A DNA stretch of 56,489 nucleotides from the IMG/VR virus record IMGVR_UViG_3300009149_000038, positions 1 to 56,489 of that record; one strand, given 5' to 3'. Made by a program: the position numbers and the translations under genes. Source of the stretch: a virus (lineage: Duplodnaviria > Caudoviricetes). Positions 1-56,489 of the stretch are shown in pieces; the first letter of the stretch is position 1, and each line of letters starts with the position of its first letter. Under the pieces are notes generated by a model. It saw nothing but the letters and a program-made list of their open reading frames with translations, was not told where the DNA came from and ran no database searches.

Positions 1-1
1 C

Positions 2-349
2 TCTTCGAGTCATACTTATACTCCTACGACTAGAAGAAGATACATCCAGGCTACCTGGGGTACAAGTCCAGCTACTCTTGAATTATACATCGATTTAACC
101 AATTATGAGGTAGTTGGCAAACCATTTGAAGTGGATATTTTCGCACAACTTGGCTCTGGAGCTGGAATTTATGCAGATGCTTCAATCTACATCATTGATA
201 GTGCTAGCAATATTATTGATTCATATAACGCTTCTTCCGGTACAGCTGTTTACAGGAGGTTTACAGTTATTTGGCAGGGAGATATAGGGACTTCAGTACC
301 AACATGGTACGTTAAATCGCCTAATACTGGGGCAGCAACACAGCCTTAA
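2..349 (+). CDS. C-terminal part of a probable virion structural protein (runs in from before the window)
   Basis: The frame of the listed 131..349 ORF is open back to base 2 (SSSHTYTPTTRRRYIQATWG...). S/T/G/Y-rich, beta-like composition. Confidence 0.6.
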   Translation, partial: SSSHTYTPTTRRRYIQATWGTSPATLELYIDLTNYEVVGKPFEVDIFAQLGSGAGIYADASIYIIDSASNIIDSYNASSGTAVYRRFTVIWQGDIGTSVPTWYVKSPNTGAATQP

Positions 350-382
350 TGAAATATAGTTAAAAAATAAATAAAAAATATT

Positions 383-784
383 ATGGCAATTTTAATCCAA
401 AGAAATATTACAACCCCGCAGGGGTTTAGCACAAATCAAATCTACACCAGATTGGTTGTTACCAATAATTATCAGGGAAAGACTATTTTAGTTGAAACAA
501 AGAATTATATTTCTAAAGAAGCTTATCAATCTAATCCTTTGACAGGAGAAATCCCAGTCAGCAAAATACCAACTATGATAGAATATGAATATGATAGAGC
601 TATTAATGGTGTAGATTCATTGTTTTTTGCCCATGAAAAAACTATTGAAGCGATAAAAAGCAGGGGATATATTAAACAAATCTCAGTAGATCCCTCAACA
701 GGGGAAGAAACATCTGGATATGTTTTGGAAGATCCCTGGATAGTAGATTCTAGCATATCAATTATAGATATATCTATTGGATAA
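383..784 (+). CDS. Hypothetical protein, probably virion/tail-associated
   Basis: 133 aa ORF in a co-directional operon with an A-rich leader. Three D-x-S motifs in the last 33 aa, as in other structural proteins here. Confidence 0.6.
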   Translation: MAILIQRNITTPQGFSTNQIYTRLVVTNNYQGKTILVETKNYISKEAYQSNPLTGEIPVSKIPTMIEYEYDRAINGVDSLFFAHEKTIEAIKSRGYIKQISVDPSTGEETSGYVLEDPWIVDSSISIIDISIG

Positions 785-796
785 AAATTTAATATT

Positions 797-1609
797 ATGA
801 AAAAGTTTTTACAAGCAGTATGGAAATTCCTCAATAGCAGAATAGCTCTCTATATTGGTATAGTTGTGGTGGTTATTCTTTTTGCAGGGACATGTAGTCG
901 AAATGGAAATTTAAAGGAGGATCTTAAACTGAAAGATCAGAATATTTCAGCTTTAACTGATAGTATTAAAACAGTTAAACTTAAGAATGGGGATCTCCAA
1001 TCTTCAAGGGATTCTTATATGGCCACTGCTAAAGAACTTGCAGAATACAATAAGGAATTATCTAAAGACGTAAAAGCTCAAAAAGGAAAGGTTGTAACGC
1101 TTAATAAAATAGTCTTTAATCTAAAACAAGATACAGCTGATTTAAAAGAGTATATTAGAAATATGACTATAGCGGATCCTCCGGAGCAAGTTAATGATTC
1201 TACTTGGGATGTAAATTGGGCTTTAAATTTTGTTTATGATTCTACAAATTATGATTTTTACACTGGAAAAACTAGAGTTGGATTAAGAGGTCCATTTGAC
1301 TTGGAGAAAATATCCGTTATCGATGGGGGAACTACAATGCTATCGAGAGATTCTCAAATAGGTCTAATATGGGGTCAAAAATGGGAAGGTACTGGTAAGG
1401 ATAAGAGATTAAAAGTCTATGCTCAAACAGCTCATCCAGCATTTAGTACAAAATTATTAGAAGGAACCTATGTAGATTATCCAAAGAAAAAGCACTGGTT
1501 TACAGGATTTGGTGTCGGCCCTCAATTAGGAGTAGGGTATGATCCATTTGGACAAAAACCAGCCTTTTATATAGGGGTGGGGGTTCATTATAATATTTAT
1601 AGTTTTTAA
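797..1609 (+). CDS. Envelope protein with N-terminal TM helix, coiled coil and C-terminal beta-hairpin ending in Phe (spanin-like candidate)
   Basis: Hydrophobic IALYIGIVVVVILFAG, then a heptad-rich segment, then FTGFGVGPQLGVGY...FYIGVGVHYNIYSF. Confidence 0.55.
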   Translation: MKKFLQAVWKFLNSRIALYIGIVVVVILFAGTCSRNGNLKEDLKLKDQNISALTDSIKTVKLKNGDLQSSRDSYMATAKELAEYNKELSKDVKAQKGKVVTLNKIVFNLKQDTADLKEYIRNMTIADPPEQVNDSTWDVNWALNFVYDSTNYDFYTGKTRVGLRGPFDLEKISVIDGGTTMLSRDSQIGLIWGQKWEGTGKDKRLKVYAQTAHPAFSTKLLEGTYVDYPKKKHWFTGFGVGPQLGVGYDPFGQKPAFYIGVGVHYNIYSF

Positions 1610-1623
1610 AATAAAAGGATAGA

Positions 1624-3396
1624 ATGGCTACAAACATCTCAAAATACGTACAATTAAATGACTTTCTGCTTTTAGAGTATGAGTTTAATAAGAGTGGGGA
1701 AGAGATTAATCTTTCAGGAATTAATTCTATTGTTGCTGAGACCACGCTGGGATCAAGACAATATTTTAATGAAGGCAGCCAAGGAATATTAAACAATGAT
1801 CTGAATTTAAACTCAGAACCTACAAATTCCAAAAGATCTTCCTGGTATGTCACAGATACGGATGATACTTCTGAATATTGGCAATTTTTTGATTCATCTA
1901 CTTTAATTTCTCAATCATCCTATCCATTCGATACAGTTAAAGTTCATATAATTTCTGGATATAATTTTGATGATGTTCCAGGATTTCTATTACAGGTAGG
2001 TGCGAAGGATGCTTCGACAGAGGATCTTGTGGATCTATCTAATTTTACATGGATTAATCAGGTCTTAGGCCCGGATGTATTAAAATTTTCATCGAATAGT
2101 TTATATCTTGCAAATAGGTTTTATGACAAATACGTAGAATTCAGAGTTCCATCAATTCAATCTCTTGGATCAAAAACAGGTAATATTGGAGCGGAATTGA
2201 ATATTGCTCAGCTTTCAGATGTTTATTTTACATATAGCACTATCACAGAAATAGATGGGGAAAGCTATCTTATAAGCGAAAAGATCTCTGTGCAGCTACC
2301 TGTAACTTCTCAAGCAGATAATTTCAATGCTTTTATAGCAGAATCAACTGGTGGAGATTTTATTGAATTTTACGGAACTTGGAACAATATAATTATTGGA
2401 GAATATATGGGGGATATAGAAAGTGGAAGAATTCCTCTCTATACTTCAAATAATCCAAATGATAATTTTGAGGATTTTGCAGATCAGTATGGCGCTGGTT
2501 CTGCTAAATGGGTTCTTATGCATGAATTATATGTTTATGAGCATATTCCAGGGGGGTCTATCCTAACCCAGCAATACGTGTTTACTCAGGAGAGTAATTT
2601 CAGCGATTCCAATTATTTTAGACCAGTTATCAAAAATGCTGATATTGCTTCATCCTATTCCATAGAATACATTTGTAGATTATCAAACCGAATGGATGGA
2701 ACTCAGATCATAAGAAAAGCATCGTTTGCATCTGCAGATCCTAAAAAATATGGAAGATATTTCAATAGATTAAACGTTGATAATTATATTCCTTATAAGG
2801 TTTTTAATAGGGTTGAAGGTGAAGCTTCTACAGAAGTAGTTATGACTGATAATAGGAAAACTAAATTCGTAAAGGTTTATTATGATTCTACTCAGGTATT
2901 ACTGGATATGAACAATAACGTTCTGCCGCAAGGAACTGGACCATTATTTCTTAAAAATGGAGATGGGACTTACAAATTTTCGTTTGATAAAATTGATCAG
3001 AATGCTAATGGAGAAAGGGTTAATGTAGATTTATCAGGCGCATTTAATTATGAGCTTCTTTTTGTATTAGATGATGATTCTAAAATATCAATCCCAGCGA
3101 CATTCTCAACAAATATGAATACAACTCTCGGGGAATTGGAATTTAAGATTCAAGACGAACAAACTATGAGATTATTACAACAAAATAATAATGCTTATTC
3201 TATAGTCATAAAAAATCCTGATGGGAGTCAATATACTTTTTATGAAGGAGTTTATTTTCCGTATTCCAACTACGATCAGGTAATATCTCAGTATTCAGCA
3301 TTATTTGATATAACTTCTTTACAAACTCAGATTGCATCTTTAGAGGCGGAAAACCAAGAATTAAAAGATGAAAATTCGTCTCTGAAATCTTCTTAA
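1624..3396 (+). CDS. Large hypothetical protein, probably structural, with C-terminal coiled coil
   Basis: 590 aa ORF rich in S/N/D/Y/F, ending LQTQIASLEAENQELKDENSSLK. No enzyme motifs seen. Confidence 0.6.
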   Translation: MATNISKYVQLNDFLLLEYEFNKSGEEINLSGINSIVAETTLGSRQYFNEGSQGILNNDLNLNSEPTNSKRSSWYVTDTDDTSEYWQFFDSSTLISQSSYPFDTVKVHIISGYNFDDVPGFLLQVGAKDASTEDLVDLSNFTWINQVLGPDVLKFSSNSLYLANRFYDKYVEFRVPSIQSLGSKTGNIGAELNIAQLSDVYFTYSTITEIDGESYLISEKISVQLPVTSQADNFNAFIAESTGGDFIEFYGTWNNIIIGEYMGDIESGRIPLYTSNNPNDNFEDFADQYGAGSAKWVLMHELYVYEHIPGGSILTQQYVFTQESNFSDSNYFRPVIKNADIASSYSIEYICRLSNRMDGTQIIRKASFASADPKKYGRYFNRLNVDNYIPYKVFNRVEGEASTEVVMTDNRKTKFVKVYYDSTQVLLDMNNNVLPQGTGPLFLKNGDGTYKFSFDKIDQNANGERVNVDLSGAFNYELLFVLDDDSKISIPATFSTNMNTTLGELEFKIQDEQTMRLLQQNNNAYSIVIKNPDGSQYTFYEGVYFPYSNYDQVISQYSALFDITSLQTQIASLEAENQELKDENSSLKSS

Positions 3397-3400
3397 ATCA

Positions 3401-3430
3401 AAAAGGCTTATCAAAATGATAAGCCTTTCT
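3401..3430. terminator. Bidirectional intrinsic terminator between convergent genes
   Basis: AAAGGCTTATCA-AAA-TGATAAGCCTTT perfect inverted repeat flanked by A and T tracts. Confidence 0.8.
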
Positions 3431-3466
3431 TTATTCGATAGTAAACTATCTCATAGAAGGGTATTT

Positions 3467-3961
3467 TTATGCCCCGAATATCCATCCCCATACAGTTGAT
3501 AGAATAGGCCATTTTAAAAGAATGAAAGCTAAAATTCCAACCATCAGGGTCCGTGTTATAACCCATTTTAAAGAAAACCTTTTGAATCCAAAACGATAAA
3601 CAATTCCATAACTTAATGTGGGTTCACCCTCCTCATCATAAAATTGATTGAATTCGGGAATTATATAATCTGCAAATCCCAGATCATTATCTAAATATTG
3701 ATGCACTGGGGTTAGCGATTCTATTAATCTTAACCTTCTGATATCATCAGGCAAGGCCGAATCTTCTGGGGGTAACGTTACTGTTACATAGAGAATATAG
3801 AAAAAATTATGGCTAAGCTTATATTGAATAAACTTTGAATTTGGATTAGACCTTTCTTCCTGGATAGTCTTAATCCATTTATTATAAGCCTTGAAATCTT
3901 TTATGACTCCAACTAGTGCTAAACCTTTTCTTTGTTTCTTGTGTTTTTTAGTCTTCTTCAT
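3467..3961 (-). CDS. Hypothetical membrane protein
   Basis: 164 aa with C-terminal hydrophobic segment TLMVGILAFILLKWPIL. Overlaps the stop of the sigma gene. Confidence 0.65.
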   Translation of the reverse strand: MKKTKKHKKQRKGLALVGVIKDFKAYNKWIKTIQEERSNPNSKFIQYKLSHNFFYILYVTVTLPPEDSALPDDIRRLRLIESLTPVHQYLDNDLGFADYIIPEFNQFYDEEGEPTLSYGIVYRFGFKRFSLKWVITRTLMVGILAFILLKWPILSTVWGWIFGA

Positions 3962-4571
3962 AATAGGCTTCTAACAAATCTGGGTGTTTTTCCTTCATTG
4001 ATTTTGCTATATCTTTTCTCGCTTTTCTTAAACGAGTTTTTACTGTTGAAAGATTCCAATCTAAATCCTCCGCAATATCTTGGAGTCTTTTTTGATTAAC
4101 TTCTCTTTCAATCATAACGGTCCTATATGGTTCTTCGAGCTCCTCGATTTCTTCAATAGTTTTATCATATAATACAGTTGTTAATTCATCCCCGGAAGGA
4201 CCAATAACTTCTATATCCATGGTAAAAATAGGACTATAGGATTTGAGAACTCTGGAATGGTTCTCTGTTAGCTTCTCGTGAGAGAGGTTCCTACTCTTTG
4301 TTCTTAATTGGCCAAGCGATTCGTTTTTTGCGATTGCATAAACCCAAGTTGAAAAGTTGTACTTCGGATTATACTGGTCTAATTTTTCCCACACTGCAAT
4401 AAATGTCTTGGAAATTATCTCTTGACAGAGATCCATGTCCTTGACATATTTATAAGTATAGGAAATTAAACCTGGCTTGAGCCTGTTAATTAATGTTCTA
4501 AATGTGGTGTTGTCCCTCTTTTCTAAAAATTCCAAAGCTACTGCTTGGATACTATTCTCTTTCTTTTGCAT
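3948..4571 (-). CDS. ECF-type sigma-70 family RNA polymerase sigma factor
   Basis: Region 2 (DLCQEIISKTFIAVW...FSTWVYAIAKN) and region 4 HTH (LQDIAEDLDWNLSTVKTRLRKAR). Confidence 0.92.
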   Translation of the reverse strand: MQKKENSIQAVALEFLEKRDNTTFRTLINRLKPGLISYTYKYVKDMDLCQEIISKTFIAVWEKLDQYNPKYNFSTWVYAIAKNESLGQLRTKSRNLSHEKLTENHSRVLKSYSPIFTMDIEVIGPSGDELTTVLYDKTIEEIEELEEPYRTVMIEREVNQKRLQDIAEDLDWNLSTVKTRLRKARKDIAKSMKEKHPDLLEAYYEED

Positions 4572-4614
4572 ACATTATTCCTCTTATTTCTAAAAAAGTG
4601 AAAGTTGTTGAGGA

Positions 4615-4977
4615 TTAGTCCTCAACAACTTGTTCTACGTAATCAGTTACATGACCCATCAAAGGAGCTACGTCCTGATATGGGAAATTACCCAATACAT
4701 TAACCACCTGGTTAAGTTGATTATGATCCATTGATTCAACATTCACTGCTTGCATAATCTGAGCAATTTGATTGAAGGGATATTTTCCGATTGCTTTAAG
4801 GACTGCGTCCTTAAATTCAGGTTTTGCCTTGTAACGAGGTACATAAGAATCTTGTTCGATCGGTTGGTTCGGATCTAACGCTTGAGCCTCTTGAGCCTCT
4901 TGAGCCTCTTGAGCCTCTTGAGCTACATTTACTTCCTCTACAACTTGTTCCTGAACTTTAGCCGTTTTTTCTGCCAT
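4615..4977 (-). CDS. Hypothetical acidic protein with AQE repeats
   Basis: 120 aa with an internal duplicated motif (IGKYPFNQIAQIM / LGNFPYQDVAPLM). Confidence 0.7.
   Translation of the reverse strand: MAEKTAKVQEQVVEEVNVAQEAQEAQEAQEAQALDPNQPIEQDSYVPRYKAKPEFKDAVLKAIGKYPFNQIAQIMQAVNVESMDHNQLNQVVNVLGNFPYQDVAPLMGHVTDYVEQVVED
4881..4923. repeat. 9-bp tandem repeat (CTTGAGCCT)x~4.8 encoding AQE repeats
   Basis: Read directly from the sequence. Confidence 0.95.
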
Positions 4978-5102
4978 AATTTTTCGTTTTTAAATTTTAT
5001 TTGTCTAATCTTTATTATATGGAATCTATATATTATAGATATTAATTTTGATAAGTTTTATGCAATATAAGGTAAAAACCTCGTTAATTTTTCCAAAAAA
5101 AG

Positions 5103-5360
5103 TTAATCATTGGTTAATCTTTCTTCCCATCCTATATTCTTATGCCATCCGATCCACTCCTGGAGATCTTTCTTGATTATGCAATCATCGTGCATAACGA
5201 CTCCTGATTTTGTTCTGTATTCTACACAATTAATAAACCATCCATCCGGATCATTAGTGCAAAAAATAACACTATGCGGGGATTTCTTCTTTTTCATCCG
5301 CATAATTTCTTTATATGCGGAAAATCCAGAAATGTTTTTAACTTCTTTCTTTTTTGCCAT
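5103..5360 (-). CDS. Hypothetical protein
   Basis: 85 aa, start abuts the tmk stop on the same strand. Confidence 0.6.
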   Translation of the reverse strand: MAKKKEVKNISGFSAYKEIMRMKKKKSPHSVIFCTNDPDGWFINCVEYRTKSGVVMHDDCIIKKDLQEWIGWHKNIGWEERLTND

Positions 5361-6076
5361 TATATAGGGTTTGCTAAAACCTGGTCTAAAGAAGATCTAT
5401 ATCTTTCGAAAAGATTTTCCGGAGATAATACATGCCATCCAGTTTCTCCCCCCATATCTCCTGATCTGATAGCACAAGATACGATTTTATAATTGGTAGC
5501 ACCAACCAATCCAAGGTAATTATCTCTTACCCTACTTTGAAAATCCAAATCAGCTTCATGTATATCCTGTTTCCCTTTTAGATAATCTCGATCGGATCCT
5601 TCTCTTTTACTTTCCAATCTCTCCTTTACTACATCCATCGGGACATCAAAAAATAAAGATAAATCCGGATATGGAAGTCTTAAAAACCCAAATTCAAATT
5701 GATGAATCCAGTTTTTAATTTTTTCACTTTCCTTTCCTTCGAGTTTGGCCCCTTGATATCCGAGATTGGAAAAAACATAACGATCTAAAAGAACCACGTC
5801 ATTTTCTGCTAATGCTTTTTTCAATTCTGGTAAAAACATAAAGCGATCCATTGCGTAGATATTTGCTACGAAATATGGATCTACTTCATCTACATTTCCA
5901 AATTCTCCTCTAAGAAATGCTGAGATTACGTCACTGAATTCATTATGACCATACATTGGAAAATGGAAAAATTCGTATTTTAGGGAGTTTAAATTGAAGT
6001 AGTTCTTGACTTTTTCGACCTGGGTGCTCTTACCTGCCCCATCTCCCCCTTCTAAACATATTAATTTTCCTGCCAT
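5360..6076 (-). CDS. tmk: Thymidylate (dTMP) kinase
   Basis: P-loop LEGGDGAGKSTQ, F-P motif, VLLDRYVFSNLGYQ and PDLSLFFDVP. Confidence 0.95.
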   Translation of the reverse strand: MAGKLICLEGGDGAGKSTQVEKVKNYFNLNSLKYEFFHFPMYGHNEFSDVISAFLRGEFGNVDEVDPYFVANIYAMDRFMFLPELKKALAENDVVLLDRYVFSNLGYQGAKLEGKESEKIKNWIHQFEFGFLRLPYPDLSLFFDVPMDVVKERLESKREGSDRDYLKGKQDIHEADLDFQSRVRDNYLGLVGATNYKIVSCAIRSGDMGGETGWHVLSPENLFERYRSSLDQVLANPI

Positions 6077-6951
6077 TCCTTGTATTTTTTCTGGTACCTA
6101 TTTATTAGCTTTATTTTATTAGAGATTATTAATTCTTTTATCTCAAAATCAGATAAAAGTTTTGACGGATCTATTAATTTATAAATCATCAGGTTTTTAC
6201 TGCAAAATCTTTCCGCTGCCAATGATTTTAATATAACTTCTGATGATGAATGAAGACTTTTTGGTTTTATTTCCACCAAATACTTTTCATTAATAATAAA
6301 GTCTGCATAGTATGTTCTCGGGTTCAAATTCTTATCCAAATAGGATATTCCGTAATTCTGTTTTTCTGCAGATTCCCACTTAAACCCGAATCTTTCTATA
6401 ACATTTATCATATATGATAATTCATGAAAGCTCCGGAAGTACCATCCATTATACCATCCGGACCATCCATTACCGGATCCTATCGGGGAAGGTCTTCCAT
6501 ACATTGGGTTATTCGTTCCTCTTGTATTTTGGGAGATTCTTTTCTTTAGGGCTGGGGCTCGATCCCCATATATTTCTTCAAAGGTTTTTCCCTTTAGATT
6601 TTTGTTCCATTCTACTAGTCCCTCAGTATGCTCAATATTACCATACATAGGATTATTTTTTCCTCTGGAAGATTTTGATTGGGATTTTTTAATTTTTTCT
6701 TCCTGTTCCTTTGTATAAAAATCCGAGTATTTTTTTCCCTTCATTTTATCTTTAGCTGCTTCACCAGCCTTAAAATATTGCAATTCCCTTCTACATTTTA
6801 AACATAAATCTCTTCCATATTTGGATAATCCGGAAATGTAAGATGTATATTTTGGGAAAGTATGGGATTCATTGCATTTATCACATATAATGGAAACCGT
6901 TTGTCTTATTTTGGGGTTTCCCCCATTATATAGAATTTTGCTTGTTCTCAT
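6061..6951 (-). CDS. Free-standing homing endonuclease-like protein (NUMOD3-like repeats plus PD-(D/E)xK TnsA-like nuclease)
   Basis: Two G-x-NNPMYG repeats, FRSFHE and YYADFIINEKYLVEIKP, plus N-terminal CxxC...CxxC. Confidence 0.8.
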   Translation of the reverse strand: MRTSKILYNGGNPKIRQTVSIICDKCNESHTFPKYTSYISGLSKYGRDLCLKCRRELQYFKAGEAAKDKMKGKKYSDFYTKEQEEKIKKSQSKSSRGKNNPMYGNIEHTEGLVEWNKNLKGKTFEEIYGDRAPALKKRISQNTRGTNNPMYGRPSPIGSGNGWSGWYNGWYFRSFHELSYMINVIERFGFKWESAEKQNYGISYLDKNLNPRTYYADFIINEKYLVEIKPKSLHSSSEVILKSLAAERFCSKNLMIYKLIDPSKLLSDFEIKELIISNKIKLINRYQKKYKEWQEN

Positions 6952-7008
6952 GGATTATATATCCAAATTATAATCCGGATATTTCGATTCCCTTTAGAAC
7001 AATTATAC

Positions 7009-7323
7009 CTATTTACGTTTGGAAAGTTTTAAAATAATTGTTAAAAAGTGATTAAGGAGAAATCCTACACCTAATATGCTAGTAAATTTCCAATCTGTTG
7101 AAAATATAGCTTTGAGCCCGAATCCATAAATCAGTGAGGTTGATAGAACTCCAAAGATTTTATATCCTTCGTTTATGAAAAATTGTTTATAAGTCATCCC
7201 AGTTTGATTGACCACTTCTTTATTAGGTTCATAATATGGTTTTGGGGGTAGTGGGGGACTTGGAATTGGTTTCCCACTTCTTACTGCTGACAATCTTTCT
7301 TCTAATGAGTTATGACTTATCAT
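7009..7323 (-). CDS. Hypothetical two-TM membrane protein with Pro-rich N-terminus
   Basis: PIPSPPLPPKP followed by two hydrophobic segments. Confidence 0.6.
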   Translation of the reverse strand: MISHNSLEERLSAVRSGKPIPSPPLPPKPYYEPNKEVVNQTGMTYKQFFINEGYKIFGVLSTSLIYGFGLKAIFSTDWKFTSILGVGFLLNHFLTIILKLSKRK

Positions 7324-7806
7324 TTATTTAATAGTATCTTCTTTCTTCTTAGGTTTCTCCTCCTCGTCCTCAGCAGTTTTTACCTTTCCTGAAATATTAG
7401 ACTTTTTTGGTTTTTCCCCTCCTGTAGATTTTTCAGCTTTCTTTTCTCCTGCTGGCTTATTTCCTTCAACCTCTGCTTGAGTTTGCGCTGTATCTTTCTT
7501 TTCTTTTTTAGCACCTTCGTTGTCAGAAGTTTTGACCTCGCCAAACATACCTGGCTTGAAGTCATTAACAGATTTAAGATTCGTTTGAAGATCATATCCT
7601 GGTTCGAACTTGGATCCTCCCATATTGATTTCGACTTTTACCTCGGTCTTACCTTTTTCATATTCTCTCTTTAGCCAATCAAAAGATTTTTTGTTTTCAT
7701 CAGGAATAAGAATCCCGTCTTTTTGATTTGGTGCTAAATTTCCTTCTTGAGCATTTTCTTCAAGTTTTTCGAGGTATTCGTGTATGTTAAAAGATCCAGC
7801 TTTCAT
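7324..7806 (-). CDS. Hypothetical charged late protein
   Basis: 160 aa, K/E-rich tail, preceded by the GATATATA late-type motif (7827-7834). Confidence 0.7.
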   Translation of the reverse strand: MKAGSFNIHEYLEKLEENAQEGNLAPNQKDGILIPDENKKSFDWLKREYEKGKTEVKVEINMGGSKFEPGYDLQTNLKSVNDFKPGMFGEVKTSDNEGAKKEKKDTAQTQAEVEGNKPAGEKKAEKSTGGEKPKKSNISGKVKTAEDEEEKPKKKEDTIK

Positions 7807-7820
7807 AATTTGATATTTGT

Positions 7821-8273
7821 TTATTTTATATATCCATTTTTTATAATTAACATTTCATTCAAAGATTCAGGAACTAATTTAGATGTGGAATTCTCAAAAA
7901 TGTTTTCTCCCGGTTTTGGCATTCTAACTAAAACCCATTTTTTGGTTATGGGGTTTTTCTTACAGTATTTCGGAAGAAGTCCAGGCATTTTCCAATTTCC
8001 ATATAATTGATTGGTCCAATATCCTCTAGAAGCTCTTAATTTTCCTGATTCTGGTTTCCAATCGCTAGGATATCTTTCATCAGAAGTTTCTCTAAAGTCC
8101 TCTTCTGAATATCCTTTCAAATCATAAATAAAACGTTGTATTTCAGTTAGTCCGGCCCCTTCCTCTCCTTTGCTTCCGATGAATTCAAGTACTTTCCAGG
8201 CCTTAGTTTCCTGTTTTTTTCCATATCCCAATCCCATGGATTTCATTGGATCCTTTCCTCTTTCGAAATTCAT
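7821..8273 (-). CDS. NFERGxDP-motif late protein with a winged-helix-like segment
   Basis: Starts MNFERGKDPMKSMGLG, has C-terminal LVPESLNE and a late motif at 8293-8300. Confidence 0.7.
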   Translation of the reverse strand: MNFERGKDPMKSMGLGYGKKQETKAWKVLEFIGSKGEEGAGLTEIQRFIYDLKGYSEEDFRETSDERYPSDWKPESGKLRASRGYWTNQLYGNWKMPGLLPKYCKKNPITKKWVLVRMPKPGENIFENSTSKLVPESLNEMLIIKNGYIK

Positions 8274-8302
8274 ATACAGATGTTAATTTATCTATATATC
8301 AC

Positions 8303-8333
8303 AAAAAAAAGGCATCCACTTTCGCAGGATGCC
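8303..8333 (-). terminator. Intrinsic terminator ending the tmRNA transcript
   Basis: Minus strand GGCATCC-TGCGAAAGT-GGATGCC followed by T8. Confidence 0.85.
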
Positions 8334-8334
8334 C

Positions 8335-8620
8335 AGTCTCGTGAACTAGGGTGCGTCTTACGCTACCATTGCTAGTTCTCTTGTTTCAAATGCGCCGTTT
8401 AGTGCATTATTAAATATCATCATTACTACTTGCGTTGTCGCTGTCAAAAGCCAGGTCACCCCCAATTCCGGTTTTAAGGAGCCCCGGAAACCCATACCGT
8501 ACTAACGCGACGGGTTAGCGTTCATTGGCAAAACCCCTTTCGGGGAGTTGTGGAGGTGCGGGGAGTCGAACCCCGGTCCAAACGACTGCCTCTCATAACT
8601 AGCTCCGAAGAGCGAGATAC
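8335..8620 (-). ncRNA. ssrA: Circularly permuted (two-piece) tmRNA: acceptor piece ~8620-8551, intervening segment 8550-8464, coding piece 8463-~8335
   Basis: The minus strand has GGACCGGGGTTCGACTCCCCGCACCTCCA (T-arm plus 3' acceptor strand) BEFORE GGGGGTGACCTGGCTTTTGACAGCGAC (5' end). GGGGGTG/CACCTCC forms a 7-bp stem with G3.U70. The tag frame GAFETRELAMVA* lies at 8396-8358. Confidence 0.9.
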
Positions 8621-8690
8621 TTAATTTCTTAACATTCTATTTATGGAAAAGAACGTATATTGTTTTGTTATGGTATTGTTAAAATTATAG

Positions 8691-8720
8691 CCCAATATAA
8701 TAAAAATTTTGCAATTACAA
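8691..8720 (-). promoter_or_regulatory. Putative host-sigma (Bacteroidota-type) promoter for tmRNA
   Basis: TTGTAATT-N12-TTATATTGGG, with the same motif and spacing at 48351-48379 (-) and 50909-50938 (+). Confidence 0.65.
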
Positions 8721-8725
8721 TGATG

Positions 8726-9220
8726 TTAGGACCACTTTTTAGTCCATTTTTGAATCTTTTTTTCTGTCTCTATATAGTCTTGGAGCGAGGACTGTAATGC
8801 TCGTATACGTCCCTCTATGTCATTGTAGTGAGTCTCTATGATGTATTTGATAATGGGATATGGATTATCGAACCATTTTCTTGGACTTTTTGAGTCCATG
8901 GGCATAAAACTCCAGCCCATTCCAGTTATACTTGAATTATTCGAATCTGATTTTTGAATTGGTTTGGTTTGCAGAAATACGGTTTTTCCTTGTATGGATG
9001 GTGGAAGTTCATTATCAACTAAATCCCAGAGAATAGTATCCTTCCATTGCCTTATTGTTTGTTTATTAACTGCTATTCCAAAATCTTCCATTGCTTTTTC
9101 AAAATCCTCTATATATTGGGGTTTTGCCGGTCCATAGCCAACTCCCATTTTTCCTTTAGGATCTCTCCCACGTTCGAAGTTTATGTCTTCCTTTATTAAT
9201 CTAGCCCTCATAAATATCAA
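8726..9220 (-). CDS. NFERGxDP-motif protein (putative internal virion protein)
   Basis: MRARLIKEDINFERGRDPKGKMGVG. The true start is probably the Met of MRAR. Confidence 0.7.
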   Translation of the reverse strand: MIFMRARLIKEDINFERGRDPKGKMGVGYGPAKPQYIEDFEKAMEDFGIAVNKQTIRQWKDTILWDLVDNELPPSIQGKTVFLQTKPIQKSDSNNSSITGMGWSFMPMDSKSPRKWFDNPYPIIKYIIETHYNDIEGRIRALQSSLQDYIETEKKIQKWTKKWS

Positions 9221-10034
9221 ATCTATTTTCCCATTGCTGATCCGTAGCTTCTACTGGACCTCTCAAATAACTTTTAGGCTCCTCATATAACCCATCCTCT
9301 ATTATTTTTCTAACTTTCATAGCTTCGGGCAAATCCCAACATTTATGTAATCCTATAGCATAACCATTTCTCATAAAACTATTTGACCATACTGCAGCTC
9401 TACGTATTTTGTATATTACTACATAATCTTGGGGGTATAAAGTCATTCCACCTTTATATGATGGGGGTTTAAATTTATCTCTAACAATTTTGGATTCTTT
9501 CTTTGGAATTAGAATATCACCAGGCCTCAGTTTATTCCAGGTTCTTTCTCCTATACGCATAGCTCTTTTGGGGTCTTGACCTCTTTCAAAATTAATGGAT
9601 TCATTTACAGGAAAGCCTGGCTCTATTATATCTAAGCGATAATCAAATTTTCTTTTTGTAATATTATCGAAAAAACCAGCTCTTACCCCATACCATTCTA
9701 ATCCTTTTGATCCGGATTCTTTGAATTTTTCTCTTTGATCATAAACCTTTGTTTCACTGGAATGATGATATCTTTTCCATGATATATTTTTTTTTCCGTC
9801 CCCCTGATCCCTAACATCTGTAACTAAAAGCCAATCCATCTTCGCAATAGATAATGCTGAAGAATGATATCCGCCAATAACTCCTGTACTTTTGGTGACC
9901 CCAAAAGATTTTTTGGATCTTAAAATAGCACCGGGCTGTAATGTATCAAAAGATAATCCACCCAGTCCCATTGCACCTAGCGGATCTACTCCTCTTTGGA
10001 AATTTACATTTTCAAAAACATATCGAGCCTTCAC
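9201..10034 (-). CDS. Two-unit NFERGxDP-motif protein (putative internal virion polyprotein)
   Basis: ENVNFQRGVDPLGAMGLG...LQPGAIL and internal NESINFERGQDPKRAMRIG...LRPGDIL. Confidence 0.7.
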   Translation of the reverse strand: MKARYVFENVNFQRGVDPLGAMGLGGLSFDTLQPGAILRSKKSFGVTKSTGVIGGYHSSALSIAKMDWLLVTDVRDQGDGKKNISWKRYHHSSETKVYDQREKFKESGSKGLEWYGVRAGFFDNITKRKFDYRLDIIEPGFPVNESINFERGQDPKRAMRIGERTWNKLRPGDILIPKKESKIVRDKFKPPSYKGGMTLYPQDYVVIYKIRRAAVWSNSFMRNGYAIGLHKCWDLPEAMKVRKIIEDGLYEEPKSYLRGPVEATDQQWENRFDIYEG

Positions 10035-10044
10035 TTATTGGGGT

Positions 10045-10362
10045 TTATTTTCTCTTTGCCCTTCTCTTTTTGAATGCTTCTTCAGCACCAAAGAATTTCC
10101 AGAATAGAAAATATCCTATTAAAACAAATAGCCATAATCCTATAACTGTTGAATATCCAGGTTGTGTATCAACATCAAATCCTTTATATGCAACTAATAA
10201 AACTAGAAAGTTTACAATTAGCATCCAATTCTTATAAAGAGATGGAAGCGCCGTTTTAAGGACCCAATTTTTGAGTTTAGTCCAGGGCTTTTTAACCCAT
10301 TCAACAACTTCGTCCCATAATCCGACAAAGAAGTCTTCAATTTTTTCCCATAATTTTTTCAT
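10045..10362 (-). CDS. Two-TM membrane protein (holin-like topology possible)
   Basis: Amphipathic Trp-rich N-terminus, two hydrophobic helices and a basic C-terminus KKRRAKRK. Confidence 0.6.
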   Translation of the reverse strand: MKKLWEKIEDFFVGLWDEVVEWVKKPWTKLKNWVLKTALPSLYKNWMLIVNFLVLLVAYKGFDVDTQPGYSTVIGLWLFVLIGYFLFWKFFGAEEAFKKRRAKRK

Positions 10363-10380
10363 GGTATATTATTATTTTAT

Positions 10381-12228
10381 TTAAAATTCTACTTCCTCAC
10401 CGCCTCCGCCGAGATCTTCATCGCCTCCACCGAGATCTTCACCACCTCCAAAGTCTCCTCCACCAAGATCTCCACCACCGAAATCTCCACCACCGAAATC
10501 TCCACCACCGAAATCTCCACCTCCGCCTAGATCTCCTCCGCCAAAACCACCCTCTTCACCTCCGAATCCGCCTTCTTCACCACCTCCGCCTTGGGTAGCA
10601 GCAATTCTTGCATAAGCCTGGGCAAGTCTCTTAATTTCTTCTGCTCTTTCTTTCCTAAATTTCTCATTGAGCTTAAGATCATCATCATTATAACTCATAT
10701 ACTTCTGAATTAAGAATCTCATATCAAAGAATGGAGTTTCTCCCGGAGTTCCGTCTGGATTTACTGTAGGCTCGGTTAATCCTGCTAGAGATGTTACAGT
10801 ATCAGCTCCTTTTTGAGCCATATCTCTTTCCTTCATTAATTTGAAGAGATTTTCTTCGTTGAATACGAGACCTATAGAAGATTTTAAAGATTTATCTTCT
10901 TTAAATTCAGGATGCTTTAGTACAAATTGAAGCCATAATGGTTTTAGTAAAATATCCTGGAAAATAGATCTAACCCTATTAATGAAGTAAGAAAATCTGA
11001 TTTCATCTCTATTTGCTGAATCTGCTCCCGATCCCCATGGACTATCTCCTCCTTCACCAGTTAGCTGATTCGAGAACCTACTCTGCGGAACTTTTGTTTC
11101 TACAACAAATCTTAACCAGAAATATTTAAGTGATTCTACATTGGATAAATCATACCCTTCTGGTTGAAATCCTCCAATTTCAGTTTGTTCCCCATTCTTA
11201 GTAGGAATGATAAATGTTTTAGCAAAGTTAAATTGAGGAGATCCGTTATAAGTTACCTCACCAGACTGATCATCAATATTAAGTTCTTCCTTATACATAC
11301 CACGTAATTCGGAAAGACGTGTTCTGGCTTTGCTCTCTGATTGTGATCCTATCGGAACTAAGATTTTCACCCTCATTTGAGAGTTCCACACATTCCATAT
11401 AATCCTTGAATTTTCAAGGGTTCTAAGCATGTTGAATGATCTAACTAATCTTTCAACATAAGATAATCTAGAAATAAAGTTACCACGTGCCCATGAAATA
11501 TAAATAAGGTTGGAATCTAATAATTCCCTTTGTTTCATTGTGTCCCCCCGATACTGAATCCATACCCTGTATTCTTTTCCATCATCGCCAATGCGGATTT
11601 CTGGTTCTAATGAAACTGGATCAACTTCTTTTAATCCAATAATATTTTTAGCATCATTCTCTCCTTCACCATCGTATATTATTTCAAATGATAAAAATCC
11701 ATCAATTAGGAATTTTTTGAAATAATGCCAGCCATCATGTCCATCATTGAATCGGAAAGCTTGATATACTTGTTTATAAGAAGCATTGAGATCATCAACA
11801 ATTTCTTTGGCTTTTTCTTGTTTAAGAACTGCTTTTAGATTTTTAGTATCTGGATATGCGAAATAATTACCCTGATCATAGATAATCGATTCGTCTGCAA
11901 TAACCTCCAACACGTGTTCAATTTCTCCGTTCATAGCAAATTTACGAAGGAAATCTCTTCTTGTGGGATATTCTTTATCGTAAAATGCAATAAATTCTTT
12001 CTGACCGTAGTCAGTTCCCATGTAATTGCCTTGATAATAAAGGCCATACATGGAATCCATTTGAGCCTCCGCAATACCTATAGATTTGGATTGCGTAATA
12101 AGCTTGTCCTCCCAGGTCATTCCTAGTTGTGCGAGGTAACGTATATTTCTTTGAATATTCTTAACCCATCCCATTTGGGATCTATCCATGGATTTCAACG
12201 TGAACCCACTTTCATTTAATCTTGCCAT
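10381..12228 (-). CDS. Portal protein (T4 gp20-like) with Gly/acidic C-terminal tail
   Basis: EIEHVLEVIADESI, FKKFLIDG, SYVERLVRSFNMLRTLENSRIIW, KVPQSRF and RDEIRFSYFINRVRSIF match gp20-family motifs. Confidence 0.88.
   Translation of the reverse strand: MARLNESGFTLKSMDRSQMGWVKNIQRNIRYLAQLGMTWEDKLITQSKSIGIAEAQMDSMYGLYYQGNYMGTDYGQKEFIAFYDKEYPTRRDFLRKFAMNGEIEHVLEVIADESIIYDQGNYFAYPDTKNLKAVLKQEKAKEIVDDLNASYKQVYQAFRFNDGHDGWHYFKKFLIDGFLSFEIIYDGEGENDAKNIIGLKEVDPVSLEPEIRIGDDGKEYRVWIQYRGDTMKQRELLDSNLIYISWARGNFISRLSYVERLVRSFNMLRTLENSRIIWNVWNSQMRVKILVPIGSQSESKARTRLSELRGMYKEELNIDDQSGEVTYNGSPQFNFAKTFIIPTKNGEQTEIGGFQPEGYDLSNVESLKYFWLRFVVETKVPQSRFSNQLTGEGGDSPWGSGADSANRDEIRFSYFINRVRSIFQDILLKPLWLQFVLKHPEFKEDKSLKSSIGLVFNEENLFKLMKERDMAQKGADTVTSLAGLTEPTVNPDGTPGETPFFDMRFLIQKYMSYNDDDLKLNEKFRKERAEEIKRLAQAYARIAATQGGGGEEGGFGGEEGGFGGGDLGGGGDFGGGDFGGGDFGGGDLGGGDFGGGEDLGGGDEDLGGGGEEVEF
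10397..10590. repeat. Degenerate 15-21-bp repeats encoding the GGDFG/GGEEG tail of the portal
   Basis: ccaccaccgaaatct x3 plus variants. Confidence 0.9.
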
Positions 12229-12247
12229 ATTAAGATTATTTCTTTTA

Positions 12248-12946
12248 TTATATATCTTTATTAATAGATCGTTTGTGGCTTACAATTCCCCACGGTGTAA
12301 ATTCTTTTCCGCAGTGTTCACAAACTATCCTTTCTACATTTTTTCCTGCTTCACTTAACCTCTTTTTTTGTCCTTCAGATATCTTTCTGCCTTTTAAAGT
12401 ATCCGATATTTTTTGTTTTACCTCATCATCTCGTTTTAGACCATAATAATGATGTTTTTTCCCAGATGTAAGACCCTTCCTGTTTTCTGACATTTTTATA
12501 ATAGATTCGGACTTATGTTTTTTTCCAAAAAACGGATGCTTTTCTCCGACAAGCTTCTTTTTTATATCAGATATTTTTTTCTTTGTTTCCGCGGATCTAA
12601 TTTGACCTGTATTACCATCACTTATTTTTTTTCGAGTTATATGACTTCTTGTGGATCCAGGGTATCCCCACCCGCCTTCAGCACTAACATTATACCCCAA
12701 TGGAGTCAGCGTATTATATTTTATAATCATAGGCTCCTCGAGTTTTCGAGCTTCTATTATAGTTTTGCATTCTTGAAGAATTTTTCTTTTGAAATTATCT
12801 TTCCCGGATTTTTTTAAGGCTTGTTTGAAGATTTTACCGCTACCCAAATAATTATCATGCAGATCATTTGTCGCGTGAGACCCTATATATTGCTTACCGT
12901 TTGCTAGATTGGTTGTAATGTATACAAAGTTGTATTTCTTTTCCAT
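12248..12946 (-). CDS. GIY-YIG homing endonuclease with NUMOD3 repeats (Seg-like)
   Basis: FVYITTNLANGKQYIGSH...YLGSG...E...GYN, and HPFFGKKH / HHYYG repeats. Confidence 0.9.
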   Translation of the reverse strand: MEKKYNFVYITTNLANGKQYIGSHATNDLHDNYLGSGKIFKQALKKSGKDNFKRKILQECKTIIEARKLEEPMIIKYNTLTPLGYNVSAEGGWGYPGSTRSHITRKKISDGNTGQIRSAETKKKISDIKKKLVGEKHPFFGKKHKSESIIKMSENRKGLTSGKKHHYYGLKRDDEVKQKISDTLKGRKISEGQKKRLSEAGKNVERIVCEHCGKEFTPWGIVSHKRSINKDI

Positions 12947-12973
12947 AATGGCTGGTTTGACACTTTATATATC

Positions 12974-13645
12974 TTACCTAGACTTCCCATATAATTTATA
13001 GATCTGAGAAAACGAAAGTTTCCTAAAAGCGTCTTTAGGTTCGTAAAATGGAAGATATTTCCACTCCGCATACTCAATCATACGAAGATTCTTAACTTTT
13101 GGCAATAAATAATTTCTATATCCAAAATTGAAATTTTCGCTTGTGGATTTATTGAACATATCTATCATCATTTTGCCCTTGCCGCCCGCAATGAAGCTTA
13201 AAAATCTTTTATTTAGTGCTAATTTATCATTCTGAGCTAACAAATCTACTTCTCTTTCTAAAAAACTTTGAAAATTATCATAGAAAGATTGAAGAAATTT
13301 CACTCTGGCTTGATATGGAATAGTATTCAAATTAATCCCTGAAAAAGAGGTCTTGTCATTCTTCATGCAAAAAACCATAGGAACTATATCAGAATATTTT
13401 TTCTTGGAATTTTTTACCACTACATCCGGCCCTCCATAAAGAAATGTATAAATCATTCCTGGCAAAGGTGCACCTCCGGTTTTGGCAAGCATTAGGCTTT
13501 CCTGATCCGTATCTTCAATTTGTATTACTTTTTTTTGCCCCCTTAAATTATATTTCATATATTTTTCAAAAAGGGTATAATAAGCTACATCCGTAATATT
13601 TGCCAGATTTTTTAAATAATCATATTCTTCAATAGGTGAATTCAT
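12974..13645 (-). CDS. DNA end-protector-like protein (T4 gp2-like)
   Basis: PGMIYTFLY...DIVPMV...GINLNTIP...RVKFL...RNYL...EW pattern, adjacent to the gp4-like gene as in T4. Confidence 0.65.
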   Translation of the reverse strand: MNSPIEEYDYLKNLANITDVAYYTLFEKYMKYNLRGQKKVIQIEDTDQESLMLAKTGGAPLPGMIYTFLYGGPDVVVKNSKKKYSDIVPMVFCMKNDKTSFSGINLNTIPYQARVKFLQSFYDNFQSFLEREVDLLAQNDKLALNKRFLSFIAGGKGKMMIDMFNKSTSENFNFGYRNYLLPKVKNLRMIEYAEWKYLPFYEPKDAFRKLSFSQIYKLYGKSR

Positions 13646-14319
13646 TATAATGTTCTGTAATGTTTTTTATTCTCAGCTCTGTGTATATCAAACATACTTA
13701 GCCTGTTCCCATGAACCTTTTTATTGAAAACAATTCCCAATCTATCTAATACATCATCATGAAAAATCATAAATTTAGACCCGCTTCTAATAGCATATTG
13801 ATTAGCGGCTTCAAATTTTGATTCATTTATCATATATTGTTTTAGCGCGTTGTTGTATTTTTTGATGTCCTTTATCTTAGCCTCTCTTGAAATAGGTTCG
13901 GGCTTTACCAATTGTCTTTTTGGCTTAACTTCAATAATCCATTTCTCCGTATCTCCATTAGAGGCTTTCACCTTAGCCCAGAAATCGGTATTATAATTTT
14001 TTCTGACCCAATTATGGGGATTATTAGGATTTAATCCTAATTTTTTGCATTCCTCTAATTTAGATATCTTATCAAAATATGGAATCTTAAATGGCTCTGA
14101 TGACCATTCTAGAACGGACGGAGAGTAATCAGCCCACATGCAAACAGAAAATTCCCAAGCACTTCGAAAAATTATAAGATTCGGATCACCAATATATTTT
14201 CCCCTATTTTGCGGAATATAATATCCTTGATGAGTTTGTCCTTTTCCTAGAGAACCGTTTTCTTTGAATGTGTTCTTTACAGGTTTATGCCAGCGTTTAT
14301 AGCTATCATTCGGGGCCAT
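13645..14319 (-). CDS. Head completion nuclease (T4 gp4-like, TnsA-type)
   Basis: QGYYIPQNRGKYIGDPNLIIFRSAWE...WSSEPFKIPY...YNTDF...IIEVKP...KFEAA. Confidence 0.88.
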   Translation of the reverse strand: MAPNDSYKRWHKPVKNTFKENGSLGKGQTHQGYYIPQNRGKYIGDPNLIIFRSAWEFSVCMWADYSPSVLEWSSEPFKIPYFDKISKLEECKKLGLNPNNPHNWVRKNYNTDFWAKVKASNGDTEKWIIEVKPKRQLVKPEPISREAKIKDIKKYNNALKQYMINESKFEAANQYAIRSGSKFMIFHDDVLDRLGIVFNKKVHGNRLSMFDIHRAENKKHYRTL

Positions 14320-14331
14320 ATATAATCTTTT

Positions 14332-14679
14332 TTATAGACTATATATATTGTTGTGAGATACAGATATCTTTTTTGATTTAGGCATGTTACCATAGAGCTT
14401 TCTCCATCCCTTTGCGAAACCATTCTTAATGATTTGTGTGATATAAGCAAAAGCGTTTGCAGATTTTTCCGGATTATATCCTCTCCAATATTGATAACAA
14501 TCCATTACTGCGAAAGATATGCAGTCTTCTTTATCCTCTGGATAAATGTATTTAAACTTGGCAGAAAATTTATCCGCCATTAACATAAACATATCTAATG
14601 CCTCTGCTGTTAGTTCATCTTGAGCTTTTGATACAATTAGAGCTTCCCTCAAATCTTTATTCTTTACGTAAGCGGCCAT
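14332..14679 (-). CDS. Late-transcription sigma factor (T4 gp55-like)
   Basis: YVKNKDL...EDCISFAVMDC...YNPEKSANAFAYITQIIKNGF. Confidence 0.85.
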   Translation of the reverse strand: MAAYVKNKDLREALIVSKAQDELTAEALDMFMLMADKFSAKFKYIYPEDKEDCISFAVMDCYQYWRGYNPEKSANAFAYITQIIKNGFAKGWRKLYGNMPKSKKISVSHNNIYSL

Positions 14680-14707
14680 ATATTTGTTTTTAACGTTATT
14701 TTAGATT

Positions 14708-14742
14708 TATACAAAAAAAGACACAACAAGTTTCGTTGTGTC
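14708..14742 (-). promoter_or_regulatory. Composite terminator-like hairpin / ECF-type promoter upstream of the gp55-like gene
   Basis: GACACAAC-GAAACTT-GTTGTGTC-T7-GTATA, giving GAAAC-N16-TGTATA. Confidence 0.6.
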
Positions 14743-14767
14743 CGGGAGATCATTTCTAGTGAATGTT

Positions 14768-15058
14768 CTACTTGGTTTCAGTAGAGGTTATATTCTTAAC
14801 TGTCTTATTTAGAGCATCTATTTCTACTCCTTGTTCTGAAAGCTGCTTTGCTTGGATTTTTATAGCAGAATCTATTTCCGGGATCTTTGTATCAAGATAT
14901 CCGGATAATTCAAAATATTCTGTTTTTACTTCATCCAAACCTGATTTGATTTGGGGTTTTGTCTTAGTCAAATCGATAGCAATATAAGAAAAAATAGTCA
15001 GAATAAGAGCTATTACAATTAATGATTGAAGTGATGTCCATTTTTTTTTCTGAGCCAT
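14768..15058 (-). CDS. Small TM plus coiled-coil protein
   Basis: N-terminal TM LIVIALILTIFSYIAI and a heptad C-terminus. Confidence 0.65.
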   Translation of the reverse strand: MAQKKKWTSLQSLIVIALILTIFSYIAIDLTKTKPQIKSGLDEVKTEYFELSGYLDTKIPEIDSAIKIQAKQLSEQGVEIDALNKTVKNITSTETK

Positions 15059-15071
15059 TGTAACAATTCTT

Positions 15072-15599
15072 TTAATTATTTCCGGAAGTGGTATCCACCG
15101 GATTATTATTTTCGTCTAGCTGAATCGCTTGGAACTGATAATCTTTTTTAGGTTTATTGTCATTTAAGTTCGGCTTTTCTATATTAGGCTGATAGGCCCG
15201 AGATAATCGTTCAAATGATTCATTCAAGAGCATTATTTTTTCTACAATGTCATCTGCATTTGAATTTCCAGATGATAAAATCATATCTAATTTTCTATTT
15301 GTAGTGGCATTTAGGTCCTCCACCAAAGCATGAAGGTTATGTAGGTAATCAAGGATTTCTTTATTATATTGATCTTGCTCTGAACGAAATTCATCAAAAT
15401 TATCAATTAATTCATAGGTAGCAACAATGCCTCTCTTCATCTGATCAATTTCGGCTACATGATTAGCATCTAATCTTTTAGAGATCAGAAAATAAGAAAC
15501 TACGATAAAAATTGCAAAAATAAGAATGTATTTAAGAGCGTTTGGTGTTTTCTCCCAAAATCTATTAAGATTAAATTTGTCTAGTGGTATGGCCCCCAT
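15072..15599 (-). CDS. TM plus coiled-coil protein (lysis/envelope candidate)
   Basis: YILIFAIFIVVSYFLI followed by a long helical region. Confidence 0.65.
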   Translation of the reverse strand: MGAIPLDKFNLNRFWEKTPNALKYILIFAIFIVVSYFLISKRLDANHVAEIDQMKRGIVATYELIDNFDEFRSEQDQYNKEILDYLHNLHALVEDLNATTNRKLDMILSSGNSNADDIVEKIMLLNESFERLSRAYQPNIEKPNLNDNKPKKDYQFQAIQLDENNNPVDTTSGNN

Positions 15600-15634
15600 T
15601 TATCATGTCAGTTACTTTATATTGTGTAATTATT

Positions 15635-16291
15635 TTATATGGATACTGAAACAAGTTCTCTTGGAACGTTATCCAATTGCATATCGCCATCTGGATTTAA
15701 AATAATTCTAACATTATCCGATGCACCGATTGCTGCTGTAAAATCTATTGAATTAACTAAAATAGGAATTGGTACTCCATCTGGACCATCAATTGTTCCC
15801 TCCACATAGTCTTGTGGATTTGCAAAATCATTAGGATCTTCAAATACTTGAACTTGTTCTTTAGGCATTTGGACCATTTGTCCGTCAGAATAAACATTAA
15901 TATTTTCATTCATTTTTGCTTGATTCCAGTTGGAATACCTTACATAACAATTAGTAGTTTTCACGGGGGTTCTTCCCATAAAAATTCCGCATCTTACAAA
16001 TTGTTCGAATAATACTTTTTGAGTTTTCTCATCAAATTTATAAGGGAGTTCCATAGTTTTGGCTTTCATTCCCACAACTTTTACATCTTTGGGATTTACA
16101 AAATCTGAAGATCCTTGAATTTGAACTAACCAATCTCCATTCTGAGCTTGGCCAATGATATATCCTCTCTTGCCCGCATAAGTAACTTTGTCACCTACCT
16201 GAGCCGATTGATTTTCATTAAGAGGCTGAGCTTTTTTCTTGTTAACGATTTTAAACTCAACCGTTTTTTGACGGAATTTTTCCTTAGCCAT
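15635..16291 (-). CDS. Hypothetical protein with SH3/KOW-like beta domains, probably virion-associated
   Basis: PLNE site, then QVGDKVTYAGKRGYIIG. Co-transcribed with the scaffold-like gene. Confidence 0.6.
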   Translation of the reverse strand: MAKEKFRQKTVEFKIVNKKKAQPLNENQSAQVGDKVTYAGKRGYIIGQAQNGDWLVQIQGSSDFVNPKDVKVVGMKAKTMELPYKFDEKTQKVLFEQFVRCGIFMGRTPVKTTNCYVRYSNWNQAKMNENINVYSDGQMVQMPKEQVQVFEDPNDFANPQDYVEGTIDGPDGVPIPILVNSIDFTAAIGASDNVRIILNPDGDMQLDNVPRELVSVSI

Positions 16292-16299
16292 ATTGTGTA

Positions 16300-18378
16300 T
16301 TATTTCTTTTTCTTCTTCAAATAAACTCGTTTTTTAGTACCAGTCTTTTCCATGGTGCTATCTTCGATTTTTTCTTCTTCTTCGTCTTCTACTTTTTCTT
16401 CTTCACCATCTCCAAGATCCAATTCCTCTTCGTCCCCAACTTTGATTTCTCCTTCGTCACCACCTAATTCTTCTCCGCCTTCTCCTTCAATTTCTCCGCC
16501 TTCTCCTTCAATTTCTCCGCCTTCTCCTTCAATTTCTCCGCCTTCCCCTTCTTCATCTTCACCGCCTTCTTCAGAGCCCATTTCAACATCTGCTTCAGCT
16601 GCATCAGCATCAGCCTCAATTTGATCCGCTCCTAGACTAACTTCGTCCGAAGCAATAGTTGGGGAATCGCCCAATAATTCGGTATCTACATCATCAAATG
16701 TAACCGCTGAAGCAGGTTCGCTTGTAACATCCTCCGCTCCTACTTCCGTTCCGAATTCAGAATCAAATTCTCCTTCTCCTTCTGCTTCTGCAGGGATTGG
16801 TACTGTATATTTTTGACCCCCAACTTCAATTTGTAAAGGCCCATCAATTTCTAAAGAAATAGTAGCTTCATTAAGGTCTTCTTTTGGGAGTCTCATATAA
16901 GCTTCTACTAGATTTAGATAATCTTTGTATTCGTTTTTGATATCATCTAATTCCTCCTGTAAAGCAGCAATAACTTCTTCGTTTACTTCTTTCGCAAATG
17001 GATTAGATCTAAACTCTTGAATTTTATTTTGTAATTCTATAATATAATCTGTATATTCTTTCCTAGTTTCTATGATTTCCTCATTGATTTTTTCCTCATT
17101 AGGAAGTAGATCTGAAAAAGCTTTGGATACATCAAATCTTAGATGCTCCATCATAAGGTTTTTAGCCTGAATTGGATTGATATTTCTATAGAAAGTACCT
17201 TTTCCCATTTCTGGGTTATAAGTCGCTATGGAAATATTTCCCCTTAGCTTGAATATATCAGCAGCATATTCTGTATTTTCTTTTAGAAAAACTCTTTTTG
17301 CAAAATCAACCTCTGCTATTTCATGGAAATTCTTTCTGAATGTTTCCACCAAAGATAAAAATCTACCTTTACCTGTCCAATTAGCAATTTCAGCGGAATT
17401 TTTATATTCCTCATTGGTAAATTCTTGATTGTTTACTAAAATTCCTTTATCCGAAATAACTGCTTTGTCACTTCCTTCGTAAATGGTAACGGATTTTCCA
17501 TCTATAACAATGTTTGGATCGTTAATTCTCTCGCAAAGGGATACAAATTCTTTATCCAATCTTTTAACACTTTCGTTATTAAGTTTAGAAAGAGTATTTC
17601 CTTTCTTAACATAATAAGATCCGCGAACCCCAAAGACAGCTTCGTTTTCACCTAAATAAAGAACCGGAGAATAAACTTTCTCCATATCGCAGGTGGCGTT
17701 AGCATATTCTAATTGAAGATTTGTAGCATCAACTGTAACGAGATTGATAAGGTCTCTTACGAAAGGATCATAAGAAAATTTAATAAGCCCCTCTTTTAAA
17801 GAACTCTTTGTTTGCGTATTCTTATCATCAAGGTAATTTTGAACGAGATCCTCAATTACAGGAACTAGATAACTACTTCTAGATTTTTTCATAGTTTCCA
17901 TAATCTTAGTTATAGAAACATCAGATTCGTAAGTATCTACTCTATCCTTAATTGCTTTTATAGCATTTCCAACTTTTGGAAAATAGTGGAATGATTGCAT
18001 AGCGGATATAAAGCTCTCATATAAAAGAGCCTCTGGCTGGGATTCAAGCTGTTCTTCAAAATAGTTAAGACTTTCTTTTAGACTAGCGTTTTCCTTAGCC
18101 TCAGTATCCATTAAAGTATTAATAGCATCCCTAACCCCTAGGTTGCGAACTTCCCAAAGCCTTTTTGTATTTTTTAGCCATTCCTGAGTTGGCTCATCCT
18201 TCACAGAAGAAAGACCTTCAAAAAGGTTTTTAACTATCGCTTTCTCAAACTCTACCCTCGCTTGGGAAGGCATGCTTTCGTAAATTCCGGAATTAAGAGA
18301 GGCGGAAGCTTTTTGACATAAAGCTTGCACGTTTTTATTTTCCGTCTTGCTCTTTAAAGAATTAATTTTTTCTATCAT
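16300..18378 (-). CDS. Prohead core/scaffold-like protein with long acidic tail
   Basis: 692 aa, helical, with many L-x-E sites (LKES, LYES, LKEG, LKEN, LNEA), an E/G/D-rich C-terminus and a late motif at 18413-18420. Confidence 0.55.
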   Translation of the reverse strand: MIEKINSLKSKTENKNVQALCQKASASLNSGIYESMPSQARVEFEKAIVKNLFEGLSSVKDEPTQEWLKNTKRLWEVRNLGVRDAINTLMDTEAKENASLKESLNYFEEQLESQPEALLYESFISAMQSFHYFPKVGNAIKAIKDRVDTYESDVSITKIMETMKKSRSSYLVPVIEDLVQNYLDDKNTQTKSSLKEGLIKFSYDPFVRDLINLVTVDATNLQLEYANATCDMEKVYSPVLYLGENEAVFGVRGSYYVKKGNTLSKLNNESVKRLDKEFVSLCERINDPNIVIDGKSVTIYEGSDKAVISDKGILVNNQEFTNEEYKNSAEIANWTGKGRFLSLVETFRKNFHEIAEVDFAKRVFLKENTEYAADIFKLRGNISIATYNPEMGKGTFYRNINPIQAKNLMMEHLRFDVSKAFSDLLPNEEKINEEIIETRKEYTDYIIELQNKIQEFRSNPFAKEVNEEVIAALQEELDDIKNEYKDYLNLVEAYMRLPKEDLNEATISLEIDGPLQIEVGGQKYTVPIPAEAEGEGEFDSEFGTEVGAEDVTSEPASAVTFDDVDTELLGDSPTIASDEVSLGADQIEADADAAEADVEMGSEEGGEDEEGEGGEIEGEGGEIEGEGGEIEGEGGEELGGDEGEIKVGDEEELDLGDGEEEKVEDEEEEKIEDSTMEKTGTKKRVYLKKKKK
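16471..16545. repeat. 21-bp tandem repeat x3.5 encoding GGEIEGE
   Basis: ttctccgccttctccttcaat repeated exactly. Confidence 0.95.
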
Positions 18379-18454
18379 TGCTCGTTCAATTATTTGATAA
18401 ATTGTATTTTTCTATATATTTATGGCTTATGCCAATTTTATTCCCTTTTTCGTA

Positions 18455-19786
18455 TTATACGATGATTAGATCCCCCGCTACCCCAAATACATCATCATTG
18501 GTAGCATTAGAAATATTGATATCTATCTTTTTATAGTCTACGGTTCCTGGGAACCAGATAGATGTATCAGAGGAGATAGTTACTGGATTTGTAGTGTCCA
18601 ATTTATTATATCTTATATTAGCCCAGACCTTCCCATCTTCAGTATAAAAAGTTTGTCCGGAATCATCTTTCATTTCTAATTGAATATTTATAGATGCATC
18701 CGGAGATGGACATAAGAAATACCCTTCTGAAAAGGCTTTAAATGAATCCTCCGTAATTTCTCCAGTAGTTATATCTGGAATGATTGATACAAGAGGCATT
18801 CTAGATACGGCTATGGAAGAATTTTCTTCCCAGAGAATGTCGGGTTCCTTAAAATTAGTAAAATCCTCTGGTACATTCCAGATATAATATTCATGATTTG
18901 GAGCTCCAAGCTCTATATTATGATAATCATTATCCCCTACAAGAAGCCATCTTACATTTACATTTCTCATTATTCCACCTTCTCTGGTGAATACCCATTC
19001 AATCCATAATGGATTTCCTTTTGGAATAGTGATACCATTGGATGGGGTTTTTACTTCTATTGCTCCATAGTTTTTCTCACCCGCATCGTATAGATTAACG
19101 CCAAAACTTCCTATTTTATTATTTGCTGGCATTTCAGTCGTTGGATCAAATACAGGTTGATAAGCTTCTACCTCGACCTGAAATGTAATTTTGACCCTGT
19201 TTTCTTCATCATGGGAATATTGTATCTTTTTATCAATTCCTACTCTTTCCGGAAATCCAGCGGTGCATCCTACTCTCATCCCCTTATAATAAACATAATA
19301 AGTGATATTTTTATAAAATACCTCTCTGATTTCTTGTTCAATCTTTAAACCAGTAATTTCTGTATCCGCCCATAATTCACATTCAAAACTAACATTTAGA
19401 GGAATCGAATAGAGATAGGAAACAAATCCTTCGAGTTTGCCATCAAGCTCTTTAACATAGCGGCCTTGTACATATCTGGATGTAATTCTTTGTGAATCGA
19501 TATCAGAGCCGGAGTAAGTAATGACTCCCCTCGGGATCATATCAAAATTGCCATCCACCGGTCTTGGAGGAACACAATCTCCATAATGGGTATAGAAGTC
19601 TTGCATAAAACGCTGATCCCCAGATTGGTTATAATACCAGGGAACATTAATTTGTTCTATATCTTCTATAGGATCATTACCCCATACTTGATTATATTGG
19701 ATATGATTGTTCAAAACATCAAGGAGGCCAGCGATAACCGCCCTTATTAAAATGTTTTCGTTATTATATTTCTGAAATAATGCCAT
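18455..19786 (-). CDS. Tail terminator/sheath stabilizer (T4 gp15-like) with C-terminal extension
   Basis: IRAVIAGLLDVLN...INVPWYY...IPRG...IPLNVSFECELW...KIEQEI pattern, with an Ig-like C-terminal region. Confidence 0.65.
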   Translation of the reverse strand: MALFQKYNNENILIRAVIAGLLDVLNNHIQYNQVWGNDPIEDIEQINVPWYYNQSGDQRFMQDFYTHYGDCVPPRPVDGNFDMIPRGVITYSGSDIDSQRITSRYVQGRYVKELDGKLEGFVSYLYSIPLNVSFECELWADTEITGLKIEQEIREVFYKNITYYVYYKGMRVGCTAGFPERVGIDKKIQYSHDEENRVKITFQVEVEAYQPVFDPTTEMPANNKIGSFGVNLYDAGEKNYGAIEVKTPSNGITIPKGNPLWIEWVFTREGGIMRNVNVRWLLVGDNDYHNIELGAPNHEYYIWNVPEDFTNFKEPDILWEENSSIAVSRMPLVSIIPDITTGEITEDSFKAFSEGYFLCPSPDASINIQLEMKDDSGQTFYTEDGKVWANIRYNKLDTTNPVTISSDTSIWFPGTVDYKKIDINISNATNDDVFGVAGDLIIV

Positions 19787-19796
19787 AATCTATATA

Positions 19797-20153
19797 TCAA
19801 TAATCCCACCAGGACATGCCCTGAGTTAAATAATTCCAATTTTCAAGTGTTAATCCCATGGATTTAGCAAATTTCTTTGTGGATAAATGCTGTATTAGAT
19901 AAGATGATAATGCCCACAGTCCTAAAGCCACTATAAAGAAGAAAATTCCTAATAATAAATTCCAGAATTCTAAATTGCTATTGTTATAAATAATTCCTAG
20001 AACAGCAACTGATAATATGGAAAAAACAATCGTTACCCCCAGATATTTTTTATAAAAGTGATAAAACCATCTACAATACTTTGGTGGTTTGAAATCTAGA
20101 ATTTTTCTAGTTTCCTCACTGCTTAAATCTTTCCATCTTTTTAATACCGCCAT
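19797..20153 (-). CDS. Two-TM membrane protein
   Basis: Two long hydrophobic segments. Confidence 0.65.
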   Translation of the reverse strand: MAVLKRWKDLSSEETRKILDFKPPKYCRWFYHFYKKYLGVTIVFSILSVAVLGIIYNNSNLEFWNLLLGIFFFIVALGLWALSSYLIQHLSTKKFAKSMGLTLENWNYLTQGMSWWDY

Positions 20154-20220
20154 TCTGCCATTAAATTAAGGAGGCCAATCCAGGCCAACTACTTATGTTC
20201 ACGATCATCGACCATTCATT

Positions 20221-20391
20221 CTATTTATTCATGGGATTCTGACTAGTTAAGTGAAAATCCTGACAACAATTACATTTATAAACAAATACCTTTTCATATC
20301 CATATTCAAGATTTATATCGTCAGCCCTCAATTGAGCAACCCACTCTGAAAAAAATCTAACTTTTTTTACACATTGAACTTGTCCTGGCAT
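20221..20391 (-). CDS. Small Zn-binding phage protein (56 aa, not in the ORF track)
   Basis: MPGQVQCVKKVRFFSEWVAQLRADDINLEYGYEKVFVYKCNCCQDFHLTSQNPMNK, with a C...YxCxxCxxxHLTS motif. Its start abuts the helicase stop. Confidence 0.7.
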   Translation of the reverse strand: MPGQVQCVKKVRFFSEWVAQLRADDINLEYGYEKVFVYKCNCCQDFHLTSQNPMNK

Positions 20392-22101
20392 TTATTCGGA
20401 AATTGCCTGGATCCTTTGATAAAAATCCAGAGGAAATAATTTTCTATTTTTATGAATAAGATCGGAAAGCGAGGCATCTAGAAAATAAGTAACCCCCCAG
20501 TCATTTTCATTCCTGACAATTCTTCCAATCCCCTGTAATATGGAAATACTAGTTTTAAATGAATACCACATAGGGTCTAGATCCATTTTAGCCTTAACTA
20601 ATCTATCCATTAAATTAGGATATGGAACTTTGGCAAATATCTGAAATCTACCGAAATTATCTTTCATATCTAAACCTTCGAGAAGAGATGGACCCAATAA
20701 TATTTTGTCCGTGTTTAATTTCAAATCTTCTAAGAAATGTCGTTTTTCTTCAGTTCCATTATAGATTAGGACACGTTTACGATTCTCCGGAGATAATCCG
20801 TTAAATATGTCCATCGATAACTTATAAGATGCTGAATGGATCAAACCGGATTCGCCTTCATGATTATTAATAATCTCATTTACTTTTTGTTGAAGCCATG
20901 GGAGGTTTTGTTCAATATAATTGTATGACATCTTCCTCCTATTATAAAAATAGATTGGGGATTTATCAAAATTAAACTGGCTTTCTAATCGAATATATTT
21001 TGCTCCATTTAAAGAGATACTTTTTAGATATGAAGATGGATCTGAAAAAGTGGCACTCATTAATACGGTAAATCCCGTATGTTTGTGAAAATATTTGTGC
21101 ATTAGATATCTTTCCTCTAGACAATTGAATACTATCTGATCCCCATTAGGATTTTTTATAAGATTTCTAATATCTGTATTTTGGAGAATTTTTACATAAG
21201 CCACTAATTTATCCTGAAAACTCATAAGCCAATCTGAAGCCCATAATGATTTTCTCCATTCCTTTGGCGGTTTCTTTGGATATTTTTCTTTGACGGATTT
21301 TCTAAAAATACTTATTGGTTCTTTAAAATTATCTATGGAAAGGGCTATTCTAGCAATGAGACCAAGGAGTTTATTTTGATCTTCCTCGTCTTTCATTTCA
21401 TGTATAGCAATTTTTATAGTGCTTACATCTTCATGATAATTTCCCATTTTATGAACTTCAAAAAATTCTGCTAATCTTTCTATTTTTTCTGCAATCTTCT
21501 GAGAAATTTTTGGGGAATATGAATTTTGTATGATATCTAGAATCTTGTGACCCTCATCACAAAAAGTAAAATCCCTTGGAGGAAATAATGGTTCATCCAT
21601 CTTGGGGTTGACGTCATTCATCATAACAAGCCAATAGGCATAGTTAAGCATGGCTGTTTGACTATTTGAGGCTTTAGCTCTTGCAGAATAATATGGGCAA
21701 TCAATATAGCATGGAAATTTCTTAGGATCTTTCCCCTGTATCTTACAAGTTCCTAGAGGGGTTTTTTCTAAGTTATCGGTGCAAACATAGTTATCAAGTC
21801 CTTTTACACTTCCCCATGACATTCTAAATTTGTTCAGATCCTTTTCATATTGATCTTGTAAAGAAATATCAGAGGATAAAATATATCCATCATGCCCCAT
21901 TTGATTTAATATCCAAGAGGCACACATAGCAATCAATGATTTTCCAGATCCAACCGGAGCATCCAAGATAACTGTATGATAATCTTTATCATAATAGGCC
22001 TCTATTATTTGTTGAATTGCTTCTCTTTGTCCTTTTCTCCATGAGAAATTTGGAGGCATAAATGATTCCTCGAAGTCTTCAAAATACTGTTTTAGATCCA
22101 T
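20392..22101 (-). CDS. DinG/Rad3-family SF2 DNA helicase
   Basis: Q motif WRKGQ, DAPVGSGKS, Fe-S cysteines, DEGH, MSAT, EGLD, KVPYP and QGIGRIVRNENDWG. Confidence 0.92.
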   Translation of the reverse strand: MDLKQYFEDFEESFMPPNFSWRKGQREAIQQIIEAYYDKDYHTVILDAPVGSGKSLIAMCASWILNQMGHDGYILSSDISLQDQYEKDLNKFRMSWGSVKGLDNYVCTDNLEKTPLGTCKIQGKDPKKFPCYIDCPYYSARAKASNSQTAMLNYAYWLVMMNDVNPKMDEPLFPPRDFTFCDEGHKILDIIQNSYSPKISQKIAEKIERLAEFFEVHKMGNYHEDVSTIKIAIHEMKDEEDQNKLLGLIARIALSIDNFKEPISIFRKSVKEKYPKKPPKEWRKSLWASDWLMSFQDKLVAYVKILQNTDIRNLIKNPNGDQIVFNCLEERYLMHKYFHKHTGFTVLMSATFSDPSSYLKSISLNGAKYIRLESQFNFDKSPIYFYNRRKMSYNYIEQNLPWLQQKVNEIINNHEGESGLIHSASYKLSMDIFNGLSPENRKRVLIYNGTEEKRHFLEDLKLNTDKILLGPSLLEGLDMKDNFGRFQIFAKVPYPNLMDRLVKAKMDLDPMWYSFKTSISILQGIGRIVRNENDWGVTYFLDASLSDLIHKNRKLFPLDFYQRIQAISE

Positions 22102-22107
22102 ACCTAT

Positions 22108-22143
22108 CTTACATAAAAAAGGCCCTAGAGTTTCTAGAGCCTT
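22108..22143 (-). promoter_or_regulatory. Composite terminator-like hairpin / ECF-type promoter upstream of the DinG-like helicase
   Basis: AAGGCTCTAG-AAACT-CTAGGGCCTT-T4-ATGTAAG, giving GAAAC-N16-TGTAAG. Confidence 0.6.
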
Positions 22144-22163
22144 GATCTTTTTTGAAAATATTC

Positions 22164-23954
22164 TTATAAGTATCCGGTTTGTTTAAGCACTCTTGATGCT
22201 TTGGCAGCATCTTGTCCGGAAGCACCAGATTTGGGTTCTACAGCATCATAAGCTTTTGCCAGTCTAGCAAAACTAGATATATCAATTCCATTTAATAAAC
22301 TTTTACCGATATCTTCCTTATTTGCTTTCCATGCATACCCCTTTCTTAGATCATCTATAATGTCATCTAATACTGAATCAAAATTATCCATAACGGATTT
22401 TTTGAGTTTTTCTTTCTCATCATCAACTTTTTTGTCAATCCCTAGTCTTTTCTTAGTTGAATATCTTTTATATCTTTGTTGTTGTGATAAACTTGAATGG
22501 CTCCATCCAATATCTCCAGGTTTTAAAGGATCGGGATTTTCCTGTCGAGCTTTACTTCTTTCCTTCTGTGTTTCCCCCCTCTTTTTATCCCCACGTATTA
22601 GCTCTACTGTAACATCACCATCCAATCCCTGAATAAATTCTGATAAACCTTGTCCGGAATAACTACCTTTTAGTCCAGGCTGATAATTATGATATCCTCT
22701 TTCATTCAGATTTTCATTTTGTCTTTCCAGCTCTCTCTGTCTTTCTCTTTCTTTTCTTTCTTTCTTTCTCTTATATTCATCATCCTCGTATTTTCTAATT
22801 GAATCTAAATCATATAATTCAAATTTTCTTTCAGATTCTCTTTTAAAAAAATATTTCGGAATTCCATCTACTGTAATTACTCCTCCCCTGAAATCGGTTT
22901 TTAAAACACTTGAAAATTTCTTGGGATCTTTTGGAACTTCAATTATTTCGACTTCTGAATCTCTTCCAGCAGATCCCCATCCTCCTGACGAGGTCATTCG
23001 TCTGATGATTTGATTAGGGAGATTAAATTTCTTTAGATTTCCCATATCCTCATTTAAAAACTCCTTAAATGAAGGAACTAAATTTTCTGCCCACATATAT
23101 CTTTTCATTTTTTGTGTTGATTGATATTTAGGATGTCTAGAACCAAATCCGGTTTTAGCCGGAACTGCTATATGAGGGCCGGATCTCAATTCGATTGACC
23201 ATTCCCCGCTTCCCGTATAATCTTTAATCTTTATCAATGTAGCATTTTCTGCCTGATCCCAATCCCCCCAAGAAGAATCATTGAATTTTTTTCTGCTAAG
23301 CTTTTTATCAATTATTTCTATATACCAGTCGTTCTCATTTATATAAAGGGGTTTTTTATACTTTTCTCTAAACTCCTCCTCTATATCTCTTATAATTTCT
23401 ATAAGTTTTTCTTTAGTCGGTGGATAATCCCAGAATGAAATAATTCGATCATTTATCCAAACTCTTCCGGCATATTCCATCGACATTCTTCCTTTGAACC
23501 CCTCCATATCTGGATATAAATTGTAGATATCTGGGTGAATCCCCCTCAATTTTCCAATTCGCATAGTTCCATTATAATATCCAAACGGAAATTGAAATTC
23601 TTCGGTCCCTAATGTCGGGGTACCGGGCCTTATAATACTAAGATTATCAGCCTCTATCATATCCGGGCTTTCTTTTAGCATCTTAGCATATTTAGATTTC
23701 AGAGATTCCCAGAGGTTAATACCATCTAGTTCATCCCTCCGGATTCGAAAGAAGAATAAAAGTGCATCTTTTTCCTCTGGTGTATTAAGTTTTTCGAGCA
23801 TCCTGACTGTAGCTTTTTTCAGACGTCTCGGATTATCAATAAGAGCTAGAAAATTTTCATAGAAAGATTTAGCATAAAGAGCCCAATACTTTACAGGTTC
23901 GGGGATTTTCTCTTTTTCAATTCTCGGTAGACGGTCAAGCCAACTATAATCCAT
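22164..23954 (-). CDS. Large hypothetical late protein, probably a processed internal virion protein
   Basis: Late motif at 23974-23981 and internal MLKES, LVPSFKEFLNE and NLNER sites. Confidence 0.6.
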   Translation of the reverse strand: MDYSWLDRLPRIEKEKIPEPVKYWALYAKSFYENFLALIDNPRRLKKATVRMLEKLNTPEEKDALLFFFRIRRDELDGINLWESLKSKYAKMLKESPDMIEADNLSIIRPGTPTLGTEEFQFPFGYYNGTMRIGKLRGIHPDIYNLYPDMEGFKGRMSMEYAGRVWINDRIISFWDYPPTKEKLIEIIRDIEEEFREKYKKPLYINENDWYIEIIDKKLSRKKFNDSSWGDWDQAENATLIKIKDYTGSGEWSIELRSGPHIAVPAKTGFGSRHPKYQSTQKMKRYMWAENLVPSFKEFLNEDMGNLKKFNLPNQIIRRMTSSGGWGSAGRDSEVEIIEVPKDPKKFSSVLKTDFRGGVITVDGIPKYFFKRESERKFELYDLDSIRKYEDDEYKRKKERKERERQRELERQNENLNERGYHNYQPGLKGSYSGQGLSEFIQGLDGDVTVELIRGDKKRGETQKERSKARQENPDPLKPGDIGWSHSSLSQQQRYKRYSTKKRLGIDKKVDDEKEKLKKSVMDNFDSVLDDIIDDLRKGYAWKANKEDIGKSLLNGIDISSFARLAKAYDAVEPKSGASGQDAAKASRVLKQTGYL

Positions 23955-23985
23955 TTACGGGATACATTTTCTTTATTTATCCCAA

Positions 23986-25698
23986 TTATAATTCTATTAT
24001 TTCTTCATCAAGTTTTTCCACCTGTAGATCCGAAAATCCTGCATTTTTTTGGATCTCTATTTTATAGGCAAAATGTTCTATAGGTAAGGGAGAGTGATTG
24101 ATTATGAAGATATTCATCTTCATTTCTTTTGCAGTTCTCTGAAGAAGACCGATAATGTCATAAATTCCATCGCCATCAATTGAAGATAAAACCTCATCGA
24201 GCATGAAAATATTAAGGGACGGATATTTTCTTTTTAGCATTCGAATAATAGAGATTAGAACTGCAAGATCCACCCTCTTTTTTTCTCCGGTGGATAGGGT
24301 GCCAACATTTATATCAATCCCTAGATGCTCCAGCTGGGGTTCAAAATCGGAGTCAAATTTAAGACTATATGGGAAATGTAGTTCATTCAGCGTAAATTCA
24401 ATTTCTTTATTTAACGTTGGAAGATAGCTTTCAAGTATTTTTTTCTTTACCCCTGAATCAGAATATAATTCTTCTAATACCGCCATATACTTAAAATTTT
24501 CATCAAGATCAACTTTTTCCTCCTCTTTCTTACTGATCTGAATTGTATTTTTTGAAATGATATTTTCTATTGAAGTAAACTCTTCTGGCTTGGATTCCTT
24601 AAGCTCTACTAATCTTTCATTGAGATTTTCATATCCGGATTTTGCTTGAATAAGAAACTGATTTAGTTTTTGTATGCTCTCTTTAATTTTTATTAGGGTT
24701 TCATCATATTTAGAAGCGGAAGATTCAAGCAATTCTCTATAGCTCTTCTCTCTTTCCTCCTTTTCTTCATTAAGATTTTCTTTTATTAATGAGAATCTCT
24801 TGTCTGAAAATGGGGTTTCGCAAGTAGGACACTGATCTTTATTGTAAAGATCCAATTTTTCATCAAGGCTAGATATATCAGATTCTAATTTTTGCTTTTG
24901 AGAAATAAATGATTCCTTCGCATTTTTTATCGCAGTTTCCTTATTCTTTGCTTCTTTTAATTTTTCCTGAGCTTCTGCGAATTTTGGTTTGATAGCAAGC
25001 ATCCGGTCTACTATTTCCTTTATTTTCTTGCTATTATCTTCCTTAACCTTATCCTTAAGTTTTTCTAATTCCTTTGTAGCACTTTTGATAGAGGTGCTTA
25101 ATGATTTAATTTCCCTATCATAAAGATCTATATTGATTTTAATATCCCGGAGATCTTTCCGAACCATATCGTTCATTTTGTTTATGATCTCCATGGCAAA
25201 AAGCTTGTCAATAATAATACGCTTATCTTTTGGTGTCATTGCTATGAATGACTTAAAATCATTTACTGATAAAGATATAATATTGGAAAATATATTATAT
25301 GGAAGTCCGGTAACTTCTAAATCAATATAATCCTGATAATTAGCAATCCCGGCCTTTCCTATATCATTCTTCTCATTGGGTTCTTCCCCCTTCCTATATT
25401 TGTGAACTTTTAATTCCTGAGGTGAAATATTTCTTTCTATTGTTACAAGATTACCTGGACTAACTTCTACCTCTCCCTTAACCCAGCCATGTTTATTTAG
25501 CCTATTTGCAATCTCTTCTTTCAAAAATCCGTCAAGTTTTCCATAATAGAGTATCTTCGGGAGATTTACTACAAATGACTTTCCATGGCCATTTTTTCCC
25601 AATACCATCCACAGACCTCCTTCATCAGAAAGTTCTAACTTTTGAAGTTTATTTCCATATGGTCCGATATTCCTCCAAGAAATGCTGCGTAGTTTCAT
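23986..25698 (-). CDS. Recombination endonuclease ATPase subunit (T4 gp46 / SbcC / Rad50-like)
   Basis: GKNGHGKS Walker A, CPTC zinc hook, LSTGEKKR signature, MLDE Walker B and INH. Confidence 0.95.
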   Translation of the reverse strand: MKLRSISWRNIGPYGNKLQKLELSDEGGLWMVLGKNGHGKSFVVNLPKILYYGKLDGFLKEEIANRLNKHGWVKGEVEVSPGNLVTIERNISPQELKVHKYRKGEEPNEKNDIGKAGIANYQDYIDLEVTGLPYNIFSNIISLSVNDFKSFIAMTPKDKRIIIDKLFAMEIINKMNDMVRKDLRDIKINIDLYDREIKSLSTSIKSATKELEKLKDKVKEDNSKKIKEIVDRMLAIKPKFAEAQEKLKEAKNKETAIKNAKESFISQKQKLESDISSLDEKLDLYNKDQCPTCETPFSDKRFSLIKENLNEEKEEREKSYRELLESSASKYDETLIKIKESIQKLNQFLIQAKSGYENLNERLVELKESKPEEFTSIENIISKNTIQISKKEEEKVDLDENFKYMAVLEELYSDSGVKKKILESYLPTLNKEIEFTLNELHFPYSLKFDSDFEPQLEHLGIDINVGTLSTGEKKRVDLAVLISIIRMLKRKYPSLNIFMLDEVLSSIDGDGIYDIIGLLQRTAKEMKMNIFIINHSPLPIEHFAYKIEIQKNAGFSDLQVEKLDEEIIEL

Positions 25699-25701
25699 TA
25701 T

Positions 25702-26106
25702 CTAATATTTTATAATTGCTTTTGCTGATTTCATTAATTCCTTAGCAGGTTTGTCTTCATTTTCCCATCTGCCATCATATTCTGAAAGGATATACAAATC
25801 TTCTTCCAATGCGTTAGCAACTTCTTTTAATTTTGTTTCATCTAGAGTTACATCTAGATCACCATGCCATACCTTTCCCCTAGTTTCTATGACAATATTA
25901 GCATTAAATACTATGATATTATCAGGATGAGCGTCTCTATATCCAGATTTGGATCCACCGATCATACGGCCTATTGGAAGTCCTTTTGATAAAAAAATCT
26001 GATACATATCACCATCTGAAAGAAATTCGGATGGAAATTGCTGATAATCCGGGATGTAATCTTTTGCCATAATATTAATTTTAATTTTAGGTAAGCTCCT
26101 CTTCAA
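25702..26106 (-). CDS. Hypothetical phage protein
   Basis: 134 aa between gp47 and gp46, containing GRMIGGSKSGY...FNANI...WHGDLDVT. Confidence 0.7.
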   Translation of the reverse strand: MKRSLPKIKINIMAKDYIPDYQQFPSEFLSDGDMYQIFLSKGLPIGRMIGGSKSGYRDAHPDNIIVFNANIVIETRGKVWHGDLDVTLDETKLKEVANALEEDLYILSEYDGRWENEDKPAKELMKSAKAIIKY

Positions 26107-27205
26107 GTTTTGTTGCCTTCTCGTGATATTCTCTATTAAGAAGCTTTAATTTAACAATCATTTCCATATTATATTCTGTACTTTCTATGGAATTTTCCAG
26201 AAGAGTTATAATATCCTTTATTTCTTCACCATCTAAAATTTCATTGAATGAATCGTCTATTTGATTCTTTTCTCCGCGAGTTTCAAGCCTTTTATATTGG
26301 CAATCGCTCAGGAGATCAATAAATCTAGTAAGATTAAATAAATGAATATATTTATCAGGAACAATAATATCTGTGTAATTATTCTCTAGAGCTCTATAAG
26401 CCTTTTCTAATGTCATCTCCATCAACTCTTCCAGAGGAATTCTTTGAAATATTGGGGATATAGTATTTGGCTTGAATACTTGTTCGTGATTGTGAGGATC
26501 TAACATATAAACCCCCTTCTTATTCCCAATATCAGATCTTTTTGTAGAATAAGGGGATCCGATATAAACAGAATCTTTATGCTCCTGCCTCTTGTGAATA
26601 TGACCGGAATAAAGGGCTTTTACCCCTGGCAGCCTTTTTAATCTTGCCCCTTTTCTGATGTTGAATCCATTATCATATTGGAATCCTGCGATATCTGTAT
26701 GGGCGAAGATGTAGTCTGTTTTGTTTGCTTTTGCGTAGGCCTCTTCTTTTTCTCCTGAACCAATCCACGGCAAAACAAGTATAGAGGAATTATTATGTTT
26801 AATTATTACCGGATCTTCAAATATGGTTACGTTTGGTATAAATCTAAATGCAGCTAATGAATTGACATCAGTATCATTTTTCTTGTAAATGTCATGATTT
26901 CCTGTCATGAAATAAACAGGAAGAATATCTGATAGATCAAATATTAGATCTATAGATTTATTCATTACGTTAATATCAAGTAATTGCCTATTGTCAAACC
27001 AATCACCTAAAATGAACAATACATCTCCTTTAATGTAATTTTCTTTTAGGTATGGAATATAGAATTTATAAAAAAAATCGAGATGGTTTTCCAACCACTC
27101 AATTGAATTAGCTCTAACCCCAAAATGGAGGTCGGATATCATAAAAATTCTATTAAAAGGTATGTCTAGGGTAGGTACTTTGTACTCAATCTGTTCAATG
27201 TTCAT
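26087..27205 (-). CDS. Recombination endonuclease nuclease subunit (T4 gp47 / SbcD / Mre11-like)
   Basis: SDLHFG, GDWFDNR, GNHD, SGHIH and YIGSP. Confidence 0.95.
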   Translation of the reverse strand: MNIEQIEYKVPTLDIPFNRIFMISDLHFGVRANSIEWLENHLDFFYKFYIPYLKENYIKGDVLFILGDWFDNRQLLDINVMNKSIDLIFDLSDILPVYFMTGNHDIYKKNDTDVNSLAAFRFIPNVTIFEDPVIIKHNNSSILVLPWIGSGEKEEAYAKANKTDYIFAHTDIAGFQYDNGFNIRKGARLKRLPGVKALYSGHIHKRQEHKDSVYIGSPYSTKRSDIGNKKGVYMLDPHNHEQVFKPNTISPIFQRIPLEELMEMTLEKAYRALENNYTDIIVPDKYIHLFNLTRFIDLLSDCQYKRLETRGEKNQIDDSFNEILDGEEIKDIITLLENSIESTEYNMEMIVKLKLLNREYHEKATKLEEELT

Positions 27206-27227
27206 ATCTAAGTATTAAGCTTATTCT

Positions 27228-27270
27228 TTTTACACAAAAAAAGCCTGGGAGTTTTAAGTCCCAGGCTTTT
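27228..27270 (-). promoter_or_regulatory. Composite terminator hairpin / ECF-type promoter upstream of gp47
   Basis: AAAAGCCTGGGA-CTTAAAAC-TCCCAGGCTTTT-TTTGTGTAAA, giving AAAAC-N16-TGTAAA. Confidence 0.65.
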
Positions 27271-27293
27271 GTATCTTACTATATTGTTAAATC

Positions 27294-27776
27294 TTAATTA
27301 CCCAATAATGGAAATCCTAATGTAATACCCCACGAAGTTCCTGATCCGGAAGCGCTCCATCCATATCCTACATCAGCAGCCAAATACCAAGAATAGTCTC
27401 CTACTTTATATCCAAGCGAAATGATATTCATAGCTTCTACATAACTATCTGTCCATGCTCCCCCGTTATAAGACATTTGAGAACGATAGCCGACAGTATT
27501 TAAAGCATAACTTAAATAATATCCGGACTCATCCCATTCAGGACCCCATTTAATATTCCATACTACGCCTGATACGGGGCTGCCATCGCCGGGCATTTTA
27601 GTTGGCATATATCCCAATGTAGTGGAAAAAGATCCAAACTGATAACCTGCGGCTACTGCGCCTTCAGACCACGAATACCCTCCTTGAACTAATACTGCTC
27701 CTTGTGCTTTTGTCTCTGAAGTTGTAGCAAAAAGCATCGTAAAGACCACAACTATTGATAATAGAATTCTTTTCAT
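27294..27776 (-). CDS. Small outer-membrane beta-barrel protein
   Basis: Sec signal peptide (...TKA-Q) followed by alternating G/aromatic beta-strands, ending WGITLGFPL. Confidence 0.7.
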   Translation of the reverse strand: MKRILLSIVVVFTMLFATTSETKAQGAVLVQGGYSWSEGAVAAGYQFGSFSTTLGYMPTKMPGDGSPVSGVVWNIKWGPEWDESGYYLSYALNTVGYRSQMSYNGGAWTDSYVEAMNIISLGYKVGDYSWYLAADVGYGWSASGSGTSWGITLGFPLLGN

Positions 27777-27783
27777 TTTATAA

Positions 27784-28215
27784 TTATTTGGTTACTAAAT
27801 TAGGTTCTACTAATTCGCCATTTCCGATATCCAAAACAAATGGACATCCGTTGGCAGATTTTTTCCCAGTTAAATACCATGTATATGTTAAATCCTCACA
27901 TGAACTTAAGCTTTCATAATTATAAGCCCAATCATATCCATCAAAGGATACCCAACATTCAATACTTCCTGCTTGAACACGAGTATATTTATATGAGTTA
28001 CCGTTGTAAAGTAGTTTTTCGTAGTTTTCAGACATACTTCCCCACGTAACGTCAACCCATACATTATAACCTGTAGAGTTTTTAACTGTTACAGATCCGT
28101 AGCTGTTGATTTCACAATCCGGGCGTGGAGGTATAGGATCTTCACAAGAAGTTAGAAAAATTGAACTTGCAGTGAGCACTACAAATAAAAAAAGTAGATT
28201 TAGAATTTTCTTCAT
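27784..28215 (-). CDS. Lipoprotein, probably surface-exposed
   Basis: MKKILNLLFLFVVLTASSIFLTS-C lipobox followed by acidic ED. The start was moved to 28215. Confidence 0.75.
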   Translation of the reverse strand: MKKILNLLFLFVVLTASSIFLTSCEDPIPPRPDCEINSYGSVTVKNSTGYNVWVDVTWGSMSENYEKLLYNGNSYKYTRVQAGSIECWVSFDGYDWAYNYESLSSCEDLTYTWYLTGKKSANGCPFVLDIGNGELVEPNLVTK

Positions 28216-28309
28216 ATTAGATGTTTTCGTTAAAAATGAGTGTAAAATAATTTTACTCAATTATAATGAAAAGTTTCCAGATATAAAAACGTTAAATGTT
28301 AGAGAAACG

Positions 28310-28699
28310 TTAAAATAGATTGGTCATATCTATTAAATCCCCCATGTCTGCTTCGAATGTTCCCCAGCTGGTAATGAATCTGAAACTATCTTCGGAGAGG
28401 TCTTCAATTCCTTGAATTTCTAGATAATCTTCTTCCTCCCACTTATCCTCTGCACTAATTCCTAGTTGTTCAGCTGCAAAAAGATCGAAAGTTTCGGGAT
28501 CAATATATCCCGTTTCCTCATCCCATTCATCTTCGGCAGAATAATTGTATTTCCTTTTAATAGAAAGCTCCTGATCATCCAAATCTAATTCAAAATTTGA
28601 GTCGTCTTCTTTTTCGTTCCATGGGGCGCGAGGATCTTCAGCCGCTCCTAGAGGATATCCTCCCATAGATCCATATTCATTTATAGTTTTAGCTCTCAT
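28310..28699 (-). CDS. Acidic late protein with MRAKTINE N-terminus
   Basis: Late motif at 28715-28722 and a YPLGAAEDPRAPWN motif. Confidence 0.7.
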   Translation of the reverse strand: MRAKTINEYGSMGGYPLGAAEDPRAPWNEKEDDSNFELDLDDQELSIKRKYNYSAEDEWDEETGYIDPETFDLFAAEQLGISAEDKWEEEDYLEIQGIEDLSEDSFRFITSWGTFEADMGDLIDMTNLF

Positions 28700-28722
28700 A
28701 AGATGATTTTTCTTTATTTATC

Positions 28723-29223
28723 TTAGAAAAGTTTCTTAGTCTGGATCTTGCTGGATAATCCTTGATGATTATGAAGTTCTTTTAAGAGATTTTCTTTGTC
28801 CATAACTCCTATTTCCCCATAGAGTTGGTCATAATTTATTTGGAAAAATTCGGCGAAACCCATAAAGATTTGTGAGCTAGAATAAGATTTTTCTTTTACA
28901 AGCCTTTCTTTAAAATAGTAATACATTTTTACCATATCACTCTTGTCCACTCTTTTGGGGTTCTTATATTTTTCCAAAAATGGGGATTGCTGAAAGATCT
29001 GATAAATTTCCTCATTCAGGGCCTTCAATGTCTGAACTTCAAACATATTATCACTATGCTGATCGTCATATCTTGCAGCCACTCTGGAATCTATCTTCAT
29101 TTCTCCCGAAAAAGCTTCGAATTCGAGCTCTCCCGTATTATAGGAATTGTTAATAATTTTGTCTTCTTTCATTATTTCTTTAGATTCGTCATCCTCCAGA
29201 AAATCATCTTCGTATTCTGTCAT
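28723..29223 (-). CDS. Hypothetical protein
   Basis: 166 aa ORF preceded by GATAAATA (29245-29252). Confidence 0.7.
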   Translation of the reverse strand: MTEYEDDFLEDDESKEIMKEDKIINNSYNTGELEFEAFSGEMKIDSRVAARYDDQHSDNMFEVQTLKALNEEIYQIFQQSPFLEKYKNPKRVDKSDMVKMYYYFKERLVKEKSYSSSQIFMGFAEFFQINYDQLYGEIGVMDKENLLKELHNHQGLSSKIQTKKLF

Positions 29224-29265
29224 TATAATGTGATATTTTTAGGGTATTTATCACATTAAATTTCA

Positions 29266-30738
29266 TCAAAATAAGTTATTTCCTGATTTATCTTCTTTGG
29301 GTGACTGGTTTATAGTTTCTGTTGGTTTATCTGGATCAATATTGCTTCCAACCGTAGCAGCTATTTGGCTTTGTGAACCAGCCCCTCCTCTTTGTCTGGT
29401 ATGTCCGCCAACGGTGCTATTCAATATAAAATCCATGTCTTCAATCTGAGCATTTTTATCTTCTTCTATCCTTGCATATTTCCAATTCAGTGTAAAACGT
29501 TTCCTCGTATTTTCTAATCCTGCAACCCTATTGGCTAAACATTTTAGATAATATTCGGATCTTGCTTTCATTTCTGCGGAAGTAATGATACCAAATAACA
29601 TGTCAACCGTATGAATAAGTGCAGCGGATTCTGAAACGTTGGTAATATTTAGATCTTCATTTTCCCATCCCCCTCTGTTTGTTTGAGTTACGGTAATTAC
29701 TGCCCAATCATGTTCCATTGCCATTGCACGAAGATCTTCTGATATCTGTTTAATCTTCATGTAGGTATTTTCCGTATTTGGGTTTCTCCAATTCTTCATG
29801 ATATTAATATAATCTATGAAGACGTTGTCAAATTTAATACCAAGCATTTCCTGTACCTTTAAAAGATAGGTAGTAATATCATTGGTTGAAGCAGTTGATG
29901 ATGGAAATTCTTTTACATGTAAGCTTCCCAGAGGTTTGAAAGCATTTTGTTTAAGCGAGTTTAACTTCTTTTTTAATAAGTCCTGATCCTCTGTTACTTT
30001 TTCATAATCATCCATTGGGATCTCAAGCAAGTTGGATCCAATACGCATGTTTACTATTTCTTCCTGAAGCTCAAAAGTAATGTAAGCTGTGTTAAATCCT
30101 CCAGAAACGGACCTGGCTGCAAGATTATTTAGCCATAGGGATTTTCCACTCTTTGGCCCTCCGAGAAACCCTATTAAGGAGCCTTTCCAATAACCACCCT
30201 TCATACATGTATCGATATAATCATATCCTGTAGAAGTTCTTGCTAATCTAGTTTGGAGGTGGGATGCTGCGTCAAAGAAGTCGGATCCTAAGTGAAAATC
30301 AAAATCAATTGCAGTTTCTGAGGTTAACATACTGCGGACTTTTTCTACAGTCTCCGCGGCATTTTCTGCAGTAATTTGAGAGGTCTTCATAAATGCGATT
30401 GCCTTACGCATCACATTGTCCAAATTACGTATTCTAATCCAAGGACCTACATTTTCATCAAGCCACTTTGGATCGTATGATTTTAGCTGTTCTTTTGCAT
30501 TGTATAGAGCATTTATAATGTCTTCTGATATAATTTCATTGGCGCCCTTGACTCTAACAAGCTCCGCCATTTGTTCTCTTTTCGGAGCATCCCCATACCT
30601 TTCGGCATGTTCTTTTGCTATCCCAAACATTTCCCGCAATGTCGGATTCGTGAAGAATTCAGGTTTAGCGGTATTTAGATAAAGTTTATTACCTAAAATA
30701 TAATGCCAAAATATTTGCTCTTGATATGCCTGGATCAC
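29266..30738 (-). CDS. Replicative DnaB-like helicase (T4 gp41-like)
   Basis: STGYDYID, GGPKSGKS, YITFE, VKEFP, IDYINIM, TQTNRGG and SESAAL. Confidence 0.95.
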   Translation of the reverse strand: MIQAYQEQIFWHYILGNKLYLNTAKPEFFTNPTLREMFGIAKEHAERYGDAPKREQMAELVRVKGANEIISEDIINALYNAKEQLKSYDPKWLDENVGPWIRIRNLDNVMRKAIAFMKTSQITAENAAETVEKVRSMLTSETAIDFDFHLGSDFFDAASHLQTRLARTSTGYDYIDTCMKGGYWKGSLIGFLGGPKSGKSLWLNNLAARSVSGGFNTAYITFELQEEIVNMRIGSNLLEIPMDDYEKVTEDQDLLKKKLNSLKQNAFKPLGSLHVKEFPSSTASTNDITTYLLKVQEMLGIKFDNVFIDYINIMKNWRNPNTENTYMKIKQISEDLRAMAMEHDWAVITVTQTNRGGWENEDLNITNVSESAALIHTVDMLFGIITSAEMKARSEYYLKCLANRVAGLENTRKRFTLNWKYARIEEDKNAQIEDMDFILNSTVGGHTRQRGGAGSQSQIAATVGSNIDPDKPTETINQSPKEDKSGNNLF

Positions 30739-30843
30739 TCTTTTTGAATTATTTTAATTAGATCGTGACTTGAATATTAAACACACGATTTATCTTTATA
30801 ATTTCTTGCTTCTTTAGGGTTCTGTTAGAATCAATAGGGTTTG

Positions 30844-31389
30844 TTAAAATGGTAATTCTTCTTTATATTTTTTTTCAATAACTTCAACGATTGTATTGAC
30901 ATTATCCTTGGTTGCTTCAATTTCTAATAAATCCCCTCTTTGTGATCCCACCATATTATAAAATTCATCATCAATAGCTTTTGCCTCCTCTAATGTCTGC
31001 AATCTCCCGTTTGGATTATAATCCTTTTGTCTTCTAAGAAAAACATTCAGATTTTCGAATGTTTCATGATACTTTATAAGAAGATCCCTGAATTCCTGAG
31101 GCTCTTTCCTCCCATAATAGGTTGCAAGAAGTAATGGAGAATCTGTTAATATAATTTGAACTTTTCCTTCTAATCTCTTCAGCCTGTGATATTGTTTTCC
31201 AGAAACATAGAATTGATTATTTAATACATGTTCCGATCCTTCCCAAACTTTATCCTTTGCATATTCGGTGGCCATCTCACAATCATAGCCTTTCCATTTC
31301 AATTCTGCAAAACAATGGGCCATCGTGGTGGATTTACCAGTCCCTGGCCCTGCGAAAAAATTTACTACTAATGTTCTGTTGTATTTCAT
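30844..31389 (-). CDS. P-loop nucleotide kinase / NadR-like AAA_28 protein
   Basis: FAGPGTGKST, EYAKDKVW, TDSPLL and GRLQT. Confidence 0.8.
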   Translation of the reverse strand: MKYNRTLVVNFFAGPGTGKSTTMAHCFAELKWKGYDCEMATEYAKDKVWEGSEHVLNNQFYVSGKQYHRLKRLEGKVQIILTDSPLLLATYYGRKEPQEFRDLLIKYHETFENLNVFLRRQKDYNPNGRLQTLEEAKAIDDEFYNMVGSQRGDLLEIEATKDNVNTIVEVIEKKYKEELPF

Positions 31390-31939
31390 TCTTTAATATT
31401 TAAAAAATCGTTTTCTTTTATGTTTGAAAATGCGTCGGATTCAGCAATTATATCAAAAGAAATAATCTGTTCTATTTCTATTTCCTTGTTTTCATTAACT
31501 GTTCCTATTGCTCTAGGTCTGCAATATAAACCCGTTGGACTTCCATGGGATATTTCATTCAGTATTGTTTTAACAGTTTTTCCCGCAGGAGTTTCCAATA
31601 TACGAATAGTTCCAGCGACTGTATTATTTTTTTCATCCAAATGAATTTCTTCACCTCATGAGAAACGTTAGCTAGATTCGAAAAATTTCCTTCTTTGGGA
31701 TATCCTAGCTGACCTAGCATCGTATCACATTGAAACCACTGATTATTTGGGTCCATTCCCCCCGACATTCCATCAGGGGCTTCAGCAAGACCTTTTTTCT
31801 TCATATTAAAGTATTCAACCATTTTCTCCGCACATTCTTTGGTGTAGATACGGCCGTTCAAATTTTCTTTACCATAATGAATAAAATTTCCTGTTAGCTT
31901 CATTACCATGGATGTTTTATGAGTTGATACTTGGTCCAT
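31386..31939 (-). pseudogene. Frameshifted prohead-protease (T4 gp21-like) paralogue with altered catalytic motifs
   Basis: ORF 31559-31939 has NLNGRIY...LGQLGYP...NVSH. ORF 31386-31640 continues GTIRILETPAG...RPRAIGTV...IISFDII in the -1 frame. Confidence 0.7.
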
Positions 31940-32172
31940 CCCTTATGCTCGATGAATCCAGAATCCTGAAGAACCCTTAGGTCTAGTTCTAGATCTTCTT
32001 TAATTCGACATCTAGTTTTTAGACTTACTTCTTCCTTATTGAATTCGTCCTCAAGACGATCCTCACGCTCTAAAAAAGATACGATTTCAAAAAGTAGATC
32101 TTCGTGGGTCGGATTATCAACTATACCAATAAGGTTTTTAATCTTAATCTTCTCCTTCTTGATCCCCTTCAT
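31903..32172 (-). CDS. Small hypothetical protein (winged-helix-like)
   Basis: 89 aa with an LRVLQDSGFIEH...Y pattern. Coupled to uvsX. Confidence 0.6.
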   Translation of the reverse strand: MKGIKKEKIKIKNLIGIVDNPTHEDLLFEIVSFLEREDRLEDEFNKEEVSLKTRCRIKEDLELDLRVLQDSGFIEHKGWTKYQLIKHPW

Positions 32173-33424
32173 CGATTAGTTCTTTAGTGATTTCTGCTAA
32201 ATCTTCTAGGGATTCAATGGAAGGCAACATAAATGTTGGTTTGATGACCTTCTCATCAAGTTCTTTCAGAATTTCTTTTGAGAATACTTTTTCTGTAAAT
32301 AATTCAGCCAAAGGGATTTCTCCCCCAAGATGTTTACATACTAAGAAAAATGCTTTTGGGTTGGGGTTTGCGTATCTTTTTCCATCATCTTTTTCATTTT
32401 CCGGCGTAACTTCGAAATATTTACATTTCTTTTGATCGGCCGGAGATAATTTAATGAATTCTTTTTCTTTAATACACCTCCCCCTAATAATACCAACTGA
32501 TTCCCATGAAACGAATGGCTCTAATCCAACAAAAGGATTAATAGGTTTATAAAATGGAATATGAAATTGAACCTTGATGGGTCTGGCAAATCTCTGTTTT
32601 ATAGGGGTAACAAAAATAGTTACTCCCACTCTTACAGCGTCCACACCTTTTTTCTCCGCTTTCTTTTCTGACTCGTCATCCTTTAATTTTCCCTTTCCGA
32701 GCTGGAATATAATAGACGCATTATATTTTACACCACCACCCCCAGATATTTCCTTAGCGGTAAACATGCTCATTGAATCATAAACATGATTGTTAATTAC
32801 AAAAGGAATACCATATTTTGCAAATTGAAGACCATTTACTCGAAAGAGCTTTCTAATGGCCTGCTGCTTGGTCATATCCCTTTTATTATCACCGGATTTG
32901 GTATCTTCCGATTCTTTTATGGATGAAAGGTTTCCAAGTGAATCCAATACCACTAATATCTTTGGCGGTTCTTCCCCCCTCTTTTTAGCATCCTCGAATT
33001 GTCCTGTTATTTGAGCAGCAATATGAGAGAATTCTTCCACAGTATACACCGGCTGTAGACGAACCCTTGAAGTATCTACCCCAAGTTTTGCTACAAAATC
33101 CACGTCTATAGAGCCTTCAGAATCAAAGTAAATTACATCATATCCCATTTGTTGAGCATGCCTAACAATGCTCATTGCAATAAATGTTTTGCCAGTTCCT
33201 TCTTCCCCAGCTAATACAAGGGATCTTCGGTTGGGTAGTCCTCCAAATAAAGATCCTGACAATGCAGCATTAAGAATATAAGATCCTGTAGGGATCCATT
33301 CATCAATTTTAGCAATGGGATTTATATCAAGGATTTCACCATCTGGGGCGATGGTATTTAGAAAATCATTCAACTGGGAGAAACTCCCAGGTTCTCCTTT
33401 TTTCACAGAAGTCTTTTTTGCCAT
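32144..33424 (-). CDS. uvsX: UvsX/RecA-family recombinase
   Basis: IPTGSYILNAALSG, AGEEGTGKT, YFDSE, VVLDSLG, NHVY and SGGGGVKYNAS. Confidence 0.93.
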   Translation of the reverse strand: MAKKTSVKKGEPGSFSQLNDFLNTIAPDGEILDINPIAKIDEWIPTGSYILNAALSGSLFGGLPNRRSLVLAGEEGTGKTFIAMSIVRHAQQMGYDVIYFDSEGSIDVDFVAKLGVDTSRVRLQPVYTVEEFSHIAAQITGQFEDAKKRGEEPPKILVVLDSLGNLSSIKESEDTKSGDNKRDMTKQQAIRKLFRVNGLQFAKYGIPFVINNHVYDSMSMFTAKEISGGGGVKYNASIIFQLGKGKLKDDESEKKAEKKGVDAVRVGVTIFVTPIKQRFARPIKVQFHIPFYKPINPFVGLEPFVSWESVGIIRGRCIKEKEFIKLSPADQKKCKYFEVTPENEKDDGKRYANPNPKAFFLVCKHLGGEIPLAELFTEKVFSKEILKELDEKVIKPTFMLPSIESLEDLAEITKELIDEGDQEGED

Positions 33425-33467
33425 AATATAATTGTTTATTATTTTATGGACTTACGGGGGAAAGTTT

Positions 33468-34079
33468 TTATAATTCTAAATCTATTTCGTCCTCTTCCTT
33501 TTTCTTTCCTTTTTCTTCTTCCCCTTCAGCTTCTTCTTTAGAAACTATATCTTCACCTTCAGCTTCTGTGTCTACTTCCTCATCTTTTGCTTCTTCCTCA
33601 TCTTTTTGAAGCTGATCAGCTAGCTCTTGATAATCCTCCATCTGATCAAGAACAGGTTTTAGCCTCCAGAAAATACGAGCCTCAGCATCTTCGGGAAGAA
33701 TAAATCCAGCCCAGTCAATTTCGGCCTTATCCGGAATAATTTGTGATTGTTTGATGGGATCCTTTGGAGCTGCAAAGAAATAATAAACTCTTTTATAAAG
33801 ATTACCTTCTTTATCCTTATAATCAATAAAATCTGGTTTGGTTGGATTTAAAATAGCTTCGGGATCAATAGTTATGCCAACTTCTTCCCTGGTTTCTCTA
33901 ATAGCAGCTTCTACTAAATCTTCTCCTTCTTCAACATGACCTTTTGGAATAGAATAAGTTCCATACCATTCTTGTCCTTTTGGGTGACCTAAAAGAATTG
34001 CTCCCTTTTGAATTATAGCTAATCCTGCAGAAAGCTGCAGCTGTTTTTTCTCAGTAATTAAAGATTCTCTTACTAACAT
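33468..34079 (-). CDS. NUDIX hydrolase with acidic tail
   Basis: Nudix box GHVEEGEDLVEAAIRETREEVG, N-terminal MLVRESLITE and a late motif at 34098-34105. Confidence 0.92.
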   Translation of the reverse strand: MLVRESLITEKKQLQLSAGLAIIQKGAILLGHPKGQEWYGTYSIPKGHVEEGEDLVEAAIRETREEVGITIDPEAILNPTKPDFIDYKDKEGNLYKRVYYFFAAPKDPIKQSQIIPDKAEIDWAGFILPEDAEARIFWRLKPVLDQMEDYQELADQLQKDEEEAKDEEVDTEAEGEDIVSKEEAEGEEEKGKKKEEDEIDLEL

Positions 34080-34123
34080 ATTAGTGGACTATTTTTATAT
34101 TTATCCAAGATAAAAAAACGGGA

Positions 34124-34852
34124 TTAATCAATCCCGTCTAATCCATTATCGTAATAGACCCCTTCACCAAATTCTTTTTCCTTTTCTTTCATGAGAAGGG
34201 TAAGTTCATAAAGGTTAATAGGTCTCCAGTTTATTTCGGAATTATCAATCCCGACATCCATGGAAAGACCTCGGTTTTGATATCTCCCGTGGACGTGTCC
34301 GTACAATTGCCATCCTCCATTAGGTTTAGATGGCCAGGAAGCCATTGGATAGTGACAAAGATCTATTCGTATTTCAACTCCGGGTCTCTTGAATTTGAAC
34401 TCCTTGATCTGAGTTACCTGAGAAAATCTGGTAGAATTTTTTATATTCTCATCATGGTTACCTAATATAAGAGTCTTATTACCATTGAGCCTATCCACGA
34501 ATTTCTCAGCTTCCTGTCTCTTTGCCATCGAAAGGTCTCCAAGAATAAAAACTGTATCCTTCTTGCCCACCCATTTATTGAAGACTTCCTTGACCAACCA
34601 CTGGTCATGGATTTTATTCATATCTTCTCTCCATTCCCTATCTTGCCAAATTTTGAAATATGGTTTCGATTCCAATATTTCAGCTTCTTTTTTTGCAAAA
34701 TATTCGGTTCTTTCCTTATCAAGATATACAGGACGATTACAAATAGGCACAATCTTAGGGTGACCCTGGTGTAGATCCGCGGTAAACCAGATGGTTTCCA
34801 TCTCCTTTTTAATTTCAGGAGTCAGATTCTCTAATATTTGTTTTACAGTCAT
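34124..34852 (-). CDS. Calcineurin-like metallophosphoesterase
   Basis: ADLH, LGD, GNHD, CHYP, GHVH and DVGID. Confidence 0.92.
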   Translation of the reverse strand: MTVKQILENLTPEIKKEMETIWFTADLHQGHPKIVPICNRPVYLDKERTEYFAKKEAEILESKPYFKIWQDREWREDMNKIHDQWLVKEVFNKWVGKKDTVFILGDLSMAKRQEAEKFVDRLNGNKTLILGNHDENIKNSTRFSQVTQIKEFKFKRPGVEIRIDLCHYPMASWPSKPNGGWQLYGHVHGRYQNRGLSMDVGIDNSEINWRPINLYELTLLMKEKEKEFGEGVYYDNGLDGID

Positions 34853-34876
34853 AGGGGCAATATAATGAAAAAAATG

Positions 34877-36061
34877 TTAAAACAACGATCTAGCATAGAT
34901 TAAATTCCCGGGTATTGGATTAAATCCTAATACTTCGATAAACCTATTGAAGGGCTCAATTACTGCTTTTTCAAATTGACGATCATAATCAATTTCAGGA
35001 GCAAATTCATAAGGATAATTGCCTGGTAAAAAAGCAAATACTTCATAATCTCCTTTTGCATAATAGTATTTAACTTTATCTCCGGTTTTTATAAGATTAT
35101 ACTTATTCTTAAATTCGGAATGGAAAAGCATATAATTATAAACAGAAGATGATCTTACATTAATTGGGCATTTATCCGCAAGAGTTATTGTTTTCCTATC
35201 ATCCAAAACATATTTTTCGTAATCACCGATTGATACACCTTTTGCAATATCATCAGGATCCTGCATTACAAATTGAGCTTTATATTCTTTCATCCTCTTA
35301 ACTGCATCCGAATAATCCAATTCCTTTCCCTTATCAAAAATATAGTTTACAAGCTCTTTTAATACTTTTCTAACAAATTTTGGGGTTGAGCTTTGAACAA
35401 TTTCTACTCCAGTAAAGGAAATCTTTTCCAACTTTTTATAATTTATTCCCGGGTCTGCCCATGCAGTATCAAGAATATATTTTTTCTTAGCCATCATAAG
35501 ACCAGAAAAAGCAATCTTTTCTAATTCGAAATTCTGGATGTTTTTGGTATTGAATTTCGCTGCATACTTTCCAAACTCTTCATTAAAATAAGCATCCAGC
35601 TTAACTTCTTTTAATTTTAAGATAAAATCTTTTGGATCGCCTCCCCAATCACACGAGTTTAATACTGGTTCAAATGACATATATGTGGAGTCTGTATCAT
35701 TATAAACTACTACGGTATCTCTGTCGGTGGTTACCTGTGTTACTTTTTTTAATCCAAGTTTTTCATGAGTTTCAGTATCAAGGTGCCATTTATTTAGAAA
35801 ATAATCATCTAGAATCTCGTTTGCAAAGAAGATAAGGTCTTGTCCCTGTAATGTAATTGCTTCGGCTACATAGACATTGTAACCGGTAAAATATATGGAA
35901 GCAGTAGCTCCATAAACAGAATTAATGAAAATTTTAATGGAATGTTGTTTCCCATTATACTCATCTTTTAGATCCTCTAATCGCTTAATCTCCGCTTTTA
36001 ATTCATCGGTTGTACAATTATGCGGATCAATATTGGTTAATTCAAATTTGATATTAGACAT
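34877..36061 (-). CDS. Family B DNA polymerase, C-terminal subunit (split polymerase)
   Basis: KIFINSVYG (motif B), YNDTDS (motif C), KKKY and GVEIVQSSTP are present. The exonuclease domain and motif A are absent. Confidence 0.9.
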   Translation of the reverse strand: MSNIKFELTNIDPHNCTTDELKAEIKRLEDLKDEYNGKQHSIKIFINSVYGATASIYFTGYNVYVAEAITLQGQDLIFFANEILDDYFLNKWHLDTETHEKLGLKKVTQVTTDRDTVVVYNDTDSTYMSFEPVLNSCDWGGDPKDFILKLKEVKLDAYFNEEFGKYAAKFNTKNIQNFELEKIAFSGLMMAKKKYILDTAWADPGINYKKLEKISFTGVEIVQSSTPKFVRKVLKELVNYIFDKGKELDYSDAVKRMKEYKAQFVMQDPDDIAKGVSIGDYEKYVLDDRKTITLADKCPINVRSSSVYNYMLFHSEFKNKYNLIKTGDKVKYYYAKGDYEVFAFLPGNYPYEFAPEIDYDRQFEKAVIEPFNRFIEVLGFNPIPGNLIYARSLF

Positions 36062-36110
36062 TTATCCTTCTTTTTATACTTCTTATGAAGGGATCTGCCA
36101 AAAGGTTTTG

Positions 36111-36344
36111 TTAATTTTTACAAATTGTGATAGGCCATTCAAACCCCTCTAATGGATATGCTTTGAAAAGCTTGTGTCCTTTCTTAATCATGTTATTTAA
36201 TGCAGCTTCCTCAATCCACAAAAATAAATCAAAACTTATACCGCTTTTGTCATAGTAAACCCGGTAAACCTCAGTTAGTTTACTATCCAATTTAGGTCTC
36301 GCAATATATTTAGAAGCATCTTCCACTAGGGGCAATATAATCAT
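36111..36344 (-). CDS. Hypothetical protein
   Basis: 77 aa, co-directional with its neighbours. Confidence 0.55.
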   Translation of the reverse strand: MIILPLVEDASKYIARPKLDSKLTEVYRVYYDKSGISFDLFLWIEEAALNNMIKKGHKLFKAYPLEGFEWPITICKN

Positions 36345-36397
36345 TTTTTGGTTAATAAAAAAATAAAAGGGGAATTTTTGTATCCCCCTTTTTTTAA

Positions 36398-37159
36398 TTA
36401 TTCTTCGTCTTTTAGTAATTTTAGTAGCTCCGGAATAATAGGATTTCTAACACTGTCTTCATCCACAAAGGGAACGGATCCTGCATATTCTTGTCCCTGA
36501 AATAATTCGGAGACCCTTTCCAAACAAGATAGTTCTTTGTTTTTTAGATCAATCTGCTCTGTATCTCCCAGAAATACCATTTTGCAGCTCCTTCCGATTC
36601 TAGTAATGATTGTTCTAAAGGTGTGCATAGATAAGTTCTGCGACTCGTCCACAATTACAATACAGTTGTCCATAGTAACCCCTCTTATGTAGGCAATGGG
36701 AAAAATTTCTATTACTCCTTTTTCGATGAGCCCTTTTGTTATCGATGGAGTTCCAAGAATTTTATCCAGATTGCCGGTAAAAGAAAACATATAAGGTTCC
36801 ATTTTATCCCAGAGAGTTCCTGGAAGGAATCCTAATTCTTCGCCTTTTATGGTTTGTAAGGATTTTACTAAGACCAAACGCTTGTACTTTGGTTCTGTCT
36901 TCATGAGATGTAGAGCAGTAAGTAGACTCATGTAGGTCTTTCCTGTTCCTGCTGGTCCTGTCGATATAGTTACCGGTTTTTCTTCGATGGACCTTCGAAG
37001 GTCTTTTTGTTTTTTGTTGGCGCATTTGATCTCCAATTTAATGTCGTGAAGTCTAATGCCCCCTTTAGATTCGTAAAATGTTTGTGCTGACTTATCCTCA
37101 TAGATGCTCACATCTTCAAGGTCGTCTTTCGTAAGGTTCTTTTTTCTAGCCAACTTCAA
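36398..37159 (-). CDS. phoH: PhoH-family ATPase
   Basis: GPAGTGKT, ELGFLPG, YIRGVT, DESQN, TRIG, GDTEQID and RNPII. Confidence 0.95.
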   Translation of the reverse strand: MKLARKKNLTKDDLEDVSIYEDKSAQTFYESKGGIRLHDIKLEIKCANKKQKDLRRSIEEKPVTISTGPAGTGKTYMSLLTALHLMKTEPKYKRLVLVKSLQTIKGEELGFLPGTLWDKMEPYMFSFTGNLDKILGTPSITKGLIEKGVIEIFPIAYIRGVTMDNCIVIVDESQNLSMHTFRTIITRIGRSCKMVFLGDTEQIDLKNKELSCLERVSELFQGQEYAGSVPFVDEDSVRNPIIPELLKLLKDEE

Positions 37160-37245
37160 AATTTATTTTAGTTGTTGGGCTCAAAATATGTATGGACCCC
37201 CTAGATGCAAAAAAAGCCTGTAAGTGTTACAGACTTTTGGATTCT

Positions 37246-38805
37246 TTAACGGAGATCTTTTAATTTATCAAATTTTTCTATTTCCACAATGACCTGTGCT
37301 ATTTTTGATTTTGGCTGATTGGATCGTATATAAATGCTTACCACATAAACCCAGCTATCAAATACCACCCAATAAATAAGTTTTACATTACTAGCCTTAT
37401 TATTATCAATAATCCATATCTTGTCATCATATTCGGATCCTGGTGCATGATATAGTTCTACACCTCCTTCTCTACGGAATTTCTCCAAATGATCCTCAAC
37501 TTTATCTGGGTCTCCTTCGTTATTACCAATAAGTTTAAAGAATGTTGGATTAACTCCAAGAGATAATCCATAAGAAGCTAATTCAATGAATACATTTTCA
37601 TTTTTAACTGCTTCCTCTATGAAGAATAACAACATTTTTAAAGATCCATATTTACCGAGATAGTTGGCTTTATCTTCTATTCCTTCACCAAATTTACCGA
37701 TATTTTGATCTTTAGTTTTATGAACAAAGATGTTATCCGAATCCTTGGCAATTTCTTGTTTAATTTTCTTTCGAATTTTTGTTATTTCATCCTTAATTTT
37801 TGGATTATCACCAAACCATTCCTTCTCCTCATCAGTTAGATTGTATTCTACTCCTTCCGGAGTTTCAATACTATCCACATAGCTTTTAGCATTTCCTGCT
37901 CGAGCCTTTTGTTCTTTTAATGATATTGCAGCAATCAAACTTGCGGGATTTTTACTATCTAGATCATCTAAGAATAGTCCATTAATCTTCCCAAGTTGAA
38001 GCTCCTTGCTTTTTTCATTTTTAGCTTCCTTAATAATATTAGAAATTTCTGGTTCCCTTCCTCTTTTAACTAATATTACATCCATCGGACACCACTTATC
38101 TTCCGGATATCCAGAAGCATCTTTACCAGCTTTTTTAATATCGTTAAATAATTTATCTCGATGAATAGACCAATCACCAATATCCGGATGGTTTTTTAAA
38201 TAATTTCCTATAGACATTGCATTGTATACGGAATCCAATACACCTGGATCATAATCAACCAAACTATTTTTTAGAAATTCCAGATTCTCTTTAGTAGCTT
38301 TAGGATCCAATCCACTAATCCCATCTTTTTCTATTTCTTTAATGATTTTTTCTAATAATGGAATATATGCTTCTTCAGCAGTTTCATCCTTATTAAATGG
38401 TTCATATTCTTCCGTGGAGTCAAAAAAGAAACATACCATTCCCTCTTTAAAATCTGTAGAGGTCTTGCCCTTTCCCGAAACCGGGGTTAAAATGAGCCCA
38501 AAATCATTTTGAGATGGGTCTTTTAGCTTAACATGAACTGTGCTATAAGTATCGGATAAGGCTTTGGGATTTTCCCTTCCGGGGGGAATTATCTGAGTTT
38601 GAAGTACTTCATATCCTAATTCATTAGCAGCTTCTTCAATATCTTTTCTAAATTCTTCCAGAGATACATTCTTTAGATTTTTAAATCTTTCGTATCCATT
38701 TTTATGGGGTGCATACTTATCTCCTAAACTAGATGCGATTTTTTGGTGAACCGCATTTCTCTCTGGAAATTGCTTTGCCTCTAAAAGTAAGGGATAGAAA
38801 TTCAT
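37246..38805 (-). CDS. Large late protein with a probable PD-(D/E)xK nuclease-like core
   Basis: DKWCPMDVILV...ISLK motif, N-terminal LLLE and a late motif at 38821-38828. Confidence 0.5.
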   Translation of the reverse strand: MNFYPLLLEAKQFPERNAVHQKIASSLGDKYAPHKNGYERFKNLKNVSLEEFRKDIEEAANELGYEVLQTQIIPPGRENPKALSDTYSTVHVKLKDPSQNDFGLILTPVSGKGKTSTDFKEGMVCFFFDSTEEYEPFNKDETAEEAYIPLLEKIIKEIEKDGISGLDPKATKENLEFLKNSLVDYDPGVLDSVYNAMSIGNYLKNHPDIGDWSIHRDKLFNDIKKAGKDASGYPEDKWCPMDVILVKRGREPEISNIIKEAKNEKSKELQLGKINGLFLDDLDSKNPASLIAAISLKEQKARAGNAKSYVDSIETPEGVEYNLTDEEKEWFGDNPKIKDEITKIRKKIKQEIAKDSDNIFVHKTKDQNIGKFGEGIEDKANYLGKYGSLKMLLFFIEEAVKNENVFIELASYGLSLGVNPTFFKLIGNNEGDPDKVEDHLEKFRREGGVELYHAPGSEYDDKIWIIDNNKASNVKLIYWVVFDSWVYVVSIYIRSNQPKSKIAQVIVEIEKFDKLKDLR

Positions 38806-38877
38806 GAAATACTTTTTCTCTATATATCAAAATAGGCGAACCGTAAGATCCGCCTATCTCTTCATGTATGCAAAATA

Positions 38878-39675
38878 CTAAAATTCAGTTCCGTCTTCCT
38901 CGTACTTTTCATCCTTAACTACCATAGATAATACAGTAAATGTATCACTATCCTTGGACTCAAATACTAGTTTATCATCGCCAAATTTAACAGAATAGGT
39001 TTCATTATCCAATTTAGAAAATTGTTCTTTATAAATTGTAATTAATGCTTTTTCATCACCATTGTTTGCAATGTCTAATTCAAAAACCTTGCCCTTTACA
39101 AAGACCTTTTTATCTTTAACTAAGAATTCCAAGAATTTATATTCCTTATCTAGATCTGATAGAGAACTAATTCTTTCTATTGTTACATTTGGCAGATCAA
39201 ACAATGTGATAACATTGGTATTAGCGATATGATTTAGAAAAAGATCATCAGATATGTAATTGAATACTTTTAAAGATGAACATCCTATTTTCATCTTTAA
39301 TGAAGCACTCTTTAACAAAAGAGAAGCTGCAGCAAGTTTTGTTGTGGATTCAACTAATACTTCATTATATTGAATATCCATAGTAAATTCTCCAGCCGAG
39401 AAGTGATCCAATGATTTCATAACCCTTACAACATCATAAATACCCATTTGGATAAGTTGTGGATTTCCAGATGATTTGTGTGTAAATCCAGCATCAACAA
39501 AAGAAATCTTAGAGAATTTAACCACGCTCTTCTCCTCATTATAGGATTTAGCATTAAAGCATTGATTAGCTTCATCAATATCAATCAATAGAGATTTTTC
39601 TATTGACGAAAATTTCTTAAGCCATGCAGAAAATGTTTTTGCATTCTTTCCTGTGAAGGAAACTGTTTTAGCCAT
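38878..39675 (-). CDS. Probable sliding clamp (T4 gp45-like)
   Basis: 265 aa with LKKFSSIEKSLLI and MGIYDVVRVMKSL resembling gp45 motifs, in replication context. Confidence 0.6.
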   Translation of the reverse strand: MAKTVSFTGKNAKTFSAWLKKFSSIEKSLLIDIDEANQCFNAKSYNEEKSVVKFSKISFVDAGFTHKSSGNPQLIQMGIYDVVRVMKSLDHFSAGEFTMDIQYNEVLVESTTKLAAASLLLKSASLKMKIGCSSLKVFNYISDDLFLNHIANTNVITLFDLPNVTIERISSLSDLDKEYKFLEFLVKDKKVFVKGKVFELDIANNGDEKALITIYKEQFSKLDNETYSVKFGDDKLVFESKDSDTFTVLSMVVKDEKYEEDGTEF

Positions 39676-39703
39676 AATTATGTTTTTAAATGTTCTTTGA
39701 TCT

Positions 39704-39740
39704 TTTTACACAACAATGGGACTTAAGTTTTTAAGTCCCA
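39704..39740 (-). promoter_or_regulatory. Composite hairpin / ECF-type promoter upstream of the clamp gene
   Basis: TGGGACTTAA-AAAC-TTAAGTCCCA-TTGTTG-TGTAAA. Confidence 0.6.
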
Positions 39741-39763
39741 GAGTTTTTTATCAAATAATTTTA

Positions 39764-41185
39764 TTATTCATCAAATACTTCAAGAGATTTCTCGAATGGG
39801 TCTTCGCCATCCCAAATCTGAATCCCGTTATCTTCTGATAAATCTTCTGGACCGAATAAATCGGTAGTATTCCTTCGAGAAGTAATCCCTCGTTTACTTG
39901 TCGGATCGGGGGTGGCTTCGTATAGTTTTTTGGCCTTTGTATGCTCTCTTGTTAATCTCTTTAATTCACTTTCTAGAAAACTGATGGTCTCAGTAGTTTT
40001 TCTTAGTTCATCTTTAGTAAATTTTTTAGATGTCATTCCTTCAAGACGGGCTTTAAGATCTTTCGAATATGGCTTTAGAAAAATATCAACCTCAGCAATA
40101 GTTCTTTGCTTTTGAAGGATGAATTGTATAAATAATCTTTTAGCCCGATTGAACTCTAATTCTCGATCAGTCCAATTCATTTTATACCCCTTATCCGTCA
40201 TATCAAGCCTAAGAAGTTGCCATTTATAATCATCAAGATATTCCTCTATTTTTTCATAAACAAGAACCTGACCATCTTTAATAAAAACTGGGGTTTCTGT
40301 AACAATAACGGAAAATGCTTTAGTTACAAATTGAACAATCTCCTGAAATTCTTTAGAATCTTTGCCAGAATAAATTACATCTACTTTAACCGTAGTGTTG
40401 GAGTTGTTTAAAACCCTTACTTTTCCATCAAAATGATTAAATAGAAAATCTAATCTTTTAATGGCTAAAGCATATTTCATTACCGGAGGAAGTTCTCTGA
40501 TTTCTATTCTGTTTCCATCAATATTAATATCGGAACTTATAATCCAGGCTTTTTCTAGATTCTTATATCTCTGTATTTTACCATTGAAATTGGTAAAGTA
40601 TGGTTTGACATTCTTTCTTTTACCTTCCCAGTATTCTTTAATATCTTCTAGTTTTCTTGGAAGTATGGTGGTTTTATATCCAGGAGCAAGACCTATAATA
40701 CCAGTAACTAATCCAATAGGATAATCCATCCATACTGGTTTATATGCGCCTTCATCGGTTCTCTCTTGAAGATAATTATATGCCTTGATTATTTCTCCTG
40801 GCTTTTTTCCAAGTTTTACAGAAGTGTATCTTGGTGCAGCAGGCTCCGGAGATACTTCGGATCCAAAGAATCCATCTCCTTCTAAAATTCTCATAGAAGA
40901 TCCAAAGGGACGGGCAAGTTTTGAGATGGCTTTACCCAGACTCATATCTCCATGGTGATATCCATCTTTGATAGCTTCTCCAAGTACAGATAATGTTTTA
41001 GTTTTGGTAGCGGGTGTATTCATAATAATATACCGCTGAACTGGAGTCAATGCATCATAAAAGGAGGGAATCCCTCGATCCTCAAGAGCATAGAGAGCAT
41101 AGTCTCTATATTTGGTATCAATAAGTTTACTTATCGGTAAGGAAATTATCCTTTCAATATTATGACCTGTTTTTTTATTTTTCAT
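39764..41185 (-). CDS. Type II DNA topoisomerase, GyrA/ParC-like subunit (T4 gp52-like)
   Basis: RGIPSFYDALTPVQR, YHHGDMS, GFFGS and AAPRYT (catalytic Tyr). Confidence 0.95.
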   Translation of the reverse strand: MKNKKTGHNIERIISLPISKLIDTKYRDYALYALEDRGIPSFYDALTPVQRYIIMNTPATKTKTLSVLGEAIKDGYHHGDMSLGKAISKLARPFGSSMRILEGDGFFGSEVSPEPAAPRYTSVKLGKKPGEIIKAYNYLQERTDEGAYKPVWMDYPIGLVTGIIGLAPGYKTTILPRKLEDIKEYWEGKRKNVKPYFTNFNGKIQRYKNLEKAWIISSDINIDGNRIEIRELPPVMKYALAIKRLDFLFNHFDGKVRVLNNSNTTVKVDVIYSGKDSKEFQEIVQFVTKAFSVIVTETPVFIKDGQVLVYEKIEEYLDDYKWQLLRLDMTDKGYKMNWTDRELEFNRAKRLFIQFILQKQRTIAEVDIFLKPYSKDLKARLEGMTSKKFTKDELRKTTETISFLESELKRLTREHTKAKKLYEATPDPTSKRGITSRRNTTDLFGPEDLSEDNGIQIWDGEDPFEKSLEVFDE

Positions 41186-41216
41186 TTTAGAGTTAATAAG
41201 TTTGCATATATATTAT

Positions 41217-41909
41217 ATGAAAAGGTTTCACTACGTGTATATAATAACTAATAAAGTCAATGGTAAACAATATGTCGGGGATCATTCCACCAATGATTTG
41301 GATGATCAATATATGGGAAGCGGTATCCTGTTAAAAAAAGCATATAACAAATATAATAAAAAAATATTTAATAAAAAAATATTAGAGCAATTTAATTCAA
41401 AAGAAGATGCATTTTTTGCTCAAGAAAAATGGATTAATGAATATAATACATTGGTTCCTAATGGATATAATATAAGTCCTAAAGGCGGAAATGGAATTAG
41501 TGGTTGCCATTCAAAAGAAACCATAGAAAAATTAAGAACTCCAAAAAGTGAAAAAACCAAGCAAAAAATAAGCCAGACCCTTTCTGGAAGAGAGGGACCT
41601 AATAAAGGAAGGGTTTTTTCAGATGATTGGAAATCTAACATGTCAAAAGCTCAAAAAGGATTAAAATCGGGTGAATCTCACCCTCTATTTGGAAAATTTC
41701 ATTCTATAGAAACCAAGCAAAAAATTAGCGAATCTAAAAAGAAAATCATACCATCTGAAGAAACTAGGAAAAAAATGAGTGAGTCCCACATAGGTCGGAC
41801 TTCTCCGAACAAAGGAAAAAAACTCTCGATTGAACAAAAGAATAAAATAAGATCCTCTATGATAGGTAAAAAAAGAGGGCCCTATAAAAAATCCCATAAA
41901 TTGACTTAA
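41217..41909 (+). CDS. GIY-YIG homing endonuclease with NUMOD3 repeats, opposite strand to its neighbours
   Basis: YVYIITNKVNGKQYVGDH...YMGSG...GYN and HSxET repeats. The likely start is MKRFHY at 41217, after the CATATATA motif. Confidence 0.9.
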   Translation: MKRFHYVYIITNKVNGKQYVGDHSTNDLDDQYMGSGILLKKAYNKYNKKIFNKKILEQFNSKEDAFFAQEKWINEYNTLVPNGYNISPKGGNGISGCHSKETIEKLRTPKSEKTKQKISQTLSGREGPNKGRVFSDDWKSNMSKAQKGLKSGESHPLFGKFHSIETKQKISESKKKIIPSEETRKKMSESHIGRTSPNKGKKLSIEQKNKIRSSMIGKKRGPYKKSHKLT

Positions 41910-41911
41910 AT

Positions 41912-42085
41912 TCATTGAGCAGGAAAATAGGGGTATCTTATTGAAAATGATTGTTTATATCCGCAGGAATTACATGAATGCTCATATTGATTTCCTTGAA
42001 CTATACCATTTGGTCTCATGTATCCATTTCCACACACAGGGCATTTCTGATCGACCTGAACTTGTTCGCCTTTTCTGACTTCCAT
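41912..42085 (-). CDS. Zn-ribbon protein (57 aa, not in the ORF track)
   Basis: MEVRKGEQVQVDQKCPVCGNGYMRPNGIVQGNQYEHSCNSCGYKQSFSIRYPYFPAQ. Confidence 0.75.
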   Translation of the reverse strand: MEVRKGEQVQVDQKCPVCGNGYMRPNGIVQGNQYEHSCNSCGYKQSFSIRYPYFPAQ

Positions 42086-42111
42086 TTTTTTAACGTTTCT
42101 TTAACTATATA

Positions 42112-42540
42112 TTACAAAGTATGATTTTCCCAATACCCTTCTGGATAATGTTTATTAAGATAGAACTTTAATTTAGTCCATCCTTTATGATCTTCTTTTG
42201 AAAAATAGCCCATGAATGAATCTTCATCATGAAAAGGGTTCAATTTCATTTCATCTAATTCATTTCTTATAAACGCAGTATATTTTCTTAATTCTTGCTC
42301 ATCTGTAGTTTTTACTTCTATTTCTCCAGCAACCCAAGGAGTTATCATGTTTAAATACTTTCCCCCGTCTGTATATTCTAATAATTCACAATAAAATACA
42401 ATTCCTAAATTCCATTCCTGAAGATCCGTTTTCTTACAAACATATTGAGTATCTTCTTGATTCCATCCATGTTCTTTAAATTTTTCAATAAAGAAAAATA
42501 ACTGATCATCTACATAAGGCTTTAGATTTATTGCTTTCAT
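42112..42540 (-). CDS. Hypothetical protein
   Basis: 142 aa within a tightly packed operon. Confidence 0.7.
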   Translation of the reverse strand: MKAINLKPYVDDQLFFFIEKFKEHGWNQEDTQYVCKKTDLQEWNLGIVFYCELLEYTDGGKYLNMITPWVAGEIEVKTTDEQELRKYTAFIRNELDEMKLNPFHDEDSFMGYFSKEDHKGWTKLKFYLNKHYPEGYWENHTL

Positions 42541-42944
42541 TATTTTAATTTTTCATTTTCAAGCATCATTACTCCTCCTGGCACAGTAGGATAAAATGTT
42601 ATGCTAACTCTATATTGTTTAAATCTTTTCATCAATAGGGTTGCAAGTTCTATGGCCCTGTTTTTAATTTCGGGTTGGCTCATTGGGAATCTTGGGTAAT
42701 TTATGAAACCAATAATTAAGCCTGGTTCATTCCCATCCACATAAATAAATTCTGTGGGAGATACATTAACACATTGTTTTTTTCCTGTACACCATCCTTC
42801 GATAAATCCTTTTACAGTTTTTGCATCTTCAATTGTATCTGTATACCCCTCGCGAAGTCCTAGCCAAATTTTGGCCTCGTAATTATCAACTATTTTCATT
42901 TTTATCTTATTTCTAGTATATTTTTGGTAAAATCCAATCGACAA
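42540..42944 (-). CDS. Conserved hypothetical phage protein
   Basis: CVNVSPTEFIYVDGNEPG...FINYPRFP motif. The start is probably the MKI Met. Confidence 0.7.
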   Translation of the reverse strand: MSIGFYQKYTRNKIKMKIVDNYEAKIWLGLREGYTDTIEDAKTVKGFIEGWCTGKKQCVNVSPTEFIYVDGNEPGLIIGFINYPRFPMSQPEIKNRAIELATLLMKRFKQYRVSITFYPTVPGGVMMLENEKLK

Positions 42945-43345
42945 TTATTGGCTTCCAAAAAGTCCACGCCTAGAATTCCTATTATGTGTATATCATCTCT
43001 ATTAAAATATTCTTGTATATGTGTTAGGTCAGCTCCTAAAAATGTTACCCAAGGGCCTTCTATCTTATAGTCATAAATGACATAGATATCTGTAACCCCT
43101 CCTAATCCTACATATTGTTCACCTAGCAAAATGTAGCTAAATCCATACTCTTCAGATTTGGATATATCCAGCAAGGATTTACTAGCTCCTGTATCTACTA
43201 AAAGTTTGCCCGACTTACCATTGACTTTAATATTAACGAAATGCAAATCATAATGCTCTATTAATTTAACCTCTTGCGGCCCCCAGAAATTTGTTCCCGC
43301 GCAAGAGGTTAAAAATATTAGAAATATGATTAACCATTTTTTCAT
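42902..43345 (-). CDS. Retropepsin-like aspartyl protease lipoprotein
   Basis: Lipobox FLTS-C, LVDTGAS and GILGVDFL. Confidence 0.88.
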   Translation of the reverse strand: MKKWLIIFLIFLTSCAGTNFWGPQEVKLIEHYDLHFVNIKVNGKSGKLLVDTGASKSLLDISKSEEYGFSYILLGEQYVGLGGVTDIYVIYDYKIEGPWVTFLGADLTHIQEYFNRDDIHIIGILGVDFLEANNCRLDFTKNILEIR

Positions 43346-43639
43346 TTAAAACCAATTTCCCTGACTATCTTGAAGTACCTCTTTACCGCATACCGGGCAT
43401 ACTCCATTTGCTGAGCATCCATCAAATCCCTGTTCCTTTGGTGCCTTATGCCAGCCAAAGACATTACAAAACCAAATGCTTTCATGAAACCATGAAACGA
43501 CCATGGATATCATAGCTAAAGGAATCATTGGAATAAATACCAGGATTATAAATGCTGGATTATCTCCATGTTTGTCGATAAATCTTCCAAGTTTCCAACC
43601 TGGGGTGTTTTCAGTTGTCATTTTTATCATAGATTGCAT
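43346..43639 (-). CDS. Membrane protein with a Cys/His cluster
   Basis: TM helix followed by C-x4-WH...C...CPVC. Confidence 0.6.
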   Translation of the reverse strand: MQSMIKMTTENTPGWKLGRFIDKHGDNPAFIILVFIPMIPLAMISMVVSWFHESIWFCNVFGWHKAPKEQGFDGCSANGVCPVCGKEVLQDSQGNWF

Positions 43640-43970
43640 GCCACTCTCGTAGCATATTTTTAAAGCTTTTTCCTTCAGTAGGTTCTAATGGTTCTGCCAA
43701 AACTATTTTCCTCCCAAATGCAAACGCTACTCCCATATCAAAATGAGTCCCTTGAGAATCCGGATTGTAGAAGATATGAACTTCGTGAGCCATTGCAATG
43801 GCCTTGGAATTTTGACTACAAATTTCCCATCCAGAAGCATCTTGCTTTGTATCCCGATGCGGAAGATGGACTTCATGTCCCTCAGATTCTAGTTTGGCAA
43901 CATAATCTTCAAGCTTCTGTTTGTATTCATCAGAAGCCCCTCTTACTGTGCAAATTATAAATATTCTCAT
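43611..43970 (-). CDS. Nucleoside 2-deoxyribosyltransferase-like protein
   Basis: IFII, LESEGHEVHLPHRD and SQGTHFDMGVAFA. Confidence 0.75.
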   Translation of the reverse strand: MRIFIICTVRGASDEYKQKLEDYVAKLESEGHEVHLPHRDTKQDASGWEICSQNSKAIAMAHEVHIFYNPDSQGTHFDMGVAFAFGRKIVLAEPLEPTEGKSFKNMLREWHAIYDKNDN

Positions 43971-44344
43971 TAAAATAAAGGTTTTATTATATCTTTTGGA
44001 TCATCATCTCCTGGGTTCCATTCTGGCACTTCGATATTTAGATTTTCTTTAATCCAATTTGCAACTATTCTGCGATGACAAAAATCTCCAGGCGGTTCCC
44101 AACATAGCAAAACCTGGTCCATAAACATGTCGTAGATCTTTTTAGGATCCTGTTTTGATAAGACCAATTCTTTGTATTGCTTTTCATATTCAGCTTCATC
44201 AATCTCGCCAGCTTTCTTTGCAAAAAATGTTTGACGATCTGGAGCTAGACCTGGATATTGGGCTCCATTATAATCCAGCGGGGGATAGATGCAAATAGCT
44301 ACCCCTTTGTCTCCTTTGTATGTTTTAAAATTTGAGGTTTTCAT
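43970..44344 (-). CDS. DUF488-family protein
   Basis: LAP...Y...Y...LLCWEPPGDFCHRRIVANW. Confidence 0.8.
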   Translation of the reverse strand: MKTSNFKTYKGDKGVAICIYPPLDYNGAQYPGLAPDRQTFFAKKAGEIDEAEYEKQYKELVLSKQDPKKIYDMFMDQVLLCWEPPGDFCHRRIVANWIKENLNIEVPEWNPGDDDPKDIIKPLF

Positions 44345-45591
44345 TTTCCAAATCCCATTTTTTTTCTGTCTAAACTCCCACTATCAGAATTTTTATCTCC
44401 ATAAAAATAGATTTCTGCTAATGTCATCGGCTCATTTATTTTCACATCTTTACCGGTTTTATCCATAAGAGATTGAGCTTTATGTACATCCAGTTTATCA
44501 AATTTATACTCTCTTAATAATCTTCCTTGCCTTCTTAATGCTTCGTCGATTTCGCTGGTATTGGTATTAAAAGTAGCAACAATAGATATATTTAAGCAAT
44601 CTGAAAGCAGACCATCTGTCATATTTAGTATGTTAGATACCGCACCTGATCTTGTATCACCGGCCCTTTTATGCAATGCCGGTTCTGCATCTTCAATAAT
44701 AAGGACAGAATTACTATTGTCCATTAGAAATGGAATAAAGTCTGGGGAAGTGATATGGTCGACCATATCTGGAGATATAAAAATGATATCTCTTTTAAGT
44801 TTACCAGCTAAATATCTTATATAAGTTGTTTTACCAGTTCCAGGATCTCCATGAAGTATAACTAGACCAGTCTTTTTAATATTATTTAGTTTTTTAATAA
44901 TATCTTCAGATACCTCTGAAAAGTCATCATTATAATTATCGTTTAGATCAATCTTCTTCTTCTTAACTTTAAATGGTTTTTTCTGGAATCCATGTTCAGT
45001 TTTATAAACTACATATAAAGTATTTTTAACGACATCCGGTCTTTTATATGATTTTACTAATCCAAAAAGAGTATAAAGTGGATTTTCCAGATCCCCTATC
45101 ATAGCTGGATCATATATAATATAAGTATTGTGCCCATCAAAATATAGGAGGATTTTTTCCATAGCTAAATGAAAGTACCCCATCTCAACCTTCTTGTTAT
45201 CATATCTGCTGCTAGTATCATATGAATTAAGAGGAGGGTTAAGATTTTTTATGAGATTATCAAAGAATCCCCTTGGAAGAACCCCGTTATCCAGGGATAG
45301 AAATGTAGGGACTACATCATATTTCTTCATATACTTATAAAGAATGAATGAAAATCCATAATCTGCTTCTAATGCGGCCTCGTGAATATCATCGAGACTG
45401 TATACCTCCGACCATGGAGAGAATTTTATTTTAGATAGCGAGGGATCTTTCCAAGTTACTTTTTGTATCTTCCTAAAATCCAGGGATTTTGTAATTTGTT
45501 CAATATTCTCATCCTCATCTATAAAATAAGGCATATCTATTTCGTCGTACATATTGGAAGTTATTAATCCATTTCTTAACCTTCTAGCCAC
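44341..45591 (-). CDS. AAA+ ATPase
   Basis: HGDPGTGKT, LIIEDAE, LNMTDGLL, TFN and DEALRRQGRL. Confidence 0.9.
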   Translation of the reverse strand: MARRLRNGLITSNMYDEIDMPYFIDEDENIEQITKSLDFRKIQKVTWKDPSLSKIKFSPWSEVYSLDDIHEAALEADYGFSFILYKYMKKYDVVPTFLSLDNGVLPRGFFDNLIKNLNPPLNSYDTSSRYDNKKVEMGYFHLAMEKILLYFDGHNTYIIYDPAMIGDLENPLYTLFGLVKSYKRPDVVKNTLYVVYKTEHGFQKKPFKVKKKKIDLNDNYNDDFSEVSEDIIKKLNNIKKTGLVILHGDPGTGKTTYIRYLAGKLKRDIIFISPDMVDHITSPDFIPFLMDNSNSVLIIEDAEPALHKRAGDTRSGAVSNILNMTDGLLSDCLNISIVATFNTNTSEIDEALRRQGRLLREYKFDKLDVHKAQSLMDKTGKDVKINEPMTLAEIYFYGDKNSDSGSLDRKKMGFGK

Positions 45592-47384
45592 TCTTTTCTT
45601 TTCTTTGGTGAATCTCCAAAAACAATATCTAAGTATTTTTTAGCAGAACGATCCTCTGTTATTTCGAACAGGATCTTATTTTCCATCACCCATTCCCAAT
45701 CTTCAATATTAAGCGATCCTAATCCTTTTAGATAATTAACATTTGTGGGTTTTTTGTTTTTGGAAAATTTAGCGAATTCATTCAAAGTATAAAAATAATG
45801 TTTACCTCCTTGCCAATCACACACCACTAGAGGAGTAACTAATTTCTTTAATCTCCCATCTCTGATAATATCGGGAAACCATTTATGGAAGAAGTTTATA
45901 ATTAAAGCAGCAATATGCTGGCCATCAGGGTCTTCATCAGTTGCAATAATAATATTATTATATTCTGGCGGGCTGATCTTCGATGGATCTATTCCCAGTA
46001 TACTCATAATCTCTAGAACTTCTTTATTCTCTGTTAGGTCGCTTAGCTTCTTTGTATTTTTGATTTTGCCCTTAAGAGCATAAACCCCCTCGAGTTCGCT
46101 ATCTCTAGCCTGCTTGACAGAACCTGCAGCAGATAAACCCTCTGTGATGTATAGAGCCTCCTTTTTTCGGGATGCAGGGGAGTACTTGTGGGAAATGACC
46201 CTTTTAGAGGTTCTCTGGGCCTTTCTGATTTTTCTGATATTTTCAGCATACATCTTTTCTTCTATCTCCGCTTCAATTTCTTTTGTGATCGGAGAGTTTT
46301 TCAGCCCTCTTATAAGTTTAGATTTGAAATTGGATTCTAATAATTCTTCAATCTCAAATCTGGTCACATCATACTTTGATTTATTTTGATCACCAAATCT
46401 CATAAGATCTGATGGGACATCTAAAGCAATCAAAGTATTGTAGAAGTGATGGGCAGCAGAATATTTGAAAAAGTCGTTGCCCCAGTCGTTGATTATCTTC
46501 TGGTGAATGCCAGTACATCTTGAACCATTAACAAATGAAACAGTTGCGGAGTCTTCATATGACTTCCATAGGAGCACTGTACCCAACTCGTTTTTTACTG
46601 CTATATGTTGTTCCGGAATAAAATCTTTAATGATGCCTGCGTCTTCTTTGACCCCGTCACGGATGAATTCCCCACTAATGTTTAGGTGTTTTATCTTGGG
46701 ATCAATGGATACAAGGTATGCTTTGAAAGATAAGTAGGTTCTTACGATATCCTCGTCCCATTTAAAATTTGGGAATACATCTGGGGATGGTATAAATGAT
46801 ACGGACGTACCTCTTTGTTCCCCTGTTTCTTTTTTTCTTTTAAATTCTTTAGTTACCTGAAAATCCTCCCATTCATAATGAACATGGGAAGTTCCATTAA
46901 CTGTAGTTATTTCAAATTCTTTAGAAAGTATATTAACTACAGCAGATCCTACTCCATGAGTTCCTAGAATATTTGTTGATGAATCTATAAAGTTGGATCC
47001 TGCGTGAAGATCTTCCATTGCAGTTCGAACTACATTCTTTTTGGTTTTCGGATGTTTAGAAGTAGCTTTATGAAATCCCCCGCCTCCATCTTTTACCGTT
47101 ACTCTGTTAGTATCAAGATCTACAATAACGTGGATTCCTTTCATTTTTCCCTTCATCCTTTTTGCCTCGTCTAAAGCATTCTCCAAAACCTCAACAATAA
47201 GGTGCATAAAACCAGGTGACCATGATTTATCTGCCACCTGTAATTTCTTATCACTGATGACAGGAACCTTTTCATCAACCATAGAAACTAGTCCCACATA
47301 CATACCAGGGCGAAGCCTTACAGCTTCAAATGTATTGAGAGCTATTATTTCTTTTTCGTGCTTTTGATTAACTTTTATTGCCAT
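45576..47384 (-). CDS. Type II DNA topoisomerase, GyrB/ParE-like subunit (T4 gp39+gp60 in one ORF)
   Basis: VRLRPGMYVG, EVLENALDE, GTHGVG, TEGLSA, LKGK, TDEDPDG and YLKGLGS. Confidence 0.95.
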   Translation of the reverse strand: MAIKVNQKHEKEIIALNTFEAVRLRPGMYVGLVSMVDEKVPVISDKKLQVADKSWSPGFMHLIVEVLENALDEAKRMKGKMKGIHVIVDLDTNRVTVKDGGGGFHKATSKHPKTKKNVVRTAMEDLHAGSNFIDSSTNILGTHGVGSAVVNILSKEFEITTVNGTSHVHYEWEDFQVTKEFKRKKETGEQRGTSVSFIPSPDVFPNFKWDEDIVRTYLSFKAYLVSIDPKIKHLNISGEFIRDGVKEDAGIIKDFIPEQHIAVKNELGTVLLWKSYEDSATVSFVNGSRCTGIHQKIINDWGNDFFKYSAAHHFYNTLIALDVPSDLMRFGDQNKSKYDVTRFEIEELLESNFKSKLIRGLKNSPITKEIEAEIEEKMYAENIRKIRKAQRTSKRVISHKYSPASRKKEALYITEGLSAAGSVKQARDSELEGVYALKGKIKNTKKLSDLTENKEVLEIMSILGIDPSKISPPEYNNIIIATDEDPDGQHIAALIINFFHKWFPDIIRDGRLKKLVTPLVVCDWQGGKHYFYTLNEFAKFSKNKKPTNVNYLKGLGSLNIEDWEWVMENKILFEITEDRSAKKYLDIVFGDSPKKRKEWLEG

Positions 47385-47423
47385 GTATCTTATATCTTCT
47401 TAATCAATTTAGTTTTCCTAATT

Positions 47424-47452
47424 AAAGGGAGGGGTTGTTAAAGCCCCTCCCT
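47424..47452 (-). terminator. Intrinsic terminator after the DUF932-like gene
   Basis: AGGGAGGGGC/GCCCCTCCCT-type GC-rich inverted repeat followed by a short T run on the minus strand. Confidence 0.65.
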
Positions 47453-47480
47453 AGGTGTAATCAAAACTTGGAAATGGAAA

Positions 47481-48326
47481 TTAACAAGTTTCATTGAGGA
47501 AGCTTTCGGTAAGCTCCCAAAGGTCTTTATTAAATTCTAAGTTACGAGCGGCATTTGAAATTACTCTTGCCTGTGATTTGCGGCCTTTTGGGGATTTCTG
47601 CTCGAAAAGTCCTTTTACTGTTCTCTCCTGAACGACATTGAAGAGGGTCCAGAGATCATTAGAATCGTCTTGCGGGCGGACGGGCTCGAAGATATCAAAG
47701 ATATCGATTGAAGCGTTAATTGCGTCCTCGTCTGGAGTTTTATCCTCTTTTGCAAATCTGTCTGAATCCCTGAGTGCGATGGTTTTCATTGCAAATTCGA
47801 TCTTATCATCTTCGCTTACGAAAATGCTTTGCATTTCCTTGATATGATCAGCAACCGTGCGGTATCCTTCAGCGATATCGGAAATGATTTCCATAAGTTT
47901 CGACTGGTTAACACCGACGTGGAGGAATTTGTATGAGCAAGACATACCCGGGATATTAAGAATAAGACCAGTTTCGCTGACCATTCTGAAAAGACCAAGG
48001 TGGATACGAGCTTTAGTGAACCCGTCATGAGAGTTGTCCAAAATAAGTTGTGGGCGGATTTTGTCCCCTTTTACTGGGATGAATCCAAAATCGTCGTTAT
48101 GAAGACGAATGATATGGCGAGCATAAGGACCTACACCGTTTTGTTTCACTGAATAAGGATACCAACCCAATTTTGAGAAAGCGTCCAGAAATTGTTCAGT
48201 AGAGAAGAATGAATAGCGTTCTGTAAGAATCGGGGAGATGTCCCTGGAAAAAGCTGCCGGAGCAACCATTTCAATTTGTTCTTTTGTTTTTGCTTTGTAA
48301 CCGATTGAGAGAAGTTCGTTTTCCAT
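47481..48326 (-). CDS. DUF932/DUF945-family protein
   Basis: APAAF...RYSFFST...HIIRL...PQLILDNSHDG...GLFRMV...DLWTLFNVVQE...NKDLW. Confidence 0.85.
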   Translation of the reverse strand: MENELLSIGYKAKTKEQIEMVAPAAFSRDISPILTERYSFFSTEQFLDAFSKLGWYPYSVKQNGVGPYARHIIRLHNDDFGFIPVKGDKIRPQLILDNSHDGFTKARIHLGLFRMVSETGLILNIPGMSCSYKFLHVGVNQSKLMEIISDIAEGYRTVADHIKEMQSIFVSEDDKIEFAMKTIALRDSDRFAKEDKTPDEDAINASIDIFDIFEPVRPQDDSNDLWTLFNVVQERTVKGLFEQKSPKGRKSQARVISNAARNLEFNKDLWELTESFLNETC

Positions 48327-48350
48327 TTTGTTTTGTTTTTAATTACATAG

Positions 48351-48379
48351 CTAATATAAGACATTCTATGCAATTACAA
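48351..48379 (-). promoter_or_regulatory. Putative host-sigma (early) promoter
   Basis: TTGTAATT-N12-TTATATTAG. Confidence 0.65.
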
Positions 48380-48411
48380 CGATACTTCAAGAGTAAAAAC
48401 GTTAAGAAACG

Positions 48412-49173
48412 TTAGGGAAGTAAATTAATTAATTTCTCTGCAAGCTCCGCAGTCTTTTTTACATCTAATTCGCAATAGGTCTTTATTCTTTCCACCTCAC
48501 CTTTGTAATAAGCCTCTTTAACTTTGTCTCCGGATAAATCTCCCTTAGAACTTTCCATACCCATTGATACTGCGGCTAATTCAAATGGGGTGTAACTTTC
48601 TTGCATATTTCCCTGACCCCAGACTTCCGGAACATCAAATACTTCAACTTCCCATGGCTTTTTTCCATATACTGAAAGATTGGGTGGGGGAGTAAGACCA
48701 TTTATCATCATTCGCTTTGCAAGCCAAGGCATATCAAATCGCTTTATCATATATCCGCACAGATACATTCCAGCAACATTTACCTTATCAAATACTTGTT
48801 GAGCACCAAGAAGAATTTTCTTCTCATCTTCACCATATAATGATTGGATTTCAAACAGGGCTGGATCAAATTTGCTTGACTTCTTTTTATAATATCCATA
48901 TGATACACATACCATCTTGCAGAACTCTGGATGGAAATGAGCCTTCTCTTCCCACCAAGCATCAAGATCCCCAAATTTATCCAGTCCATTAACCATTCGA
49001 TCATGCTCCCATTTTTCTACTCGATGTTCAAATACATCGGCAAGGGCCGAATGATCCATTTTAAGACTAAAATAGTCCTGGGCTATTGGAACCCACTCGC
49101 AATCGAAATATAATAGTTGTTCTTTTGTTGGTTTCATAAATTTAGTTTTCATCAGCATCCGGATATTCGCCAT
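48412..49173 (-). CDS. Stand-alone DEDDy 3'-5' exonuclease (PolB exo-related)
   Basis: YFDCEW (Exo I), GYMIKRFDMPW (Exo II) and YCELDV (Exo III). Confidence 0.85.
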   Translation of the reverse strand: MANIRMLMKTKFMKPTKEQLLYFDCEWVPIAQDYFSLKMDHSALADVFEHRVEKWEHDRMVNGLDKFGDLDAWWEEKAHFHPEFCKMVCVSYGYYKKKSSKFDPALFEIQSLYGEDEKKILLGAQQVFDKVNVAGMYLCGYMIKRFDMPWLAKRMMINGLTPPPNLSVYGKKPWEVEVFDVPEVWGQGNMQESYTPFELAAVSMGMESSKGDLSGDKVKEAYYKGEVERIKTYCELDVKKTAELAEKLINLLP

Positions 49174-49351
49174 CCTCGAAAAAATCTACGAACTCCTGAT
49201 AATTTACTAGTGCATGATTTATAGCATCTGATTGGGTACAAGTTCCGGTCCCATCTTCTTCCTTTGGTAAGGAATACATTATATCATTAAAGACCATTTC
49301 GGCTTCATCTGATAAAGTTACAGTTATCTTTTTCATATCATTAATATACAA
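49142..49351 (-). CDS. Small putative ribbon-helix-helix-like protein
   Basis: KKITVTLSDEA...TQSDAINHAL pattern. Confidence 0.5.
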   Translation of the reverse strand: MYINDMKKITVTLSDEAEMVFNDIMYSLPKEEDGTGTCTQSDAINHALVNYQEFVDFFEDGEYPDADEN

Positions 49352-49399
49352 AAAAAGCCCGGATGTTTCCGAGCTTTTTTGTTAAATAAATGTTAAGGA

Positions 49400-49744
49400 T
49401 TATTTATATTTACGGTCTTTTGTACGTTGTAATACCATAACATGATAAGTAAGGGAGTCGCAAACACAAGTTGTAAAGTTTATTATAATTTCGGTTTTAT
49501 CATTCCATATGCCTTGATAGACTCTTTCCACTTTATATCCACCTCCTACATATTCTTGATATGTTAACCAATCTTCAAATGGAATAGAATCCTTTTTATA
49601 TGCATCCAACCACCATAAGGCATCATTGGCGGCTTCTATTCTTGCTCCGTCCCCATAGTAAGATTTTTGATAGACTACGGTTTTGCTGTTAACCCCACAT
49701 CCTAATAAAAATAAAAGGAACAGAAAAATAAAAAACCTTCTCAT
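49400..49744 (-). CDS. Lipoprotein
   Basis: MRRFFIFLFLLFLLG-C lipobox. Confidence 0.75.
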   Translation of the reverse strand: MRRFFIFLFLLFLLGCGVNSKTVVYQKSYYGDGARIEAANDALWWLDAYKKDSIPFEDWLTYQEYVGGGYKVERVYQGIWNDKTEIIINFTTCVCDSLTYHVMVLQRTKDRKYK

Positions 49745-49799
49745 CAGCTTTTTATTTTATCTATCCCCTTCTTGGGTCCCCTAACAAAATTGAGAATTC

Positions 49800-50330
49800 T
49801 TAACGGCATAGGGAATCAGCAACCTTTGTTGCAGCCCAAGCATAAGGTTTTCCTTCCGCTTCATATCCCATTCCTTGAGCATAGCCTAGACCTGCTGCGA
49901 AAAGAACATTGGAGAATTCTCCTTCATCTGAATTGTAATCAACATGAATTTTAATTTTCTTATCACAGTCTGCAAGTAAATTAGCTGCTTGGATAGTATA
50001 TTCTACTTCTTTCCAAAGCTTTCCTTGTAGGACGGAGGTATCAAAGGATTTTTTTCCTCTGTTATCAACCTTAAGGTGGCCTTTTGGTGTTTTTACCCTT
50101 TTATCATTGAAAACACATTTGATACAGTGAGCACCATGACCTACTCCGGACTCATCTTTTCTGTGCATCACAATCGCAATTGCATAAGTTACATGTCTAG
50201 AATGTTCTTGTGAGTCACAACCAATTATAACTTGGCCATTAGGATTTTTCTTAGCCCAATCTTTTACATATTGGTTTACGTCATTAATTAAAGTTCCATC
50301 GTATTTTCGGAATACTAGTTTTTCTGTCAT
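49800..50330 (-). CDS. RNase H-like YkuK (DUF458) family protein
   Basis: IIGCDSQ, LWKEV, IHVDYN and KPYAWAATKVAD. Confidence 0.85.
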   Translation of the reverse strand: MTEKLVFRKYDGTLINDVNQYVKDWAKKNPNGQVIIGCDSQEHSRHVTYAIAIVMHRKDESGVGHGAHCIKCVFNDKRVKTPKGHLKVDNRGKKSFDTSVLQGKLWKEVEYTIQAANLLADCDKKIKIHVDYNSDEGEFSNVLFAAGLGYAQGMGYEAEGKPYAWAATKVADSLCR

Positions 50331-50406
50331 GATATTTCCTCCTTTCTGCTTTTTGTTTAAATAAAAAAGGTCCTTAATTGCTTAAGGACCCTATCTGATC
50401 GAAATA

Positions 50407-50598
50407 TTATATTCGTTTGAGAAAATTATCTCTTCGAAGTTTCAGATGTTGTCCTTTCTTTTTATCCGGTACCATTTGGGTTCCAAATCTACCATCATAA
50501 AATCCTTGCTCCTTAGCGGAATCACGATTTGCCGATAACGTGAGCGCATATAGCTTCTCCGCTGCAATTTCGATTTTATGTGTATTACTATTACCCAT
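50407..50598 (-). CDS. Small basic hypothetical protein
   Basis: 63 aa containing GFYDGRF...VPDKKK. Confidence 0.65.
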   Translation of the reverse strand: MGNSNTHKIEIAAEKLYALTLSANRDSAKEQGFYDGRFGTQMVPDKKKGQHLKLRRDNFLKRI

Positions 50599-50908
50599 GA
50601 TTTGGATTTTCTTTATATATGATACTTACTTATATGCAAAAGCATTCCAAATGTTTCATAATCGGGCCAATATAATAATTCTAATTTAAAATCTATGATT
50701 AAAACCGTTAGAAAATCGTTAGGAAGATTCTTTAACAAATCTTAACAATCTTAACAAAACTTTTTTTCAGTTGTTCATAAAATTAGAGCTTAAGAACTCA
50801 GGAAAGAAAGTCCTTAGATATATCTAAAAAAATCTCTTCCTTCGCGCGGGCGTAACGCGTGTTAATATGATATCCCCCTTTAGACGAAACTTTTTCCACA
50901 GATTATCG

Positions 50909-50938
50909 TTGTAATTAAAAAAGATTTATTATATTGGG
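50909..50938 (+). promoter_or_regulatory. Putative host-sigma (early) promoter for the RNA ligase operon
   Basis: TTGTAATT-N12-TTATATTGGG, ending 5 nt before the ATG. Confidence 0.65.
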
Positions 50939-50943
50939 TCTGT

Positions 50944-52107
50944 ATGAAATATCAACTTACATATCAGGACGCACAGGAGATTGCTAAAAAGTATCATAAT
51001 AACAATTTCCGTGAATATCAATATACAATCAATGGTTACAAGGTTGCAGCCTTTGACTATTTTATTTGTGGATGGGATGATTTCGAAAAACCCCTTCCTA
51101 ATAAGCCTGAAGTCAATGCTTTTGACATGAGAGGTACTACCTTTGTTTTTAATAAGGATGGATCTTTATACAAAAAATTCCTTATGCTTCCTAAATTTTT
51201 CAACATTAATCAGGTAGAGGCTACTCAACTTGGAAATCTGAAGGATAAAGAAGTTATTGACATTGTCGCTAAAGAAGACGGATCATTGGTAGCATTCATG
51301 GGATTACCTGATGGAAAGTTATTTGCTAAGACAATTGGATCCTTTGTTTCTGATCAGTCTAAGCAAGCATTTAATTTTCTTTATGCTTGGGAAGAAAAGG
51401 TTCTTTATGTAAAACAAGCTATAAGATCCGGATATACACCATTATTTGAATATGTTTCTGGTCCTAATCGTATAGTCCTTAAATATTCCAAAGAAGACCT
51501 AAGATTTTTAGGACTTAGAAATAATACTACAGGAGAATGGGTTCCAGCTCATGTTCTTAATCCTATTGGAAATATTCCTTTTACCACCCCAGAAACTCAT
51601 AAATTAGTTTCTTTGGAAGAATTATTGGAAGAGGCTCAAACCATTGAAGATAAAGAGGGCTGGGTGGTTAGATTGCCAAATTTAATGATTAAGGTAAAAA
51701 CTGCATGGTATTTTAAATTACATGGTCTTCGAACTGAAAATGTATTTAGGGAGGATTATGTTATCAAAAACTATTTGGGAAAAACATTGGATGATCTTAT
51801 GTCACAATTGGACCCAAAAGATGACTCTGATGCTTTTGATTTTGTGAAAACTGTTACCGGAGCAATCGATAAATGGATAAACCATATTGATGATTGCGCA
51901 TTTAAACTTAAAGAGAAGTTTGAGACAGAATACAAATCTGAAATGCACTATTTTGCCAAGTTCAATAACAAGGAACCATATTTTGGATTAGCCAGAAATT
52001 TAATTGAGGTTCCTGAAGATTATAATCGAAGAAAAATTGATATGATTTTGAAAAAAACTTATCGCTTGAAAGCCGCTAAAAATCTTATAGAAAAATGGAG
52101 CAAATAG
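50944..52107 (+). CDS. rnlA: T4 Rnl1-family RNA ligase
   Basis: MRG, KFFNINQ, KEDGS (motif I), FEYVSGPNRIV, EGWVV and KVKTAWY. Confidence 0.92.
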   Translation: MKYQLTYQDAQEIAKKYHNNNFREYQYTINGYKVAAFDYFICGWDDFEKPLPNKPEVNAFDMRGTTFVFNKDGSLYKKFLMLPKFFNINQVEATQLGNLKDKEVIDIVAKEDGSLVAFMGLPDGKLFAKTIGSFVSDQSKQAFNFLYAWEEKVLYVKQAIRSGYTPLFEYVSGPNRIVLKYSKEDLRFLGLRNNTTGEWVPAHVLNPIGNIPFTTPETHKLVSLEELLEEAQTIEDKEGWVVRLPNLMIKVKTAWYFKLHGLRTENVFREDYVIKNYLGKTLDDLMSQLDPKDDSDAFDFVKTVTGAIDKWINHIDDCAFKLKEKFETEYKSEMHYFAKFNNKEPYFGLARNLIEVPEDYNRRKIDMILKKTYRLKAAKNLIEKWSK

Positions 52108-52247
52108 AATTTGAAATAATGGAAGAAGCTGCCTCCCTTATGAGAGAGGCCCAGCAAAAATTGGAGCAACTTAATTCCAAAGATGAAGAATGGAATAAAG
52201 ATGTCAGAGCCGGAATTGATGAAATGTGTTCAATACTTACAGTTTAA
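52095..52247 (+). CDS. Small helical protein (50 aa, not in the ORF track)
   Basis: MEQIEFEIMEEAASLMREAQQKLEQLNSKDEEWNKDVRAGIDEMCSILTV fills the gap, and its stop abuts the next ATG (52249). Confidence 0.6.
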   Translation: MEQIEFEIMEEAASLMREAQQKLEQLNSKDEEWNKDVRAGIDEMCSILTV

Positions 52248-52248
52248 T

Positions 52249-52737
52249 ATGGAAAAAATAAGGATAAGAGTTCTTAGCAAGCCGGAATTTAATCAGGCAA
52301 TGGGACAAAATAATATTACTGATGAAAATGTAGAAACCCGGATGAAAGACTCCGCTTTGATATCTATTAATGATACGGAGGGGAGTTGGAATAAATCATG
52401 GTTTGATCGGGATCACCCAAATGTTATTCGTCTATGGTTTGATGATGTAGAGAATGATGAGCAAAAATCCCCGACAAATGCATTCACCTGTAAAGCATTT
52501 TCGGTTGAACAAGCCGAACAGCTATTCAATTTTATCAAAAAAAATGCGGATAAGGATTTTATAGTTCACTGCTCTGCTGGGATTTCCAGATCTGGAGCAG
52601 TGGGATCCTTCATTAATGATTATTTGAATAGTGATATGGAATATTTTGAAAAAGCTAATAGGCATAGGATATTACCAAATTCACACGTTAGTCGTTTACT
52701 TAATAAATTAGCATGGGATGAGCAAAGTAATAATTGA
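52249..52737 (+). CDS. Cys-based protein-tyrosine/dual-specificity phosphatase-like protein
   Basis: IVHCSAGISRSGA (CX5R), FDD and PN motifs. The start was moved to MEKIRIR. Confidence 0.88.
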   Translation: MEKIRIRVLSKPEFNQAMGQNNITDENVETRMKDSALISINDTEGSWNKSWFDRDHPNVIRLWFDDVENDEQKSPTNAFTCKAFSVEQAEQLFNFIKKNADKDFIVHCSAGISRSGAVGSFINDYLNSDMEYFEKANRHRILPNSHVSRLLNKLAWDEQSNN

Positions 52738-52948
52738 TTTCACAATGATTGGAGAACCAGTCAACATGATGCAAACTCTTTTAAGAGAAGTAAATACCCT
52801 TTGTACCGAGCAGGGAAAGGAATTTGAACCGTTGAAGGACGAAATTATGGGTGCTCCAACAATCCCCGAAATTGAGGGAATACTCAAAAGAGAATTTGGA
52901 AATGAATTAATAATTCGGGATAAATATAGAGCAAATAATCAAGCATAA
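52718..52948 (+). CDS. Hypothetical protein
   Basis: 76 aa, overlapping operon arrangement. Confidence 0.6.
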   Translation: MSKVIIDFTMIGEPVNMMQTLLREVNTLCTEQGKEFEPLKDEIMGAPTIPEIEGILKREFGNELIIRDKYRANNQA

Positions 52949-52950
52949 TT

Positions 52951-53145
52951 ATGAATATCTGGACAATAATAACGATAATAGGCATTTTATTTGTAATCGG
53001 AATGGGTGCTTATAATATAAGATCCCTGATAATGAAATGGCAAAATGATAAATCCGCTTGGGAGGATCTTGCAATTGGGATTTTCATATGGTCATTTGCC
53101 ATAGGAACTCTAGTATCATTTTTTTTCCAAGAATTATCACAATAA
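52951..53145 (+). CDS. Small two-TM membrane protein
   Basis: Two hydrophobic helices. Confidence 0.6.
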   Translation: MNIWTIITIIGILFVIGMGAYNIRSLIMKWQNDKSAWEDLAIGIFIWSFAIGTLVSFFFQELSQ

Positions 53146-53173
53146 TTACCATTTTTTTCTTATATTAGCCTTA

Positions 53174-53668
53174 ATGAAAGAACCACCTACTTTTAATCAA
53201 ATGTATAAAATGGCTCCTCTGGAAATACAGAAGCTATTAGATAAATGTGCTGATACTCCGCAAAGCGAGAAATGGCATCCCGAAGGAGATGTGCTAAAAC
53301 ATACCAAAATCGTATACGAAAGAGCAAGAGCTACTGGTGATATTAATATTGTTATTGCAGCAATATTCCACGATCTTGGAAAAGTAAAAGCTACTAAACT
53401 TAATAAGCATGGATCATGGGCAGCTCATGGGCATGAATTCATCTCGGCAAAGCTAGTCGAAGAACACAAACAATGGATTGGATCTATTGGAGGCAAATTT
53501 ATGATTGTAAAAGAGATTGTTGAAAATCACATGAGAATTAAGCAAATGGATCAAATGAGAAAACATAAACAACAGGCTTTAAGGGAGCATAGAGTTTATG
53601 ATCAGCTTGTAAAATTTACTGCTTGCGATGATATGAAAACTCTTACCGATGAGGAGATGAAAATTTAG
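53174..53668 (+). CDS. HD-domain phosphohydrolase resembling the HD domain of CCA-adding enzymes
   Basis: PQSEKWHPEGDVLKHT, AAIFHDLGK, GHEFISA, NHMR and CD. Confidence 0.88.
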   Translation: MKEPPTFNQMYKMAPLEIQKLLDKCADTPQSEKWHPEGDVLKHTKIVYERARATGDINIVIAAIFHDLGKVKATKLNKHGSWAAHGHEFISAKLVEEHKQWIGSIGGKFMIVKEIVENHMRIKQMDQMRKHKQQALREHRVYDQLVKFTACDDMKTLTDEEMKI

Positions 53669-53685
53669 ATATTCCGATGTCTGAA

Positions 53686-53783
53686 GAGCATGGTCTTCAA
53701 AAAAAGTCAGCCGGGGAGACTATAAAATTCAAACTGATGAGACCCGGACGAAAACAAAGTTAGTTTCCCACACCGACTATGTT
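53686..53783 (+). other. Unassigned structured non-coding element
   Basis: Nested stems GAGCATGGTC/GACTATGTTT and GGGAGACTA/TAGTTTCCC, a CCGGG/CCCGG pairing and a CTGATGAG..CGAAA core. Confidence 0.35.
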
Positions 53784-53784
53784 T

Positions 53785-53817
53785 AACCCAGAAGATTTAT
53801 ATCTCCTGGGTTTTTTG
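53785..53817 (+). terminator. Intrinsic terminator ending the RNA ligase operon
   Basis: AACCCAGAAGAT-TTAT-ATCTCCTGGGTT followed by a T tract. Confidence 0.8.
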
Positions 53818-53840
53818 TTCTATCCCTCTTTTATTCTGTA

Positions 53841-53848
53841 GATAAATA
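53841..53848 (+). promoter_or_regulatory. T4-like late promoter (RATAWATA), representative of about 16 copies
   Basis: GATAAATA 20 nt before a structural gene. Equivalent motifs precede the portal, gp15-like, scaffold-like and endonuclease genes. Confidence 0.65.
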
Positions 53849-53868
53849 GAATAAACGATAAGGCAAGA

Positions 53869-55623
53869 ATGCAGTTTTCCAACTTTACAAGAGTAGAAGA
53901 AGGTAATGTAATTAAATTTTACACACCAAATCCTCTAAAAGGGGTTACCGATATTAAGTACTATAGTGATAATGCCACCGGGTCTTTTCAAAAGAAGGAG
54001 TTTCGCTGGTCATTTAATAGTGATTATTGGTCCTCATGGGAAACCCTCAATCAGGGAAACCTGTCCTCCGTGGATATAGGAACAAATACCTATTTATTTT
54101 TAGAGATACGATATACGGCTTCCACTACGGGAAAAGTTACATCTTTTGTTATTAATTATGATGGGGCTGCTCAAACAGCATATACGGGTCAATCATGCCC
54201 TCCCGATTCTACTTATGTTGCTCCGGATCAAACTGTAAGAGATACATATACCCCCGGAACTGCACCCGGTACTACATCTTCAACCAATGCTCTAACACTA
54301 TGCGGGAAAGCGTGTGATTACTATTTATGGAGGCCAAATCAAAAAGGTACTCAACCGATTTCTACGGTTACTGACCTCCAACGAATACTAAATGAATTAG
54401 CAGCAGCTGTATCCAACGTAGATGTGGCTGGGGCAGCTAATGTTGATGAACCGGGCATAGGGGTTTATTATGACACCGAAAATAAGATTATTCGATTTAA
54501 AACTATTGTCGGAGAAAACAGGATCGAAATATCGGAAAATCTGGATGGCCAAATAACTATAGAATTTGATGGTGATGCAATAACAGATGGATCTTTAGGA
54601 CCTGGATTTGCATGGGGTCCTGGGGGAGTATTATATGTGGATGCTTCCGCTTCCGGGGTTAATAAACTTTATGTTGATGGTAGTTTAGCGGCTAGAGATG
54701 CATCTATTAATAAATTATTTGTAGATCAATTTAACTTATTTAATTATATAGATGGGAGCTTAGCTTCAAGAGATGCTTCTATTAATTTATTATTTCAACA
54801 AAATCAATGGTCGGATAGGGATCCGATTTCTGCAGAAGTTGGAGGAATTCATTCTGGGGATATACTTGATGGATCGACCTCTATTCAAATTCTCGAAAAA
54901 ATGCTTTATGAGTATTTTCCTCCAAGGGTAAATATTAATATTAATCCGTCTTCCGGGTATTATGAAAAATGGGATCCGTTTGTTTCGACCGCGACCATTT
55001 ATGGAACTTTTGATAATCAGGATTTTACAAAAGTACGGGTTACTGATATTTCAGCATATGTTTCCATAGAAGGGGGTTTATTACAGCCTATTAATATGGC
55101 TCCGACCCATATATCATATCCAGATTCTAGTGATGGAAGTTTCTCCTTCTCAGATGGAAGTTTCTCGAATTGGGAGGATGTAATATATTATATAAAAACC
55201 TATAACAATGTAAATGGAATACCTATGTCAACTTTAGACTCGTCCATCGCTTTAAAATTTGTAAATCCATATTATGCAGGAATAGTGGATAATTCCATTA
55301 ATAAGGATAATATATCAGAAGTTGATATATTATCTCTAGAAAAATTTATTTTGCCAAAACAAACCCAAGAAATTGATTTTGATGTTAGTGCTAACTATTC
55401 TCGAATAAAGTTTGTTTATGCTTATCCCTATGAATACGGAAACTTAAAAAGTATTTTTGATGTGAAGAATGATTTTAACGTAACTACATCTTTTGATGAT
55501 ACCTCCGTTAATATTACAACCACATCTAGTCCTACACCGATTGCGTATAAAGTTTACATAAAAAATCACTGGATTAGTTTTACCCCGGATGTTTCAATCT
55601 TTAAACTAATCTTTAATATATAA
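53869..55623 (+). CDS. Virion structural protein (tail/fibre-associated), D-x-S rich
   Basis: 584 aa, S/T/D/N-rich, with a duplicated YVDGSLAARDASIN repeat and a late motif upstream. Confidence 0.65.
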   Translation: MQFSNFTRVEEGNVIKFYTPNPLKGVTDIKYYSDNATGSFQKKEFRWSFNSDYWSSWETLNQGNLSSVDIGTNTYLFLEIRYTASTTGKVTSFVINYDGAAQTAYTGQSCPPDSTYVAPDQTVRDTYTPGTAPGTTSSTNALTLCGKACDYYLWRPNQKGTQPISTVTDLQRILNELAAAVSNVDVAGAANVDEPGIGVYYDTENKIIRFKTIVGENRIEISENLDGQITIEFDGDAITDGSLGPGFAWGPGGVLYVDASASGVNKLYVDGSLAARDASINKLFVDQFNLFNYIDGSLASRDASINLLFQQNQWSDRDPISAEVGGIHSGDILDGSTSIQILEKMLYEYFPPRVNININPSSGYYEKWDPFVSTATIYGTFDNQDFTKVRVTDISAYVSIEGGLLQPINMAPTHISYPDSSDGSFSFSDGSFSNWEDVIYYIKTYNNVNGIPMSTLDSSIALKFVNPYYAGIVDNSINKDNISEVDILSLEKFILPKQTQEIDFDVSANYSRIKFVYAYPYEYGNLKSIFDVKNDFNVTTSFDDTSVNITTTSSPTPIAYKVYIKNHWISFTPDVSIFKLIFNI

Positions 55624-55647
55624 AGAAAGAAAAATAAGAAATAAAAA

Positions 55648-56489
55648 ATGGCTATATTTATTGTCGATCAATTTTCTCTAAATACGGATTTACCCCTGGA
55701 TATAAGATATGTCCCAGATGGAGGTTCGTATAATGACGTATCAGCATATTGGTACCCTGGTATGCAGGTTTATCAAACTTCAGACCAAACCATTTGGTAT
55801 GCAGATAACAGCTTAAACTGGCATCCTATAAGTGAAGGCATCGATGCTTCGATAACAGCTTTATATCAAACGGTTATTGATTTATCAACTTATGTAACAA
55901 ATATAACTAATATTTTGGATGCATCGGTTGGGGATCTTTATGATATTACAAATATTCTGGATGCTTCCATAGGGGCAATAGATCTATCATTAAATGATTA
56001 TGGTCAATTATTAGCCATTCATGATATTTCAATAGGAGATCTTTATAATATTACTGGTTCATTAGATGCATCTATTGTTAATTTAGACTCATCAGTAGGA
56101 TCGTTGGATGGACTTATACAAACGAACATTTCAGATATAACTAATTTGGAATCTTCGGTAGGATCTTTAGATGGTTTAATTCAAACCAATATAACTGATA
56201 TAACCAATATCGAGTCCTCTGTAGGAACCTTGGATTTGCTTACACAAATACATGATATTTCGATAGGAAACCTTGAATCATCGGTCGGAACTCTTAACGG
56301 TCTTATCCAGACTAATATAACTGATATAACAAACGTTGAGTCTTCTCTAGGTACTTTAGATGGTTTAATCCAGACCAATACAGAAGACATTACCAATATT
56401 GAGTCCTCACTGGGTCTATTTGTTGCAAAAGCCGGTGATACAATGACGGGTCCTCTTACTATTTCCGCTGGGGGCTTACAAGTTTCCAA
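55648..56489 (+). CDS. Tail-fibre-like protein, N-terminal part (runs off the window; not in the ORF track)
   Basis: Open frame MAIFIVDQFSLNTDLPLDIRY...YPGMQVY with 21-aa coiled-coil repeats, then the fibre motif VAKAGDTMTGPL. Confidence 0.8.
   Translation, partial: MAIFIVDQFSLNTDLPLDIRYVPDGGSYNDVSAYWYPGMQVYQTSDQTIWYADNSLNWHPISEGIDASITALYQTVIDLSTYVTNITNILDASVGDLYDITNILDASIGAIDLSLNDYGQLLAIHDISIGDLYNITGSLDASIVNLDSSVGSLDGLIQTNISDITNLESSVGSLDGLIQTNITDITNIESSVGTLDLLTQIHDISIGNLESSVGTLNGLIQTNITDITNVESSLGTLDGLIQTNTEDITNIESSLGLFVAKAGDTMTGPLTISAGGLQVS
56080..56415 (+). repeat. Imperfect 63-bp (21-aa) repeats NLESSVGSLDGLIQTNITDIT, ~5 copies
   Basis: Translated directly. The repeats show synonymous divergence. 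Confidence 0.9.

Follow-up and report, generated by a model that had tools for sequence, protein, structure and literature searches.

Results

Organization of the locus

The 56,489-nt stretch of DNA analysed here (the window) carries on its minus strand, between two open reading frames (ORFs), a non-coding stretch that holds a permuted tmRNA gene (Table 1). Read in the direction of transcription, a promoter-like motif is followed by the acceptor piece, a spacer, the coding piece with its tag frame, and a terminator hairpin. A sequence-only reading had proposed such a phage-encoded permuted tmRNA, and the elements it listed are present almost to the base.

Table 1. Features of the tmRNA locus, in window coordinates
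Feature	Position	Strand	Remarks
tmRNA gene, ARAGORN span	8267-8643	minus	permuted call, tag GAFETRELAMVA
Non-coding stretch holding the tmRNA		minus	320 nt, between ORFs 8726-9220 and 7821-8273
Promoter-like motif ATAAATAGA	8636..8644	minus	12 nt upstream of the acceptor piece's first paired base
Acceptor piece	8551..8624	minus	5' end (8624) an inferred position; sequence, ARAGORN, RF04321 alignment, P2 covariation
L strand	8624-8616	minus	start of acceptor piece
Hairpin H0	8613-8602	minus	UUCG loop
P2c'	8601-8595	minus
P2a' GUCGUU	8586-8581	minus	helix-2 partner of AGCGAC 8442-8437
T arm	8575-8559	minus
Acceptor 3' strand CACCUCC	8558-8552	minus
Discriminator A	8551	minus	CAA comes next; CCA not encoded
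Intervening spacer	8464..8550	minus	87 nt, begins CAA; removal expected
Coding piece	8303..8463	minus	sequence, ARAGORN, RF04321, covariation
Acceptor 5' strand GGGGGUG	8463-8457	minus	5' end of coding piece; gives G3.U70
P2a AGCGAC	8442-8437	minus
P2c	about 8429-8422	minus
L' strand	8418-8410	minus	energy test, co-fold
Resume codon GGC	8396-8394	minus
Tag frame	8396-8361	minus	12 codons, GGC...GCG, then UAA; tag GAFETRELAMVA
Stop codon UAA	8360-8358	minus	within hairpin P5
Stop hairpin P5, GCGU/ACGC	8363-8353	minus	1 pair changed on both sides
Terminator	8333-8303	minus	7-bp G+C-rich hairpin, then U8; 4 pairs changed on both sides

Two independent detectors identify the gene. The only gene that ARAGORN called anywhere in the 56,489 bases was this permuted tmRNA (flag 'tmRNA*'). 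Over the same DNA, RF04321 (tmRNA_permuted) was the sole Rfam family to exceed its gathering score; the full model (1-213) aligned to 8600-8358 with 51.8 bits (E 2.6e-07), a margin of only 4.8 bits over the cut-off of 47. The one-piece model RF00023, which the sequence-only reading had suggested running beside the permuted one, scored 23.2 bits against a cut-off of 47 and covered only the T arm (8548-8595). The beta model RF01850 scored 33.7 bits against 84, aligning only model positions 81-162 in the tRNA-like domain. The cut-offs of the alpha (RF01849) and cyano (RF01851) models were not reached either, the other clan members scoring below the beta model, and none of 11 further members of the Gly-start class described below reaches the alpha, beta or cyano cut-offs. 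By blastn, the window tmRNA had no match in the phage collection; three other class members, used as queries, aligned there over about 35 nt of the T arm only.

The tRNA-like domain is complete in the features that define it: a 7-bp acceptor stem, the alanine identity elements G3.U70 and discriminator A, and a T-loop of the GUUCGAnUC type. All acceptor-stem and T-arm pairs are invariant in the relatives (9/9). In the mRNA-like part, likewise, the frame runs from a resume codon to a hydrophobic A/V-A tail, and its stop codon lies in a covarying hairpin. These identity elements, the lack of an encoded CCA, the AGCGAC/GUCGUU pairing of helix 2 and the stop-codon hairpin had each been read correctly from the sequence. 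The intervening spacer is conserved neither in length nor in sequence, and measures 62-87 nt in the 16 Gly-start members.

The gene is small. There is no pseudoknot 1, because the 67 nt between the 5' end and the resume codon leave no space for it, and pseudoknots 2-4 are absent because only about 20 nt separate the stop hairpin from the terminator. The absence of pseudoknots 2-4 had been noted before, and pseudoknot 1 now joins them. We estimate the mature pair at ~235-240 nt, as ~75 + 160 nt, which revises an earlier figure of ~200 nt upwards.

Conservation and covariation

When viral and metagenome contigs were scanned with sequence patterns, eight further distinct sequences emerged, giving nine with the window. 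Their kinship extends to the flanking genes, in that the portal of L006 and L009 is 84-85% identical to that of the window, with downstream ORFs at 58-69%, and over L006, L007 and L009 together the downstream ORFs span 33-80% identity. Across the nine, 94.7% of the cells of the consensus structure are paired, compared with 86.5% in shuffles, and both sides have changed in 12 of 44 pairs; none of 500 shuffles matched any of five measures, although the alignment used for this count had also supplied the structure, a mild bias in its favour. Slid registers gave 37-50% pairing. RNAalifold, applied to the same nine sequences, predicted the acceptor stem, the T arm, a three-part helix 2, the stop-codon hairpin and the terminator. 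A candidate CGC/GCG hairpin of small size that would cover the resume codon (helix 6) contained no pair with changes on both sides among the nine.

Two further elements lie towards the start of the acceptor piece. The stems of hairpin H0 vary among relatives yet always pair, e.g. GUCC/GGAC or GUCCUUC/GAGGGAC, as read from the alignment. Immediately after H0, the sequence CUAGUU(A/G) pairs with (A/G)GUA(G/A)UA of the coding piece in 9/9 sequences; this is helix 1 of the covariation analysis, with 97.8% of cells paired.

A helix beside the resume codon

The first nucleotides of the acceptor piece (L) pair with a strand of the coding piece (L') that lies 13 nt upstream of the resume codon. A column-wise helix search on the MAFFT alignment missed both L/L' and H0. 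As MAFFT sets these elements in shifted registers, L/L' was tested by duplex energies instead. In 11 representatives, cognate L/L' strands gave a mean of -8.6 kcal/mol against -6.0 kcal/mol for non-cognate ones, and 87 of 20000 permutations were equally good. Within the window's subclade, three of the six L/L' core positions show changes on both sides (by eye). In other subclades the strands have quite different sequences and are still complementary, 13-16 nt from the resume codon. In addition, an unconstrained co-fold of the two window pieces includes L/L'. Since L/L' flanks H0, and CUAGUU(A/G) pairs into helix 2, the model that emerges is a three-way junction made of L/L', H0 and helix 2 (P2c).

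The sequence-only reading had instead paired the far ends of the two pieces, i.e. the start of the acceptor piece (UCUCG, and CUAG on either side of the UUCG hairpin) with the 3' tail (CGAGA, CUAG), an arrangement known from some other two-piece tmRNAs, in which it closes the mRNA-like domain. For the window taken alone this duplex is indeed the stronger, at -16.5 against -11.7 kcal/mol for the alternative, and the tail motif GAGA(C/U) is kept in 8/9 relatives (GAAAC in L009 and L166, GAGCC in L146). The comparison across relatives speaks against it. The cognate far ends, at -7.6 kcal/mol, are nearly equal to the non-cognate ones at -6.6 kcal/mol in the 11 representatives, with 1845 of 20000 permutations as good, and covariation gives the pairing no support. 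Furthermore, the CUAG/CUAG part is restricted to the window and L146, the best tail pairing in L007 and L140 would break hairpin H0, and the conserved CUAGUU(A/G) pairs with the coding-piece motif in all nine. We therefore regard the far-end pairing as unlikely and retain L/L'.

Expression and assembly support

A promoter had been placed upstream of the acceptor piece, and no sigma-70-like one was found there on the minus strand. The locus does carry the promoter-like motif of Table 1. The window holds 16 copies of the pattern ATA[AT]ATA[GT]A, ten of them in intergenic DNA, which makes up 9.5% of the window, and the intergenic copies mostly stand 2-66 nt upstream of a same-strand start codon. 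We infer that ATA[AT]ATA[GT]A is the phage's own promoter type. It occurs again at 8299-8291, after the tmRNA terminator and before the next gene.

Two other candidates were set aside. The only minus-strand sigma-70 match, at 8447-8419, falls inside the coding piece on conserved structural motifs and is attributed to chance, and the T4 late promoter sequence TATAAATA shows no enrichment, with 9 sites vs 11.1 expected. The terminator hairpin has a 9-nt loop, outside the 3-8 nt accepted by the terminator scan, which did not list it.

A wetland metatranscriptome from another study contains a 254-nt contig that corresponds to 8325-8577 with 4 differences and 1 gap and spans the spacer. The flanking genes are uncovered in that data set; the contig has a depth of 3.2, reveals no transcript ends, and comes from a library that may hold DNA. 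It hints that a close relative transcribes its tmRNA gene into a single precursor that includes the spacer, the alternative being DNA contamination.

In the likely source run, two contigs match 7300-8577 and 8551-9300 with 0 differences each and overlap by 27 nt; no single contig of that run crosses 8551-8577 both ways. Soil, marine-sediment and marine runs (X2, X4, X5) contributed small shares, mostly in the T-arm region. A 228-nt piece of X2 corresponds to 8330-8557 with 6 differences, and represents the DNA of a close relative.

The carrier phage and its host

The window is a linear IMG/VR virus record, estimated by CheckV to be 14% complete, which would put the whole genome at roughly 400 kb. 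Besides a T4-type portal (PF07230, Portal_T4, E 2.8e-53), its products include a DnaB-like helicase, a nuclease subunit resembling SbcC and a fragment of a type II topoisomerase. The nearest portals among 745 matching phage records are those of the uncultured 462-kb phage LR756500 (42.5%) and of the Prevotella Lak megaphages (42-43%). ARAGORN found no tRNA genes in the window. A search for SmpB gave 0 matches in the window, and the tmRNA would probably rely on host SmpB or on a phage gene in the other ~86% of the genome.

A Shine-Dalgarno-like core (-20 to -5) precedes only 5 of the 63 window ORFs, and the upstream regions are A-rich. Shine-Dalgarno-poor genes point to Bacteroidota. The Lak phages and the largest phages form one clade with predicted Bacteroidetes hosts, according to the part available of Al-Shayeb et al. 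(PMC7162821), which also notes tmRNAs and SmpB in huge phages and, in that part, leaves the form of the gene unstated. The native SsrA tag of Bacteroides, as given in the accessible portion of a preprint (10.1101/2025.03.18.644028), is GETNYALAA, with a Gly start. Judging from the Lak-like portal, the scarcity of Shine-Dalgarno cores and the Gly-start tag resembling that of Bacteroides SsrA, the host is probably a member of the Bacteroidota.

A compact Gly-start class

The permuted tmRNAs that we collected comprise 16 distinct Gly-start and 79 distinct Ala-start (alpha/beta-like) sequences, a sample biased by selection patterns that fixed the T-loop and acceptor sequences. The two sets differ in several respects. 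First, the resume codon is GGC in 16/16 Gly-start genes, whereas the Ala-start genes have GCN in 76/79 and GGC in 0/79. Second, CCA is encoded in only 1/16 of the former and in 78/79 of the latter. Third, Gly-start tags end in MAA (13) or MVA (2), and Ala-start tags in LAA (72/79). Fourth, the 5' end and the resume codon are 61-69 nt apart (median 63) in the Gly-start set, against a median of 83 nt in the Ala-start set. Consistently with this division, 5 of 6 Ala-start loci tested reached the alpha or beta Rfam cut-offs, compared with 0 of 12 Gly-start loci, and Shine-Dalgarno-like cores precede 26 of 290 flanking ORFs (9%) in the Gly-start set against 564 of 1366 (41%) in the Ala-start set, at similar G+C. 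The Gly-start tag frame is kept in 16/16, with 10-12 codons in 15/16, and the tag body differs widely across subclades.

The window carries the marks of the Gly-start set, namely a GGC resume codon that lies 67 nt from the 5' end, CAA following the discriminator, L/L' and Shine-Dalgarno-poor genes. Its MVA ending had been singled out as non-canonical, a description that no longer fits: MVA occurs in 2/16 Gly-start genes, and MVA or LVA in 3/79 of the alpha/beta-like class. The set spans several unrelated phage groups, as the L022, L025, L031 and L123 groups share 0 of 12 window flanking proteins (tblastn). We refer to it, informally, as a compact class: Gly-start, pseudoknot-free and tied to Shine-Dalgarno-poor phages, the hosts of which are probably Bacteroidota.

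Comparison with known tmRNAs

The gene order, the tRNA-like domain and the two-strand helix 2 are those of the two-piece tmRNAs described by RF01850 and RF01849. In the structure line of the alpha model RF01849, the acceptor piece has a hairpin immediately 5' of its helix-2 strands, as H0 is here. The beta and RF04321 models have a hairpin after helix 2, the first stem of pseudoknot 1, where the window gene has L/L' instead.

The nearest phages by portal, Lak-A2, Lak-B4 and LR756500, encode one-piece tmRNAs of ~390-410 nt (RF00023, 47-95 bits), and RF04321 was found in 0/3 of these megaphage records. Their tags end in RMAA (GNNAEMRMAA in LR756500, DDEIDFRMAA in Lak-A2). The LR756500 tmRNA resumes at GGC, and those of LR756500 and Lak-A2 do not encode CCA, both as in the window; otherwise a side-by-side reading revealed no obvious sequence likeness. 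Among 14 control genomes, Bacteroides thetaiotaomicron has a one-piece model match and no permuted match.

Crassvirales infect Bacteroidota. The closest parallel in this order is the crAss-like phage cr10_1 (MT774382, 26352-26737; Suoliviridae), whose gene, labelled 'transfer-messenger RNA, SsrA' in GenBank, receives a permuted ARAGORN call and resembles that of the window in its GGC resume codon, its unencoded CCA and its shortness; its tag is GNNFVTDYTQLAVA. It differs in that the tag is longer, the acceptor stem sequence is unlike that of the window and the phage belongs to another order. Blastn aligns only the T-arm region with the class (37 nt, 89%), and an L/L'-like pairing was traced by eye alone.

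Permuted tmRNAs of phages have been published. In the portion of Buchholz et al. (PMC9004378) available, 53 of 133 unique phage tmRNAs are two-piece by ARAGORN. The carriers described there (OM43 phage Melnitz, pelagimyophages, cyanophages) are T4-like aquatic myophages whose permuted genes were detected by ARAGORN, in all of which they resemble the window; those genes are related there to alphaproteobacterial, betaproteobacterial/gammaproteobacterial and cyanobacterial lineages. The 2025 tmRNA database (PMC11915505) counts, as far as its accessible text goes, 79 phage sequences, with RF04321 seeds from alpha, beta and cyano lineages only. At the other extreme of reduction, mycobacteriophage DS6A carries a TLD-only phage tmRNA relative, which the available part of the report (PMC4131195) presents as extremely reduced, devoid of a tag frame and thought to be a tmRNA inhibitor; the window gene, unlike it, retains a conserved tag frame. 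A TLD-only gene of 83 nt was also found in L008.

In a genome scan with the 21-nt 5' end, only two one-piece tmRNAs matched, in Gracilibacteria and Peribacteria MAGs. Their tags are long and unrelated, and we read the match as convergence of tRNA-like domains rather than as a hint of where the gene comes from.

Discussion

The two-piece tmRNA gene is real and conserved, and probably functional. We think it likely that it is the working tmRNA gene of a large, Lak-related phage with a T4-type portal, one that most likely infects Bacteroidota. Starting from the gene anatomy, conservation, covariation, class membership and phage kinship described above, we propose how the transcript may end, how it may be processed, charged and used for tagging, and how the phage may benefit.

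A single transcript would start a few bases before 8624 and end at the intrinsic terminator near 8303. RNase P would cleave before G8463, and the acceptor piece would be trimmed to A8551, with CCA added by the host CCA-adding enzyme. The two pieces would be held together by the 7-bp acceptor stem, by the long, interrupted helix 2 (P2a-c) and by L/L', so that the three-way junction of L/L', H0 and P2c would sit at the place that pseudoknot 1 occupies in other tmRNAs, with no pseudoknots left. Host AlaRS could charge the molecule through G3.U70 and the discriminator A, and host SmpB and EF-Tu would deliver it to stalled ribosomes. Translation would resume at GGC and append (A)GAFETRELAMVA, giving rescued products the predicted end ...AGAFETRELAMVA. 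For the phage, the likely benefit would be that ribosomes are kept free, and truncated products cleared, while host and phage mRNAs are degraded during infection. The earlier idea that defence nucleases cutting host RNAs create the need is speculation.

Three other accounts deserve to be weighed against this one. According to the first, which we hold to be improbable, ribosomes are rescued but the products are not sent to host proteases, the tag having a decoupled or phage-specific fate. It would fit the MAA/MVA endings, which contrast with LAA in 72/79 of the other class, and the wide variation of the tag body between subclades. Yet the last two residues remain AA or VA, as in ordinary tags, and the RMAA endings of the related one-piece megaphage tags show the same habit outside the permuted genes.

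The second holds that the RNA is a decoy that sequesters the host's SmpB or obstructs its trans-translation, the tag frame never being translated. Precedents exist in the TLD-only, tmRNA-like phage genes, both that of DS6A, for which such a role was proposed in the available text (PMC4131195), and the 83-nt example in L008, and the window has no SmpB gene. A decoy, however, needs no mRNA-like part, and this part is kept in 16/16 members with GGC fixed and 10-12 codons in 15/16; neither would it need an MAA/MVA ending (15/16) or a stop codon in a covarying hairpin. On these grounds we give the decoy very little weight.

That the gene is a chance resemblance, a pseudogene or an assembly artefact, the last a danger raised in the sequence-only reading, is scarcely credible: although the Rfam score is near its cut-off and the likely source run lacks a single contig across 8551-8577 both ways, ARAGORN and Rfam agree as independent detectors, covariation backs the structure, the same gene order recurs in separate assemblies (L146, L006, L009, L140, L158), and the two source-run contigs overlap by 27 nt with 0 differences. 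The working two-piece tmRNA thus remains the reading that we prefer.

How the class arose is a separate matter. Judged from sequence comparisons, the Gly-start genes may represent a fourth, independent origin of permutation, from a one-piece tmRNA of the Bacteroidota type, that is now found only in phages (megaphages, crAss-like phages and others), with all four pseudoknots lost and a three-way junction with an intermolecular helix in place of pseudoknot 1. The differences between the two classes, the Gly start of the Bacteroides tag, the one-piece megaphage genes (GGC in LR756500, CCA unencoded) and the one-piece match in Bacteroides thetaiotaomicron together fit such an origin, apart from the three two-piece lineages already known. 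We consider this proposal almost evenly balanced, a shade on the doubtful side, because the hairpin that lies 5' of the helix-2 strands in the alpha model permits a shared origin; the comparison drew on Rfam models, phage tmRNAs and the Bacteroides tag. An independent permutation in a phage had been suggested before, and in this form the suggestion is still alive at about even chances; what has fallen away is the notion of a one-off invention, as several unrelated phage groups share the class.

As to novelty, phage two-piece tmRNAs are known already and standard tools find the window gene; cr10_1 is annotated, and permuted genes of phages appear in the accessible part of PMC9004378. Among the matches listed in the literature on phage and two-piece tmRNAs, huge phages and crAss-like phages, we found no description of a Bacteroidota-phage permuted lineage, although permuted tmRNAs from phages of Bacteroidota may already stand in Table S1 of PMC9004378 or Table S2 of PMC11915505. 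What appears to be undescribed, a modest novelty, is the class as a lineage together with the three-way junction beside the resume codon.

The gain from the window alone is small, given that standard tools detect the gene. For annotation, a GGC resume codon, an unencoded CCA and Shine-Dalgarno-poor neighbours are marks that set these genes apart from the alpha/beta-like phage tmRNAs. The finding adds to the evidence that large Bacteroidota phages carry their own ribosome-rescue RNA. If the class works as proposed, it would provide a natural 'minimal tmRNA', a pseudoknot-free molecule in which one long helix and a three-way junction link a tRNA-like domain to an unconstrained mRNA-like tail, and which at ~235 nt would be among the smallest natural tmRNAs to retain a tag frame. 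In that case two RNAs would be joined partly beside the resume codon, an arrangement that would bear on what positions this codon on the ribosome.

tmRNA genes in other phages and bacteria

In both Lak megaphages, which are among the window's nearest phages by portal, a one-piece tmRNA gene lies 340–400 nt upstream of the portal gene. The permuted gene of the clade to which the window belongs is found about 1.7 kb downstream of the portal gene. The one-piece tmRNAs of a Gracilibacteria and a Peribacteria MAG are identical to the window tmRNA over its first 21 nt; beyond this stretch, however, they are unrelated to it, with long tags and pseudoknots.

At locus L004, a permuted tmRNA was matched by RF04321 (59.8 bits) despite the lack of an ARAGORN call; its frame, read by eye, has a Gly-start and runs for about 16 codons. 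An 83-nt match to the one-piece model (68.6 bits, model positions 1–374), adjoining a tRNA-Trp gene, was found in viral contig L008. This is a mini tmRNA with a tRNA-like domain only, reminiscent of mycobacteriophage DS6A.

RNA and promoter-like motifs

Two viral contigs with permuted tmRNAs carry other RNA motifs, manA (72.6 bits) and DUF805b (37.5 bits). In the window, a CCCC-GAAA-GGGG hairpin followed by UUUU, terminator-like in appearance, stands within the spacer (8550–8464) immediately after the acceptor piece, and is not kept in the relatives in an alignment of related tmRNA genes.

The motif ATA[AT]ATA[GT]A is probably a promoter type of the phage's own. Ten of its 16 copies in the window fall in intergenic DNA, which makes up 9.5% of the window, and many start codons have a copy 2–66 nt upstream.

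Coordinates of the features compared
Feature	Locus	Position
One-piece tmRNA, Lak-A2	L131	142603-142997
One-piece tmRNA, Lak-B4	L132	416686-417095
One-piece tmRNA, Gracilibacteria MAG	L138	5152-5617
One-piece tmRNA, Peribacteria MAG	L139	223-673
Permuted tmRNA	L004	825-1096
Mini tmRNA (tRNA-like domain only)	L008	5373-5455, minus strand
manA motif	L013	1828-2038
DUF805b motif	L031	8511-8548
Spacer hairpin	Window	8541-8533 region
ATA[AT]ATA[GT]A sites	Window	8291-8301, 19789-19799, 38819-38829 (minus strand); 13 others
Exact TGATATATAGA form of this motif	Window	3 occurrences
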